Shown: positions 1-64,000 of the stretch, one piece after another
Layout: the number at the start of each line of letters is the position of its first letter
Numbering within the stretch: the first letter of the stretch is position 1
Source of the DNA: Epithemia pelagica
Lineage: Eukaryota; Protista; Bacillariophyta
Length of the DNA: 64,000 nt
NCBI GenBank assembly: GCA_946965045.2
Contig: OX337237.1
Coordinates: forward strand, 2,480,001-2,544,000
Direction: 5' to 3'
Made by a program: the position numbers and the translations under genes
Notes under the pieces: model-generated
What the model was told of the DNA's origin: nothing
The model's input: the letters and a program-made list of their open reading frames with translations, nothing else
The model's database searches: none

Positions 1-356
1 ATTTTGATACCAACAAAGATGAGTATGTACAAAAGGGTGCATACACAGAACAATTCTGTGATCACGGCGCACATTCATATTCACTTCTCATAACAACAGA
101 AGACCATTCGATAACGTACTTTGAAGAGATGCCATAACAGATCCCATTGTCGTCAGTAACCGAGTCAAAATGGAAGAAAGGTGAATGTTTCGAAGAAAAG
201 CTGGCCGGCAAGTGCATGACAAATGCCAAAGCCACGAGTGTTCGGAAGAGCTCTCTAGGCTCGTACACCCTCTAAACATCTCTCCATCCTAATCCCATTG
301 TTTTGCTAGTTGTTTATCTCTACGATGAATCATTTATCCTATATCAACATTCCATC

Positions 357-1031
357 TTAGTTTGTGGATGGTTTCTTGCGTTCGATCCATTCTGCGACAG
401 CCGGAATGGCGATGAATGTTTTGTACAAGGCGGATAAGTGCGGGTACGAGGATGTCAATGTTTCTTCCCTAAAGTGACCCAACTGGATGTGATCGTACAG
501 AATACTGAACATGGCCGTATCTCCCCACAAGGGAGAGCCAGATGGACTGGTGCTCAAATATGCTTGATCTTTGTCTGTTGTCTTGTACTTTTTGTACAGG
601 GCCTCAAACTTGGTTAGTAGCTCCGGCACAGTCTTGGAGATATATTCTGCCTTTTGGTCTTCTGTGCTTGCGAAAGACTTTTCGACCCAGATATTGCGGA
701 ATCCCTGGTATTCATCGGCAATGACATCTTGGACGTAATCCTTCCATGAATCTCCCGAATCCAACTTGTTTATACGGGCAAAGTACCGAGCCATGGAAAT
801 GTGCTGGCTCAAATGATGGCCATCCTTTGTATATGCAACTGGAACTGTCCCACATGGATTCTCACCAGACTCCACAAGTCGTTTCTTTTCGACACCCCAT
901 ACGGAATCACTGTAGTTGTACAAATCTTCTTCGTAAGGAATTCCATTTGCGAGCAAAAAGAAGCGTAGAGTTCCTCCCCGGCCACCGATGTGACCCAAAT
1001 CAAGGTACTTGAATGATACAGATGATGTCAT
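357..1031 (-). CDS. Glutathione S-transferase (cytosolic, sigma-like)
   Basis: 224-aa ORF. N-terminal thioredoxin-like GST domain (FKYLDLG..GGTLRFFLLANGIPYEE, NPCGTVPV, LSQHISMARYFA) and C-terminal helical domain (LWGDTAMF, YPHLSALY..PAVAEW). Confidence 0.85.
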   Translation of the reverse strand: MTSSVSFKYLDLGHIGGRGGTLRFFLLANGIPYEEDLYNYSDSVWGVEKKRLVESGENPCGTVPVAYTKDGHHLSQHISMARYFARINKLDSGDSWKDYVQDVIADEYQGFRNIWVEKSFASTEDQKAEYISKTVPELLTKFEALYKKYKTTDKDQAYLSTSPSGSPLWGDTAMFSILYDHIQLGHFREETLTSSYPHLSALYKTFIAIPAVAEWIERKKPSTN

Positions 1032-1642
1032 TATGATGATGAATCAGAGTACATAAGTAAACTAGGCAATACCACTGGGCTTGCTACAGAGTTGATCAGT
1101 CCTCTGCAGCAAGTTGGACGAACAAGTTGCTTTGGCAAAGTTGTTCTGATGATATTATAAGGTTGTTTATTCTAGAACTTTGCTTTTCCAAGGTCGTCTA
1201 TTCATTCGTTCCTTGTCTGGTTCATTTCATCCATGACTTGACGTAAATCATAGGAACATTAGACTCCCGCATGGTTATGTTAGGAAATCCGTGGGAGGGT
1301 AGTTTTCCCACGGGTTAGTTCGTTGGCGGTCAGACCTCTCCGAGATCTTCCCGTCCTTGTTAACTCTGACTCTCCCTCTAGATCGAATGAGAGGGGTAGC
1401 GAAGAAAGATACGGATGGTGTGAAGGGCAGACGTCGTGTCACCAACCTTGATTCAACTTGCGAAGGCGTTCGAACACTTCGTGGCTCAGTCCCTTTGTCA
1501 AATAATCCGCGCGCATCACAGTTGTATCACATTTTTCCACAGTGGCGGATTTGTTATTGATCATCTCCCAGAAGAAATGGAACTTGCAGTTCAGGCTCCG
1601 CGATCGGTTGCTCACCTTTTGACTGTTTGCCAGAAGATAATT

Positions 1643-3681
1643 CCAAATCAAAGTCCATACTGACTGTATTGTCAATGCTCTCTATTGTAATACAAAAATG
1701 AAGAATCACCGCAATGGTGCCTCGTTCCAAACCAACTCAATGCGTGACACGAAATACTGCGGATGACCCTTCGTCTTCGCTTCGTCTCGGTTGGCTTCGT
1801 TGTTGTGTGGGTGTTGCGCGTGGGCGTGGGTGTGGGTGTGGTTCTTCGGTGTGTGGTTTGAGACGCGACTCAATCGCTCTTCGAGGAGCTTCCAAGAGAT
1901 TCGATGAATGAATCGACGACCGACGGACGGATGAATCTTTCCCAACCAAACTTCAAATCATGGACACAATCCAACTTCCAACTCGGATAGTGTATGCGTC
2001 TGGAATCGTCTTGCGCGTTTGATTCGGCTTTGCACGCGAGGGGAATCTTCTATCCAGTATGTATTGGCCAGAAGATTTTTGGGGTCTACGTCCATCTTAC
2101 GTAGACCAGTACCAGAACCCTGGTCATTTTTGGTCAATTTGGTCGTTTCTGGTCAATTTTTAAGCTAGCTAGGCATGCTTGCATAGGACATAGCTACCAT
2201 AAATAAAGGATGTCACAAAGAAAGCCAGCTGAGCATCCAATTTCACATCGCCCCACCATTTTCCTAAGAGCCTTTTTGCCACGAAACAACAAAAAACAAA
2301 CAAGGCACATGCTCATCTAGGAATGGTGGCCTACCAAACAAACTCATAAAACAATCAAACAGATAAAATGGAGCCCATATACAAAGTGGATGATGCTGGA
2401 ATAGGCTTTCACCGGCTTTGGATTGCTCCAGCCTATGCAGACAAGGCCAGAGAGGCCTGTTTGTCCTTTGCACAGGAAAAGAACCTCTCATTGGATTCTC
2501 CTATGGTTTTTGTCACAAGGACCACTAGAGGAACTACAGAAGAGGCATCTACATTGGGAGAGTACCATTTTAGGTATGATGAGCTTAAAAAGTTCTGTTG
2601 GATTGTTGGGGATTGGCAATCTGCCTGTATTTTTGACAGATCCCATGGTGACGATGAGAGTGGTGTCGTTTCTTCTCCTTCTCGTGTTTGTCCCACTAAT
2701 CCTCTCCCAGCAAAACCAGAAACTATTGCCCAGTACATGCGTTGGAAGTCTGGTGCTGAGAAAACACCATTGATGTACCAGGGCCATTCTGTTTGCGACA
2801 CTAATGGACAGCAGTTGTATTGTGTGGGCCATTGGAAAGACCCTGGCAATATTGACAAGATGCTCGCAGCCCAATTGGTACCCTTCACAATGCATACCCA
2901 GATCTAATTGGGCCCTTTGTGGCAGACTGCCCTCAATGTGTACAAATGAATTCGCAAAGGAATGGTGAGGTAAATGGTTGGTTGTCCTGTCACGCGCACG
3001 CCGGTCGTCCATTGTTACGCCCTTTTGGTAATCCCTGCAACTCAATAATTGTAAGAAATGAGAAAAAGGATCTCAAGACCAAACTTGACTCGGAACACAT
3101 CAGAAGGGGCAATATCCGAATTCTTCCTGGTCATGTGAAAGGGTGGAGGCATATGTTATGGGATGGCAACCCATATACCTGCATGGTGTACACAATGGTA
3201 CTTGTGGGTTTGAGTCTGTTCTTGCGCGCAAGTGAGTTGCTTTCTCTTCGGGCTTGTGACTTCTATGAGAAAGGGCATATCATTTTGGAGGATGGTGTCA
3301 GTTCACTGGTTCTGAAAGTGAAGGGGAAGAATGATAACAAATGGATCTACTTCAAGTTGTACAGGAATGACGTATTGCCCTGGTTCTGTCCTGTACGACA
3401 CTTGCTCTACTATGTTGAGATGGCAAATCTTAAGTGTCCAGAGGGCTATTTGTTTTTTCCAAGGGGTGTTGTGGAGAAACTCCATGCCGGAGAATTAGAG
3501 CATTCTGAAGATATTGCCCCCATGAAATACAAGACTTGGCTAAGTGTATTGAAAGGGATTGTCCGGAAAAAGAATCCTGAGTTGTTCAACAGTGAGACTG
3601 CGACAGACTCGCCATTAGAGGTCCGCAGAAACAAGGACAGCAGACAGACTAATCCTTAACCTTAATGTAGCCAAAACTGTG
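1643..3681 (+). repeat. Left arm of a large inverted duplication. Reverse complement of 16582-15548, then 6519-5616, then 4646-4572.
   Basis: Direct comparison. ccaaatcaaagtccatac at 1643 = rc of 16582-16565. cccactaatCC at 2692-2702 = rc of 15548-15558. tctcccagcaaaacc from 2703 = rc from 6517 downward. actcgccattagagg...ccaaaactgtg at 3607-3681 = rc of 4646-4572. Small indels lie near the outer end. Confidence 0.95.
2368..3659 (+). pseudogene. Crypton-like tyrosine recombinase, internally deleted copy
   Basis: ORFs 2368-2907 and 2919-3659 match the minus-strand YR gene. An extra CC at 2871-2872 shifts the frame. A 969-nt deletion after NSETAT removes HTLRK and the downstream catalytic residues and joins onto the same C-terminus (SPLEVRRNKDSRQTNP*). 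Confidence 0.85.
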
Positions 3682-3894
3682 CACGGTTGCCAACCAGGCC
3701 GACTTGCCCAGACCAACTGCCACCCACATTGAAGAAAAATCCTGTCCTATCCCTCCTTTTCTCCACACCACAGCAATACACACCTCAACTTCTCATCAAC
3801 AACAGCAGCAGCACAAGCTTCACCAGCATCTGTATCAGCAGCAACAGCTTCACCAAAGCAATCCTTTCATTCCAATAACCACAACTTCTAGAGA

Positions 3895-4566
3895 GTAAGT
3901 GCTATGCCCAATCTGACACTTGGGTGACCTGGTCCATTCCAAGACGGTTCTGAATCATCCCTGGTCTTGCTTCTATCTCATTTTCATCAGAAGATACAGC
4001 CCTGGCAATTTGGGCCTTCTCCATCCTGCTCTTTTGGGAAGGCTGATACTGTTTGAAAGCTCTCATTGGAACCGTAAGTGCTACGCCCATTCTGACACTT
4101 GGGCAACCTGGACCATGCCAACACGATTATAAATCATCCCTGTTCGTCCTTTTCTCTCATTTCCATCAGAAGATACAGCCCTGGCAATTTGGGCCTTCTC
4201 CATCCTGCTCTTTTGGGAAGGCTGATACTGTTTGAAAGCTCTCATTGGAACCGTAAGTGCTACGCCCATTCTGACACTTGGGCAACCTGGACCATGCCAA
4301 CACGATTATAAATCATCCCTGTTCGTCCTTTTCTCTCATTTCCATCAGAAGATACAGCCCTGGCAATTTGGGCCTTCTCCATCCTGCTCTTTTGGGAAGG
4401 CTGATACTGTTTGAAAGCTCTCATTGGAACCGTAAGTGCTACGCCCATTCTGGCACTTGGGCAACCTGGACCATGCCAACACGATTATAAATCATCCCTG
4501 TTCGTCCTTTTCTCTCATTTCCATCAGAAGATACAGCCCTGGCAATTTGGGGCTTCTCCATCCTGT
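3895..4566. repeat. Tandem array of a 179-bp unit, about 3.7 copies
   Basis: Units start at 3902, 4081, 4260 and 4439 (ctacgcccattctgacacttggg...). The ORF track repeats identical peptides at 179-nt offsets. The leftmost unit is diverged in its first half. Confidence 0.97.
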
Positions 4567-4593
4567 CTTCCCACAGTTTTGGCTACATTAAGG

Positions 4594-6519
4594 TTAAGGA
4601 TTAGTCTGTCTGCTGTCCTTGTTTCTGCGGACCTCTAATGGCGAGTTGCACTGCCCATTTTGCTTGAACGAACCAGTGTGTGGCCCAATGAAAAAGGACT
4701 CTGGGTCAGAATTGTGACATTTGTCAATACATGACTGGAACCCTTGCCACACCTTCATCATTCTCTTCTTGTATTGTCTGTCCTTTTCACACAACTTCTT
4801 GTCATTGTACGTAGTCATCGTGCACAATAGCTCCCAGAGTACCTTCCTGATCGCTAGGGATTTCTTGTTTTTTTCAGTCGTGATCTGGTCTCCTATCCCC
4901 CCCCCAAATCTTCTTCGATGTGTGTTCGCTGCTTCTTACTGGGGCTCTCATCTTGGGTTTGACCATCATGGGCTGGGGTGTTGTCTTGATATGCTAGGTT
5001 GTCTTTCCTTCTAGTAGCTTCCTCACGACCATCAGCCAATGCCTCATCTCTCATTGCCACCATTAAGTCACGTATTTGCTCAACCTTATCTGTTGGTACA
5101 TACTCAGATAAGAAATCATCCAAAATTCTCATCTTTCCCCCATCGCCACGTAACTTCTTTGCTGACGACAACCCACTCAATCTAAGGTCCACGTCCACAA
5201 ATGCCAATGCCTTCCTAGCACTCTTGTCAGAAGGCAGCCCAAGATCATGCTTGATGAACCACAATGATTGCTCATACAAAGGGTACTGACGCGCTCGGTT
5301 GTGCATACTGACTGTCACAATTGAAGTTGGATCCGGCCCAATATAATTCATCTTCCATATACTGACTCTGTGTTCAGACAGTAGGTCACTCTGCTCTCTG
5401 TAGGACCAATAAAGCATTGTACTGTTTTGAATATACACTCTTGTGGCGCGCCGCCAGGGTGATGTCACTGTAGCAGACACTTGGGTATTTAGTGTTGACT
5501 TGCCCATTCTTGTCCACTGGATTCCTTGTAGCCTCCCTTTCTGGGGCTGTTAAATGATCCAGCACTCCCCAGACTGCGAATAAATAACCAAGCTTGCGAA
5601 GTGTGTGAGTACCAACTGTCGCAGTCTCACTGTTGAACAACTCAGGATTCTTTTTCCGGACAATCCCTTTCAATACACTTAGCCAAGTCTTGTATTTCAT
5701 GGGGGCAATATCTTCAGAATGCTCTAATTCTCCGGCATGGAGTTTCTCCACAACACCCCTTGGAAAAAACAAATAGCCCTCTGGACACTTAAGATTTGCC
5801 ATCTCAACATAGTAGAGCAAGTGTCGTACAGGACAGAACCAGGGCAATACGTCATTCCTGTACAACTTGAAGTAGATCCATTTGTTATCATTCTTCCCCT
5901 TCACTTTCAGAACCAGTGAACTGACACCATCCTCCAAAATGATATGCCCTTTCTCATAGAAGTCACAAGCCCGAAGAGAAAGCAACTCACTTGCGCGCAA
6001 GAACAGACTCAAACCCACAAGTACCATTGTGTACACCATGCAGGTATATGGGTTGCCATCCCATAACATATGCCTCCACCCTTTCACATGACCAGGAAGA
6101 ATTCGGATATTGCCCCTTCTGATGTGTTCCAAGTCAAGTTTGGTCTTGAGATCCTTTTTCTCATTTCTTACAATTATTGAGTTGCAGGGATTACCAAAAG
6201 GGCGTAACAATGGACGACCGGCGTGCGCGTGACAGGACAACCAACCATTTACCTCACCATTCCTTTGCGAATTCATTTGTACACATTGAGGGCAGTCTGC
6301 CACAAAGGGCCCAATTAGATCTGGGTATGCATTGTGAAGGGTACCAATTGCTGCGAGCATCTTGTCAATATTGCCAGGGTCTTTCCAATGGCCCACACAA
6401 TACAACTGCTGTCCATTAGTGTCGCAAACAGAATGGCCCTGGTACATCAATGGTGTTTTCTCAGCACCAGACTTCCAACGCATGTACTGGGCAATAGTTT
6501 CTGGTTTTGCTGGGAGAGG
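4594..6519 (-). pseudogene. Crypton-like tyrosine recombinase gene, 3' part (interrupted by the retrotransposon)
   Basis: YR motifs LFLRASELL (R), VKGKND (K), THTLRKLG (HxxR) and ARHKS (H), preceded by a CPQC...CHAH motif. The reading continues through ORFs 4893-5507 and 4594-4827 via two mutually compensating frameshifts (about 5430, and the C9 run at 4897-4905). No RT/RH of its own, hence Crypton-like. Confidence 0.75.
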
Positions 6520-6931
6520 TACTTCATCCTCATTTGTCACGACACGTGCACCAATCAATCCCATTCGTCCTTGTTCACATAATATAGTATTAAGATATTA
6601 CTTAACCAACACTGGGGGGGTTTAGGCCCCCCACCCATATCCCATTTCGGGGGGGATCCGGAATCGCGCCACGGTCGCAGATCTCCAGAATCTGCTATCC
6701 GTGTTGACTGCGTGCGAGTGTGTATCTAGGTTAGAGACCCCCCTCCATTTACTCACATAGTGAGCCCAAATCTTCGAAATCATCATCGCAAGAAATGGAT
6801 AGTCAGCATGTCAAGGTTGCCACACCTCGACATACCAACCAGGAGAGGAATCCCCATCCCATCAAACAGACAAGCTGACAGACACAAGCGACCTAGGCTG
6901 TCCCCGTAAGAGGTATAGCCGAGTCTTCTCC
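6518..6931 (-). repeat. Split direct repeat B2 (414 bp)
   Basis: Matches 7176-7589 at offset 658. I noticed one substitution (catttgtcac vs cattcgtcac). Confidence 0.95.
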
Positions 6932-6946
6932 GGGCGGGCGGGTGGG

Positions 6947-7177
6947 CGAAAGAAGAGAATCACAGAACCAATGGGTGATCAGATCCTTGGTGACCCGTTC
7001 AACCCTTCTTTCTGACGATTTATGAATCGTCCAAGTTTGTTTGTTGGGAGTAGTCGTTCTGACTATCCCAACAAACGTCGACGTAGCCTTGCAAACCTCT
7101 TGGGATCTTCTTTGGGTGCAATGTCCGTTCCTCGTTCGTCCGTCGGTCCCTTCTTGACCGGGGGCGGTACGATGCGG
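6947..7177 (-). repeat. Split direct repeat A2
   Basis: cgaaagaagagaatcacag...gatgcgg matches 15256-15549 apart from 2 substitutions and a 63-bp duplication present only in A1. Confidence 0.95.
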
Positions 7178-7589
7178 TACTTCATCCTCATTCGTCACGA
7201 CACGTGCACCAATCAATCCCATTCGTCCTTGTTCACATAATATAGTATTAAGATATTACTTAACCAACACTGGGGGGGTTTAGGCCCCCCACCCATATCC
7301 CATTTCGGGGGGGATCCGGAATCGCGCCACGGTCGCAGATCTCCAGAATCTGCTATCCGTGTTGACTGCGTGCGAGTGTGTATCTAGGTTAGAGACCCCC
7401 CTCCATTTACTCACATAGTGAGCCCAAATCTTCGAAATCATCATCGCAAGAAATGGATAGTCAGCATGTCAAGGTTGCCACACCTCGACATACCAACCAG
7501 GAGAGGAATCCCCATCCCATCAAACAGACAAGCTGACAGACACAAGCGACCTAGGCTGTCCCCGTAAGAGGTATAGCCGAGTCTTCTCC
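7176..7589 (-). repeat. Split direct repeat B1 (414 bp)
   Basis: ggtacttcatcctc...gagtcttctcc, a copy of 6518-6931. Confidence 0.95.
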
Positions 7590-7671
7590 CCGTGTGGTCG
7601 TTCCATCTTCGTTCCTCCTCTTTTCCCACTCATACTTCTTTCATTTGTTTTCCTGATCGCTGATCTCAAAG

Positions 7672-9210
7672 TTACAGAAGCTCGGAAAACCTGACCAACG
7701 CCTCCACTGAGGCTTTTGCGTCCGAGTATCTTTCCAACATGCTCATGGATGGAAGGACGCCTCTTCCCTTGATGTGTTTTCTCCAGCGGTTGTTCATCTC
7801 AATGACTTCTCTTGGAATTCTTCTGTTTTGTGCTTCCGTGGTGGCGCCGCGCCTGAAAGATCGCCGAACACTGTAGTCTTCTTCAATGCGGACTGACTCG
7901 CCAATCAACCCCGGGAAGCGATGCTGAACCCGCTTCCAAAGCGGATGAAAGAGCGAATCCAGATTTGTTATGCGAAACATCGGACCGCTCGTAATCCCCT
8001 GTTGGTGCAGGCAACGGATCGCCCTTTCCGTCCAAAGACGAACATCAATGCCAGAAGAAGTTCTGTCCGCCAAGGGGTGCATATAGATTCGGAAAGTGCC
8101 CGTGGTCTGCTTAAAACGGCCCGCCAAAGCAAGAGGCACATGTGGCTTGCGTGAATAATTCAAGCCCTCTTCCCAATATTTGCGCATCAGGCCCACGTCA
8201 ATCTGCGGTAATTCCTCGCCCCTCAACGCCGCAACGTATCCAACAACAACCATTGCCCCAGTCAACGCAAGTTCAACTCTTTGCTGACCCGTTGCTCCAT
8301 TCGTCCATTCGTCTTCCAGAATTGACAACGCCGCCTTGACCTCATCTACGGTCACGGCTTGATCTGGGATCCAAACATCCCCCATTCGGCGATGACACCC
8401 AGTCATAAAGCGACGAAACCAATGGGAGTTGGTTGTACTCGCGCTGAAAAACAGGCCACCTCTTTCTCCTTGTCCCACAGTCGCCAATCCGGTTCCTCCA
8501 GGAAGTGTATGGAAGAAGTTTGAGACCGCAGATCTCACTTTTCGGGCGGTTTCAAATTGGATATGAGTTGAGTTTCGTCCAGCACGCATTGTTTTCATCA
8601 ACATCATGCAAGCTACCTTCAACCCATTGTCTCCCCCTACTGGGAATGGACCCCGATTTGGCAACGGCGCGTCGAGTCCCATTGTTGCGCTTGTTTCCAT
8701 CAGACTCTTGATTTCCCTACGATTCTTCTCGACCGTTGTCCTTTCTCTTGCCCAAAAAGAATCCAGGATGGCCCGGCGGATACACAACAACAATAGCTTG
8801 TCTTCCTCTCTTGTCGTGGGATATCGTCCTTGCAAGTTATAAAAGCAACAACCGTCACATTCAAAGGCGACCATGAGATCATCGCCTGGTCGTGCTTCTT
8901 TGAAACGGTTCGCATCATCATCAAGCTCCCCGTGCCCTTCCAAATCGATCAAAGCATCATCCAAATCTGAAGCTTGCAGTACTGGGAACTTGTCTGTAGT
9001 ATGCTGTCGATAGCATCCGGCATGCCAAATACCCATGCATGTTTTACTCGTTCCCCTTGAATGCCCAAAGTTTGCGCAGCAAATCCCGCACAGCGGTTGG
9101 ACCGGATGCCCACATGCTTGACAGTTCCCCTTCCACTTCGTCCAATAAGCCTGTGGCACGCTTGACTTGCCATGGAGCTCTGTAAAGGAACGGACAAACA
9201 AAAGCAACAA
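7672..9210 (-). CDS. Retrotransposon ORF3, tyrosine recombinase
   Basis: Cys/His-rich N-terminus (CANFG...CMGIWHAGCY), then AALRGEELP (R), GRFKQ (K), RSFRRGATT (xxxR), NNRWRK (W) and LERYSD (Y). Overlaps the end of ORF2. The track's start codon is TTG. Confidence 0.88.
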   Translation of the reverse strand: MLLLFVRSFTELHGKSSVPQAYWTKWKGNCQACGHPVQPLCGICCANFGHSRGTSKTCMGIWHAGCYRQHTTDKFPVLQASDLDDALIDLEGHGELDDDANRFKEARPGDDLMVAFECDGCCFYNLQGRYPTTREEDKLLLLCIRRAILDSFWARERTTVEKNRREIKSLMETSATMGLDAPLPNRGPFPVGGDNGLKVACMMLMKTMRAGRNSTHIQFETARKVRSAVSNFFHTLPGGTGLATVGQGERGGLFFSASTTNSHWFRRFMTGCHRRMGDVWIPDQAVTVDEVKAALSILEDEWTNGATGQQRVELALTGAMVVVGYVAALRGEELPQIDVGLMRKYWEEGLNYSRKPHVPLALAGRFKQTTGTFRIYMHPLADRTSSGIDVRLWTERAIRCLHQQGITSGPMFRITNLDSLFHPLWKRVQHRFPGLIGESVRIEEDYSVRRSFRRGATTEAQNRRIPREVIEMNNRWRKHIKGRGVLPSMSMLERYSDAKASVEALVRFSELL

Positions 9211-12200
9211 TCAACGGTTCGTGATGAGATTTTGGCCAAAGTTCAGTTCCTACGGGGATGGTGAACACAAAATCCGCCACCTTTCCTAGTTTCTTTCTCC
9301 ATCTATTTGTCATGAGGGCAGGGCAGACGAACATGTGGGCAGTTCTCGTGCGGATGTGGCGCGCATCACAAAGTAAGTCAACAGCTACATCAGCAATCGC
9401 TGGTGGTGGAGTCCATATTAACTCCCCCTCTTCAAAAGCCTCATCAAACCATTCGTGTGTTGTCAAGGTCCTCCACTTGTATGCTGTGTTTCCCACAGAC
9501 TCTAACCAAGGAATGACATTGTCCTGCCGTTCGACAACCGACTTGTTCAAAGGAACATACAGCAACATGTTAACTCCTGTCATGACTCCTGTCATGAGGT
9601 CTCCTCGGGAAAGACCGTCGGTGCCTTGTTCTATCATTCTGGTTCCAGCCACCCAAATCACCCTAACAAATATGTGTCCATTCATTTCCAGTTGTTTTGT
9701 TCTCAAGACCAGCTCGAATAGCAATCTCGACGTCGACGTCCCTTTGTAGAAAGCTGACTCAGCCGTCGAGTTGTCCGTGAACATGAACACTTCAGTTCCC
9801 ATGGGCAACTTCTTATCTTTCACCAGTCCTTCCAATCGCAACACCAGGTTGTACAATTCACGAAAATTGGACGAGCGAGAACCATATTCTCGCGTCCACA
9901 ATCCATGCTCTGTTTCTACCGATGCCTCTCCATAGAGCCATAAAGAAGATCCAAACCCCTCACCTGATGCATCTGCAAAGATCATCGCGACACTCGCTCC
10001 CGACGTCGGTCTTGCCAAAATTTTCGGCGGATGTTCCAAATCTGTCAGCCTATGCAATGCGTATACATCGTCTTTAAAGCGAGGAGCCTGTTTCACTTTT
10101 CCTGGTGCGTGCATTTCCCTTTCTCTTTTCCGAACCACAGCCCTGCGGTCCTTTTCCTTCAAACGCCATCCTTCCACGTCTCTGTCGTCTCTCCATGATT
10201 CCAACGTCAAGTGGATCCCTTTCAAATAAGGGACCATGACATCAAACGTAAGAGAAACATAGACCAGAAATCCTCGGATCCTTTCCAACTCCTTTCGATC
10301 CACCAATCCACCGTCGTCAGCCCAATCCTTCAAGACCCCAACCAACTTTCGCGTCTTATTCCATCTCTCTTGGGATACGGTCTTATAAACCTTCCCCTCA
10401 TTCGACGATTCCACAACTGCTCCTGCCCATGCACCTGGTGCTTTGCTTGGTGGACGCCGTTTTCTCGCGGCATCCTGCAATCCGAAATAAGAAGCACCTT
10501 TGGCCATTCTGCTGGCCGCCAGCCATGCTTCCTCCTCAGATGGTGCAGTTTCACGTAAGTCGTCGACGTATGGATGCACATCTGCTGCTATGTCCCCATT
10601 TGCTCTCACTTTACTGATCCATGGATGTGACGGATCATAATGCTCATCTCCCGGAAGATTGATTCGTACGTCCGTCCAACCAAAAATGTTGTCCGGATCC
10701 GACTTGTCGCCAAATATGATTCGCTTCACTCTCTGTGCACATTGAGTAGTTTGGTAAGGTGAAGTCGTCAGACCCATGGCGCATCGGCACCAGGCCTCCC
10801 AAATCCTCGTTGATCCAAACTTCTCCTGCAACTCCTCGGGAAACAACTCGGTAATATCAATGCCCGTGTATTGCCTAAGATCCGGGTGGATCCAAAAGTT
10901 GAGGAACATCTCTCCGAAGTCATTGTCAGCGGACCACGTTTTTGGCTCCACTGTTCTCAACATCGAAGTGACATTTCCGAGTCCAAACCAAGGAGCGAAC
11001 AAAGCGTCGTTTAGCCCACTTTTTGTACCATCGTATACCATCCGAATGTCTGAGTCACCCTTCGGCACTGAGAAGAAACTGGTGAGTGATTTTATATCAG
11101 CCGTCTTCACAATGTACCCTCGGTGCCTAACTTTTGTCAGCTTCTTCTTTTCGAACGACCGAGCCTCTGGGTCCGGATTCGCCCGTTGTCTCCTTCTATA
11201 CGCTGGTGGCTCCCCGATCCACATCGGATCCACACCATCCCGCATTTCCACCATCCAATCGAGCTTTGGCATTCGCCAAAAGAATGGTGAAGAACCGTGG
11301 TCCCAGTCCCACCATGACGCCTGCGACGCATGGTTGAGTGCACTCAGACCAGCTCTCTTGGTTCTTTCTTTCTCATCGTTGTCGTAGCGAAATCGTTGCT
11401 GTCTCCACCAACTCCAAAAATCACTGCAGACTCTTCGCTTCCAATATTTCAAGGCTAGTCGACGAATTACATTCAGCGCCTCAATGCACCGGAATCGGTC
11501 AGCAACACTTGTCATCTCAAAGTGAGAACAAATGCGATCGTCCCAAAGATACGTTGGTATCTCTGCATCATCGGATTTAGTCGCTTTGAGATTCCGATCC
11601 TCTCTTCTCTCCTCCATGTTCAACGATCCGCCACCTTCGCTGTCAAGAGCAGTAAACAATTCACAATCCTCTGTCATTCGCGTTACCGGTGTTGGATCGA
11701 CTCCCATGACCACTTCTTCATTTTCACTTCGCTGCTGCCCCCTAGAGACCTCGTCCTTCTCATTCGTCCAGCCCAGAATCGACCTTGCAACCTGCACCCT
11801 GCTCTTGAACGGGACTCCGATCTCGGAAGTCCATCGGTCTAGCTCTTGATCCGAACCTTTCTTGTGCAACGCCGCTGGTAAATCCAGCGCCACCGCAAGT
11901 TCGCTTGGTGCAATTTTTCGCTCCACAAATCCTGATCTCGTCGCATAGACGCTGGGCAAGACATGCAGCCTTCCCAAATCCTTCTTCCAAACCAACTTTC
12001 TTTCCAGTATTGAGACCCCACGTTTTGACAAGCTGTCTTCAGTATCGTCCCTAAACATACTCAACGGACATTCCTTGCCTTGAATTGTCGGATCGATAAC
12101 ACCTCGAAAAGTCGTGTGCTTGAGCCCTTGTTCCAGGTGGTCCGCCCAACAATCTACAAATCTCCTCTCATCCAAAACCTTTCTCTCCGCTACATGTATC

Positions 12201-12838
12201 CATGATTCCAGATCAGTAACACCACCCAAAGCAGTGTGATCCAATTTCATGATACCTTGTATCCAGACTCCTTGGACCGTCGACGAGGGTCCTCCCTTCT
12301 TCCTTCCTCCAATCCAAAACACAAGTTTCACATCATGCCGCAACCAAACCTCGTGACCAGGACCTGGTATTATTCCCTTCTCAAAGAAAATGACGTCCAC
12401 TGGTTCCCTTGTTTCCCAATCTGCTGGCGACACGTAAGCGATTCTGCGACGCTTGAGTCCTCGATTCTTGGTTTGTCTCTCTTGTAAATCCAGAGCCTTG
12501 CTTCTCCAATCCATCGCCCCTGTTTCTTCCTGTATCAAATCCTTCTCCAACACATCGATCCAAACAACATCTCCAAGCGAAGACACCGCCCAGAACCAAA
12601 AGGGGGTGCTCGTGCTCACCAAACCGACTCGCCATTTTCCTTTTTCTACGGACAACTTCGAAACCATCCGTTCGGCGACACCATCGTTTGAATTTGCAGC
12701 TGGTGCATGTATCCTAGAATAATCTTTAGTGTCTTGGCTCGCTAGTCTTTGCGCTTTGTTTTCTCGAGTCTCCAAAACTTCGCTTGTAGTTGTCTTTCTT
12801 TTCGTAGTTTTACGACTGTTGCGGTCACTTTTCTCCAT
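9044..12838 (-). CDS. Retrotransposon ORF2, reverse transcriptase plus RNase H
   Basis: 1264 aa. RT motifs IRMVYDGTKSGLN, DNDFGEMFLNF, MGLTTSPY and YVDD. RNase H motifs IFADAS, SSNFREL, FTDNST and TDGLSRG. Confidence 0.95.
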   Translation of the reverse strand: MEKSDRNSRKTTKRKTTTSEVLETRENKAQRLASQDTKDYSRIHAPAANSNDGVAERMVSKLSVEKGKWRVGLVSTSTPFWFWAVSSLGDVVWIDVLEKDLIQEETGAMDWRSKALDLQERQTKNRGLKRRRIAYVSPADWETREPVDVIFFEKGIIPGPGHEVWLRHDVKLVFWIGGRKKGGPSSTVQGVWIQGIMKLDHTALGGVTDLESWIHVAERKVLDERRFVDCWADHLEQGLKHTTFRGVIDPTIQGKECPLSMFRDDTEDSLSKRGVSILERKLVWKKDLGRLHVLPSVYATRSGFVERKIAPSELAVALDLPAALHKKGSDQELDRWTSEIGVPFKSRVQVARSILGWTNEKDEVSRGQQRSENEEVVMGVDPTPVTRMTEDCELFTALDSEGGGSLNMEERREDRNLKATKSDDAEIPTYLWDDRICSHFEMTSVADRFRCIEALNVIRRLALKYWKRRVCSDFWSWWRQQRFRYDNDEKERTKRAGLSALNHASQASWWDWDHGSSPFFWRMPKLDWMVEMRDGVDPMWIGEPPAYRRRQRANPDPEARSFEKKKLTKVRHRGYIVKTADIKSLTSFFSVPKGDSDIRMVYDGTKSGLNDALFAPWFGLGNVTSMLRTVEPKTWSADNDFGEMFLNFWIHPDLRQYTGIDITELFPEELQEKFGSTRIWEAWCRCAMGLTTSPYQTTQCAQRVKRIIFGDKSDPDNIFGWTDVRINLPGDEHYDPSHPWISKVRANGDIAADVHPYVDDLRETAPSEEEAWLAASRMAKGASYFGLQDAARKRRPPSKAPGAWAGAVVESSNEGKVYKTVSQERWNKTRKLVGVLKDWADDGGLVDRKELERIRGFLVYVSLTFDVMVPYLKGIHLTLESWRDDRDVEGWRLKEKDRRAVVRKREREMHAPGKVKQAPRFKDDVYALHRLTDLEHPPKILARPTSGASVAMIFADASGEGFGSSLWLYGEASVETEHGLWTREYGSRSSNFRELYNLVLRLEGLVKDKKLPMGTEVFMFTDNSTAESAFYKGTSTSRLLFELVLRTKQLEMNGHIFVRVIWVAGTRMIEQGTDGLSRGDLMTGVMTGVNMLLYVPLNKSVVERQDNVIPWLESVGNTAYKWRTLTTHEWFDEAFEEGELIWTPPPAIADVAVDLLCDARHIRTRTAHMFVCPALMTNRWRKKLGKVADFVFTIPVGTELWPKSHHEPLIVAFVCPFLYRAPWQVKRATGLLDEVEGELSSMWASGPTAVRDLLRKLWAFKGNE

Positions 12839-12841
12839 CTC

Positions 12842-15205
12842 TCAAGATTTCTTCGTCGACTTGTTTGCTGAGGACACTGCCTGATTCACAGCACGTTGCA
12901 TCTTGTCCAATCGATCATTCAAACTCATTTGGAGCGTATCAAACTTTGACCGAGGCGTCGTAAAGCGAATAAGATGCTCATGGAGAATGAGTGCAATCTT
13001 TGGATGGCCGCTAAAATCTGCTGCACGGTACTCCTTCATGACTCGATGCGCCTTCAATGTTCCCCAGAGCATTCCACCCGGGGTGTTGGATGCCCGTCCA
13101 GATGCCCGAGCTTCTCTCAAGCTCTTAAAGACCGCGCGCACACAGTGGGATATCAATATCCACACCTCTTGTTCACTCGCCTCGCTTTCCGCTTGGACTT
13201 GGGCATGATATCTTACCATCCAATGGGTAAGTTCATCCCAAAACGTCTTGCTCCACAAGAGGAGTTCCTTAGCCACACTCGATGGCTCAGTTCCAAACGC
13301 AAAGAGCTCACCCACTGCTTGTTCTATTGTATGGACCCCGTCCTTCACATAATCCAAGATACGCTGGTGGATGCCCTCGCGTCCGGAGGGTGGGTGAAAG
13401 TCCGCAAATCTTGGGACTGCTCCAAGCGCTCGGGAATTTGTCGTCGTTGATTGGTCTGATCCTTTGCCCAACAACGGCGGGACTTCAAGATTGAAGGACG
13501 CGATGTACGCCGTGTGATACGGCGTCTTGTCCCTGACCTTGGCTGTTGTCGCGCGTTGATTGGCAGCTCGTTCTTCGTCGGGGCTAGCATCAGATGTAGC
13601 CAACGAGAGCAATGAGATAGCATCCACGAAAACATGGGGATCGGCAGTAGCGTGATGCAAATCCATCCAAGTTACACAAAAGGCCCGTGACGTAAACACG
13701 ATGGATCCAATCGTTACCGAGTCAGCGTCCACCTGTTCCTTCAGGTCCTTCAACAGCGTCTGCATGTTGTTCATTTCCTCTTGCATCTTTGACAGTTCCA
13801 CGTTTCCTCCGATGTTTGTATTTCCTTGTTGAGACGACGGAGAAGCAGCAAATCGAACTCCCTGGCCAGACTGTGTTCCTTGAATACCGGACTTCAGTCC
13901 TCCCGTGGACCAGCTAAACGCTCCACCTCCTACCGAACCGTTGCCCATGGAGACTCCGCTACTTGTTGATGCTGCTTGTGCTTGTTCCAAGTTAAACAAA
14001 CGCTGTTGCAGTTGGTGCAAAGCTTCAGACCATTTGCCTCCAGGATCTGAAGGCGATCTCGATGAGCGCGACAGGAGCGTCAAGGTCGGATCGACAAATT
14101 GAACTCGGAAATCAGTAGTGGTGTCAGCGAGAAAAGACTCCAATTCCTTTTGCACAAGTCCCTTGAACTGACCCGCCAATAAACCAACACGAGTTTCTAA
14201 GGCCGCCAACTTCCCCTCGATTGCCGAATCGTCTCTTGCAGATGGCGCCGCCTTCTGATTCAGTCGTTCAATGACTAACTGTTCAACCGACGCCATATTC
14301 GACACGCAGCTATCGAGGACCTGAAAGGCTGAACGCGTCCCAAAATGAGAAGGACGTTTGCCCAATAACTCATGGAGCACTGACAATTTCAACTCCATCT
14401 TGTCGAACTGTTCGTCCTGATTCTCCTCGGACACACGCCAATCAGCCACCTCCCGAGCCAAATCGTCACGCAGAGTGGTTACATTTTCCACCAAGTTGCT
14501 CCATGCTCCGCCTTGCAGAATCTTCACCGCTGGAGTTGGAGTTTGGGAGCTGATGTCCATAGGCACATCCTTCCAGGGGATTTCACGCCGTCTAAGCTTG
14601 GGAGTCACAAGGCCATGCTCGTCATCGTCATCCATCACAGTTTCAACTTGAACCGATCTTTTCTTGGGACGTGGAGTCATGGTGAAATCCACTTCTGTCT
14701 TGGTGGTCTCCATAAATTGTGCGGCGGTAGTTGGATCCACACCTTCACCCGACGCGGAAGAAGCCTTCCGCAAAGCTGTGAACGATGCTTGCCAACTTTC
14801 CAGTGTGCGCGGGCTGAGTTCCATCTCATTCCAATCGACGCCGCTCACGCACCGTCCCGGTAGAACAGGAGTGCAAAAAACAGTTCCCAAAGCATCGGAA
14901 GACGATGTCCCACTTGAACCACGAATAAAAATGGCAGAGGTGTCATCGCCCACAAGCGAAAACCACGAATTCTTCTTGAGGGAATGCGAAGCCACTTGAC
15001 AATCCGAACGAACACACATGCGCTGCCCTGCGCCGACAAGCCCACGACAAACCGACTCGAAAACAGACTGTTCGAAACGAACGACACCGTAGAGAGAACC
15101 CGAACGAAGGCTCCCCCCCCCGGTCACACTATCACCAGACACAGACTCACCTGACGACCCCACAGAAGGAGAAGAATCCGGAGTTCCTCCCCACGCAAAC
15201 GTCAT
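12842..15205 (-). CDS. Retrotransposon ORF1, gag-like
   Basis: 787 aa lying between A1 and pol. N-terminal C-x9-C-x4-C-x4-H motif (CRGLVGAGQRMCVRSDCQVASH) and coiled-coil segments. Assigned by position. Confidence 0.75.
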   Translation of the reverse strand: MTFAWGGTPDSSPSVGSSGESVSGDSVTGGGSLRSGSLYGVVRFEQSVFESVCRGLVGAGQRMCVRSDCQVASHSLKKNSWFSLVGDDTSAIFIRGSSGTSSSDALGTVFCTPVLPGRCVSGVDWNEMELSPRTLESWQASFTALRKASSASGEGVDPTTAAQFMETTKTEVDFTMTPRPKKRSVQVETVMDDDDEHGLVTPKLRRREIPWKDVPMDISSQTPTPAVKILQGGAWSNLVENVTTLRDDLAREVADWRVSEENQDEQFDKMELKLSVLHELLGKRPSHFGTRSAFQVLDSCVSNMASVEQLVIERLNQKAAPSARDDSAIEGKLAALETRVGLLAGQFKGLVQKELESFLADTTTDFRVQFVDPTLTLLSRSSRSPSDPGGKWSEALHQLQQRLFNLEQAQAASTSSGVSMGNGSVGGGAFSWSTGGLKSGIQGTQSGQGVRFAASPSSQQGNTNIGGNVELSKMQEEMNNMQTLLKDLKEQVDADSVTIGSIVFTSRAFCVTWMDLHHATADPHVFVDAISLLSLATSDASPDEERAANQRATTAKVRDKTPYHTAYIASFNLEVPPLLGKGSDQSTTTNSRALGAVPRFADFHPPSGREGIHQRILDYVKDGVHTIEQAVGELFAFGTEPSSVAKELLLWSKTFWDELTHWMVRYHAQVQAESEASEQEVWILISHCVRAVFKSLREARASGRASNTPGGMLWGTLKAHRVMKEYRAADFSGHPKIALILHEHLIRFTTPRSKFDTLQMSLNDRLDKMQRAVNQAVSSANKSTKKS

Positions 15206-15255
15206 GGTGGAACGAATGAGGTGGATGGCACGGTCGACAAGGCGAAAAACCGAAA

Positions 15256-15549
15256 CGAAAGAAGAGAATCACAGAACCAATGGGTGATCAGATCCTTGGT
15301 GACCCGTTCAACCCTTCTTTCTGACGATTAATCACAGAACCAATGGGTGATCAGATCCTTGGTGACCCGTTCAACCCTTCTTTCTGACGATTTATGAATC
15401 GTCCAAGTTTGTTTGTTGGGAGTAGTCGTTCTGACTATCCCAACAAACGTCGACGTAGCCTTGCAAACCTCTTGGGATCTTCTTTGGGTGCAATGTCCGT
15501 TCCTCGTTTGTCAGTCGGTCCCTTCTTGACCGGGGGCGGTACGATGCGG
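15256..15549 (-). repeat. Split direct repeat A1 (contains a 63-bp tandem duplication, 15267-15392)
   Basis: Matches A2. aatcacagaacc...ctgacgatt occurs twice (15267-15329, 15330-15392). Confidence 0.95.
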
Positions 15550-15882
15550 ATTAGTGGGACAAACACGAGAAGGAGAAGAAACGACACCACTCTCATCGTC
15601 ACCATGGGATCTGTCAAAAATACAGGCAGATTGCCAATCCCCAACAATCCAACAGAACTTTTTAAGCTCATCATACCTAAAATGGTACTCTCCCAATGTA
15701 GATGCCTCTTCTGTAGTTCCTCTAGTGGTCCTTGTGACAAAAACCATAGGAGAATCCAATGAGAGGTTCTTTTCCTGTGCAAAGGACAAACAGGCCTCTC
15801 TGGCCTTGTCTGCATAGGCTGGAGCAATCCAAAGCCGGTGAAAGCCTATTCCAGCATCATCCACTTTGTATATGGGCTCCAT
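15548..15882 (-). pseudogene. Crypton-like tyrosine recombinase gene, 5' part (separated from its 3' part by the insertion)
   Basis: Encodes MEPIYKVDD...SPSRVCPTN. In the left-arm copy this peptide is contiguous with PLPAKPETIAQYMRW. Confidence 0.85.
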
Positions 15883-16566
15883 TTTATCTGTTTGATTGTT
15901 TTATGAGTTTGTTTGGTAGGCCACCATTCCTAGATGAGCATGTGCCTTGTTTGTTTTTTGTTGTTTCGTGGCAAAAAGGCTCTTAGGAAAATGGTGGGGC
16001 GATGTGAAATTGGATGCTCAGCTGGATTTCTTAGTGACATCCTTTATTTATGGTAGCTATGTCCTATGCAAGCATGCCTAGCTAGCTTAAAAATTGACCA
16101 GAAACGACCAAATTGACCAAAAATGACCAGGGTTCTGGTACTGGTCTACGTAAGATGGACGTAGACCCCAAAAATCTTCTGGCCAATATATACTGGATAG
16201 AAGATTCCCCTCGCGTGCAAAGCCGAATCAAACGCGCAAGACGATTCCAGACGCATACACTATCCGAGTTGGAAGTTGGATTGTGTCCATGATTGGAAGT
16301 TTGGTTGGGAAAGATTCATCCGTCCGTCGGTCGTCGAGTCATTCATCGAATCTCTTGGAAGCTCCTCGAAGAGCGATTGAGTCGCGTCTCAAACCACACA
16401 CCACACCCACACCCACGCCCACGCGCAACACCCACACAACAACGAAGCATACCGAGACGAAGCGAAGACGAAGGTATTTCGTGTCACGCATTGAGTTGGT
16501 TTGGAACGAGGCACCATTGCGGTGATTCATTGTTGTATTTTTCGAAAAGAGCATTGACAATACAGT

Positions 16567-18234
16567 ATGGACTTTGATTTGGCCGCGCAACGATTGGCTC
16601 GTGACCATGAACAACGCCGCCGACGACAACGACAACGACACGGTGGTCGTGGTGGTGTCGTGTCGGCCGAGGCCCAACGTCAAGTCCAATTGCGCAAACA
16701 AGCCCACGAACGAGCCTTGCTCCAAAAACAACGACAAGAACACCGGATGCAGGTGTGGCAGTCCTACATGCGGGACTGCGATCGACAGTTGCACGTGACA
16801 AGTTTGCTCCCCAGTACAACGACGACAACGACTCGACTTCCGGCACATCATTGGTCCACCATTCCGCACTTGGAATTGACGGCGACCTCGATTCATGGCG
16901 ACGGGGACAAGATTGCCTTGCCGCCCAGTGTTTTGGAGCACTTGACGACAACGACCACCACGACCAACCAGCGGGACGGCACTCCGTGGATTTTTCGCAT
17001 TGCCGTACGCAATCCCAATTACACGAGCTTTCCGCACTCTCCACAAATTCAAGCCCTGGAACCACGCAACGATGATGACGACGACGACATGGATGTGGAT
17101 GACAATGACGACGACACGGCTGTGGCGCAACGAACGGCCCCGTATGTCGACGAATTGTCCCAGTATTATTATCGGGCCTGGACGCATGGAACCGTGGTGG
17201 AATTTACCCAAGACGAGGGTTGTATTGGATTGCCGCATCGAATGGCCTCCACCTTGATTGGTCAAAGCCAGGGGCAGGTTCCGGTGCGACGGACGGTGGA
17301 TCCAGCCGCCGCCGCCGTCCGAACCACGACGGAGGAACCACTACACAAGGGTGTGACTGCCTCCGCCCACGAGGAGGAAGGACACACCACAACAAAAGAA
17401 GAAGAAGAAGAAGAATATCATACATCAGGTCATTTGGCATGGGGTGCCTTTGACGTTCCGGCGGTACCGATTGAAGTCAGTTTGGTCCACTTGCCCAAGG
17501 GTCGAGCCTGTACCTTGCAACCGACGGCACAAGCCATTACGGCCGGCTTTTATCACTTGCCCAATGTGAAACTCGTTTTGGAACAATCCTTGATTCGAAC
17601 CCGAGCCGTCTTGTCGGTGCACGATTCGGTCGAAACCTGGCATCGCGGCGTGTGTTATCCCTTGATCGTGACACATGTCGAACCGGCCACCTATCACGCC
17701 GTCGTGTGCCTGGATACCGATTTGACAGTGGATTTTGCCCCGCCGCCAACGTCCGAAACGACCAACCGGAACACGGCCACGCAGGAGGCTGCTGATTCGA
17801 CAACGACGACGACACCTAGTGGTGGGGGTGGTCATGTGTTGGGTCAACGGGTGGGAGGCGATTCGTCGTCGTCATCCCAACCACAAGCACCACAATCACA
17901 GTCCACGTCGGTGCCAACCTCCGTTGTGGATTCTTCCTCGGTGCTACCCGACGACGACGACGATGAACCGGCCGTGGGAACGCCCAATGTGTGTACGGTG
18001 CAAATTCGAACCGCCACACGACGATTGCAACGACGGTTTGTCCGCGATACCACCACTCTGACGGACTTGTTTGCCTGGATTACTCAACAACACCAACAAC
18101 AGCAAACGGCCAACTTTCAATTGGTGACACGCTTGCCCCGACGGGTCCTGACATTGCAACAACAAGCAGATGCCACCTTGCAGGAATTGGAGTTTGGGAC
18201 CCAGGAATTGTGGTGGTTGGAACTCCTCGAATAA
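16567..18234 (+). CDS. UFD1-like protein with C-terminal UBX/ubiquitin-like domain
   Basis: UFD1 motifs IHGDGDKIALPPSVL, THGTVVEFT..EG.IGLP and LPKG..CTLQP. C-terminal VQIRT...LQRRF...LFAWI...FQLVTRLPRR...TLQEL is UBX-like. Confidence 0.85.
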   Translation: MDFDLAAQRLARDHEQRRRRQRQRHGGRGGVVSAEAQRQVQLRKQAHERALLQKQRQEHRMQVWQSYMRDCDRQLHVTSLLPSTTTTTTRLPAHHWSTIPHLELTATSIHGDGDKIALPPSVLEHLTTTTTTTNQRDGTPWIFRIAVRNPNYTSFPHSPQIQALEPRNDDDDDDMDVDDNDDDTAVAQRTAPYVDELSQYYYRAWTHGTVVEFTQDEGCIGLPHRMASTLIGQSQGQVPVRRTVDPAAAAVRTTTEEPLHKGVTASAHEEEGHTTTKEEEEEEYHTSGHLAWGAFDVPAVPIEVSLVHLPKGRACTLQPTAQAITAGFYHLPNVKLVLEQSLIRTRAVLSVHDSVETWHRGVCYPLIVTHVEPATYHAVVCLDTDLTVDFAPPPTSETTNRNTATQEAADSTTTTTPSGGGGHVLGQRVGGDSSSSSQPQAPQSQSTSVPTSVVDSSSVLPDDDDDEPAVGTPNVCTVQIRTATRRLQRRFVRDTTTLTDLFAWITQQHQQQQTANFQLVTRLPRRVLTLQQQADATLQELEFGTQELWWLELLE

Positions 18235-18565
18235 CAAGAACAGGACGACGAATCTCCGCGCTTTTTCATAAGTAAGACAGTGGAGTACTTATAGCAACTC
18301 CACACCCAACACCAAAAACTCCACTACAACTCTATACAGGAGAAACGGGGAGCGACACCCTGTTGGGGTTTGGCGCATGACACGATACTGGAACCTAGAT
18401 TTCCCTGGACGCGCATACATACAAATACTCGTTGTTTTAGTAGTTGTATAGGACTGTAAAAGTGCGTTTCGGGAACCGTCCTAGCTAGTTAGAGAGGAAG
18501 GGAACTTTGGATTTGGGTTTGTACAGCACGTGGTGGATCCAGTAGGAGGACGAGGAGCCGTAGCA

Positions 18566-19390
18566 TCACAATTGTTCTTCTTGTTCTGCTTCGTTTTCTT
18601 TTTTCGCCAAAGAGGGTGCATCGGGTTGCGCTTCGGGTTCCGTTCCCACAAACCATTCATGGTGTCGACAATGTGTTTCAATTTCCACCAAGGTGGGACA
18701 GAGACGATCCACCTCCACACCAAAGCGTCGAGCATTGGCCAGTTGAGGGACGAGGTAAATGTCAGCCAATGTCGGACCAAAGGTTCCCACACAATAGGGT
18801 CCCAGTCCCGATTGTGCTTGTGCTGGTTGTTGTGCTTGTGCTTGTACTTGTTGTCGGTGTTGTACCACGAGCCGTTCCAAGGCGGTCAAGCCTCGTTCAT
18901 TGACCCGTTTGGCTTCATCCATCCTGGACACTCGTCCTTCTGACAAGGTTTCCAATCGTTTCAAAAAGTACATGTTTTGCAAGGGTTGCGTACCAGAATT
19001 AATCACTTCCACCATTTGTCGCATTGCTGTTCGTGTCTGGACCTGAGTGGGGGGTGGCATCCAGGAAGGACCGTGGTTGTGATTGTTAGTAGTAGTGCTC
19101 GAAAAGGCCAAGTCCAAAAATTCGAGAATGGCACTGGATTGCGACCATTGCAGTGTTTCCCGTGTGACGGTATCGGTACATTGCAACAGGGGGACTTGAC
19201 CCAAGGGATTTTTGAGTAGATAGTCGGCCGATTGGTGTTGCTTGGTTTCCAAATCAATGCAAATGGTTTCATACGCAATGCGCTTGGCTTGTAGGGCAAT
19301 GCGGACTCGCCAGGTGGAGGAGGATCGCCAATACCCATAGAGTTTGAAATTGGTATACCGATCCTTGTTGGTGCACGATGGTGATGGTGG

Positions 19391-19421
<31 letters not shown>

Positions 19422-21043
19422 GACTGTGGTGTTTCGGAAGGAACATTTGTTTGGTTGCTCGTGTCCTCCAAGGTTGTTGGGTCCATTCTTGTTAAGGGCG
19501 GAAGAATGGTGGCTGTACAATCTCCAAATCCCACCAGTCCGTAGCAGCGAGTGTTTTTGTCTTGGTCATTGTCGTTCGAAGTAGCATCATGTGCCAGACC
19601 TTGCAAAGTAATGGTATCTCCATTTTGCAAAAAGTCGCTTCGTTGGATTGGTTGGTCCTTGTCGGTGTCGTCGTTGTCGTTTGTTTCATATCCAATCGTG
19701 ACGGCTTGTGTTCCATTCCAACTCAATTCCAACCAACTCCCATAGGAATCGGGTGTCATTCCCGACAAGGTTCCGGTTCCGAGTAAATCCCCGGCTTGCA
19801 TCATACATCCCGTGACGGAATGATGGACGAGCAATTGGGCAAAGGTCCAATGGACATGTCGTAAATTGGAGTGACAAATCACATGGGGTGGTGGTTGGCG
19901 GGCAGTGCTTGTAGTAGCAGTAGCAGTCGTAGTCGTCGTTGTCGTAGTTGGTTGAATCGAGACGGTCAAGTCGACATTGTAATACTGAGGATGTGGATCG
20001 TGAAGATAGGGCAGAATGGGTGGATCCGTGGCTTGTTGCGAGGCTTTGGCCGACGTGGCAAAGGGTTGCAAGGCATCCAGGGTGACAATCCAGGGACTAA
20101 TCGTGGTGCCAAAATGTTTGCTGGTAAAGGGACCGAGTGGCACATATTCATATTTTTGCAAGTCTCGTGCCGACCAATCATTTAACAAGACCACTCCAAA
20201 CAAGCGTTGTGTGGCTTGTTCCATGGTCATGGCATGGCCCTGGGGATTGGACGGTCCACCAACAATCAAGCCCACTTCCAATTCAAAATCTAATTTTTCC
20301 GTCGGTCCATACCGACTGGCACCGGGGTCGTTTTGGCGGTTGGAGTCGTCGGTTGCTGTGGCCTGGCCAATTTGTCCACAGGGTCGATGCAAGCCATGAT
20401 TGGATACCTGAACCGTACTGGCTCGACCATGATATCCAACGGGCAAATGCAACCAATTGGGTTGCAAGGCCCGATCCTTGCCCCGAAACATGGTACCAAC
20501 ATTGGTGGCATGGGACCGACTGGCATAAAAATCGGTAAATTCCGCAATGTGCACCGGCAAGTGCAATTGCACGTGGTGCCGAGACCACAAGGCGGCCCGA
20601 CGCAAGGCGGCATTGGTGCGCAACCGAGCATCAGCCGGAATTCGCACCACTGTAGTATCCGGGTGGTGGTTGTCGTCCTCCTCCTCTTGTACCAACAAGG
20701 CTTGCAATCGGTGTCGTACCAGAGTCCAAACCGGTTTGGGATGACTGACAAAGCGATTGAGTGTTGTTTGACCCACAAAGGTATTGGGTGGCAATGTTGT
20801 TGTTGTCGTCGTACTGCTGCTGCTTGTGGGATCCGGCAGTGGTTGTGTAAACAAGCCGGCCTCTTCCAAGAGCGCCAAATCAATCACGGTATCACCCACA
20901 ATGGTGCCACAACGACGGCAATAATCATCATCATCATTCTCGGCAGAAGCAGCCGTAGAACGGGGAGAAAAGACACCAAAGGGAAGATTCTGCAAGGAAA
21001 ATTCACTCGTGGGATCCAGGGGAATCCATGACGGAACAAACAT
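18566..21043 (-). CDS. FAH: Fumarylacetoacetase fused to maleylacetoacetate isomerase (GST zeta)
   Basis: FAH motifs LQNLPFGVFS, DFYAS..HATNVG, NWLHLPVGYHGRAS, LDFELEVG, NDWSARD and GDLLGTGT. After a polyQ linker come GSTZ motifs LYGYWRSSSTWRVRIAL, NPLGQVP, SGTQPLQN and TLADIYLVPQL. Single ORF; the ATG at 21043 is the likely start. Confidence 0.92.
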
Positions 21044-22734
21044 GATGATGATGATTCTCGTCAATGAATGGTTGGATGGAAAACGAGGTGGGAAAACGTA
21101 GAGGGAGAAAGCAGCAAGCCCCTTGAACGCAGCGACGAGTGGGTGGTCAATGTTCGGTTGACCAGAAGCGAGAAACAATGAGAATGGCTGTGGAGAAGAT
21201 AGTCTCGCAATTCCAGAAAGGCTTGTTCTTTTGCTTGCGAATGAGACTGACACTGTTCAATCTTTTGCTGCTTCTGTTGTTGTTGTTCGTTGTCAAACAC
21301 GAGACACGAGATGATGAGAACACTTTTGTGGGTGTCGTCGTCGACACAAAAGATCAATCGACAACGTCGCAAAGATCGCTTCTTTGGGAAGCGAAGCCAG
21401 GAGCCGACATTGTGGGGGATGCCGCAGACGAAAGCCCCACTGGTCACGCTTCCCCGCCGGCGCGGAGAAGGAGGAGGGCATCCTCCACGCCAGGCGATCC
21501 TCCCCAGGAATTTGTTGGGAAACGCTGTACTTTCTGCGATTGCAAATGCTCGGTTCAGTTGATATCATTACCAATGCCTTTCAAACTGGACCGGAGGCCT
21601 TCTAGGCTTCCATCAAGAACTCTTTCTGGATGACTACTTCTCGTCCATAGTCCAATCAATCCTCGACGCAGCAGTTCGATATTCTGCCGCGGTGAGTGGA
21701 CGTGTTGCTGTGGCGTTGGTACCTCCAGGTATGGGGAAAACATCCGCCAACACAAGTTTCGTGGAATCGACATTTGCGTCGAGACGGACAGCCATTTATC
21801 GTTCACATCTGAAATCCATATGAACGTCCTACTGGTTGGATGAATGGCCTTGTGGAAAGCTTCAGAATGTCCCGTTGTGGAGGACCAACGACAAAACTGC
21901 TCTTACTATTGGACATCCAGGAGGAGCAAGAATCCTGCCCCAAAACCAAAACGAAATCAATGTGCGTCAATCCCTTTGTCAAAGACGACAAAGACAACAA
22001 GTATGATCTTCCCATTGTTGAGGCTTGGAGGGAACTACCTAGATTAGTTCGATAGGACATGTGTGGGACGTCACCACAACGACAATCACCCAAAGTCTCA
22101 CTGGCTTCCATCAAATATCCACCGTGCAAGCCACAGAACAAAGAGGGTTAAACGCTTCTTGTATACAGCTGTACAGCTCATGCTATCCTACTGGAAACTG
22201 GAATTCAAAAAGGCAACACCCAAACGACGCCTTGTTGTGTGTGGTTCGGAAGATGTCCTGGTAATGATGAATGATATGATGCGGCTGGATACGACTGGAA
22301 CTGCTTGAAGCATTCCCGTTTGATTGTGTCGTATTGTTGGAAGACTCCTTGTTGGATGCAATGCATGCAAAGACATCACATCAGGATACGTAGCATGGTG
22401 GAGTGCACCCCCGTTCGGCACACTGCCCGACTTTATGGAGATGGACCGCGTCATGTCTACCTCTCCAGTAGACAGAACGAGTGATTGAATCATGCGACCA
22501 ACATGACACAACGATGGCGATGGTCCCAGTATGCTCTAGGGCCATGCAAAGGGATATGTCGGCCGAAACCAATTGTTGCAACATACTATAGATACCATGG
22601 CAATCACGAGCAAGTTGTCATTGGCAACAAAATCTGTAGAGATCGAGGGCGTTTCGAGTCGCCCTTATCGTCCCGAGGCGCGTCTCGAGGGCGTTTGACA
22701 CCACGCGCGCACCTGTCTCGCGCAATCATGTCGA

Positions 22735-23442
22735 TTGTGTGTGACCATGGTGCAGTCGGCGGCGGCGGCCGTGGCCTTGGTTTGGATACCACTCTTGTGG
22801 CCGCATTCCATACCATTGCTCTTGCATCCTCCAACATCCTCCTTGATCATCTCGATGCTGTCCTATTACAGTTTCGTCTTGCCACGAATCATAAGAATGG
22901 AACAACCCCCAGCATCACTACCACTGCTGCAGGGGATGGAACAACTCCCCTCAATCACTGTCACAACAATAACAACAACAACACCCAGAATGATCGCCAC
23001 GGATGATCCTTCTCCACCAATCATGTCGGAAGGGGATCAAAAGAGCCATGCGCCAAACGAGTCTCAACGACTGTTCCATTACCCTCTGGATATGCCTGAT
23101 AGAAGGAGAATGCAACTCTGGTTTATGGTCTTGTCGTTGACAATATCCCTGCTCCATGGTTTTCGGAAACAGGAAGAGCAACACTCCTGTTCGAAAAACA
23201 GCAAGAAGAAGAATCAACCGTGCGTCAATCCCTTTGTTAAAGACCATGACGAAGAAGACCAGGATGATGTTCCGACCGTGGAGGATTGGATGGAACTCAT
23301 GTTTAGTTCGGTAGGACACGTGTGGGCCGTCACCACAACGACAACAACGAGTAGCATTCCTTTGTCTGACTGTATTCCACCAATATCATCCATGATGCTA
23401 CAAGACGCAGAGAAGAGGGTCGAACGCTTCATCCCTTTATAG
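22735..23442 (+). CDS. Hypothetical hydrophobic protein (may be non-functional)
   Basis: 235-codon ORF with hydrophobic segments. Its 3' half is duplicated in degraded form at about 21900-22300. Confidence 0.25.
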   Translation: MCVTMVQSAAAAVALVWIPLLWPHSIPLLLHPPTSSLIISMLSYYSFVLPRIIRMEQPPASLPLLQGMEQLPSITVTTITTTTPRMIATDDPSPPIMSEGDQKSHAPNESQRLFHYPLDMPDRRRMQLWFMVLSLTISLLHGFRKQEEQHSCSKNSKKKNQPCVNPFVKDHDEEDQDDVPTVEDWMELMFSSVGHVWAVTTTTTTSSIPLSDCIPPISSMMLQDAEKRVERFIPL

Positions 23443-24088
23443 CTTATAGCTGTACAGCTCTGCCTCTAGATGTTATCCTGTTCCTACTAGAACCCCCAGA
23501 AAGCCTACTCCCAAATGACAAAGGACTCCTTGTTGTGTGTGTGTTTCGGAATATCATTTCATGGTCATGACGACTCCTTGTTTTGAGTGGTTCGAAATAT
23601 CATTTCATGGTCATGATGATTGATGCGGCAGGTTGCGACCGTGATTGCCCGACGCATTCCTGTACGATGATGGTTACAGCCAAACTATACCAATAATGAG
23701 TTGACTTGGCGCGGACGGTCTGTGAAATCCTCCTCACCACCAATGTATCATGGTTGATTGCGAATGCCTCGATCTGCGTGTCGTAAGGTGTTGCCACCTA
23801 GTGCAACGAGAGCATGGTATAGATCCAGTATGTGACAGAAGGAAGGGTAACTGAAACGAGTTTCTCTTTCTTTTGGCTGGAACGGGGCAAGCATTTCGTT
23901 GGTCCTTCGATTCGTATGATAATTCATCATAGAATGTCAAAAGTCATCCTGAGGCAATGGATTCCACATCCAGAAAAATGAAAAAGAGGAAGAAGAGTGG
24001 TAAGACGGTATGTCTCATACACGTACAAGAAAAAGAAACAGAGAAAACGCACAAAACAATCCAAAACATTGATGTGTATGTGAGTGGT

Positions 24089-27000
24089 TCATGTTTGTGG
24101 ACCTACCGGCATGATTCCCACCCGCACCGGTCTCCGGATTCCCGAAAATGGGGATTGTTGTTCTGGTGGTTGTTGTTGTTGGGTTACGAGACGAGCTTCT
24201 GTCAAGACATCCAGAGCGACATTGACACACAAATCCGCTTGGGTATGAGAGGGAATGCCTTGCGTACTTTCACAGGGTACCGTAGGAGGAATCCCTCCTC
24301 CGACCCATTCCCCGGCTTGCCATTGAGCATCGCCCACATGGGTCATGTGATGCAAGGCAGGGGTCAAATATTCAGCCACGGTTAAACGCAATCCTCCACC
24401 ATCCGGCAAGGGGAAGGTATGTTGAATCAATCTAGGTAGTGGTGGGTGGAAGTGTGAAGCACAAGAAGAATCCAAAGCAGGCAAGCAAACAGACGGAAAA
24501 TACAAACAAAGACACGAGAAATGAGCACATTTCGATCACTCAAACGCAGTGCAAGATCAAACTCCAATGATTCCATTCAAACGAACGTACCCTTTTCCAT
24601 ACGTACGGGTCCCGACAATGGCCACGGTGCGGCCATTGTCATGCAAGGCCGAGGCAAAGACTTCGGCCGCGGAGGCTGTCCCTTCATTGACCAACAAGAC
24701 AATGGGTTTTTGTACCGCGCGTTGATGTGCCTCTTGACGACGATTGGGAGGAACCCACCGATCCATGGTAGTAATCGAGGATGACCACAAGGACCATGTT
24801 GTTGTCGTTGTCGATGTTGAGGGTGTCGTATGAAACCCCCGTTGGACATGTTGTTCATGCAGACTTGCAAACGAACTGGGTGGAGTCCAACCACTTCCAC
24901 CACCCTTGGTCGACGACGGAAAGAATTGCGGCGATTCCTTGCGGAGTTGCCAGTATGTGGCATCGGGTGATTCCCGCGACAAGAGATAGCCAGGATACCG
25001 ATGATCCACAACATATTCTTCCACGGCATGCGGAGTAAAGCCACCACGGGAATTGAGGGTATAACACAAGACAGTATGGGGATCCCGCAAGAGGGAGGAG
25101 GCGGTCAAGAGTGCTTCTTGAATGACTCCGCCGTAATTGTTGCGCAAATCCAATATATACGCCGAAGCAGCATCTGAATGAGGACCACCACCACCACGAC
25201 GGCCTGTCCCTCCCTCCAAATCATGAACGGCTTGGACAAAGCCAGCAGTCGAGGCTTTGGAAAACCGCGTCAGGCGAATATATCCAACCTTGTAGTCGTC
25301 CATGGCAGTCTTGTGCTTGTTGTACTGGTGGATTGTATCTCGAGTGTTTGGTTCTGCAGGCGATTCCAACATGGTTCCAAAGGGCGATTCCGACGCCACT
25401 GTGAGCATTTGATAGGGTACCAGATTGTTGGTTGGTGCCTGCTGCTGGGTCAATCCTCCTGGAGTGGTTGTGCTGCTCGTGGTTGGCAAGGTTAACCGAA
25501 TGCGTTGAGGACGATAGGCGACAATGACGGATCGAAGAGCCGGTGATGATGATGCTGCAATTTTTGATTCGGAAGACGACACGTGTGTGGCCGTGACTGG
25601 CATTGTTGTGGTCGCATAGACGGGTTTGGCAAGGGTGAATTCCACCTGTTGTGGTTGTTCTTGTTCTGGTGGTGGCTGTTCGTGCGACGACACTTGTTGC
25701 GGCTGGTTCCATTTCGTTTCGACTTGGGTGCGGGACAATCCCAAGAACGAATCGTGTTCCAGTGCCACAATCCGGTCACCGACGGTAACTCCGGTACGTT
25801 CGGCCAAGGATTGAGGAACGACGGCTGTCACAATGGGCAAAGACGACACTTGCCGTGCCGATAACAAGGAGGAGGCGGCTTTGGGAGGATTGGTGGAGGA
25901 CGATGATGATGCCAAGAGGGATGGTGGAAGATCTACCAAGACGGGTGTTCGAAGGGCCCCCCAAAACAAATTGGTTTCTTGGTCTTGTTCGCGTGGCACT
26001 TGAACAATGGCCCCCAAGGATTGCAATCGATTGCCATTGTTGTTTTGGTTGTTATTGTTGTTATGATTGACGGATAATTCTTGCAACAATTCTTCACGTG
26101 TCAGGTAGGTGGAAAAGGGATCTTGCAATTGACGCGTCAACCAGACCAAGCCCTGGACGACTCCTTGTCGTGTGGCCAATTGATCTCGACCCGACGTTCT
26201 GGCAGTTTTGTCGTCGTCGTCGCTGGCGCCTTGAACGAGCCACTGTTTCCAAGACATCCAAAAGTCGCGTGGTTCAAAGACGGCTCCTCCCGTATGATCG
26301 TAATACATGGTGGTAATGGTCCCCACGGCATAATCCATCAAGGCTTGATTGGCCACAATTTTGGCTTCCCGGATATTGACATTTGTGTCGTCAGTGTCCA
26401 GGGGTGCATTCATAATGCTCCAATAGCGTTGTCCAGCCGGGATGCTACCAGAACTTGTTGTCGTTGTTGTCGTAGCTGTGGTGACGGGTGGTTCCACGGA
26501 CTTTGCCGCTCCGTGATGTACCACCACCGCTCCGGGCCACCATGACACGAGGAGGATCAAAAGAGTGGTACAAAACACAGTTTGTGCGGTTCGGTGCCAG
26601 GATTGGAGAAAGGAACTTTTGTGTTGTTGTTGTTGATTCGATGGATGGATGCAGTTGCTTCTCTGCCTCTTGTTGTTGTCGTCGTGTTCCACATGATGCT
26701 TGCTTTGCGAACGCAACCACAAGAACGAACAGGAAGAAGAAGGAAGATGACGCATGCTTGTCGTCCGAGAATGGCTGGAAGTCGGAGCAAAGAACAACGA
26801 CGACAAAGCCCTGTTGTTTGGACCCCGATCCAAACGACAAGCACCACCAAGACACAAATTCGTCGGAGGAGGAGGAGCAAAGCTTGTCACCATGGACAAG
26901 GGACTTGAGGAAAAGAGGAGTTGCAGAAACCACCACTCAAATGACCACAACCTCACCCAATTAAAACAACTATTCTGTCGTCGTCGTCGTCGTTGTGGAA

Positions 27001-27163
27001 ACAATGGACCATTCACAATTCCTGGCTGGAAAATGCTGTCGCCACCACCACCAAAACCATGGACTGCAGCAGCAGTCGAGTCATGGTGGACACCATGTGG
27101 TTTGGTTCCAGTCCGTTTTGTGGGAGGACCACGGCGACTACCACAAGTAGTGGTGAGCGCCAT
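24089..27163 (-). CDS. ctpA: C-terminal processing peptidase (S41A, CtpA-like), probably plastid-targeted; 2 exons
   Basis: PDZ-like segment, VGYIRLTRF, YILDLRNNYGG, LVNEGTASAAEVFA (catalytic Ser) and GTRTYGKG (Lys). A GT-AG intron at about 24590-24432 joins GKG to LIQHTFPLPDGGGLRLTVAEYLTP. Confidence 0.88.
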
Positions 27164-27779
27164 GACGGAATGGAAATGGATCTTTTGGTTCTCTCCTCCT
27201 GGTCTCTACTGTATAGACTCTCCTTTTGCTTGCTTTTATTTGCCCACAGCCACTATACCCACAGATTCGAATTGGTTCTCTCTTTCTCCTCCAGACTATA
27301 CTCTTCTTGTCTCCTCGCTATTCCGGTTGACAGTATTCCATCATTGTCTGGCGACAACCAAAATGTCGTCCAAGAGGACAGAACTTTTGTTGGTGTTCTA
27401 CAAAAACACTACCTAGCGGTAGTTTACATGTGATCGCATTTGTGTCAAACGATAGACAATTATATATCTAATGAAACTTTAAAATGACGACTCATTAGCG
27501 ACTGTATGAGACGCTCAGGATTTCAGACGCCCCAAAGAATTCGGAAGGGTCTGTTGGGTGACGTGGACCAAGAATTCCAAATCTCGGTACTTTCAATGAT
27601 ATAGTAGATCTAGTATTAATCCGAAAGTACCACACGGAACCTCCTCCCGTCCATGTGACGTCACTTTGGCTCTCATTTTTGGCCCAAAATTGGAACCATC
27701 CAAGGACACAACCGGAGTTGCCAGTGTTGTTGGTGTTGTTGTCGTATTCTTTAGCTTCTCATAAGAACTCGAAACGGAT

Positions 27780-28865
27780 ATGAGGAAACCGTGTCAACTG
27801 TCACGGTCGGTGTGGTGGGTTGGAGTACGCTGGTGTTTCTGGTGGTCCTTCTGGACGACGACACCCACCACCACCATTACCCAACCACCCGTCCTTCCGG
27901 TGGTTGTGGCTGCGTGGGGTTGGGTCCCTCCGCTTCCGACAAGAATCCATTCCGTTTCGTCATCGTCTCATGGATGGAATCCAAATGCCAATTCCTGCGT
28001 TCCCAGCACCACGAGTGGGTGTCCCACACCGAGGTACCACCGGCGTCCGGACCAAGGTCGACCACAACAACAACAACAGGAACGACATGGCGCCTGGCAC
28101 CAAACATCCTCGTCCTTGTGGTCCTCCACCTCACGACAATCCGTAGAACCAACCGCATTGCCACAATCCAAGTCCAACACAACGACTCCTACCAACACAA
28201 CCAATGGCACGTCGACACGGGAGGGCCACTCGGGGCCGAACCCAAACATTCATCGACCCAGCACTCTGGACCGTGGCAACACCACGAACACGACGGTTCT
28301 GTCGACCAGTACCCACGTGCCCATGCCCTTCATTTCCATGAGTCGATGGGTGGCCGATGGGTTGGCCCTCGTGATTGCAACCGAATTGCAAGGATTGATT
28401 CAAGTCGTGACCGATCCCACCTTTGTCGCACAGGGAGGATGGATGCAACCCATCCTTTCTTCCAGTACTAGCAGCAGTACCTTGCCGCTGTGGGTGCAAC
28501 GATGTTCCTTGGATTGCCTCGTGTGGGCACTCTCGTTGCAAGGGACCGTGTACGGGATGAGCTTCTTGGCGACTTCTTCGAGGATGCAATCCAGAACTGA
28601 GGACAACCGGCTGGACTCGTTGGTTGACACTAAAACCACCCATGGATCCGACTCGTTCCAATGTACCATCACGACTGTGATTGTCTTTGGCATTGTGCGT
28701 CTCGGGGTGGCAGTTTTGCTGGCTGGAACCGATGCCTCGTTGCTGGCCAATGACTCGTCTCACCCATCCGTACTCCTCCAAGGATTGGTGGACACCTATT
28801 ATGTGGCATTGGCGGTCCTGACACGGCACATTTTGTCGAATCGATACAATACTGGAGGAGGATGA
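27780..28865 (+). CDS. Hypothetical membrane protein with N-terminal signal/transit-like region
   Basis: 361-aa ORF with a hydrophobic N-terminus, a Ser/Thr-rich linker and about 4 hydrophobic helices at the C-terminus. No family recognised. Confidence 0.55.
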   Translation: MRKPCQLSRSVWWVGVRWCFWWSFWTTTPTTTITQPPVLPVVVAAWGWVPPLPTRIHSVSSSSHGWNPNANSCVPSTTSGCPTPRYHRRPDQGRPQQQQQERHGAWHQTSSSLWSSTSRQSVEPTALPQSKSNTTTPTNTTNGTSTREGHSGPNPNIHRPSTLDRGNTTNTTVLSTSTHVPMPFISMSRWVADGLALVIATELQGLIQVVTDPTFVAQGGWMQPILSSSTSSSTLPLWVQRCSLDCLVWALSLQGTVYGMSFLATSSRMQSRTEDNRLDSLVDTKTTHGSDSFQCTITTVIVFGIVRLGVAVLLAGTDASLLANDSSHPSVLLQGLVDTYYVALAVLTRHILSNRYNTGGG

Positions 28866-29831
28866 TCACACGACACCCCAAGACCACCACCAACAAAACA
28901 GCCAATGATTCACGCGATCCAACCAAACCAATCCACCAAATGGGGCGATCCCCTCCAGTAGCCATTCGAGCTCTACGGTTGGTTTCGGCCAAGCGAGGAT
29001 CACGATCCACCTCTCCTAGTAGAAACAAGAGGCTTGACAAGGAAAGCCTAGCACAGAAGTGGGTGATTTTATTATTTTTGATTATCACAAGAATAGCGAA
29101 ATGTATCGAGGCGACAAGGCCATCAAGTTCAAAATTTGTAGGACAGCACAGGAGGGCTCGACGAACCGATGAGAGCAGAAACCGTCTTGTAGGTGTCGTG
29201 ATCACCAACAGCGGAGCATGGATTTGCTAATACCTTCCTAAACACGATCCCATGAGTCTCGTTCGTTCTTGCTCCATGTCCCATGGCAAAAAAGTGCGCT
29301 GGTGAGATTCCCATAGCCCAATGTCGTTTCCCACGCTTCGGAAGAATGCCTTCCATGAATTCGAAGTCAGGGCCAAGCATTTTGAATGACGGAGTCCATT
29401 GGAGGGATAAAGAGCTTGGAATGTAGCTCAATTTCCTTGGAACACTCTGAATCGTCGTTTTGGTGAAATCCAAATCCTTATTTCGCACTGGGTTGGATCT
29501 CAAATAGCCTTCTCTTCATGGCCACAAAACCAAAGTCCTGTTAGTTGGGATTCTCGAAACGAGCCTCGTCCCAAAGCTCCGCCACTTTTGAAACCACTTT
29601 GGAAACGGCACTGTATCGAACGCTTTGCATGTATGTTTCTCTTCTTGTCCAGTAAAAACGTGCTCTTTGGATTCTGTCGGCTCTGCTTATTTTATGTTTG
29701 GTGCGCGCACTCGAATGGAATCCTGAATGCCATGTGCTGTGTTGTGGAACACGATTGGAGTGTGCTCATCAGTCAAACCAACACCAGCCCATGGCAACTA
29801 CTGAGTTGCCCTCCATTGGGATGGACAGCGA

Positions 29832-29951
29832 CGATACTTCGTCTTCACCAGCATTTCGCTGAGTTTCCACCTGCAGCGATGCAGGCCGAGATGATGGCGT
29901 GCATTGCAGCAGGTGGAAACGCAGCGAAATGCTGGTGAAGACGAAACATCG
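29832..29951. repeat. 52-bp inverted repeat (hairpin) with a further arm copy at about 30428-30490
   Basis: 29832-29883 pairs with 29900-29951 with about 5 mismatches around a 16-nt loop. Confidence 0.85.
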
Positions 29952-31124
29952 ACTAGTGTGCTCATCGGCCAAACCAATACGAAAACTCATGAGTCGGACT
30001 GCCATTGCAAAAGACCAAACGCAATCGTGGTGGCGACGACATGTCGAGCGATTTGAGCTCGTTGTTCTTATGGTCGAGATCATCTGGGTGCGATTTGATA
30101 GCATCGACGATGCACATGATCACTCAATCCGAATCGTGTTTGAACGATCCAAGTATTAAACATGAGAGACATGGCATAGTCGATGCTTCCATTCGTGAAC
30201 TTCAACATAAACTGCACAAAAAGACGGCTTGCTGCGAGAAAGGAAGAAGCAGCAAGTGTAAGTATCCACTCTCAAGCAGGGCTGGACCCCGTTGTCCAAA
30301 AGCAAACAAGTATCAACTTACCTACCTAGTGGAATCTCGAATGACATGTCTGTAGTGTGCGCATCGAACAAACCAACACCATACTTAGTTGTCCTCCATT
30401 GAGTTTGACTACCTACGATACCTCCGACGATGCTTGGTTTTCACCAGCATTGCGCTGGGTTTCCATCTGCAGCGATGCAGGTTGAGATGATGCTTGGTTT
30501 TCACGCTCCTCCAACAGTGCAATGGCAAGCCTAAGGATACCGTATTTGGAATGATGAGAGGGCACCAAAACAAGAGACGGAAGTGAATCAAATGAAGATG
30601 TTAAAACTAAAAGCGACCACAAAACGCTTTGAGTTCTAACTTCTGCATTTGATTGTCGAACGGTCTGTCCTCCACAGGTGACAGTGCAGTTTCCATCGTC
30701 AACATCATAATCCCGGAACCAAGATGATGACAGCTTGGAAGATGTTACAAGGGGATGCTCAGCGATCATTGTCTTCCTGGGTTTGGTTGCGGTGTATTTG
30801 GGCGAACAGGGAGGCGGACGGTGAGGAGACGATGTGGACGTGGAAGCAGGATCTACCTCCGACATCCAACATGCGCGCTGGCACGCGCGTCCGTCTTGCC
30901 ATCAGATCTGGCGCCGCCGAGACACACTCACAACAACGCACACTAATCGCACGACACGGAGCGACGGACGGACGTCGAACCATCCATTGCGCGCATGCGT
31001 TGCCCCTGGCACGTGTGCAGGAACAAAACCACACATCATCATCACTCATCGTCTTTTCGTGTCGAGAAGACGCGGAATGGTGCACTCGATTTGTGTACAA
31101 CAAGAAACAACAGAGATTGACAAA

Positions 31125-32398
31125 ATGAAACGACAACGTCCTCAGCACTCTACAAGTCTTCCATGGTGTTCGATCAGTTCGTTATTGGTCGCCCTACTCC
31201 CAAAAATATGGTCCTTTGGATCTTTTTGGTGGTAGTGGCCATATGGCCCATGCTTCGATTATCCAACATTGTGGTGAAACGCACGTCGAAGACCACTCCA
31301 GAAACACAATCAATGGGCTCTCCTTTTTGGTCACGATCTCACGAGTCTTTCAGTTTTCGACCATGTATTCCATCAGGGCCATCATGTATCACATGATGCG
31401 GACCGATCGCTTGGGATCGGTGATTCATGACATGCAGGTGGCACAGGCCTTTGCCTTTTCCCAAAATTGGACGTATGGAGGAGCCTGTAGTCACAAAAAG
31501 AGAAAATACAAAAAACAACAACAACAACTCGTCAATCGCACTCGCGATTTGCTGGAACAATTGTTGGGACCCCAGTACGACTTGTTTTTGCCACTGGCTT
31601 GCCCTCCCTCCAAAGAAGAACAGCAAGCTGCTGCTGCTGCGTCCAGTACCAGCTTTGTCATGGCATCTCGTGATCGCAAACTCTATCGCGATCCAGTCGA
31701 ACCGAGCCGTCTTTACAGCCACATGGAAACGTCATGTTCATGAAACCTTTCTGAGACCTGTCTTGGAGGAACAACGACGCAATCAACATCATGAGCAAAA
31801 ACTGGAATCCAATACGACAATCATTGACTCGGCCGACAACAATACTTTGATTGTGGTGGTACACATTCGACGAGGCGATGTCAGTCCTTGCACGCAATAT
31901 GCCCATCGTTATTTGCCCAATTCCCATTATCGGTGCCTCCTAGAACGATACGTCTTGCAAAACTATACGACGACAAGGGATGATGATGATGATGATGCTC
32001 CATCTATTGTCATCAAAATTCATTCCGAACCCGATTCCTTTGAACCTTGGACCGACAATGTCGAATATTGGACTGGAATCACCAACAACCACACGTTTCA
32101 ATCACGAATAAAAGTCCAAGTGCTCTTGGATGAACCCTTGCACCAAGCGTGGTTTGATATGATGACCGCGAACGTGTTGGTCTTGAGCAAATCGTCCTTT
32201 TCCTATGTGCCAGCCATTTTGCGGCCCCCATCCTTGAACCACACAAATCAAGTTATTTACACACCCTTTTGGCAAGAACCCTTGGTCGACTGGACCGAGG
32301 TGGACGAGGAAATCATGAACGCGACCGAAAGAGACATGGCTGCCTTTCCAACAACATCGAATCACTGCCCGTCGTCGACGGAATCGACACCTACCTAG
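31125..32398 (+). pseudogene. Frameshifted glycosyltransferase-like gene (GT-B, fucosyltransferase-like HxRRGD family)
   Basis: The TM anchor (MVLWIFLVVVAIWP), RTDRLGSVIHDM and VVVHIRRGDV...DMMTANVLVLSKSSFSY lie in three different frames, with shifts near 31350-31380 and about 31700. Confidence 0.65.
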
Positions 32399-32910
32399 CA
32401 AAGATACTAGTTCGAGAGGCCACGGCACTTTGATAGAATTCCCATTGTGAATCCTTTTAGTATGGACCATATCTCGAAGAGCCGAGAGGGTAGTTTCTAC
32501 GTAATTCGACACCCAGAGGGGGTGCAAATATCTAATGGATTCTTCTCCTTGACAAGCTGCAACCGAGGAATCTTGACTATGGAGACAGGTTCGTCGTTTC
32601 GTTGAACGTACAGCAACGGCGAGAGAGAGAGACATTATCTTTCTGTAGGAGTGGATCCCGTCCGTGTTGGATGATGCCACCAAAACGACTCCTAGCTAGA
32701 GAATATTCTTCGAGCCTTTCTCTATACATATAAAGTACAGCATCACTGGTCGTTGCACGTGTACGTGTAAGGTCACAAAGAGGGTCGGTCGAGTTCTACA
32801 AAAAACTCGTAGTCAAATCCAAAAGGATCTACGTTCCTACGACGCTGTGAACAGTGCAATGGAACACGACTACCTACTACTACGACAATTCGCTATAGAA
32901 GAGTATTTGT

Positions 32911-34476
32911 CTACGACAGCAACAAGTTCGCTTGTCGCAAGGCTTGTTCCACCACGGAATAACAGGATGAATCCAGGCGATCCAAGGGAGGCCGACAATA
33001 GTCTGACAACAAGATTGGAGTCGTTGTTGTATCATCGTCATTTGCAGTCCGCACAATGGGTTGCGTCAAGGCCCATTTGGTAGGAATAGGATTGGATTCG
33101 CAAAACAAGTCACGATGCAAGCCTGCCAATCGATCATTGAGGTTTGTGGCGGCCGCTTTGGCAGCCTCCGAGTCACTTGTGGTGGTGTGTGTCAAGGCGG
33201 CCTGATCCAACATTTGCCGCACCAAGTGAGGTGCCACATTGGCCGTGACGGAAATGCCTCCTTGTCCACCCAGCAAACAAAAGTCCAAAAGCGTGGCATC
33301 GTCGCCACTTAGACACAAAAAATCAGAAGACGAAACTGTAGATTGATCTTGCAATAATTGTTGCAATTGGGTCAACCGATTGAGATTGCCCGTCGCATCC
33401 TTGAGCCCAATAATCTTTTCATGTTGCGCACAAATGGCAATGCTTTCATCCGACATGTCGACCGCAGTCCGTCCTGGTACATTGTACAAGATCACGGGCA
33501 ATCCATTTGGCATATCGGCCAAGGTGGTAAAGTATTTGATTAGTCCCCGTTGCGGTGGTTTGACATAGTAGGGTGTCACAACCAAGGCAGCATCGCATCC
33601 CACATCGGCTGCCATTTGTGTCGTGGCTTGTACATCACCGGGATGAATGCCACCCGTGCCTGCCAAAATGGGCAATCGACCCTTGCACTGTTCCACGGCC
33701 GTTTGCCACACGCGTTTGCGTTCCTCACGGTCCAAGACTGAGGCTTCGCCCGTCGTTCCCAAAATACACAAATTGTTGGTTCCTGCGGCCATGTGCCAGT
33801 CCAACAAGGCTCGTAATTCGTCGTAATTGACAGCACCCGTCGTGGCATCCATGGGAGTTATCAAGGCAACCGTCGAACCGGGTTGAAAGGGCATCTATTC
33901 CGCGTATATATATACGTGAATGGGCGAGTGTGTAGAAAATGTCCACGTTAAACAGAAACCAGCATTATCATTCATGCAACACACCAAAAGCAAGAGAACA
34001 AACAAACAAACGACCAATACACGAGAAAAACAGAGTAAAACGTTGAGAGGACCGTAAAACGTAAGCACCAAAACAAAGGATCACATTCCAATCCACCCAA
34101 ACCGCAATCGTGCCTGAACCAAAAGCATAGTCAGACACCCACACAAACACATACGTACCAGTTCATTGGAATTGCTGGCCGCCAGAGCAGTTTGGCTGGT
34201 CGGAATCATTCTCCTGGGTGTTCTCGTCGTTTTGGTGATGGATGTGGGTGAGACAAGGGGCGTCGTGGTGGTGGTTCTCCATTGTCGTCGTGTGGTTGTT
34301 CTTGGGGGTCCAATGTTGGTACTACTAAAGAGATTGGAGGATGGCGTTACAGAAAAGGCATGAACCAACGATGGATCTTGTCCATTGGTACACATCACAA
34401 AGAAGAAGAGCAACCACGCTCGACCAAAGTGCGTGGCCCAACCAACACCCTGTTCGTGTGGTTGTGGCGGTATCAT
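32911..34476 (-). CDS. dapA: Dihydrodipicolinate synthase (HTPA synthase), plastid-targeted; 2 exons
   Basis: STVALITP, GTTGE, VTPYYVKPPQ, ILYNVPGRT, GLKDATG, LSGDD and ESNPIP. Exon 1 encodes a signal peptide plus an AFS transit peptide. Phase-0 intron at about 34157-33895. Confidence 0.95.
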
Positions 34477-34931
34477 GCTTTCAACTCGTAGAAATTGTCT
34501 CCGATCTTTCTTGCGAGTAATTGTGTGTAGATGGCGGATTCGAGCTGTGGTTGTTTGTTTGTCTGTTTGTTGGAGATGGAGAATATAGGAGTTGCCTTGT
34601 TGTTATCTAGTATCCATCATCGGAATTTTGGCTGGAGCCATCAATTTTAGCAGCTTAGGGTTAAGGCTTTTCCGTTGGAAGATGCACCGCAAGTAATCCT
34701 GAGCGGCCGATGCCGACAAAGTGCTGGGACCATAGCCATAGATCTCTTTCCTCTAGTAGTCTCTAGTGTTAACGCAACTCCAACTCCATGCTACGATAGG
34801 ACCTCTACGCCTTTGAACAACCAAATCGCCTAACTATCACCAAATCCAAACAACTACTCAAATGCCTATTCTAACGACATCGACGAAGAGGCGTGCTGGC
34901 AAAACTACCTACCTAGTATGGAGCGATGGAA

Positions 34932-35894
34932 TCAAAAGCCCTCGTCCCAAGCCTGCATGAATTCTTCAACCGACATACCAAGACCTTGCACCAACTGGCG
35001 CACAGTCTGCGGAACTGTCTTTACCAGGCCAAAAGCATCCTTCAAAGTACCGCCGAATGGAGAGGGAATATAGGCACAGAGATCGACAAACATGTTCCAC
35101 ATCGTCATACCGAGCCTGACCATACCCGACGATGTGGAATAGAAAGGACGAAGTTCGGGACAGGCCCGTGCCTCGACCAACTTCCAGGCCCGCCTTGTAG
35201 ACTCCATACGAATATCCTTGTAAATGGTGTCAAGCTGTGGATTCGGGCTTTTGCTGGGAAGAGAAAAGCAGTGCAGACCATCCAAAGTGTCCTGTGCCTC
35301 TTCAAATCCGGCATCGACAAAGGCCTCCCGGTTATCACGGCACCAGTCTTGAGGTTCTTCTTGTTCCACAAACATGCCACCAACAAAAAGAAGGACTGGA
35401 GGAGGCGTGGTAGGAGCTTGGCTGTAGAGTTTCTTGATCATGACATTGTACGTCGCTTGGGCCTGTTTCGTCAGTCGATCACGTTTCAAACAGAAAATGA
35501 TGAGATTGAAACCATCCTTGTTGTCACGCAGAAAGGTAAAAAAGTTTTTGAGTGCCATGGCCTGGTCTACAGTACCCGTGGTAACCTCATTGAGCCCAAT
35601 CGTATCAATAAACTCATAGGCAACGCCCAAACGAGTAAATGACACGGTCTTGTAATTGTCGGTGCACCCATTCGCACCATCGCTCGTCGCGACAACCTCC
35701 TTACCGGCCAAGGCGTTGATGGTGGTGCTTTTCCCCGAGCCTGTCTCACCAATCACCAGCACGCGGCATCTTCGAGTGGGAGAAGGATCGGTGTCACGCA
35801 TGCGGTGCGAACGTTCCGTCGCAGCAGTAGTGCCCGCTAGCATCCAGGAAAAGAGGATCCATACCAACACTTTGCCATCAATCAAGACTGTCAT
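34932..35894 (-). CDS. P-loop GTPase (AIG1/MMR_HSR1-like)
   Basis: G1 motif VIGETGSGKSTTINAL, G2 Thr (GCT) and G3 motif FIDTIG. Hydrophobic N-terminus. Confidence 0.75.
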   Translation of the reverse strand: MTVLIDGKVLVWILFSWMLAGTTAATERSHRMRDTDPSPTRRCRVLVIGETGSGKSTTINALAGKEVVATSDGANGCTDNYKTVSFTRLGVAYEFIDTIGLNEVTTGTVDQAMALKNFFTFLRDNKDGFNLIIFCLKRDRLTKQAQATYNVMIKKLYSQAPTTPPPVLLFVGGMFVEQEEPQDWCRDNREAFVDAGFEEAQDTLDGLHCFSLPSKSPNPQLDTIYKDIRMESTRRAWKLVEARACPELRPFYSTSSGMVRLGMTMWNMFVDLCAYIPSPFGGTLKDAFGLVKTVPQTVRQLVQGLGMSVEEFMQAWDEGF

Positions 35895-36250
35895 TGTTCC
35901 AATTTGTCACACTGCGTCCTGGGCTCGAGGTTTTACCCAAGGCCACAAAGATAAAGATATGGCTGTGTGCGATGACGCTCCATTCGCATTTCATGTGAAA
36001 CTGGTCTGGATCCCTTGGTTGTGGATCAGGGACTGGGGATTTCCGGTGAAATTCCATATCCCGGTTCATTCTCTAGCCAAAATGAGCACTTCCACGTATC
36101 TTCCCATGGTGTTTGAGGAACATCGAACGTGGCTTTTCCAGTTCCTGTTGACGTAGTTGATAGGACAGGTTTTACTCGCCAAACAGAAAGAGAGTTCTTT
36201 AGTAACTTCTTTTTGGACGACACAAACTCTTGGCTGAGATCCACGAGTTT

Positions 36251-37842
36251 TCAAACATTGCCGTCACTGTCAATCTTGTTGTTGTTATCGCGAGCGTTCC
36301 AACAAAACCCCATGTTCTCCAAAGTCCGGATGCGTGCTTCGGTAATGTGACATGGTTGGCCCTTGATCCACTTTTTGTACTGTCGGCGTTGATGATGAAC
36401 CCAGGAACTCAACTTGGGGTTTTCGGACCAACCGGCCGGAACCAGGCAATCTCCCTTTGCTTGTTTGTAAGCCAGCAATTGACCGAGTCGTTCCAACCAT
36501 GAGGCTTCTTGCGTGTCCCAACAAAATCCCAGGGCACCCAATTCGCGGCTTCGTTCCAGTGTCATGTGAGAAGATTTGCCCTGTTGAAAGAGTGTGTAAT
36601 GACGTCTTTGTTCCTTGACCCACAATCCCAGTTTGGGATATTCGTCTTGATTCAAAGGCACATGACAGTGGCCGTACTTGTCCCTAAAGTCTTTCAAGTC
36701 TTGTACATGTCTGTCCCAGGCCGCTTCTTGAGCGTTCCAGGCAAAGTCGACCGTATTGAGCAAGTCGATTCGTTCTTGTGTCATACTGGTTGGCTTGTCA
36801 TCTTGGAACAATTTGTATTGCTTCCTATTATATATAGAGACGCATATGTGGGAATGGGAATGACGTTTTGCCATTGTGTCAGTGAACCTCGCAGGTCCAG
36901 ACAGTCTTCTCTCGATACATAGAGGCGTATCGAAGGTTGTACGTACCGTTGTTCCGCAACCCAACTGGCCAATCGAGGATTCAAGGGATAGCCTCGTGGA
37001 ACAATACAATCGCCATGTTCGTTCTTGTATACCTGAAGTGTTTCAAAATGTGCCATCCAAGCATCTTTTCGAGGGCTTTTGGCAACCACAACAACGGGCT
37101 CGTCGGAGGACGGCGTCCAATTTCGTTTGTTTGACAAATTAGATGGCTCGTGCCCATTATTCGACAGTGGAGAAACGGTTACGTCTTGCTCCACTATATC
37201 GTGTGATTCCGCCACAGCAACAAGGGTTTTGACGAAGGAGTGTTGTTCTTCTTGGAATCTGGAGGGCGGATCGATGCATTCCATATCCTTTGCAAACGGT
37301 ACAGCAAAAGTAGACTCTTCTTCCGGTTGGATTTCGGGAGAAAATGCTGTCAGTGTCGCGTCCACAGTGGTTGTGGATACTTGTGATGCTGGATCCAAAG
37401 TGGTCGTGGACACTAGTGGTGCTGGATTCCTGAAACAGAGCAGGGATGGATGCTCATTGGTTGTGGATGGCAAAGGTTCGATGTTCTCTTTTTTCAAAGT
37501 CCTCTCGAGAGGTGTTGCCGTTGTCTTTGTCATTGCTGGGGTGGACGAAAGGATACATTGTTGTTGCTGCAAGGGTGGTGCAAAAGCCACACCGCCACCC
37601 TGTATTTCTTCCGTTGTTTGGCCCTCATCCTTCTCGAAAGGAGAATCGAATGACCTGGGCTTTTCTTTTCTCAAAAATGGTAATTTTGTGGATCCATCTT
37701 CTGGATTCTGTTGTGGAAATGACTTTTCATCCAACATGCTACTCTTCTTTGGTTCGATTCTTGGAGGTATAGTCGTAGATGGTGGCATCCTCCACAATGA
37801 TGGCTCCTCCTCCTCTCTTTCCAGAGGGCTTTCGCTTTCCAT
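36251..37842 (-). CDS. Helicase-associated (HA) repeat protein; 2 exons
   Basis: Three HA repeats (W..HF..L..YK.EHGDC.VP..Y..NP.L..WV..QR..Y......RI..L....F.W). Intron 36946-36825 restores EQR/KQY. Low-complexity N-terminus. Confidence 0.9.
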
Positions 37843-38405
37843 GTTATTGCTGCTTTGATATCTTATGCTGAATCCCACGAAGAATGCTTAGATTCTTCAT
37901 CGCTCTAGTTTCCCTTCGTCTTCTTCTTCTTCTCGTCTCTTATCATCAACGACCCCATGGTGCTTGCTTCGGTTTCTTGTCGTGATGGGGATGGAGCTTC
38001 GCGTTCCATCGTAAGGGGTCGGTCGCGGGTACCAGAAGTTGGCTAGCCCCCATATCTAGCCCTCCCTCGACCCTCCATCTCGCCCTCTATAAGAGCTAGA
38101 GAGAGAGAAGCAGTCTGTTGCTTCCTTTGTGTATGTTCCATCCATGTGATCCTCTCTGAAGCGCAAGCGAACTGTTGTCCGAAACAATCTACCTAGAGAT
38201 CTCAATCCTGTAAAAGAAGGCTGTTTGGTTGCCATGAGGTCAGTTGGGTTGAACCACGTCGTCTTGACGCACCAAACCATGGATTTGTAGTGGAAGGAAA
38301 ATGAGGAAATAGTATGGATCTTTCTTCTATTGTTTGGCGTGGTGGTAGGATTCACTGCATTTCCTTTTGTTCATGGAGTAGTAGGAGCAGCTGGAGCATA
38401 CTCCG

Positions 38406-39950
38406 ATGATGATGTTTGTCGTCGTGAGGGTCATACGCCTAGCTAAAACGCGACCGACGAAAATACCATGGCCTTCGAAAAAGTCCAAGAAAGAGAGCGT
38501 GGATACAACGACCATGAGAGCGATATCCAATTCAACTCGCAACCAACAAAACGCACTCCAGGATCCTGAAAACGAAGAAGTGATAGTGAACGAAGAAAAT
38601 GATGGTGCCATTTTAGAAACAGCACGCGATGCCTTGGAAACCAAATGGGCGGCCATTCAAGCCGGTTATTGGCAGGATCCGTACACGTCCCTCGTAGCTC
38701 GCAGCATTCTTTCGCAGGAGTCTTCTTCTCCATTACCAGGACTACGACCGCGACCACGACGACAGGTCCAACCCTTGATTAAACGAGGAACCTATGCCCG
38801 TGTCTGTTGTATGGATCGTGTCCTTTCCACATTTTGGCAACATGTGGCAGCATCAATGAGCCGCCGCAGCAGCAGCAGCGATCATGATGACACAAACAAC
38901 CCACGCATTCCTTGTCAAGTGGTGGTCTTGGGTGCTGGATACGATACCAGTTATTTTCGACACTTGTTTCCTTCCTCTGAACCTGGTACTTCCGATCCTC
39001 CCTCATTTCCGGAATCTTCCTTGTTTGTCAAGTGGTACGAAGTCGATCATGCCATCCTCTTGTGTCACGAAAAGGCAAGTCTGTTGGAACAGCTTTGCAA
39101 TTCTTCCTCGGGAGATGCAGACAATTATGACACTGCCAATCCAAACAGTGTATTGTTTGCGGGTCATGATGTGGTGCGAGTGAGTGACACTGTGGTCCGC
39201 ATAGTTCCTCGTGGCCCATCATTCACAAACTCTGGTTCCAGTTGTACCTTGCTGGGACATGATTTGCGACAACCTGGTTTGCTGTCAAAGTTGCAAGACC
39301 AAGATTTTGACGTTACAGTTCCCACCTTATTTTTGAGTGAATGTGTTCAAATGTATTTGCCCATCGCGCAATCGCATGCTCTTTTGACTAGTTTGGCCGC
39401 GGCCTGTCCTCAGGCCTGGTTGGCCAGTTACGAACCTATTTTGAATGGACCAAGTCTTGGTCACCAAACGCAACGACAGCAGCAACCCTCGGCATTTGGC
39501 GCTGTCATGGCCCAAAATCTGCGTCGTGTCGGCTTGGCCGCTCCCGATTCGGGTTTGATGCAACGAACCACGTTGGAGGCTCACTTGGCAGCCTTGACGG
39601 CAGCGGGTTGGACAGATGGAGCAGCGGCTTGTGATTTGTGGACGGCTTATTCCCACCCTCATTCGCATTGGGTCTCGTCAGTTCAACGTACTTGGGCCAA
39701 TCGCTGCGAATGTTTGGATGAATGGGAAGAATTTACTTTGATTATGCAACATTATGCCATGATCGTGGCCTCTACCAATCGTTCCTCCGACACAATGGTC
39801 AACATGGCAGAACCAATACTTGCCCCGAACAATTCGTCAAACAAAAACTTGACTTCGTCGTCATCTTCCTCCTCCCAAACAACCATACTAGGCTTTCCCA
39901 TTGCCGCCTCACAGTTTCATCAGAAGGAAGACTCGTCCTTGTCGGTATGA
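38406..39950 (+). CDS. LCMT1: Leucine carboxyl methyltransferase
   Basis: AIQAGYWQDPY, LIKRGTYARV, QVVVLGAGYDT, WYEVD, PTLFLSECVQMYL and DEWEEF..IMQHY. The start may instead be the Met near 38513. Confidence 0.88.
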   Translation: MMMFVVVRVIRLAKTRPTKIPWPSKKSKKESVDTTTMRAISNSTRNQQNALQDPENEEVIVNEENDGAILETARDALETKWAAIQAGYWQDPYTSLVARSILSQESSSPLPGLRPRPRRQVQPLIKRGTYARVCCMDRVLSTFWQHVAASMSRRSSSSDHDDTNNPRIPCQVVVLGAGYDTSYFRHLFPSSEPGTSDPPSFPESSLFVKWYEVDHAILLCHEKASLLEQLCNSSSGDADNYDTANPNSVLFAGHDVVRVSDTVVRIVPRGPSFTNSGSSCTLLGHDLRQPGLLSKLQDQDFDVTVPTLFLSECVQMYLPIAQSHALLTSLAAACPQAWLASYEPILNGPSLGHQTQRQQQPSAFGAVMAQNLRRVGLAAPDSGLMQRTTLEAHLAALTAAGWTDGAAACDLWTAYSHPHSHWVSSVQRTWANRCECLDEWEEFTLIMQHYAMIVASTNRSSDTMVNMAEPILAPNNSSNKNLTSSSSSSSQTTILGFPIAASQFHQKEDSSLSV

Positions 39951-40362
39951 AAAACTAAACATCATTCCTAGATTGAAAGTAAAAAAGCACATGCATTGCT
40001 GGGTTCAAGCATATATACAGCCGCCGCTTGAACCTTGCTACCAGTCGTGGTGGTAAATACCGGAACAACAATTCTTGAACAAGGGATTCCAGCTCGGGCC
40101 ACGGCAGCGGCTGGATTAGGTGCGTTCGCAATTCCCAAATCGGGAGATGCTGAGTCGCAAGCATGGAGGTTGTGATAAAATTGGCGAGCCCGTCAATCTT
40201 TTCGAAATGATGCTCGCAATGCTTTACATTAGGATTGGGGATTTGATGGTTTGTCATTGTCACCCATACTCTCGAAAAGCAATCTCGAATTTTCCGGTAA
40301 CCTGCCGCCTGCCGAGCCAGACCCCGAAGAATCACACACGTGTTAGCTCTTAGCCAAAAACA

Positions 40363-41658
40363 TTGGAGAAGATGGATATGGAAAACCTTACTAGAGACCA
40401 GTTGATTGAGCGTCTGGAAAGGGCGATTGAGCGTCTGGAAAGGGCGGAGGCAAGGACGAAGGCGGCAAAGGAACGGGCGAACGAGGCAAAGGCTAGAGCT
40501 GATAAGGCCGAAGCGTTGAAAAATGGAACTTACTACGCAACAATAGTTGACGTTGTAGGACGTTTGGAAGAGGACATTCCAGAAGGTTCCTTGAGGTACG
40601 TTCGAAGACAAGCAAGATGTGATCGATTCTATAAGACGGCTATCGACGCAGTAGGGGCTGCGTATGATCGTCTCCATCCTTCAAGAGATGCATCACGTAC
40701 GTCAGGATACGACGAGGCTGAAGGAGATGAAAAAAAGAAGCGCAAACGGAGTCTTCAAGCCAATGGACTTGATGGGAAGAAGCAGGAGGCAGCAGAAATT
40801 GCTCAATTAGTCCCACACAGCCCCAAATGCTCGTCCCTCTATGGAGAATTATTGGAGGCCATGGTCGGTGTAGACTTTGAACAGCCGAAGAAACCAAGAC
40901 TGCAAGTCCTGGTCCATGGACTGCTGGGTCCAGATGGTAAGGAGAAAAAAACTGGAATCAAGCACTGCAGCACGAACCTGATTCGTGTCATGCACCAAAA
41001 GACTTTTATGGACCAGCACACCAGTCAAATTCTCATCCTGCCGATATTGACCGTTGACCAAGTATTGCGCTTTGGTGAACCCGGACATCATGACTGTTAT
41101 TCAATCGCAGTTCTTTGTGAGTCGCCTTACGTTTACAAACAGATGGTACTCACAGACGAGTACGAAATCTGTTCTCCCACCGATCTAGAGCGTGCCGTGG
41201 AAACATTGCGAAAGTTTACGTTTGCCGTTGCCGAACATGCCAGAGACAATGTCAAAGATGCAGACCTGGATTCGATAGTCTCGGAAAAGACTACGCTGCT
41301 TCCGGCACGTGGTTTTCTTAAGGTGTCAAAAGTTTTGACTGCCACCCTCCTTCCGACGGGGGACAAGCCGCCGCGCGTGTTGAAGTTGCCACTCGCGAAT
41401 GACGGAAAGGGAGCCACCACCTGTGACCCATGGTTGCTTTGCCTAAAGAGTGCAATTATGTACTCCAGCTTTTGTGGAAATAAGCTCCTCCCTGGGTGCT
41501 TTGCGCCACCCGCCACAGTATTCTCTTCGACTCACGATTCCTGGATAAGTTTCTCTCACGAAACCTGTGATTTAGTTTTGAACCGTGTACCCAATGAAGT
41601 AAATGCTCCCAGTATGGCTGTAGACGCAGCTTCGGAAATTAGCAGCTGTGCATCCTAA
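40363..41658 (+). CDS. Hypothetical protein with N-terminal coiled coil and a weakly HNH-like core
   Basis: 431-aa intronless ORF. Heptad-rich N-terminus; EIAQLVP...NLIRVMHQKTFMD loosely resembles the HNH_2 pattern. Confidence 0.6.
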   Translation: MEKMDMENLTRDQLIERLERAIERLERAEARTKAAKERANEAKARADKAEALKNGTYYATIVDVVGRLEEDIPEGSLRYVRRQARCDRFYKTAIDAVGAAYDRLHPSRDASRTSGYDEAEGDEKKKRKRSLQANGLDGKKQEAAEIAQLVPHSPKCSSLYGELLEAMVGVDFEQPKKPRLQVLVHGLLGPDGKEKKTGIKHCSTNLIRVMHQKTFMDQHTSQILILPILTVDQVLRFGEPGHHDCYSIAVLCESPYVYKQMVLTDEYEICSPTDLERAVETLRKFTFAVAEHARDNVKDADLDSIVSEKTTLLPARGFLKVSKVLTATLLPTGDKPPRVLKLPLANDGKGATTCDPWLLCLKSAIMYSSFCGNKLLPGCFAPPATVFSSTHDSWISFSHETCDLVLNRVPNEVNAPSMAVDAASEISSCAS

Positions 41659-43916
41659 TGGATTATCGAAGAGAATTGAAAACGAGTGGGATCATTGTAC
41701 AAGGGTCTTGCACAGGAGAAAGCAGACGGAAAATGAAGCCAGGATTGAAAAAGTCGCTCCAAGCCGATGAAAACGCGTACAAAGCCGTTTGGAGCGAAAG
41801 TAAGGACCGCGGCATTGCTTAGACAACACAGTAGAAAAGGGGTCTGGGCTGCTATATATTGCTGCAGCAACCGGAATGAAATTACTCTACGAAAAGCCAA
41901 TGATGGTTCTATTCCTAAAACTTAGATCAAAGTGGTGGATTTTTAGTTTTTCAGAAGTCTAACAACTGGCAGTTTCTCCCTCGGTTACAAGTGATGTCGA
42001 TCTTTCCAGCTACTGCGGTAGGTAGGGGAATGTTTCATGGCCATTACGCAATCTTGAAGATGTATTTGTTTCTCGGAGATGGACAAAGCCTAGCCAACTC
42101 TCTTCTTACAATACGAGTAGAGTATACTAGTAGACATAGATTTGGGATCTTGTTCATGCACAGGAGAGACGAATACGAGTAATAACAACCAAAACTGAAA
42201 CGCCAGGAGATCGTGGGACCGTCGGCCTTGTGAGTAGGGCAGAGCTGGATTAATGGTTTCAAAGTCCACAAAATGCCATGGATACTCCCATTGTTCGATG
42301 GTGTTCAGTATATCGTCCTTGTCTATAGCAACTTATCCTCCTCCTACAAGCGCATGTCGGCTGCGTAGTAAAGTTTTTGTTCTTGTTTGTCTCCTGGACT
42401 TGGTACCAAAGGCGTTGCGACCTAGTCATACCCTGCTTCTCTTTTTTCGCGACAAAGTCGTGGCCATTGGCGTCGTTGATACCCAAATCGATCGCATCGA
42501 GATTTTCTATAAAGTACCACTGCTTTTCAATGAAGACTTTGACCTGTTTGGAGATAACAGAATGAAGACTTTGACCTGTTTGGAGGTAACAGTCCATAAA
42601 TCCACAGCTGGTCATTGATTTGATGAGTTCCCGATTGGTACATCCATGTCCTTATCAAGATAACCGACGGTAGGTCCACTCTAGGGTTAGCTTCATCCCA
42701 GCACTCCTGAAACCCTGATATCAAAGTGTCTTTGTTTCCGTTGACGTTTATATCTGTGAAGTCGTTCGTTGCGCAAGGATCGAATCTGTAATCACATGAA
42801 CGACATTGTGTGCCGATGGGTGGAGCGATATGAGACACTTGGCGATTACCACCTTCAGCCTCGTGGGTGGATTCCCGATCGAACCGAGCCCATCAATAAA
42901 CTGCACTTTCGAAGGTAGTGGCTTCTTCTTTTGGATTCTCAATCGTTGGAGGGAAAGTGAATTCTTCCTCATTTCGCAAAGCCATCAACGTCCAAATGCT
43001 GCACCAACATCTCGCCCTTGTCGACGATCAGTTGACTTGGCGCTGGATCCATCTCTAACGACAGTGATCCTTCACCGTAGGAGGGAAAGCTCGCTTTAAA
43101 GAGGTGTGCATTCAAATTGGGAATTTGCGTATTGATTCTAGCCTTACCGGGTAGGACTAGCCTTGCCTTGATGCGATCGAAACAGTTTGGTTGCGAGGCT
43201 GAACCAAATGCTTGTTCAAGTACATACTTCGGAAAAGCGACATCTCGAATATAGGGAACATACGTTGAACGAATTGACTTCTTGTTTTCCCCAATATGCT
43301 TGCGTCAACGTCTTGATGTTGTTCTCCTGTTGGTATTGAGGCTGACGAGTCCCAAGACTTTGCCTTGACTTCCAACACATGCAACTCATACCCGATAGTG
43401 TTGTCATTGCGGCGAATCGGCACCTTTCTCAAAATATCAGCGCGAACAAGAAGCGGCCCTGAGCCTTCCAAAAGCACCCTCTGGTGACGATGACTCTTGC
43501 GTTAGCAGTGACGTTGTCTCTGTGGCCATATCTTCCAACGATGTTTGATCAGCTTCCCATGCCGACTGTAGAGACCAACCTCATGCCATTTTTGATTGAT
43601 CAATTAGGTTATGGGTTTCGTTTCAAGTGTCCTTCGGGCGGTAACTATTACCCCCAAGCCACAGTGAGTTTTCGGTCGCTCGTAATTTCATTTTGAAACA
43701 TAAAAATAACGGCCTTCACGATTACCCAAGACGCTAGGGAGTATGTTTACGTGTCGCCTCACCCCTTACCCCTTACCCTAACCGAACAATCACAATGTCT
43801 GCCATTTGTGGTCAGTGGTCTGGTCGCGTTTGGAGTCATGTCCCCCCACAAAACAAGAAAAATCGACGCTAACAAGAAAAAATGAATTTCTTTTTTCATG
43901 TCAAATACTCCTATGC

Positions 43917-46900
43917 ATGACTGCAGCCATGGCCAACGGAACCGTTCCCCATGCACCCTATTACGATGATCGAAGGGCTAGCAGAGACGACAACGATGAG
44001 GAGTTTCGGACCATTTATATTGAACTGATGCGCGTCCTTCATGTCATGGAGCAAGAGTTCAACAACAGCCATGACGCTCACCACCCTCCAACCATTGCCT
44101 CAAAGAGTCACCCGTCCTCATGGTATCCTGCCCGAATCCACTATTGCCGGTCTCTTTGCCACCAACTCCAACAACTTGATGTACAAAAGAATGGGTCGTG
44201 GACACGAACTGTGGCATCCGTACAAGAGAGAGTGGAAGCCGTCTGCCGACAATCGGAAGAGCAACTACTCCTGGGAGAGTCCACCACCCAAGGACGAGCA
44301 GCAACCAACGCTATGACTGATTCCAACCAAATCCTACGACAACTCTTGTATCCATCCAAGAGCGAGACAGGTCAGACAGCGGAGGAATCTCCTGTGTCAT
44401 CCATCCACCGAAGAGAAAGCTGGGATGACGGCGCCATGGCGACATCGTCTTCCAAGGACACGTATGAAAATGACAAGGAGACTGACGCTCCTCCTGCTGT
44501 GCACAGTAAGGAAGGAGAAAATGACGTGCCATCCATGGTGATAAGTCCGGAAGACCTTCAGGAACAGCAACGTGAACAAATGGAAGAAGCCATTCGTGCC
44601 ATGGCCTCGCAAATGAAACAGGAAACGGAGCGGATTCATCAAACATTGCGGAGTCAAGCCGCCAATCTGGACGAACTGGAACAAGTGACAACCGAAAATG
44701 TCGAGGCCGTTTCCCAAGTGGCGCAAGATGTTTCGGAACACGTACGACAAGGATGGACGAAATCCTTGGGAACCTGGACAATGCTCTTTGTTTTGGTGGG
44801 AGTCTTTGTGTTGACTCTACTCATCATTCTCATGGCACCCAAACGACGCGATGTACCCTGTTTCTTCTTTTTCTGTGATTCGTACTCGCATTCGACCGTT
44901 CCGGCACCTGCCACCAACAGTGATCAATTTTGTCGCATCTTACCCAATGGCGAACAAGAGTGCTTGGCGGGGGAATCCTTGGTCCGAGAAAAAGACCATA
45001 TGGACAAGGCTTTGCTGGATCACGACCGGATGGATCAGGACATTGACGATGAAAGCCAAGGCGAATCAAACTATGTGGAGGCGCGGAACAATGATGACGA
45101 TGAAAGGGCCAAACTGGATCGCTTGCTCGACGATAAAGATTGGAACGAGGAGACCGAAGAAGCAATAGACGATTCAGAGGGTTTAGATGAAAATAACAAA
45201 GATTATGAGACCGAATATGATGAAAATGACAAGGCTGAGCTAGATCGCTTGCTCGACCAAGACTTGAACGAGGAAAGCAAAGAAGAAGAAGACGATGACG
45301 ATTATTCAGAGTTTTCAAACCGTGCCGAAGAATATTGGTCGGAATATGATCCAAGTGACAAGGCCGAGCTGGATCGTTTACTCGACAAAGAATTGTACGG
45401 TGAGACCGAAGAAGAAGAAAAAGAGGAAGAAGTCGATCCAGATTTGTCAGACCATGATGAAGATTATGAATATGATCAGGATGACGAACTGGATCGTTTG
45501 CTCGATGAAAACTTGAATGGGGAAACAGAAGAAACAGAAAACGAAGCAGAGTTTTCAGACGAGAACGAAGATTATGAAGTGCAATATAGTCAAGATGACA
45601 AGGCCGAACTGGATCGCTTGCTTGATCAAGGCTTGGACCACGAAACAGAAGAAGCAGAAGATGAAACAGAAGAAGCAGACCAGCACGGAGGATATGAAGT
45701 GCAATATGATCAAGATGACAAGGCCGAACTGGATCGCTTGCTCGACGAGGAATTGAACGATGAGACCGAAGAAACAGAAAACGAAGCAGAGTTTTCAGAC
45801 GAGGAGGAAGATTATGAAACGCAAGATGAACAAGGCTCCGTCGAAGAGGACGTGAACGGTGAAACCGAGGACAATTCCGAGTTTTCGGACCATGACGAAG
45901 AAGATGTGGTGGAAAATGATGAAGATAGCAATGCTGAACTTGATGGCGTGGTCTACGAGAACTTGAACGATGAGACCGAAGACGCAGAAAACGACCATGA
46001 CCAAGACAATGAGTCGGAATATGATTCAGATGACAAGGCCGAACTGGATCGCTTGCTTGATGAGCAATTTAACGCTGAGACCGAAGAAGAAAAAGGCGAT
46101 CCAGCGTTGGTGGACCATGAGGGAGAACATGAGTCCGAATATGATCCAGCTGATAACGCCGAACTGGAGCAATCTGTTGACGAGGAACTGAACGATGAGA
46201 CTGAAGAAGAAAAAGACGATTCAGCGATGTCGGACCACGGAGAAGGAGATGATCAGCCAGCAAGCAACGGGGCTGGAGGAATGCTAGAGAACGAAGGGGT
46301 TGTCCCTCATGGAGATAAAGAAATGCGGACGGTTGAAATTGAAGATCATATTATGCCTCACAGCGAAGGCGATGGCATAGTATTGACAGAGGAGGTCGAA
46401 GTGGGAATGGATGGAGAATTGATTGATATGCCAACAAGGGCCATCTCGGAGAACGAGGTCATCTCGGAGACCGAAATGTCAGCAGTGAGAGATGAGGATC
46501 ACGATGTGGAAAGTGTGGATTCTCAAGATGACGAGTATTTCACTCAAGATGAGACCACGACTGAGCATATGGAAGCTTCTGCGATGGCGACGAATGGTGA
46601 AAGAGATGAGGAAACGACTAACTCAAATCATAACGATTCCATGGAGCAAGACAAAGAAGAGAGAACCGAACTGCATGAAGCAATTGGTCGTGATGGAGAG
46701 CATATTATTTATGAACGAAGCGACAATGACATGATTTTGACAGACGAAACAGACGTGGAAGTAGACAGAGAACCTGCTGATGATCCTAAAGCCTCTACAT
46801 ATGAAGATGAGGATGTTCAAGACCCCAAAGGCGAAGAAAAGCAAAAGAGCGATGAATATCAGAACGAAAATGACCATGATCTGTATGATGTGGATGCGAC

Positions 46901-47381
46901 TGCGGAAGAAGCGCACCAAGTACGAGAGGGAGTGATTGCAGATGACGACTCCAGAAATGAGAATACAACCCCCAACGATGATGAGAGCATAAGCGGGAAC
47001 GAACAGCAGAGCATGAACGCATCGAGTGAAGCCACGAACAGTGAGGACCCCGAAATGGATGCTTCGCCAGATGAGATTCCACTGTTTCGAAACAAGCCTT
47101 TCTCTCCCGAGGACGTTCGCAAAGCGGCGGCGTATGGTGACGTGGAATCTTTGGAAGGATATCTAAAGATTCGATCGGATTGGGGCCAAAGTGCGGATCA
47201 AAACGCATGGACAGCTTGGCATCTCGCAGCCCGAAGAGGCGACACAAATGCCATTGCGATATTGAAGAAAGCCTTTGGTGGCATTTCTACACTTAGAAGT
47301 GTAGATGGCCTTACTGCCCTTGATGTGGCTATCGGACACTGGGGAAGGGATCATGTGATCACGCAGATGCTGTCAAGTTGA
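43917..47381 (+). CDS. USE1-like SNARE/TM protein with long acidic-repeat region and C-terminal ankyrin repeats
   Basis: Coiled coil QREQMEEAIRAMASQMKQETERIHQTL...ENVEAVSQV followed by the TM segment WTMLFVLVGVFVLTLLIILMAP. About 9 repeats of YDxDDKAELDRLLDEELNxETEE. Ankyrin-like WTAWHLAARRGD and GLTALDVA. First true ATG at 43917. Confidence 0.75.
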   Translation: MTAAMANGTVPHAPYYDDRRASRDDNDEEFRTIYIELMRVLHVMEQEFNNSHDAHHPPTIASKSHPSSWYPARIHYCRSLCHQLQQLDVQKNGSWTRTVASVQERVEAVCRQSEEQLLLGESTTQGRAATNAMTDSNQILRQLLYPSKSETGQTAEESPVSSIHRRESWDDGAMATSSSKDTYENDKETDAPPAVHSKEGENDVPSMVISPEDLQEQQREQMEEAIRAMASQMKQETERIHQTLRSQAANLDELEQVTTENVEAVSQVAQDVSEHVRQGWTKSLGTWTMLFVLVGVFVLTLLIILMAPKRRDVPCFFFFCDSYSHSTVPAPATNSDQFCRILPNGEQECLAGESLVREKDHMDKALLDHDRMDQDIDDESQGESNYVEARNNDDDERAKLDRLLDDKDWNEETEEAIDDSEGLDENNKDYETEYDENDKAELDRLLDQDLNEESKEEEDDDDYSEFSNRAEEYWSEYDPSDKAELDRLLDKELYGETEEEEKEEEVDPDLSDHDEDYEYDQDDELDRLLDENLNGETEETENEAEFSDENEDYEVQYSQDDKAELDRLLDQGLDHETEEAEDETEEADQHGGYEVQYDQDDKAELDRLLDEELNDETEETENEAEFSDEEEDYETQDEQGSVEEDVNGETEDNSEFSDHDEEDVVENDEDSNAELDGVVYENLNDETEDAENDHDQDNESEYDSDDKAELDRLLDEQFNAETEEEKGDPALVDHEGEHESEYDPADNAELEQSVDEELNDETEEEKDDSAMSDHGEGDDQPASNGAGGMLENEGVVPHGDKEMRTVEIEDHIMPHSEGDGIVLTEEVEVGMDGELIDMPTRAISENEVISETEMSAVRDEDHDVESVDSQDDEYFTQDETTTEHMEASAMATNGERDEETTNSNHNDSMEQDKEERTELHEAIGRDGEHIIYERSDNDMILTDETDVEVDREPADDPKASTYEDEDVQDPKGEEKQKSDEYQNENDHDLYDVDATAEEAHQVREGVIADDDSRNENTTPNDDESISGNEQQSMNASSEATNSEDPEMDASPDEIPLFRNKPFSPEDVRKAAAYGDVESLEGYLKIRSDWGQSADQNAWTAWHLAARRGDTNAIAILKKAFGGISTLRSVDGLTALDVAIGHWGRDHVITQMLSS

Positions 47382-47698
47382 TCAGTGTATATACCGTGCA
47401 TTTCTTTCAAATCGTTGCCGCTACAGACAGTTTTTGTCGCTATTGGAGATCGGGATTTACCGTGTAGGCGGGGCTAAGACACAATGAGGAGAATTCCAAC
47501 ATCATAAAAGCAGTTGATGATGAGGTTAACAAAACCCATTTCTACCTAACCCAGCATCGTCGGGATAGCCGTTGAAGTCGCTGACAGTCAGTAAGAAGTC
47601 GATTGGGGAGGTTTGTGTGTGCCGAGTGCCGAACTCAGATCTGATGAACTCACATGAAAGCTACGTAAGGTTGGACCGATAAAAATTGCGTTCCTTTA

Positions 47699-49641
47699 TT
47701 AATAGCGATATGTTTGTTCCAAAATATGATTGCTTCCGTCGCTGTCGCCTGTCGAGAAAAATGCCTCTTGCAACCGTCGACATTTGTTTGATAGAGATCC
47801 AAATGTCACTGAGAATACAAGGGAGATAAGAGCGGCTGCATAGAGTATGGATCGATTGGCAATGGCACGACGTCCTAGTAATAATGGTACTGCATTTGAC
47901 ACGAGGCCGTACACAGCCCCCATTGCACTCGTTGCCAAGGATATGGTAGACAAGCGTCCGAAACGTTGTTCCCAATTGGCCGCTTGTCGTCGTACCGCAT
48001 GACATTGAGGAGAAAACTTGCCGTGCGAATCCCAAATGGACATGGGTCGAACAGATGTACCAGGGGAACTTTGTGTTGAACGGTTGCCAGTCAAGGCATG
48101 CAAAGGAAAGGGTCCTCCATTACCAAATTTCTGCATCCAACGTTGCAAGGCGGCAACTCCTGCATCACTGGGTGTGACAACCAAATCATCCCACGAAGAT
48201 CACCGACCAGTGCGACTATCACCATATTCTTGTTGTCGTGCTGTCCAATCGGCTACTTTGCGTTCATCTTGTCCTTGCATTGTCCACATGTCTTGTTTTC
48301 CAAAGCGTACCCGGAAGTCCGACAAGAGAAGAAAAACGTGCAGCCAATTTCCCACCATTTGTCGTACCGAGGAGGGTAACAAAAGCCTTTGTACTCGATC
48401 CAGTCGCTTTAAAAAGGGCGAACTGGGGAGTTTAAAATAGCCATGGTGGTTGTCGTCGTGGGGGAATTGGGAACAAAGTACAGGCGAGCCGCAAACGCTC
48501 CGGGAGACGACACAACAGTGGTACAGGGAGGAATAAATTGTCGTGTCGACATGCTGGAAACGTTGGCGGGGGAATCCAGCTTGGATTTCATGTAGGGAGA
48601 ATGTTCGAGGGTAAAGCCTTCTTCTGGGATCAAGGAGGTATTGGTGATTTGATAAACTTGCATGGGTTGAGCATTCTCGGGGGAATAGGCCATTCCCGTT
48701 CCCGGTGCTTGAGTTCCTTCATGGACAAAGGGTGCATGAGAGGGATCCAAAGAGTTTTCCAACATGGACAAGTACGAAATCGGCCATGTAGAAAAGATCC
48801 AAACGAGAGTTGATGACTCCAATTCCTCTTGAGGAACGGCAGCATTTACCGGGATCTCGGGAAGACTCTTCGTGCTGGATGCTGACAGATAGAATGGATC
48901 CATAAACACCCATAGCATCCCACCGGATTCTCGCACTGGATACGATAACACTCGGATCCGACTCGTTGGACCACTGCTAGACTCGGAGCTAGGTGGTATC
49001 TGCATGGGTATTTTCGTGCAGGATCCTTGTGCATCATACTCCCATCCATGGTATCGACAGGCGAGCGAAGATTCTGACGATTCCGAGTCAGCATCTGGTG
49101 GCACTACCTTGCCAGTTGACAAGGGCGCTCTTCGATGGGGACAAGTGTCTTGCAACACAGAATATTGGTTGTCACTAGATTTCCACAAGACGAGCTTTTG
49201 ATCTAACATGTCAAAGGCGAGTGGCTTGGTTTCCAAATCCAGTCCCTTGGCATACGAAGCAGGCAGAATAGGATACCATTGCTGCGTCCAAACAAATTTG
49301 TTGTCGTCTTTTTCTGCCTCAAGGTTTGCATCCAAACCAGATTGTTGAGATTGTATGTTGATGGGTTCTTGAGGCTCAAAAGCAGCCGCATCGGCTGTTG
49401 GCCTGGTAACGGAAGGGATGGCGGTGAAAGGAGTACGAGTTTTCCCTTTTACCATGATACGTCCAGAGGATGTGCGCGAATCTGGACCACAGCGACCCCG
49501 AGAATCCCTTTCACAAAAAGAATCACTACAAGAACTGCGTGGAACCACAAAGCCAGTTACAACACAGAGAACCGAGCCGCTGCCAACAACGGCCAGAATA
49601 GCCAACGCTGCTGGTAGTTGCGCCAAGACTGAAGGATTCAT
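47699..49641 (-). pseudogene. Pheophorbide a oxygenase (PAO/TIC55)-like Rieske oxygenase, disrupted copy
   Basis: CPHRRAPLS, CRYHGW and ENSLDPSHAPFVHEG present. Two frameshifts (about 48440 and 48380), an in-frame TGA at about 48200 where the paralog has CGA, and CPQC changed to SPQC. Confidence 0.8.
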
Positions 49642-50219
49642 GCTTCTCTAGTAACAATGCAACGACTTTCTTGACGAATCCGATCTCTCAACAGATTTGT
49701 GAGGTGAGCGGCGAGAGCGTGGTCATGCCCTGGATCTCATTCTCCTACATTACCTGAAAAAAAACATTCTCCTGCATTACCTCTAAGCGGTCAGAAGTTA
49801 ATGGGTCGCTTGTGTGTCGTCCTTTTGGTAACAAAAGTATTACTATTGTAAACATCGTATTTCGATCACTAATCCTCATGACTCACCCCCGCTGAGGGAT
49901 ACAAAATCGCCGTACGCCGTATAATAGATAGAGAGTGCCTTGTGGTCAGTGAAGACGGAGACAGAAAATCGATGGAGTTCTAGAAAATCTGACGTCATGT
50001 ACCTCTTGATTAGGCTCAGAACAGAATAACAGAAAAGGCTATGGAAGCTAGGAGTAGCCCTCTAGAGTAGGAGTAATACATCTCTACTCTCTACTCCTAC
50101 TACCATAAGCTAAGAGTTCCTTCCCCCACCGCCTAATAGAGATACTGGAAATCATTGAAGACGGGTTTCATTGTTTGTGCGCTTTATGATTTGTTGTTGT
50201 CAAGTGTTCGTCAATGTTT

Positions 50220-51931
50220 TCATGAATCATACTGGTAGGTTAGTTCCAAAATTTGATTTCTCCCACCCGAATCTCCGGTTCGAAAGAATCGTTGTTGAAT
50301 TCGTCGACAACGTTCCGAGAGCGTTCGAAAAGTCACCGACAAGACGACAGACACCAGGGAGGTGGTATAGACCAAGGACAAGGACGAGCGCATGATCGCC
50401 ATGCCGCGGTTGGTGGCAACTAGGGTACTGTACAGGGCTCCCAACACACTCAACGCCAAGGACACGGTGGAGGCTTGGCCCAAACGTTGTTCCAACCACG
50501 CCGCTTGCCGTCGGACGGCACGACATTGGGGACAAAATTTGCCACGGGACTCCCACAAGGACATGGGCCGAACGGCGTGTGCCGAAGAACTGGTAGCTGG
50601 AGTCGGATTGGACAACAAATTGTGCAAGGGAAACGGTCCTCCGTTGCCAAATTTCTTCATCCATCGTTGCAACGTTGCCACTCCGGTATCGCTGGGTGTC
50701 ACAACCATATCATCCCAGGATGATCGACGACCACCTATGCGACTTTGGTCATGAATGTCTTGATGTTGTCGTCTTAAATCGGCCAGTTTCCGTTCATCTT
50801 GGCCTTGCATGGTCCACATGTCTTGTTTCCCAAATTGATCTTGTCCCTCCGCCATGAGTCCGGAGACATGCCGCCAATTGGCTAGTGTTGTGCGCCAGGC
50901 AGGAGGCAAAAGCCTCTTTTGGAGAAAGTCCAGTGGTTTTGACTTTGTTGTGGGTGTGCTGGGAAGTTTCATGAAACCAATTGTTGTGGTCGTTGTGGCG
51001 GTATTTGGGACAAAGTACAACCGTCCACTGAAAAAGGGAGGACTGGAAAATATATTGGTACAGGGAGGCAAAAATCGACGGACCGTCATCAAGGGAGGAG
51101 CAGTAGCATTGACGGGAAGTTTGGATTTGAGATATGGAGAATGCTCCAAGGCAAATCCATCCGTGACCGTCATGGGTGTGGTAACACGATAAATTTGCAT
51201 CGGTTGAGCGTTGTCGGGGGAATAAGTCATGCCACCAGGCGCTCCAAACCCTTCATGAACAAAGGGCGCATGAGAGGGATCTAACGAATTCTCCAGCATG
51301 GACAAGTACGAAATCGGCCATGCAGAATGGATCCAAATTCCTGCTGAAGAGTTGAATTCGTCTTGAGACATGACGGATTCCTCTGGAATCTCGGGAAGAG
51401 TATTCGTGCTTGACGATGACAGGTAGAAAGGATCCATAAATACCCACAACAAACCACCTGCTTCCCGTACCGGATACGACAACACTCGGATCCGACTCGA
51501 TGGTCCACCGCTCGACTCGGAGGTCGGTGGTAACTGCATAGGTATTTTCGTGCAAGATCCTTTTGCATCAAACTCCCATCCATGGTATCGACAGGCGAGC
51601 GAAGATTCTGACGATTCTGATCCAGAAATTGGCCGAACCACCTTGCCAGTCGACAAGGGGGCTCTTCGATGGGGACAAGTGTCTTGCAACACAGAGTAAT
51701 TATTGTCACTAGACTTCCACAAGACGAGCTTTTGATCTAGCATGTCAAAGGCCAGCGGCTTGGTTTCCAAGTCCAATCCATTGACAGACGAAACAGGCAA
51801 GATTGGATACCACTGCTGCGTCCACACAAATTTCTCCTTTTCTCCTCCTCCTCTACATTGCTAGAATCTTGTGCATTGTTGGTAACTTCTTGCATCAATG
51901 GGTTTGGTTCTTGTTGGATCGAGGCAAGCGC

Positions 51932-51964
<33 letters not shown>

Positions 51965-52150
51965 GGTTGTGCGCATCCGCCTCGACAGATGGTCTTGATG
52001 CACAAGAGCTTCGTCAGTGGACAAGTCTTTCCTTGTATGAGAACGTTGAGGTACGACAAATCCATTCACCTCCGCTGGGATCATGATGGTCCAGAGGGCA
52101 AGCATAACAAGGCCGGCTGTCATGTTGCGGATCGGTCGAGAGAACACCAT
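50220..52150 (-). CDS. PAO/TIC55-like Rieske non-heme iron oxygenase, plastid-targeted
   Basis: Signal peptide plus GFVV transit peptide (51737-52150 frame), Rieske CxH and CxxH motifs, mononuclear iron site DPSHAPFVH, CPQC, and C-terminal TM helices. One apparent 1-nt deletion in an A run at about 51840 separates the presequence from the body (likely an assembly error). Confidence 0.85.
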
Positions 52151-52945
52151 TGTTGCAAGTCCAAGTCAGACTCTTCTCCCAATGAATGGGCTGACAGTCA
52201 ATGGCCTCGAGTGACTTGAGACTCTCTCGAGTCTCAACGAACGACGACGCAATCGCTTCTCTGTTGGGGCTTTTGGCTTGTGCTGGTTGTTGTCTCTCAA
52301 AAAACCTTTTCGGTAGCGAAGACTGAAAGGAACATGGAATCGTCTTCTTCTTCTTCCTTATCAAGTTCGTCGTCTCCCTGTTTATATACTCGTATCTTTT
52401 TGCTTTCTGATGTTGTATTTTGTATGAAAAGAAGAAGATGGTCTGTTTCTCGCAAAGACCCTTCCTCCTGCTGATCTTTGATGATGTCATGATTCATGAT
52501 TCAGCTTCCCTACAACTTGTGATGATGTGTCGTTATGTCATAGGATAATGGCATGCCAATTGGCGCACATCTGCAACTGGAGAGAGTCTGAATGAGGTGG
52601 TTGTGACGAAGAAAGAAGACGCGTGGTCAGTGGTCAATGCTATACTCATATCTTTGAAACTCCCCGAGGATATGGCTATTGTCTATCTTCTCTACCTCCC
52701 CTCTTGACCGGCCACATTCACCATGAGACAACATCTTACCCAAAAACCACTGATCTATCATATTCTCTTATGAGTCACAGCTTGTGTTTGAACTTTGAAC
52801 GGACCCACCAAGGAAGAATCCTCATCGAGAGGACGAGGTTGTGACAGAAAGAATGGAGGCCATTTGGGTTCGCCAAGACTCATCCTGTTTCCTATTAGGT
52901 AGAGCTCGTGGTGGTTGCTCTTGCTGCTGTTTGTTGTTATTGTTG

Positions 52946-54982
52946 TTATTGGTATTGTTGTTGCACCAGTTTGGCAAATTCCGCAACTCTCATGTATTGA
53001 GGATCTTCCAAATTGACGGAATGATTGTGCAAGTCCAAATTCCAAAAAATACTCGATTCCGACACGGCCGACAATCCATGCAACAAGAATTGACAGTGGG
53101 ACATGGCCAAGGAATCCACCAACACTTCGACATTGGTCCGATGATGACCACCACCGTGGTGGGTCTTGTGGTGGTGGTGCGTCCCATTCTGGACCGTGTG
53201 GTCCACCAATTGAAAGACGGCGGTTCGATTGGGAGATCGTACCACATGAGGTTGCAACCGGATGCGATTCACAATGTCACGAGGCCAGGTCTGTTGGATG
53301 CGATCGACGACCAGACTGGAATCAGTGGCAACAAAGACAAAGGCCGAAGAAGGCATGGATTGCAAATAGACTTGGACATAGGGCAAAAATTGCACCAATT
53401 TCAATCGTTTCCGATGATTGGCCTTGTCGGAATGTCGCACATGCATGGCCAAACAAGTCACGGACGACCGAGGCGTGGTGCCTGCTCGTGCATCTCCAGT
53501 GGTTGGGGACGGAAAATGGAGGGCTCTGGATACTGTGGTTGTCGTTGTGGTGGTTGGACCACTCCCTGCGAACAAGGAGTCCTCTGGTGCCGGATGATGG
53601 AGAGGATCGATACCACCACCACTTCCAACCAAAAGGGGCGTTTGGAGGGCCCGTGCTGCTGCTTGCCACAAGTAGGGTAAGGGACGATAATACTTTTGAA
53701 CGAGAGCGGCTCCTTGTTGTCGATTCCGTCCCAACCATTGTCGCAAGGTCCTATTGTTGTTGGATGATGACGACACGAGGCCCCCATAGCGCCACGCCCG
53801 CACCGAATCGGGACAGTGCAAATGCAAGCCTTGCAAAATGTGACGCATGGACAATTGAAACACCACGGGTGGTGGTGGTGGTGCACACGACGAGGCGGCA
53901 GCATGGGTGCTGGCAGTCGTGTCATTCTTCCCCGTGCTGGTCGACGACCAGGTACGGGGATCAAAGTCCGAGACGGGTTCAAAATAGGAGGACCAGACAC
54001 CCGTGCCATGAATGGGAATGGTCTCCCATTCGTCGTCGTCGTCTGTCGTTGGATAGGTTGGAGGGGGTGGACAGGCCGACGTTGGAGAAGAGTGATTGCC
54101 CCCTTGGTCCAGAATACGACCTCGTGGCAACCGCACAGTCAAGGATCCTCGAGTTTGTTGCTGTTGATCGCCGTGAACCATGGGATCGTAAATCCAATGC
54201 GAAATGTCATTCAAATGAATCCAGGGCTGTAATCCATGTCGGTCGGCATAGAGCAATTGGTTGAGAATAAACAAGTAAAAAATGGTACCCGCCGCACCTT
54301 CCACATCGCCATGCGAAATGTACAAAATGCCTCGGCTGGACGAGGACGAGGGGGGACACTTGTTGTGGTTTGTGTTTGTGGGAGGAGAATGGACTGTGGT
54401 ACGAAAAATGGCATCCTGGTCAAAAGAGGAAACGGAGGAGGATGCTTGGTTGGGTGCATCAGTCGTCAGAGCGTCCGTCATACCGTGTCGGTGCGGTTGT
54501 GGTTGTGACACTACTGTCCTTGTCGTTTTCCTGCTCGTCGTCGTCGTCTCTGCCTCGGACAACGTCTTACCAAACGTCATGGTGGTTTGGGAAGATGCTG
54601 GCATCCCTCGACTCGGTGTTCGAACAAGAGTTGTGGTTGTTGTCGTCGTCGTTGTTGTGGAAGGGTTGGGACCCACCATCCCTGGACTACTCGTAGGAAT
54701 GACAACGTCGTGTTCGTTGTGGTTGTGGTGGTCCATCCAAAGGACCATACACCGTCCCAGAGTCGTGATCCACACGAGGACGAGGAACAAACGGCGGAAC
54801 CAGTGGGCCGTGGTTGGTAGTAGGATTCGTCGTTGTACTTGTAGGCGGGGGGATGCTGCTGTGGAAGACGACGACGACGCAAAGGACTGAGAAAGGACGG
54901 CGGATCGATGACCACCACCACCAGAAAGGGGTTGTTGATGATCCGACCCCATGAGTTGTTGTTGTTGTCGTCGTCTCATCAT
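52946..54982 (-). CDS. Fucosyltransferase-like glycosyltransferase (NodZ/FUT8-like, GT23-type), type II membrane protein
   Basis: N-terminal TM (LFLVLVWITTLG) and Thr-rich stem, then LAMHVRHSDK, VFVATDS and VLVDSLAMSHCQFLLHGLSAVSE, matching fucosyltransferase motifs I-III. Confidence 0.75.
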   Translation of the reverse strand: MMRRRQQQQLMGSDHQQPLSGGGGHRSAVLSQSFASSSSSTAASPRLQVQRRILLPTTAHWFRRLFLVLVWITTLGRCMVLWMDHHNHNEHDVVIPTSSPGMVGPNPSTTTTTTTTTTLVRTPSRGMPASSQTTMTFGKTLSEAETTTTSRKTTRTVVSQPQPHRHGMTDALTTDAPNQASSSVSSFDQDAIFRTTVHSPPTNTNHNKCPPSSSSSRGILYISHGDVEGAAGTIFYLFILNQLLYADRHGLQPWIHLNDISHWIYDPMVHGDQQQQTRGSLTVRLPRGRILDQGGNHSSPTSACPPPPTYPTTDDDDEWETIPIHGTGVWSSYFEPVSDFDPRTWSSTSTGKNDTTASTHAAASSCAPPPPPVVFQLSMRHILQGLHLHCPDSVRAWRYGGLVSSSSNNNRTLRQWLGRNRQQGAALVQKYYRPLPYLWQAAARALQTPLLVGSGGGIDPLHHPAPEDSLFAGSGPTTTTTTTVSRALHFPSPTTGDARAGTTPRSSVTCLAMHVRHSDKANHRKRLKLVQFLPYVQVYLQSMPSSAFVFVATDSSLVVDRIQQTWPRDIVNRIRLQPHVVRSPNRTAVFQLVDHTVQNGTHHHHKTHHGGGHHRTNVEVLVDSLAMSHCQFLLHGLSAVSESSIFWNLDLHNHSVNLEDPQYMRVAEFAKLVQQQYQ

Positions 54983-55352
54983 GGTATTCTATTATTATTC
55001 GTTGGGAGTTGTCTCGTCGCTCTCTGGAACACCATCATCATGGCTTGTGTCCATTCTGGTTTTTTGTTTGGGCGTTTTGTGAGTCCAGGAGGGAATTCCC
55101 CAAGGGCATCCGCGACCGACGCGACCCGCGACAAAGCGCGCTTCCAGCGCGTAGCGACGGACCCAACCAATCCCTATTCCCTATTCCCAATCCCACAATG
55201 TCCGAATGTTGTGACTTGTGACGGAGAATCGATGGGAACAAAAACACCATGATGCTTCCTGCGTTGTGTCTTGTTGTGGAGACACAAGTACGAATCCATT
55301 CCATATAGTAGTGACAAAGTGATGCGCATCTAGCAAGTTGGGATGAACCAGA

Positions 55353-56954
55353 ATGGTGAAAGGACAACCAGCAGCACATGGCTCTTTTGCTCCAGTCTAC
55401 TACTTTCGCCATGCCCACCACCATCGCCGACGACGACCACCATCACCAAGAAAAAAGGAAGCGTGCACCAGCAGACTGCGACCCAACACCAAACGACGAT
55501 GGTCGTCGAGTCGGGTTGGTAGGACAATGGTCTTCTTGTTGCTTGTGGTTTGGACCCTTGTGCCTTTTCTCTTGCTGTCGTCGAGCCACCATTCGTCGTC
55601 GCTCATCCTGTCTTGGATATTTGGCACGTTGTTTCGTGGAAACGACACGGTCCACGACCACCCATGGAACCAAGAATCATCACGAAAAGTCCAACAGCAA
55701 CCACCAACTCTTCCTTCACATGTTCGACAGCACTGCAATGTGTCGAGTTGGGAGAAATGGATGATGATAAATACCAACAGCACCAGCCATACTTCCAATT
55801 GGCAACGACGGACCCCAGCCTTTCTCGTTGTGGGGGTCAAAAAGGGTGGAACTACCGCCTTGTTTCAAACCCTCTTGCGTCATCCTCGCATCCTTCCCGG
55901 TCGTACCAAGGAATTGCAATTCTTTGTGCCCAAATCCTTCGACCGATTTTGGAAGCACAGCAACAACGAATCCAGCAATCGCGGTTCCTCCTCCTCTATA
56001 AAGGACAGGGGTCGGATCCAAGTCGCGGCGGCGCGTCGTGCACTCTATCGGCACCACTATGCGTCGGCCATTTCGGTAGTGCAAGAGCAGTCCGATGTCA
56101 TTACGGGCGAGGCCACACCGGATTATCTCATGTTTCCCCACTACAGTGCGCAAGCTATTTTGTGTACCCTTCCATGGGTGAAATTGATTGTCATGTTGCG
56201 CCATCCCGTGGAACGATTGTATTCCCATTACAATTACTTGTCCGATCCCCATCATGATCCAGCCCGTCAACGACAACGACGACGACAGGCCGCCCAACGA
56301 CAACGACATGGCACCGACAATAACCACACCGACAACACAACCACCATGCCCCCCTTTGAAGAATGGGTGCGACGCGATATTGCCGTCTTGCAACACGCGG
56401 GTGTCTTGCCGTCCAATTTGTCAACCTTGGCCGACTACATGGGATCGGCCGCCGAACAAGAGGGATGGCACCGGTACGAACGCATGCATCGACCCGGTCA
56501 GGGTACAGTGGGATCGGATCGACACGTGATTCGATCCTTGTATGCCCCACAATTGCAAGGCTGGCAGGACCAATTGCACAAGTTTGGCTTGTGGGAGGAT
56601 GGCACAAGAATACGGTCGTGGAAGGACCATCCCCGCATCAAACTGGTCCTCAGTCGAGACTTGCAGTCTCCCACCAAGGGACCCGAAATTGTTTCGGACT
56701 TGTTTCAATGGTTGGGCCTTTCGGATCCCACCAACACTACCAGCACCACAGGACGAGGAGGCGGCCAGCTGCATCAACCCAAACGCGCCATGATTACGCA
56801 TTATACCAGTCCTCCCATGTCCTCTGAATTTCGATCCTGGCTCCAAGACACCATCTTTCGTCCCTACAATCAACGACTCTATCGCTTGTTGGGGCCCGAC
56901 TATCATGGCATTTTTGATGATGAGGAGGAAGAACCAGCAACGTCCTCGGCTTAA
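55353..56954 (+). CDS. PAPS-dependent sulfotransferase (HS3ST/NDST-like domain), type II membrane protein
   Basis: TM anchor, 5'-PSB motif VVGVKKGGTTAL, KELQFF, GEATPDY, 3'-PB motif MLRHPVERLYSHY, and YAPQL..W. Confidence 0.9.
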   Translation: MVKGQPAAHGSFAPVYYFRHAHHHRRRRPPSPRKKEACTSRLRPNTKRRWSSSRVGRTMVFLLLVVWTLVPFLLLSSSHHSSSLILSWIFGTLFRGNDTVHDHPWNQESSRKVQQQPPTLPSHVRQHCNVSSWEKWMMINTNSTSHTSNWQRRTPAFLVVGVKKGGTTALFQTLLRHPRILPGRTKELQFFVPKSFDRFWKHSNNESSNRGSSSSIKDRGRIQVAAARRALYRHHYASAISVVQEQSDVITGEATPDYLMFPHYSAQAILCTLPWVKLIVMLRHPVERLYSHYNYLSDPHHDPARQRQRRRQAAQRQRHGTDNNHTDNTTTMPPFEEWVRRDIAVLQHAGVLPSNLSTLADYMGSAAEQEGWHRYERMHRPGQGTVGSDRHVIRSLYAPQLQGWQDQLHKFGLWEDGTRIRSWKDHPRIKLVLSRDLQSPTKGPEIVSDLFQWLGLSDPTNTTSTTGRGGGQLHQPKRAMITHYTSPPMSSEFRSWLQDTIFRPYNQRLYRLLGPDYHGIFDDEEEEPATSSA

Positions 56955-57026
56955 TCCTGCGCGCGCGATTCCTATGGTATATCTGGGCTATAGAACTGGT
57001 GAATTCTAAACAATAAACCGTGGCAT

Positions 57027-59211
57027 TTAACCAAAACCATGTATGAGGCGACTGTCCATCCACGAAAGCAGGGAAGGCACCGCCGCATCGCTCACCAATG
57101 ACGCCTGGGGGAAAAACTGGCCATCGAGCATTTTACAAGTTCCGGTGAGAGTTTCAACCACTCCAACCACAACGCATACACCCCACTGCTTTGGATATAG
57201 CTGCAAGACACAGTACAGAATTCTTTGTTCATCCCTGATAGTCCAGACAACTTTCTTGGCAATTCCGTTGTTTGGTGGAGCTTCCAGCCGAAGCATCGAG
57301 TATGTTGAATGTTCCATCGCCCCTTCCGTGGTTTCGCAGGTCACGGTGCCACCATGTGGTGAGAAATCATTCAGCCTCATCTTGATAATATTTTCCATTT
57401 TTGTGGCAAAAGTGTTGAAGTCCTGATGGCCGAGGTTGATATGATGAACAAAGTGGTTCTGGAACTGGTCAATGATTTTACTTGACCGTGTTCCAGCATA
57501 AAAGAAGGCAGACGCTAGAGTTTTTTGCTGCTGACGCACAATGAACTTTACAAAGGGGGTCAAGTTCCCCTTGTCCGCTTCCGCAAGAGTCTCGAAGTAC
57601 TTCTGACGGTCCCGTAACTTGACTGTTAATGGCAATAGGCTTGCCTTCATGAAAACCAAAGAAGCAAGGCTCCGGGCAACGCGGCCATTGCCGTCGTGAA
57701 ATGGGTGGATTTGGACAAACCGGTGGTGAATCCATGCTGCCAATACCTCTGGTGGCGTACCCACTGCGTCGTATTGCTTTGCAAGCTCCAGCAAACGGTC
57801 GATTTCTTGCTCAACTTCGAGAACGGGACAATACTGATGGACAAGCCCGTCAGGGCGTGTTGGGAAGTTTGGTTGATTCTTGAATTTTCCCCGCCGAATG
57901 AGCACGTCAATAGTTCGGTGGGTGTCATTGCTTGATAACACCACGGTTTTTGTGAACCTTGCTGTCTTTGTGAATGCTTTCTGTAGACCCAAGAGATCCG
58001 CCTTGGTGATGTTCAGTCCCTTGGTCCCAATCTCGTCCTCCGACGCCAAACTCTTGATGACCGCTTCTTGATCCTTGATTATCGTTTCTACCGTGTGCAC
58101 GTCTGCGGTACCCTCTCTGATTCCCTCCGACCTTGCTGGATCATAAGTGATGGCATTTTCAGATATGCCATCTGCAATAAGTGATCGGGTCGCTCCCTCG
58201 GAGAGCACATATAAGTTTTCAACCCTGCCCGTTTCCACTGCCCATTCACGATGTATGGTCTCCACCAGCTCTTCCGCCAGAGCTCTGTCGGTCATGATAT
58301 TGGACCACATATCTTGAACCTTCAAAATGATGCCATCAGATCCTTGCCCAAAGCCTTCAGGGATCTCTTTGATTGATTCCCAGCGATGCCCAACCTGTTC
58401 ATTAGGTAATTTCAACAACCTCGCTTCCCCATGCGCGACCTTCTCGTCAAACCGAGCCTTCTGCTTCAAGCATCGGTCATACAAATCTCGGGCCACAGAA
58501 TTACTCGGGACGATTAAGACAAGGCGTTCGGAAGCAGCAATTGCCTCTTCGAAGCCCATTAGACTCAAGGCGCTTTCAGCGAGGGCAACCGCGAAACATG
58601 CTTCTTGCGGGTAAAACTGTGAGAGTTGTTCTGCTGCCAAAAAACGATCTGGAATACTCCCACTCTGTAGCTCATTCAGTAGCTGCCTTTTGATCGGATC
58701 GAAGTCAGGGTAAGACATTAGGCGCTCCGGGTCAATCTGTAAGTCTGCCTTTTCTCTCTTCAATTTGTCTAGTTCTGCTCGGAGTGTGAGGCATAGAATT
58801 TTGGGCAAAATATTAGGAAAAGCGACAAAACTTACCATTGGAATGATCGGTATTAGCCATGTCAGGAAAACCATTCCCGCGGATAACACCATCTGCATCT
58901 TGGGTGTCCTGTAGTGAAGATTCCAAACCCTGAGACACGAGATGAGTTAGGAAGCAAGCCCACAACAAATATCTGTAAAGTAGGAACGCAAAAACCACAA
59001 AAAAAGAGTCTCAGTTTACCTTCTGCTGCTGCTGCTGCTGCTGCTGCTGGAAGTTATTCCGCACTTCTGTCCGTACAATCAAGGATGAACAGTTGAACTC
59101 TTCCTCAGAGACACCAGATTTGCGCAAATATCTTTGATAATGACAATCAATTTGGTCCCAAGGTGTCGTCATAGTGATATATTCTTTGGCGATCCTCGAG
59201 TGATTTCTCAT
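57027..59211 (-). CDS. Fic-domain protein with N-terminal TPR-like region; 3 exons
   Basis: Canonical HPFHDGNGRVAR motif and an upstream TGRVEN matching (S/T)xxxE(G/N). Predicted introns at about 59019-58931 and 58836-58775 keep the frame. Confidence 0.88.
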
Positions 59212-59392
59212 TCACTCTCTCAAAAGAACGACTCCCTTTTATCGACGCTCCCAGATCCGATTCTTTGGTGTGCTCAGGGTTTTTGTGTGAACTGTGAACA
59301 TTGTGTAAATGGGTGTAGGAGCGGTCTCTCCGTAGTCCGTAGTTGGGTTTGAAGGTTATAGTTTGTAGGTTGCTCGACTGTTGGCATCTGTA

Positions 59393-59720
59393 ATATGCCC
59401 CGCAATTGGAAGGGTGGCAGGAACAATTGCACAAGTTTGGCTTGTTGGACCATCCTTTCGTGGAGGGACCATCCACGCATCAAACATCAAACTCAGTCGA
59501 GACGTGCAGTCTCCCACCAAGGGACGAGAAGATGTTACCTCCCAGAAGAGGGGTAAATAGTCGCGAGTGAGTCATGCATCTTTCATGGATTCCTACAAAA
59601 TACTCTAAACGTGCGACCGAAATAATCATCCGCTGCGACGTAGAGAAGTTGTGACGGATTTCTTTCAATGGCGAGAGGACCCCGACCAACCGAACGAGGT
59701 GAGGGGTCCATGATTACACG
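59393..59720 (+). pseudogene. Degraded fragment of the sulfotransferase 3' half
   Basis: tatgccccgcaattggaagggtggcaggaacaattgcacaagtttggcttg and cagtcgagacgtgcagtctcccaccaagggac match 56541-56683. Weaker similarity resumes at about 59650-59720. Confidence 0.8.
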
Positions 59721-59872
59721 TACCGACAGACTTCAGCGTAAACCGTCCGCTTCTACCTTCACCACTCGTCGTCGTACCTTTCCCAAAACGCTACCCACAC
59801 TACATAAGCCCTAAAAATTACTGTACTTGGATTTTTATTTTAGTGTATAAAATTAGAATAGCCCAAAATGAA

Positions 59873-59926
59873 AAAGTAGTACACCCAGGAAAGTAGTACA
59901 CCCAGAAAAGTAGTACACCCAGGAAA
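59873..59926. repeat. 17-bp tandem repeat, 3 copies
   Basis: aaagtagtacacccag(g/a) three times, directly after an AT-rich block at about 59810-59870. Confidence 0.9.
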
Positions 59927-60424
59927 TCCACAGGGAGAGAATACGGGAAAGAGCACAAAGCGAACAAGAGGTGCACCAACGGAAAAAAGAAGAGCACAAC
60001 AAACAAACACCACACGAATCAAGCAGCAAGCACCAGCAACAGCAACGGAAACACAGAGACCAAAAAACAATAATCAAAATGTAGGCAATAATTGAAACAC
60101 GACACAGACGAGTTTTCACACGACACGGAAAATTCAGTAGCAAAGAGATGCACCACGAAATTTCATGCCAAGACAGAATTACAAAAATCGTGAACGTGTG
60201 AGAAACTGGTACGTAACGTGGAGTGGAACGCGGAACAAGTGTCATCATCTAATTCTCACGTACCTTTCGAGACGTCAAGCTAGAGACCACCACCCAAATG
60301 GTCATGCAAAGAGCAATAGCGACATCAATCTGTCAAAAAGAGTGAATAAAGGGGTAAGAACAATGATACAGCAATCAAACAAGAATGCAACAACAACAGC
60401 AAACGTACCGAATACTATGGTACT

Positions 60425-63400
60425 TCAATAGTGGTAGCCGTATCCATGGCTACCGCCATGGTAACGCGAACCACGATGATGGTGATGATGATGATGATGT
60501 GGAGGTGGTGGAGTGTATCCACCACCACGGTGGTGGATGTGGTCACGGTAGTACGGTGGGGGTGGTGGCGATGGAGTGTACGGGCGGTGGTGGTATCCTC
60601 GGGAAGAATGGTGGTGGGAATGATGATGAGGATGATATGGCGGCGAGTCGGATGGTGGTGGAGGTGGGGAGTACCAGTTGTTGCGATGATAAGCAACACG
60701 ATGGTGCTCCTCCACACGACAATCAACCCCGCGGTCTCGACTACCGTCATTGCGATGATATCCACCGTGATGATTCTGAGAGGGATTGTGGTGGCTGGTG
60801 TGGTGTTCCGTCGGAACAAGGGCCGTTGACGATGGCACATTTGTGGGTGGTGGTGGCAGTTCCGTGGTCGCAATGGTTGGTGGTGGTGGAGGTGGTTGCG
60901 ACGTTGATGTGGTCGCAATGGCTAATGGAGCTGCAGCGGATACCGTTGGTTCCGTGGTCGCAATGGTTGGTGGTGGTGGTGGTGGTGGCTGTTGCTCAGT
61001 CGTTGCTGTTGGGTGTGGATGCGTGGCCGTAACAGTAGATGGCAGTGGAGGTTGTTTCATGGCTGTTACGGTGGTTGTTGTTGGTGCTTGGACTGTTGCA
61101 CTGTTTGGAGGTGGTGCATGTTGGTCCATTGTTGACGTAGCTGGTGGTGGTTGCACGGCCACCGTGGTTGTTGTTGTTGGTGGTGGTGGTACAACGACTG
61201 GTGGTGGCGGTTGTGGCGCTTCATGCTCGACTGGAGGTGGTGGAGGAGGCTTTGAAGAAGCCACTGGAGTGGACGAAGGTGATGAAACAGGGAATGGCAG
61301 TGAGAACATATAAAGCAACAATCAAACAAAACAAAACAAAACAATCTACGTACCAACGATGGTAGAGGGCGGAGAAGTTTTCTTTTTCTTTTGACATCGG
61401 GAAAGAACTTCAAGCATGCCATCCGATGAAGATGACGATGATGATGAGTCCGCGATCGACTTACTCTTCTTCTTCTTCTTCTTGCGTTTTTTCTTGGATT
61501 TGGTGTCTGTGGTCAAGAGAAGACGGAATGAGATCGATGCAACCAAGAAAACAACAAAGCAACAATCAACTTACCATGGGTTTGCGACTTGGACGACTTG
61601 GATGGTTTGTCGTCCAAGAGACGAAGGATTCGCGCCAATGAATCCTCGTCTTCGATGGACGAATCGTCATTCTGTTTCTTGGCAGCCTTGAGCTGCTGCA
61701 ACGCCTTGCGACGGCGAATCTTCTTCTTGGCCTTTTTCATAAAGGCCTCAATGTCGGTGGAGGACGACGACGAGGACGAGGGGGATGAAGCGGTTTTTGA
61801 CTCTTTCTTCTTGGATCCCTTCTCATCTAAACATAATAGCAGAGTGGTTAGTAACAAAGTATAAAGAGTGATTCATGCAATGAGTCTACGTACCATTCTT
61901 CGTGTTTTCTTTGTCGGCCTCGTCGCTCTTTTCGGGTGGACGGTACCAGTTGGCCGTGACGGTCCGAACATGATTTTCTTTCGAGACGTCCTGGTACAGT
62001 ACGTTGACCTCACTTGACTTGTGACGGGCGAAGGAGTTCGACGACTTCTGTGGTACTCCACAGTTGGCAACGTTCGAGATTCCGGTGCGTCGGCCGGTCC
62101 GGAACGTCACCTTCTCGGCGTTGTCAAACTTGCAACGAATGGCAAGTTGACGGGCATTCCTCAACGGCCAGTTCACGCCCAATCTACCCGCACACTTGAA
62201 GCCAGATCCATCCGCGTCATTCTGTGAAGTCTCGGGGACGAGCTCAGTCCAACCGAGGTGCTTCGCACCATCCTTGCGGGCCTTGAGGTGTTTTGCGGGT
62301 ATCTGCTCTAGAAACAGCAGACCCTGCCATCCTGGCGGGTGCGCCACTTTCATGATGTGCAAGAGGATCTTGTACGTCGCAAACTTATCATCTGGGTTGT
62401 CGATGATCATGTGCGACGAGTCTTGTGTATCGTTGGCGACTCGATCAAAGGCGAGATTGTTCGTCGCGAGGTGCGACGATTTCTCAAGCACAGATTCTTT
62501 GAGAATAATCGCGGGAAGCCCAGCCAACATTCCGTACGATTTGTCAAGACACGCCTTGAAAATTAAATCGGATACTTTAAGTAGTCTTATCTGGAGACAA
62601 CATGCAACAACCAAACTGTTAGACAACAGCAGCAACAACAACGGCGACAATCAACAAATACAACAACAACAAACAACAACTTACTTCTGGGCCGCGGAGA
62701 CCGAAGTCTCGGGAAGTCTTGTAGACTCCCATGCTCAAAGCCGTGGAATACTCGCCGTCTTCGAACGGCCGAAGCTCCGGCTCGCATGTCCGCATCTTTT
62801 CTTCGTCGTCGAATGCCGTTGGTGCACGATTGGGTAGGCGGCCAAATTCGGGTCGGACGAGGGCTGCCTTGTTCCAAATGTCGGCAAGGTAGGCATGGTA
62901 ATTGCCAAGCCCATGTTTGAGATCACTTTGAGCGATCACGATCCCGTGTGTTTTAAGAAGAGCAAAGAGATGGTTCAGCATCTTCATTGTTGTGTTGGGC
63001 TGGAAGAAAAACTTGGGGTCCTCCACTGAATCCGTTTCCATATTGAAACCCCGCATTCGATGGTTCACGAGAAAAACCATTACGCAACTATTCAACAATG
63101 TCAATTTCGATGGAGTCTTCACTCCGCGGAGAGCAAGAAAGAGGAGCGGCGTTGGTGTATCTCCACCCGACAGTTCATCGATATCTTCGACGATTTCAAG
63201 AAGAAAGTGCATCTCGTGATGCTTTTGAAGACACTCCAAAAATTTGTTGACGGAGGCGGCCTTTTCTTTGTCGTAGGAAGCCTTGCATCCGGTAAGGTCT
63301 CGGATGGTGAAGGTACTGTTCCCGTAGATGGTGGGAGAGAGGCGACAATACTGGCTCCAGGCGGCCAACGAACGTGCACGAGAAGAGTTCATGGTGGGCG

Positions 63401-63912
63401 GGTTGAAGGTGACCTCACCAATCCGCATGGAGCCCTTTTCGGCATCCCATGTCAGATGCTTCCGTTTGACCAAAGCTTGGGATACAAGCTTGGTATCCAC
63501 TTTGCAAGATTCCACAACCGTTGCGGCGTTGAGAAGGGCGTCGTTGGCGCCATTGGGAAGATCGAGACCTTCGATCTGGTGACGACGGGAAGAAGGATCA
63601 GGCCTCGCAACATTGCTGAAGGGAAAAAGGAAACATGGTGGTTAGAATGAGACAGATAAGAATAGAAACAAAACATACTGTCACTTACTTTGATTGCTCT
63701 GTAGCTTGGATGTTGTCTTGTTGTTGTGGTTGTCGACGAGGATTTCGGGAAGGAGGAAGGTTCACTTCCGTTAATGGCGGACGATTGGCACGGTTGTTGG
63801 GTGGGCGGCCGGGATTTCGGTACGGGTTCACGTTATTGGTTGAGTTTGTGGCGTCCACATTGTTTCTTGCGGCCGCCCGCTCCAGTTGGCGGCGAGATTG
63901 TCGAGTCGCCAT
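60425..63912 (-). CDS. Tyrosine-recombinase-fold (Crypton/DUF3504-like) protein with Lys/Ser-, Pro/Thr- and His/Tyr-rich C-terminal tail; 6 exons
   Basis: Frame-consistent GT-AG introns at about 63686-63616, 62684-62591, 61893-61827, 61574-61510 and 61352-61264. Splicing gives FGLRGPE/IRLLKVSD (R), KSSHL (K), TFRTGRRTGIS (xxxR), ARHKS (H) and VLYQ (Y). About 1030 aa in total. Confidence 0.8.
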
Positions 63913-64000
63913 GGTCAGGCTGTGAAACGACGATGAAAAAACGATGCACAATGAAAAATGAGGGTGAGGAAAGTGAAGACGGTGACACTTGCGAGAAAGT

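What the first reader, a model, noticed from the sequence alone, without database searches (positions are those of the whole stretch)
2690..15560. All four junctions of a tyrosine-recombinase integration captured in one locus, crossing at a CC dinucleotide
Read in element orientation: empty target cccactaat-CC-tctcccagc (2692-2711, left arm); internal B1/A2 junction ggatgaagta-CC-gcatcgtac (about 7176); 5' insertion junction cccactaat-CC-gcatcgtac (about 15548); 3' insertion junction ggatgaagta-CC-tctcccagc (about 6518). This is the attB x attP to attL + attR pattern expected if a circular cDNA with a B/A junction recombines with the target over only 2 nt of identity, with no separate target-site duplication. 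The circle model for DIRS-order elements is established; seeing donor, empty and filled sites side by side is direct evidence for the crossover core in this family.
Basis: partly seen in the sequence, partly recalled or inferred. Interest (0 to 1): 0.85.

Follow-up and report, generated by a model that had tools for sequence, protein, structure and literature searches.

The report
Diatom recombinase retrotransposon insertion junctions
A 9-kb jumping gene in a diatom genome sits next to an unoccupied twin of its insertion site, showing that it entered by a cut-and-rejoin swap at a shared "CC"; this mechanism has already been inferred for related elements, so the locus is a clean new example, not a new principle.

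Summary
A 9.03-kb element lies on the minus strand at 6518-15549 with the split-direct-repeat layout A1...B1-A2-B2. It interrupts the right arm of a near-identical inverted duplication. The left arm holds the uninterrupted site, with a single CC at 2701-2702. That CC stands at the 5' junction, the 3' junction and the internal B1/A2 junction, and there is no other duplication.

Pfam and PDB sequence searches found nothing in the element's proteins. Predicted structures show a retroviral-type RT/RNase H in ORF2 and a Cre/Xer-like tyrosine recombinase in ORF3, both with invariant catalytic residues. A second haplotype assembly has the same architecture, and Logan contigs of public runs carry the empty site.

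I tested the "CC core" on further independent insertions in the same genome. The element ends are invariant. The 3' side is CC in 5 of 5 and the 5' side is CC in 6 of 8. One young copy and one old copy share only the inner C, and other copies share 3 or 5 nt. So the shared core is 1-5 nt, most often CC, and is not a strict 2-nt requirement.

The same logic, with a 3-bp circle junction identical to the target, is published for DIRS1-like elements. Other first-stage readers noted sister copies elsewhere in this genome. This is a new member of a known kind, of moderate interest.

The parts
2701..2702 (+). CC of the unoccupied (attB-like) site in the left arm: cccactaat-CC-tctcccagc
   Evidence: Spanned by the X2 contig 2427-3370; an X1 unitig ends at 2702.
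1643..3681 (+). Left arm of the inverted duplication. It carries an uninterrupted Crypton-like YR gene copy (ORFs 2368-2907 and 2919-3659), frameshifted by a 2-nt indel at 2870-2871.
   Evidence: Atlas look-alikes carry Phage_integrase, core-binding or DUF3504 domains (lead only).
4572..6519 (-). Inner part of the right arm: the 3' part of the host YR-like gene, up to the 3' insertion junction.
15548..16582 (-). Outer part of the right arm: the 5' part of the host gene, from the 5' insertion junction outward.
15548..15549 (-). CC at the 5' (attL-like) junction: cccactaat-CC-gcatcgtac
15256..15549 (-). Repeat A1 (includes the CC). It carries a 63-bp internal duplication relative to A2.
   Evidence: (D3, D4).
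12842..15205 (-). ORF1, 787 aa, in the gag position. No family match.
9044..12838 (-). ORF2, 1264 aa. Residues 545-1110 are reverse transcriptase plus RNase H. The N-terminal ~540 aa and the C-terminal ~150 aa are unassigned.
   Evidence: Model pLDDT 78, pTM 0.73. Foldseek matches HIV-1, MLV, CaMV and foamy-virus RTs at E ~1e-11. Invariant residues of the domain (its residue 1 = ORF2 residue 545): D94, D96, Y-[VI]-D-D at 213-216, and RNase H D412, E450, D478, D530.
7672..9036 (-). ORF3, 454 aa: tyrosine recombinase with an N-terminal Cys/His-rich region.
   Evidence: Model pLDDT 79. The top 43 Foldseek matches are all YRs. VIA Z 13.8 to Cre and 12.1 to XerA. R271, K308, W417 and Y436 are invariant; R391 (29/30) and R394 (26/30) nearly so.
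7176..7589 (-). Repeat B1 (414 nt, includes the CC at 7176-7177).
7176..7177 (-). CC at the internal B1/A2 junction (attP-like): ggatgaagta-CC-gcatcgtac
6947..7177 (-). Repeat A2 (includes the CC).
6518..6931 (-). Repeat B2 (414 nt, includes the CC at 6518-6519, the attR-like junction: ggatgaagta-CC-tctcccagc).
   Evidence: In an X4 contig, homology stops exactly at 6518.

Best explanation
The element at 6518-15549 (minus strand) is an intact, fairly young tyrosine-recombinase retrotransposon. Its layout is Ngaro-like: A1, ORF1 (gag position), ORF2 (RT/RNase H), ORF3 (YR), then B1-A2-B2. It inserted into one copy of an inverted pair of Crypton-like recombinase genes in a diploid pennate-diatom-like genome.

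Shown:
- The target flanks are contiguous in the twin copy, with one CC.
- The same CC lies at both insertion junctions and between B1 and A2.
- The element ends (GCATCG... and ...AGTA-CC) are invariant across independent copies and subfamilies.
- The proteins have RT/RNase H and YR folds with conserved catalytic residues.

Inferred:
- cDNA is closed, or templated, into a form that carries the B/A junction.
- ORF3 recombines that junction with a target at or beside the CC, which gives A1 at one end and B2 at the other without a target-site duplication.
- The only single breakpoint that fits all five two-ended insertions lies between the two Cs (gtaC|Cgcatcg). The target carries C on the 3' side of that point in 5/5 insertions and C on the 5' side in 6/8. 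Identity is therefore favoured but minimal: 1-5 nt, most often CC.
For: - Junction strings and repeat overlaps.
- Same architecture on a second haplotype contig.
- Empty site present in Logan contigs.
- YR fold and catalytic residues.
- RT/RNase H fold and motifs.
- Independent insertions: L003/L005, L004/L006, L008, L009, L010, L011, L092.
- Enrichment of the shared core: P about 2e-3. C at 5' position -1 in 8/8 copies (the P of 6e-5 was for the first 7).
- Published precedent for DIRS1-like elements, a 3-bp circle junction identical to the target: PMC3266345 and PMC7192593.
Against: - No extrachromosomal circle or transcript was observed. No RNA run holds the stretch.
- The empty site is a paralogue, not an allele.
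- Divergence of the arms (about 0.4%) and of the element's own repeats (3/634) is similar, so the order of duplication and insertion is unresolved.
- Two of eight 5' junctions have TC or GC instead of CC, so 'crossing at CC' is a tendency, not a rule.
- Only 5 insertions have both ends.
- For DIRS-1 the dominant cDNA is linear and single-stranded, and circle junctions could not be amplified (PMC7192593).
Confidence: 0.8

Rival explanations
1. The CC is a 2-bp target-site duplication made by a staggered cut, not a shared recombination core.
For: CC flanks both ends and occurs once in the empty site. Taken alone, this is formally what a 2-bp TSD looks like.
Against: The CC also sits between B1 and A2 inside the element, in the window and in four other subfamily or family copies, so it belongs to the element. 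Two copies have TC or GC at the 5' side but CC at the 3' side, which a TSD does not predict. The element encodes a YR and no DDE integrase was detected.
Confidence: 0.03
2. A linear cDNA with fixed ends (C-GCATCG...AGTA-C) is joined to a broken target by host end-joining that uses 1-5 nt of microhomology. The recombinase would not be the integrating enzyme.
For: Variable microhomology of 1, 1, 2, 3 and 5 nt resembles microhomology-mediated joining. DIRS-1 cDNA is mostly linear and single-stranded (PMC7192593).
Against: Element ends are exact in 8 independent 5' junctions and 5 independent 3' junctions. The window's target lost or gained no base, which is unusual for end joining. The YR catalytic residues are invariant or nearly invariant across 30 diverse homologues, which implies selection for activity. 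The B/A junction is conserved as one CC overlap.
Confidence: 0.1
3. The left-arm 'empty site' is not a never-occupied target. It is the product of precise YR-mediated excision (attL x attR) or of gene conversion between the palindrome arms after both arms carried the element.
For: Arm divergence (5 mismatches in 855 nt in the outer part; 1 mismatch plus one 2-nt indel in the inner part) is no greater than A1/A2 and B1/B2 divergence (3/634), so the duplication need not predate the insertion.
Against: There is no positive evidence of excision. The simpler history is duplication followed by one insertion. Either history leaves the junction logic unchanged.
Confidence: 0.12
4. The inverted duplication, with one empty and one filled arm, is an assembly artefact such as a fold-back chimera or a haplotype mis-join.
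For: The arms are 99-100% identical around a short centre of 179-bp tandem repeats. Long-read assemblers sometimes create this configuration.
Against: Two separately assembled haplotype contigs share the structure but differ by 38 substitutions in 18.9 kb and by 8 repeat units. Logan contigs of other runs of the same organism carry the empty site and fork exactly at 2702.
Confidence: 0.03

Closest known systems
Ngaro retrotransposons (DIRS order), e.g. DrNgaro1 of zebrafish and the Ngaro elements of Cafeteria burkhardae (PMC8547959)
   Same: Split direct repeats in the A1-[ORFs]-B1A2B2 arrangement. ORF order is gag position, RT/RNase H, then YR. No methyltransferase, protease or DDE integrase was detected. 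No target-site duplication. Found in a stramenopile host.
   Different: The RT and YR are too divergent for Pfam RVT_1 or Phage_integrase to score. ORF2 carries an extra ~540-aa N-terminal region and a conserved ~150-aa C-terminal region of unknown fold. At ~9 kb the element is larger than the ~6-7 kb Cafeteria elements. Phylogenetic placement was not tested.
DIRS1-like elements (Dictyostelium DIRS-1 and relatives; Piednoel et al. 2011, PMC3266345)
   Same: An internal 'circle junction' where the two end-matching sequences overlap by a few bases. The proposed integration is YR recombination between that short sequence and an identical target sequence, with no TSD.
   Different: DIRS1-like elements have inverted terminal repeats plus internal complementary regions, a 3-bp junction (usually AAT/ATT-like) and a Dam-like methyltransferase. 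Here the repeats are direct, the core is C or CC, and no MT is detected.
PAT-like elements (Pat1, Toc3, Kangaroo)
   Same: Split direct repeats, and RT/RNase H plus YR.
   Different: PAT-like elements carry the methyltransferase domain. None was detected here by Pfam, either in the window protein or in 25 homologues. Atlas neighbours with Dam or DNA_methylase domains are only leads.
Crypton DNA transposons (Goodwin et al. model; PMC3212892, PMC13465315)
   Same: Eukaryotic YR elements flanked by short direct repeats that reflect microhomology between a circular junction and the target, not a true TSD. The disrupted host gene in this window looks like such a Crypton-type YR.
   Different: Cryptons have no reverse transcriptase and no split direct repeats. 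Their shared cores are typically 4-6 bp.

Membership tests
DIRS order (tyrosine-recombinase retrotransposons) | Encodes a reverse transcriptase with RNase H of the LTR-retroelement type | tested here: met
   AlphaFold model of ORF2 residues 545-1110 matches HIV-1, MLV, CaMV and foamy-virus RT-RNase H at Foldseek E ~1e-11. The Y[VI]DD motif and the DEDD residues are invariant. Pfam RVT_1 reaches only E = 0.06, in 4 of 26 homologues.
DIRS order (tyrosine-recombinase retrotransposons) | Encodes a tyrosine recombinase instead of a DDE integrase | tested here: met
   The ORF3 model has only YRs among its top 43 Foldseek matches, with Z 13.8 to Cre and 12.1 to XerA. R271, K308, W417 and Y436 are invariant in 30 homologues; R391 (29/30) and R394 (26/30) nearly so. 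No rve or DDE domain was found in any ORF.
DIRS order (tyrosine-recombinase retrotransposons) | Insertion without a target-site duplication; the terminal sequences are joined in an internal junction | tested here: met
   The empty paralogous site compared with the filled site shows only the shared CC. The B1/A2 junction contains one CC.
Ngaro superfamily | Split direct repeats A1-[ORFs]-B1A2B2, with the internal repeats downstream of the YR | tested here: met
   A1 15256-15549, B1 7176-7589, A2 6947-7177, B2 6518-6931; ORF3 ends at 7672.
Ngaro superfamily | No methyltransferase domain | tested here: inconclusive
   No Pfam MT or Dam hit in ORF2 or in 25 homologues. However, a conserved ~150-aa region after RNase H was not folded. 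Atlas neighbours at scores 0.83-0.92 include clusters with Dam or DNA_methylase domains.
Ngaro superfamily | RT and YR sequences group with reference Ngaro sequences in a phylogeny | not tested
   No reference DIRS, PAT, Ngaro or VIPER sequences were available through the tools.
DIRS1-like superfamily | Inverted terminal repeats with internal complementary regions | tested here: not met
   The terminal and internal repeats are direct, not inverted.
PAT-like superfamily | Split direct repeats together with a Dam-like methyltransferase domain | tested here: inconclusive
   The repeats are present. The MT is not detected by sequence and was not tested by fold.

The most novel reading that the evidence does not exclude
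The recombinase cuts at one fixed phosphodiester bond, between the two Cs of the B/A junction, and needs at most one matching base in the target. This would fit integration by a single strand exchange on a (partly) single-stranded cDNA circle that is then resolved by replication, as in integron attC x attI or CTX-phage integration, and would not fit a classical two-step exchange across a 6-8-bp homologous overlap. That reading would reconcile the short cores of eukaryotic YR retroelements with the single-stranded cDNA reported for DIRS-1.
Probability: 0.12. Interest if true: 0.7.

Novelty: new member of a known kind. Interest (0 to 1): 0.4.

Why it matters
Integration of tyrosine-recombinase retrotransposons has never been reconstituted. 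Everything known about their crossover comes from comparing termini, internal junctions and rare empty sites.

This locus gives a base-exact set of substrate-like and product-like sites for an intact, apparently young element. The extra copies define invariant ends and a 1-5-nt core. Together these supply concrete attP-like and attB-like sequences and a recombinase (ORF3) for a biochemical test.

It also documents a large, unannotated clade of such elements. Hundreds of homologues occur in diatom and aquatic metagenome data, and none has a precomputed Pfam annotation in the search tables. Standard domain-based TE annotation would therefore miss them.

Tried and rejected
1. Pfam scans of all element ORFs at E up to 10 found nothing relevant. 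PDB sequence searches with single proteins and with a 26-sequence profile also found nothing. The RT and YR identities rest on predicted folds and motifs.
2. L007, L008, L011 and L092 were fetched to add insertions. Their 3' ends are cut by Copia insertions or lack A2/B2, so only L008, L011 and L092 give a junction, and only the 5' one.
3. The scan of JGI metagenome contigs gave 80 relatives. Their contigs are collapsed units with k-mer end overlaps and no flanks, and their termini are not conserved with this family. They add no junction data, and their 'circular' look is an assembly effect, not evidence of circles.
4. Read laying worked on Logan contigs only, so I could not look for reads of extrachromosomal circles, transcript ends or single long reads across the palindrome.
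5. I looked for a target consensus or extended similarity between targets and the B/A junction. None appears beyond the core. An ACTAATCC string is shared by the window's target and the 5' flank of L008, but it is out of register and the flanks are otherwise unrelated.
6. I considered a GTAC...GTAC dyad around the junction as a classical 6-bp overlap site. I rejected it as unsupported, because all eight 5' junctions keep the element's GCATC intact.
Full report
**1. What is in the sequence**

- On the plus strand the left arm reads ...gtcccactaat CC tctcccagc..., with the CC at 2701-2702.
- The reverse complement of 15549-onward continues the left flank up to and including that CC, then switches to gcatcgtacc....
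- The reverse complement of 6519-downward reads ...ggatgaagta CC tctcccagc.
- At 7176-7177 the element itself reads ...ggatgaagta CC gcatcgtacc....
- The inverted-repeat pairs I1 (1848-2702 with 15548-16402) and I3 (2701-2870 with 6350-6519) overlap by exactly these two bases.
- So do the direct repeats A (6958-7177 = 15330-15549) and B (6518-6931 = 7176-7589).

The element therefore has the layout A1 ... B1 A2 B2 on the minus strand, and nothing is duplicated at the target beyond the CC.

**2. What the element is**

It has three intact minus-strand ORFs:
- ORF1, 12842-15205, 787 aa.
- ORF2, 9044-12838, 1264 aa.
- ORF3, 7672-9036, 454 aa.

None gives a Pfam hit at E up to 10 that bears on function. 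None matches a PDB sequence, even with a 26-sequence profile. RVT_1 appears only at E = 0.06, in 4 of 26 homologues.

The family is nevertheless large. There are more than 340 ORF2 relatives and about 180 ORF3 relatives at E <= 1e-3, among only the 8000 candidates scored. All lack a precomputed Pfam annotation. They come from this ENA assembly, from aquatic metagenomes and from the diatom Epithemia clementina.

Structure prediction settles the identities.
- ORF2 residues 545-1110 (pLDDT 78, pTM 0.73) match HIV-1, FIV, MLV, foamy-virus, HERV-K and CaMV RT-RNase H at Foldseek E ~1e-11.
- In that domain (its residue 1 = ORF2 residue 545), motif A (D94, D96), Y-[V/I]-D-D (213-216) and the RNase H residues D412, E450, D478 and D530 are invariant.
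- ORF3 (pLDDT 79) has only tyrosine recombinases among its top 43 Foldseek matches.
- ORF3 aligns to Cre with Z 13.8 over 235 residues and to archaeal XerA with Z 12.1 at rmsd 3.1.
- R271, K308, W417 and Y436 are invariant in 30 homologues, and R391 (29/30) and R394 (26/30) nearly so. The R394-W417 spacing of 23 equals R292-W315 in Cre (the Cre numbering is from my own knowledge).

The element is thus a tyrosine-recombinase retrotransposon with Ngaro-like organisation.

**3. The setting**

The element interrupts the right arm of an inverted duplication. The arms are 1643-3681 and 4572-6519 plus 15548-16582, around a centre of 179-bp tandem repeats.

The duplicated unit carries a gene whose product looks like a Crypton-type recombinase: it has LRASE...HTLRK motifs, and its Atlas look-alikes carry Phage_integrase, core-binding or DUF3504 domains (a lead only).

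The locus was also recovered from ENA assembly ERZ21939226, contig ctg1359l, as L001/L002. That copy is 99.8% identical to the window, has 8 extra 179-bp units, and has the same empty left arm and filled right arm. It is evidently the other haplotype of a diploid genome.

Logan contigs of public runs of the same organism add support:
- A 944-bp contig of X2 covers 2427-3370 without a mismatch.
- An X1 unitig ends exactly at 2702, which is the fork expected when both the empty and the filled continuation exist in the reads.

The arms differ by 5 substitutions in the 855 nt outside the site, and by one substitution plus a 2-nt indel (2870-2871) inside it. The element's own repeats differ at 3 of 634 positions (the repeat mismatches are). 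The order of duplication and insertion cannot be resolved, and a precise excision from the left arm cannot be excluded.

**4. Is the CC a rule?**

One insertion with 2 shared bases is expected by chance in about 16% of homology-free insertions (my own calculation), so I collected more copies.

Exact-protein look-ups returned further loci from the same assembly. Allelic pairs, recognised by their shared flanking genes, count as one insertion.

| Insertion | 5' side | 3' side | Shared core | Notes |
|---|---|---|---|---|
| Window | CC | CC | 2 nt | |
| L003 = L005 | ...caggta CC | CC caaagtc... | 5 nt (GTACC) | 97.5-98% identical to the window element |
| L009 | ...acacgcg CC | CC gagcaaa... | 3 nt | subfamily; ORF3 72% identical |
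| L004 = L006 | ...aaggggg TC | CC tggggg... | 1 nt | old copy, ~77-83% identical |
| L010 | ...gtgacac GC | CC tcacgtg... | 1 nt | young copy: A1 = A2 100%, so the GC is original |

Three more copies give only the 5' junction, and all three have CC there: L008, L011 and L092.

In every copy the element starts with GCATCG (GCACCG in L011), and where the 3' end is present it ends with AGTA-CC. In every copy that has an internal junction, that junction reads AGTA-CC-GCATCG.

- The 3' side is CC in 5/5.
- At the 5' side, position -1 is C in 8/8 and position -2 is C in 6/8.
- The single breakpoint compatible with all five two-ended insertions is gtaC|Cgcatcg.
- Around that point the summed identity is 12 nt, against about 3.3 expected. 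The negative-binomial P is about 2e-3, or about 9e-3 if the match probability is 0.3.
- In an X4 contig, homology to B2 stops exactly at 6518 before running into unrelated sequence. This is a further 3' junction that keeps the CC.

The microhomology is real. It is a 1-5-nt core that is most often CC, not an obligatory dinucleotide.

**5. Mechanism**

The data fit the model proposed for this order of elements. A cDNA form carrying the B/A junction recombines, through the element's YR, with a target that shares a very short sequence. This yields A1 on one side and B2 on the other without a TSD.
- A 2-bp TSD is excluded, because the CC is part of the element's own internal junction.
- Microhomology-mediated end joining of a linear cDNA is not excluded by sequence alone. 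It is disfavoured by the exact ends, by the untouched target and by the strong conservation of the YR active site.
- No circle, transcript or enzymatic activity was observed here. Those steps are inferred.

**6. Comparison with what is known**

For DIRS1-like elements, Piednoel et al. describe a 3-bp 'circular junction' where the two internal complementary regions overlap. They describe integration by recombination between this sequence and an identical genomic sequence, without TSD (PMC3266345). Malicki et al. restate this, show that the internal region is essential, and find mostly linear single-stranded cDNA with no amplifiable circle junction (PMC7192593).

Ngaro elements with the A1-[ORFs]-B1A2B2 layout are known in another stramenopile, Cafeteria (PMC8547959). 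Cryptons are likewise flanked by microhomology and not by TSDs (PMC13465315).

The finding is therefore a clean new instance of a known principle, in a divergent diatom lineage of split-direct-repeat elements, with a shorter and GC-type core. Whether the lineage belongs within Ngaro or PAT or stands apart was not tested. No reference sequences were available, and the ORF2 C-terminal region was not folded.

Other first-stage notes on this genome report sister copies with a 'GTACC' or 'CCG' core. These agree with my L003 and L009 readings, but they are not independent evidence.

**7. Verdict**

Novelty: new member of a known kind. Interest is moderate at 0.4, mainly as a ready-made substrate set for the first biochemical test of a YR-retrotransposon integrase, and as a pointer to a clade invisible to Pfam-based annotation.

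Noticed in passing
L010:11482-13189: A young sister-subfamily copy ends in B1-A2-B2-A3-B3, so it has one extra A-B unit. All junctions read ...ctagta-CC-gcatcg. This could reflect integration of a multimeric junction-bearing intermediate or unequal recombination.
   Followed up: partly
L006:11218-11642 versus L004:12435-13540: The two alleles of one old insertion differ. L004 has A1...B1-A2-B2. L006 has A1...B followed directly by the same flank, as expected from B1 x B2 recombination that deletes A2 and one B.
   Followed up: partly
window 2870-2871: The left-arm copy of the Crypton-like recombinase gene has 2 extra C bases relative to the right arm, which shifts its frame. Both copies of the host gene are therefore disrupted: one by the frameshift and one by the retrotransposon.
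   Followed up: partly
window 3895-4552 (L002:18269-20375): The centre of the palindrome is an array of 179-bp tandem repeats, with about 3.7 units in the window and about 11.7 in the other haplotype. Read-derived contig depth there is 20-100 times that of the flanks, so the repeat is abundant elsewhere in the genome.
   Followed up: no
window 6975-7177: The first ~46-200 nt of repeat A (the element's 5' end) have roughly 20-fold higher contig depth than the rest of the element in runs X1 and X2. This end is shared by contigs that diverge on both sides. The 5' terminus is conserved across many subfamilies, whereas the B repeats differ (65 nt in L009, 414 nt here).
   Followed up: partly
window 15256-15395: A1 carries a 63-bp tandem duplication that A2 lacks.
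   Followed up: no
window 9044-12838 (ORF2 residues 1-540 and 1110-1264): Large conserved regions before the RT and after the RNase H have no family or fold assignment. One example is the invariant W-x-PPPA...CPALM...RWRK block. Atlas neighbours include clusters with Dam or C5 DNA-methylase domains.
   Followed up: no
L044, L047, L065, L091, L041 (metagenome contigs): Related elements in JGI metagenomes assemble as ~6.2-9.7 kb contigs whose two ends overlap by 97-127 nt (an assembler k-mer-sized overlap). They look circular because the A and B repeats collapse. Such contigs could be mistaken for circular viral or plasmid genomes.
   Followed up: partly
window 16567-18234 and 357-1031: The neighbouring host genes are intron-free ORFs for a UFD1/UBX-domain protein and a GST C-terminal-domain protein. 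The element nest sits in ordinary gene-rich DNA.
   Followed up: no

Follow-up and report, generated by a model that had tools for sequence, protein, structure and literature searches.

A diatom Use1-type SNARE with a long, most likely lumenal tail that ends in ankyrin repeats

The gene described here lies on the forward strand of a 64,000-nucleotide window of the Epithemia pelagica genome (contig OX337237.1 of assembly GCA_946965045.2, positions 2,480,001 to 2,544,000), to which all coordinates below refer. An open reading frame (ORF) of 1154 aa with zero internal stops, opened by the first ATG (43917) and closed by a TGA (47379-47381), runs through a Use1-like part, a transmembrane (TM) helix and 845 further residues; the closest in-frame stop 5' of this ATG is at 43779-43781. 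The earlier note on this DNA had proposed that, within one ORF, the membrane anchor of a Use1-like SNARE is followed by about 840 residues containing cysteines, acidic units and ankyrin repeats, and every one of these elements was recovered where it had been placed:

43917..47381, + strand: complete single-exon coding sequence of a Use1 Qc-SNARE with a long post-TM tail (continuous ORF)
43968..44309, + strand: N-terminal three-helix Use1 domain, aa 18-131 (AF2; overlaps the Pfam Use1 match)
44364..44513, + strand: disordered cytosolic linker, aa 150-199 (AF2 pLDDT <50, unconserved)
44571..44744, + strand: SNARE motif, aa ~219-276, with proposed 0-layer Gln247 (AF2 helix, conservation)
44775..44843, + strand: single TM helix, aa 287-307, then (nearly) invariant Pro-Lys 308-309 (Kyte-Doolittle, conservation)
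44859..44963, + strand: juxtamembrane Cys motif, C315-x4-C320 ... C339-x9-C349 (read from the sequence)
45072..46247, + strand: 9-10 tandem acidic units of ~40 aa, aa 386-777 (unit listing, TRF)
46248..47060, + strand: non-repetitive acidic tract, probably disordered, aa 778-1048 (32% Asp+Glu)
47061..47378, + strand: C-terminal three ankyrin repeats with a short beta-hairpin cap, aa 1049-1154 (AF2, Foldseek, Pfam)

The public gene model of the locus (P0001) is mis-modelled at its 5' end. Compared with P0010/L004, another assembly or allele from this species, the window copy shows six substitutions and one 15-nt indel, which falls in the acidic-repeat region and is in frame, and the nearest relative, P0002, is likewise encoded by one uninterrupted ORF in its own genome. 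In P0007, a complete ORF derived from an MMETSP transcript, the Use1 part, the TM helix, the acidic linker and the ankyrin repeats (ANK) are present on one mRNA. Given that the window ORF is free of stops, that the allelic differences preserve the frame, that the orthologue P0002 is uninterrupted and that the transcript-derived P0007 joins both ends, we conclude that this is a real single gene. Chance cannot plausibly account for ~840 open codons that stay in phase with a conserved domain at the terminus.

An exhaustive profile search defined a family of 238 relatives, in 141 of which the TM helix could be matched; word-index protein searches (alignments A4/A5) gave 4 matches, and 22 mostly unrelated ANK matches. 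Post-TM length exceeds 150 aa in 126 of the 141 (median 415 aa), and one to five copies of the same ankyrin module are found in 114 of these 126 long-tailed relatives. Together with the transcript-derived ORF, this recurrence confirms that the tail belongs to the Use1 protein, and it led us to reject a fusion artefact, as the same architecture occurs in more than 100 relatives. Two members carry an organism name, Fragilariopsis cylindrus and Thalassiosira antarctica, and the named members are annotated solely as "hypothetical protein" or "ankyrin repeat protein". Among them, F. cylindrus OEU07203.1 ("hypothetical protein") answers the suggestion that the architecture be sought in other diatoms. 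No description of this architecture was found in the literature.

It is very improbable that cells mainly produce a canonical tail-anchored Use1, with splicing or premature polyadenylation ending the message behind the TM helix, and that the long ORF rarely or never yields one protein. The faulty 5' end of P0001 would fit such a gene-model or isoform problem, as would the T. antarctica transcript model (MMETSP, 354 aa), which ends 5 aa past the TM helix. However, the latter model matches a long, 69%-identical relative to its last residue, like a truncated contig, and that relative continues for 609 aa past the same point. Furthermore, the ankyrin repeats are in frame with Use1 across 2.5 kb here and in more than 100 relatives, the ankyrin module has neither a paralogue elsewhere in the genome nor a separate start, and P0007 is complete, with both ends present.

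The assignment of the first ~310 residues to Use1 is supported by several comparisons. The Pfam Use1 model (PF09753) matches aa 75-304 with 37.5 bits when the whole protein, acidic tail included, is searched (cut-off 38.3), and the check proposed earlier with this model was passed by the N-terminal part, with 42.3 bits for aa 1-309 alone as well as in a six-frame search of the genome. In the latter search, the window gene is the sole Use1 match in 60.5 Mb. The Pfam model is also matched by 79 of 97 relatives (best E 2.5e-15), and 22 of 30 neighbour clusters in the ESM-Atlas are Use1 (score 0.94, 214/256 shared features). An AF2 model built on a 97-sequence alignment contains three N-terminal helices (18-52, 69-90 and 96-131), mostly with pLDDT >90, and the motifs of this N-domain are conserved family-wide. 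Structure matching of the N-domain with Foldseek gave no match at E<=0.001, and a VIA-wide comparison returned only generic three-helix or spectrin/Habc-like bundles, with Z of at most 10.8 (helical folds require ~13). No Use1 or other SNARE chain came up in a profile search of PDB sequences with the N-terminal part, and none of these comparisons speaks for or against a Use1 identity.

Downstream of the disordered linker, AF2 predicts an unbroken helix (aa 211-306) that passes through both the SNARE motif and the TM segment. Nine positions are at least 90% conserved in the 97 sequences (Q215, Q218, M229, A230, K234, L244, Q247, L251 and N261), and the heptad positions from I226 to V272 are hydrophobic; the layer numbering is a manual assignment, and Gln247 would be the SNARE 0-layer by this heptad reading. 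Use1 is the Qc-SNARE by which COPI vesicles from the Golgi fuse with the endoplasmic reticulum (ER). With Use1/Slt1/p31, a member of the Syntaxin-18/Ufe1-Sec20-Use1-Sec22 complex, the window protein shares a predicted helical N-domain, the disordered linker and the Gln-bearing SNARE helix that leads into one TM helix. By contrast, canonical Use1 is tail-anchored, the Pfam model stops at the TM helix and fungal clusters have ~290-360 aa. The TM helix of a tail-anchored protein (a GET/TRC40 client) lies within ~30-40 residues of the C-terminus; here, 845 residues follow.

On which side of the membrane does this tail reside? A Kyte-Doolittle profile contains one hydrophobic peak in the whole protein (maximum 3.09), and W287, P308 and K309 are nearly invariant among relatives. 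The positive-inside rule leaves the orientation unsettled, because both TM flanks are about equally basic: the mean charge is +2.9 on the N side and +2.6 on the C side, and in the window protein KRR directly follows the TM helix. The C-termini of the relatives are more informative. Out of 122 long-tailed relatives, 15 end in xDEL (0.06 expected, p~1e-31) and 39 in -EL (xxEL; 0.66 expected, p~4e-57), an enrichment of ~60- to 250-fold that is scattered over several deep clades and includes RDEL, HDEL, KDEL and SDEL ends. The genome encodes three KDEL receptors. A second hydrophobic segment is present in the tail of 2 of the 122. The window protein itself ends in ...MLSS, without a KDEL/HDEL tetrapeptide or any other xDEL/xxEL signal, so its lumenal placement is inferred from relatives.

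Cysteines behind the membrane add a further element. The C-x4-C...C-x9-C segment that had been noticed in the sequence is confirmed at residues 315, 320, 339 and 349; a C-x3/4-C pair within 20 aa of the TM helix occurs in 79 of 122 relatives, a subsequent C-x8-10-C pair in 48 of 122, and an FCRxxxxGxxEC block is conserved in P0002-P0005. The four-cysteine motif is probably disulfide-bonded. As a point against a lumenal tail, post-TM cysteines could serve as palmitoylation sites on a cytosolic face. Given the enrichment of xDEL/xxEL ends, the single-pass nature of the proteins and the conserved juxtamembrane Cys pairs, the tail is most likely lumenal, as the earlier note had argued from topology. 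Three or four N-glycosylation sequons are present in the tail, a raw count without a composition-based expectation that is no evidence on topology.

Another point against a lumenal tail is that ankyrin repeats usually occur in the cytosol or nucleus. If the topology were unusual or dual, or if the hydrophobic segment did not span the membrane, the ankyrin repeats and nine [DE]xxxLL motifs might act in the cytosol, for instance in adaptor binding. Besides the ankyrin repeats, acidic dileucine motifs are normally cytosolic, and the KRR and cysteines right behind a TM helix with non-asymmetric flank charges would be in keeping with this arrangement. Nevertheless, the enriched xDEL/xxEL termini of the relatives are meaningful only in the lumen, the necessarily cytosolic SNARE helix continues directly into the single TM segment of ~21 residues, and 120 of 122 tails lack a second hydrophobic segment; we thus consider a cytosolic tail highly improbable.

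The retrieval-type ends also bear on a different possibility, namely, that the TM segment is a signal-anchor that is later cleaved, so that a short SNARE stub is left and the acidic ankyrin part becomes a soluble protein of the ER lumen, retained by xDEL. A C-terminal xDEL is a hallmark of soluble ER residents and seems redundant on an anchored ER SNARE, and Pro-Lys-Arg/Lys is conserved just behind the TM helix. However, no cleavage motif was identified, the window copy lacks xDEL, and yeast Sec20p is an intact membrane SNARE with HDEL, making such processing very unlikely. According to PMC2120172, which cites Sweet & Pelham (1992), yeast SEC20, a partner SNARE, is a glycoprotein of the membrane whose sorting depends on the HDEL system, and the abstract of PMC2120279 describes KDEL as functional on type II membrane proteins too.

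The relatives' ends have a counterpart in the same complex: Sec20p, a type II membrane glycoprotein, is likewise an ER SNARE that extends C-terminally into the lumen, where the HDEL/KDEL system recognises its end. The lumenal part of yeast Sec20p is short and has no folded domain. Sec20p further differs in being Qb-type, in that the diatom's own Qb-type SNAREs are ordinary tail-anchored proteins, and in that the window copy lacks xDEL. All four Qb-type SNARE matches in the genome end within ~20 aa of the TM helix, which indicates that the long tail is specific to Use1. In a six-frame Pfam search for partners, we obtained a Sec20-type match (30.8 bits) and a RINT1/TIP20-like match (29.4 bits); the Syntaxin-18_N and Sec39 models yielded no six-frame match in the genome, a result that does not show these partners to be absent.

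The most conspicuous part of the tail is its acidic repeat region. The ~9 copies of a ~40-aa Asp/Glu-rich unit reported earlier correspond to nine anchored units plus one degenerate unit, with the core ...EYDxxDKAELDRLLDEELNxETEE..., and TRF detects 120-nt periods at 45485-45818 and 46009-46237 (75-80% matches). Within the repeats, 46% of residues are Asp or Glu; the whole 845-aa tail contains 299 (35%) and has a net charge of about -241. The core resembles a [KR]x[KR]LDxLL motif that recurs across the family. It also fits the cytosolic sorting motif [DE]xxxL[LI], but reading ELDRLL as an adaptor-binding acidic dileucine was set aside, as the tail is most likely lumenal. The tract that follows (aa 778-1048) has no Pfam match and is unconserved in relatives.

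A composition of this kind invites comparison with calsequestrin and the calreticulin C-domain, which are likewise very acidic, low-complexity lumenal polypeptides; known lumenal Ca2+ buffers have an acidic composition comparable to that of the window repeats, and some relatives share KDEL-type ends with them. The repeats could accordingly be the functional core of the tail, a high-capacity, low-affinity store of ER-lumenal Ca2+ (or polyamine) tied to the fusion machinery. The supported lumenal placement and the acidity of the tails of all relatives (median 22% Asp+Glu) agree with this proposal, yet several observations render it doubtful. The window protein stands apart from its family in acidity (35% versus a family maximum of 31%), and the ELDRLL-type repeats are lineage-specific: P0002, the closest relative, has a short linker without repeats, and other lineages carry unrelated linker repeats (DNPWG units, ~100-aa units). 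Moreover, a Pfam scan of the whole protein returned only Use1 and Ank, with no similarity to a Ca2+-binding family, so that the argument is one of composition; calsequestrin and calreticulin show no sequence or domain similarity to the window protein, which, unlike them, is membrane-anchored to a SNARE. As to a biomineral role, nothing ties the protein to silica or biomineral compartments.

What is conserved family-wide is the Cys motif and the ankyrin module; the retrieval-type end is also kept, though absent in the window copy. Because the Cys motif and the ankyrin module are the parts conserved in this way, the core function of the tail probably resides there rather than in the repeats. The ankyrin repeats proposed earlier are well founded: AF2 models the module with a pLDDT of 94.5 and a pTM of 0.84, and Foldseek aligns it with the glutaminase C-terminal ANK (5U0I/5U0K), the designed 3ANK (1N0Q) and DARPins (TM 0.72-0.76, rmsd 1.7-1.9 A, 22-32% identity), three-repeat modules of the same fold. 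Pfam Ank_2 matches aa 1070-1147 with 26.4 bits, just below the cut-off of 27.3, and reaches 34.8-157 bits in orthologues. Ahead of the module lies a hairpin with the conserved sequence P-[LV]-[FY]-x-x-x-P-F-S-P. The structural matches are cytosolic, mitochondrial or designed proteins, whereas the window module is predicted to be ER-lumenal, follows the hairpin and occurs in this genome on the Use1 tail only. With the diatom proteins dAnk1-3, which are associated with the silica deposition vesicle (PMC9894196), it shares membership in diatom-wide endomembrane ankyrin-repeat proteins. A relation to them was rejected, given that dAnk1-3, with neither TM nor targeting sequences, have a predicted cytosolic location (PMC9894196), and that the Use1 ankyrin module has no paralogue in the genome.

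Overall, we consider it probable that this gene is the diatom's single Use1 orthologue and represents a clade-wide variant that is not tail-anchored, with a lumenal tail and an ankyrin end. By homology and single-copy status, the three-helix N-domain and the SNARE helix would be cytosolic and do the usual SNARE job; one TM helix would span the membrane, placing the other 845 residues in the ER lumen. There, the four-Cys motif would be followed by a hypervariable, very acidic and presumably disordered linker, which in the window lineage appears to have grown to 9-10 tandem 40-aa units, and then by the three-ankyrin module, the likely protein-binding end. With so long a sequence behind the TM helix, the post-translational GET/TRC40 route should not be available, and co-translational insertion as a type II signal-anchor would be expected from established knowledge. 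In many relatives, the KDEL receptor would recognise a K/H/RDEL-like end, as happens with yeast Sec20p, and the window copy seems to have lost this end (MLSS). Protein binding by the ankyrin repeats plus ER retention or retrieval is the most likely role of the tail, and the acidic linker may plausibly bind cations with low affinity as a secondary property.

We tentatively extend this reading, with low confidence, to a two-sided diatom Use1 that drives fusion in the cytosol, with one to five ANK modules and one to nine LDxLL helices in an acidic disordered chain that would organise the ER interior. Lumenal self-association might then cluster Use1 at vesicle arrival sites, or fusion sites might be linked with partners in the chloroplast-ER that are lumenal or face the periplastid side. 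If true, diatom Use1 would provide the first example both of a SNARE under lumenal control and of an ankyrin domain that functions in the ER lumen.

SNAREs are textbook tail-anchored proteins, and both GET/TRC40 insertion and SNARE mechanics assume almost nothing beyond the membrane. On present evidence, a known SNARE is most likely to be recast here as a type II protein whose ankyrin repeats lie in the lumen: the only Use1 of a whole algal clade would carry hundreds of lumenal residues, a folded ankyrin end and, often, an ER-retrieval signal. This would imply that an essential SNARE is made by another biogenesis route, and it would be a rare case of ankyrin repeats at work in the secretory lumen; the lumen might also influence Golgi-to-ER fusion, or the organisation of the ER in cells where it wraps the plastid too.

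The gene under study was read domain by domain and comprises the following elements:

43917-47381, + strand: uninterrupted ORF of 1154 codons, from the first ATG (43917) to the TGA at 47379-47381
aa 75-304: Pfam Use1 match, 37.5 bits on the whole protein versus a cut-off of 38.3
aa 287-307: the sole hydrophobic segment (TM), ending at Pro308-Lys309
C315-x4-C320 and C339-x9-C349: Cys motif following the TM
aa 386-777 (nt 45072-46247, + strand): acidic repeats, nine clear and one degenerate unit of ~40 aa each
between these repeats and the terminal ankyrin match: a further acidic tract
aa 1070-1147: C-terminal Ank_2 match, Pfam 26.4 bits versus a cut-off of 27.3

Thus, the elements listed in the earlier note, namely, the Use1 part, TM, Cys motif, acidic repeats and ankyrins, are all in place. 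The nearest in-frame stop upstream of the ORF lies at 43779-43781, and in P0001, the public model of this locus, only the start is wrongly placed. The tail past the TM consists of 845 residues, of which 299 are Asp or Glu (net charge near -241), and with 35% of these two residues it has the highest acidity in the compared family, among the matches listed.

The reading of the N-terminal part as a Use1-like SNARE held up in several comparisons. Without the acidic tail, this part scores 42.3 bits against Pfam Use1, likewise in a six-frame genome search, and no other Use1 match was found in the 60.5 Mb (23 contigs) of the genome searched, the second-ranked match having an E-value of 0.48. Pfam Use1 is matched by 79 of the 97 aligned relatives (best E 2.5e-15), and a protein-language-model comparison of aa 1-330 placed 22 Use1 clusters among the 30 neighbours (score 0.94, 214/256 features shared). 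In the AF2 model predicted from the 97-sequence alignment, aa 18-131 form an N-domain of three helices (mostly pLDDT >90) and aa 150-199 are disordered as a linker, after which a single long helix (aa 211-306) spans both the SNARE motif and the TM. Gln247, conserved in at least 90% of the aligned relatives, would represent the 0-layer, with hydrophobic layers running from I226 to V272, if the heptads are assigned by hand. Structure searches with the N-terminal part retrieved generic helical bundles only.

Several results point to the SNARE and its tail being encoded by one gene, as previously proposed. The corresponding locus in another E. pelagica assembly or allele (P0010, L004:3001-6636) differs from 43917-47381 by six substitutions, four of them non-synonymous, and by one insertion. 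The latter follows window nt ~45406 within the acidic repeats and, being 15 nt long, keeps the reading frame; the repeat array is length-polymorphic in this species. The nearest relative, P0002, with 45-50% identity, comes from another genome, where a 739-kb contig carries it as a single uninterrupted ORF of 653 codons. Furthermore, P0007, a complete 928-aa ORF from an MMETSP transcriptome, combines Use1, one TM, an acidic linker and ankyrin repeats in one mRNA.

To assess how widespread this architecture is, we performed an exhaustive profile search with the Use1 part up to Pro-Lys against 1.84 billion cluster representatives (E<=0.001), which matched 238 proteins, 150 of them listed. Tails were counted over 141 proteins with a matched TM end, that is, the listed matches plus a few duplicates of the window locus and its nearest relatives. 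Among these listed matches, the length past the TM has a median of 415 aa and a maximum of 1092, and exceeds 150 aa in 126 of the 141 proteins. With an HMM derived from 13 ankyrin modules, at least one module of the same type was detected in 114 of these 126 listed long tails (one in 76, two to five in 38). The named members are a Thalassiosira antarctica MMETSP model and OEU07203.1 of Fragilariopsis cylindrus (761 aa, annotated 'hypothetical protein'); others carry the label 'ankyrin repeat protein' alone. Nine of the 15 short-tailed entries among the matches listed stop inside the juxtamembrane Cys-motif region, consistent with their being fragments. The T. antarctica MMETSP protein P0101 (354 aa) stops 5 aa past the TM, which might reflect truncation of the contig or, with lower probability, a genuine short isoform; its 69% identical relative P0095 (960 aa) continues where P0101 ends, with a 609-aa tail carrying one ankyrin module. 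The four Qb-type SNARE matches in the genome all end ~20 residues or less past the TM, so the extension is a Use1-specific feature. On this sequence comparison, the long tail is a family trait and not an accident of the window locus.

Only three regions could be aligned over the 73 full-length members: the Use1 part, the Cys motif together with Pro-Lys-Arg, and the ankyrin module with the hairpin preceding it (P-[LV]-[FY]...P-F-S-P). AF2 modelling of the module alignment (pLDDT 94.5, pTM 0.84) produced three helix pairs with a short beta-hairpin in front of them, and Foldseek matched it to three-repeat ankyrin proteins, including the glutaminase C-terminal ANK, 3ANK and DARPins (TM 0.72-0.76, rmsd about 1.7 A). 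No paralogue of the module was found elsewhere in the E. pelagica genome. Kinship to dAnk1-3, the ankyrin proteins of diatom silica vesicles, was dismissed, as these are TM-less and cytosolic.

The linker between the conserved regions is acidic throughout (median 22% Asp+Glu) and lacks a common sequence, among the matches listed. It contains ELDRLL-type 40-aa units in the window lineage, DNPWG units in P0006 and P0007, ~100-aa units (SFDDHPHPGTEED...SVSELE) in P0005 and hardly any repeats in P0002. Repeat turnover is concentrated in the TM-to-ankyrin interval, where unrelated tandem repeats stand in the different lineages of P0005, P0006 and P0007. A [KR]-x-[KR]-L-D-x-L-L helix occurs in 25 copies in 20 of the 122 listed tails (4.9 expected from shuffling), either in this interval or directly ahead of a terminal xxEL, and the repeat core of the window protein, K-A-E-L-D-R-L-L-D-E-E-L, resembles an amplified version of this helix. 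A side observation at aa 386-777 is that the tyrosines of the tail mostly stand beside Asp or Glu (EYD, DYE, EYW), with 28 acid-adjacent matches for 25 tyrosines, those with acid on both sides being counted twice. Such surroundings are classical for tyrosines that become O-sulfated in the secretory pathway; that the tail tyrosines are putative O-sulfation sites is an idea only.

The earlier note had judged from topology that the tail would be lumenal. The SNARE helix is necessarily cytosolic and leads directly into a single TM about 21 residues long, and a further hydrophobic stretch is present in only 2 of the 122 long tails among the matches listed. The C-termini of the relatives provide the decisive observation for the lumenal side. 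An xDEL terminus is found in 15 of the 122 listed long-tailed relatives (seven RDEL, two HDEL, two SDEL and one each of KDEL, TDEL, LDEL and NDEL), where 0.06 are expected from the internal DEL frequency of the same tails (p~1e-31), and 39 of the 122 listed end in -EL, including six ARSEL and also xGEL (0.66 expected, p~4e-57). These endings are spread over several deep branches of the tree of the Use1 part. Signals of the xDEL type are read in the lumen by the KDEL receptor, for which the genome encodes three ER_lumen_recept genes, a canonical one at 178 bits and a divergent pair at 110-117 bits:

C1:2883534-2883986, KDEL-receptor gene
C2:2692098-2692589, KDEL-receptor gene
C1:5633551-5634036, KDEL-receptor gene

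The juxtamembrane Cys pairs, C-x3/4-C in 79 and C-x8-10-C in 48 of the 122 listed relatives, fit an oxidising compartment. Four points speak against a lumenal tail: ankyrin repeats are as a rule cytosolic, the charges flanking the TM are symmetric, KRR and cysteines directly follow the TM, and the window copy and its nearest relative end in MLSS and ELSS, respectively. Weighing these points, we consider a lumenal tail very probable for the family and, by a small margin, less so for the window copy. KDEL-type signals are described as functional on type II membrane proteins in PMC2120279, and yeast SEC20, a SNARE partner of Use1, is listed in PMC2120172 (Sweet & Pelham 1992) as a membrane glycoprotein that the HDEL system sorts.

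The downstream neighbour encodes a protein with a hydrophobic N-terminus, which looks like a Rieske-type oxygenase candidate:

48409-49641, - strand: ORF of 410 aa, Rieske [2Fe-2S] domain PF00355 (70 bits), weakly matching VanA_C as well

The directly observed domain order, single TM, family-wide conservation, ankyrin fold and enrichment of retrieval-type termini in relatives suggest the following mechanism. The N-terminal part would act as the ER Qc-SNARE. Since 845 residues follow its TM, the protein cannot use the route of GET/TRC40 clients and would instead be inserted during translation, as a type II signal-anchor. The tail would then lie in the ER lumen, where the ankyrin module may bind some partner, with the terminal signal adding KDEL-receptor retrieval in many species, and the acidic linker might be a disordered spacer that evolves fast and may bind cations. 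The Ca2+ or polyamine buffer previously suggested is possible as a lineage-specific extra; for the suggested tie to biomineral compartments, no link was found. The dAnk1-3 proteins are unrelated to the ankyrin module studied here. We found no published account joining Use1 or SNARE, diatoms, ankyrin and a lumenal architecture in the full-text literature, outside of which lies much subscription literature, where a prior mention is possible; a survey of SNARE structures (PMC11344281) does not describe an architecture with a lumenal ankyrin tail, and domain databases would already show the co-occurrence of Use1 and Ank. We propose that an essential SNARE has been turned from a tail-anchored into a type II protein with lumenal ankyrin repeats.
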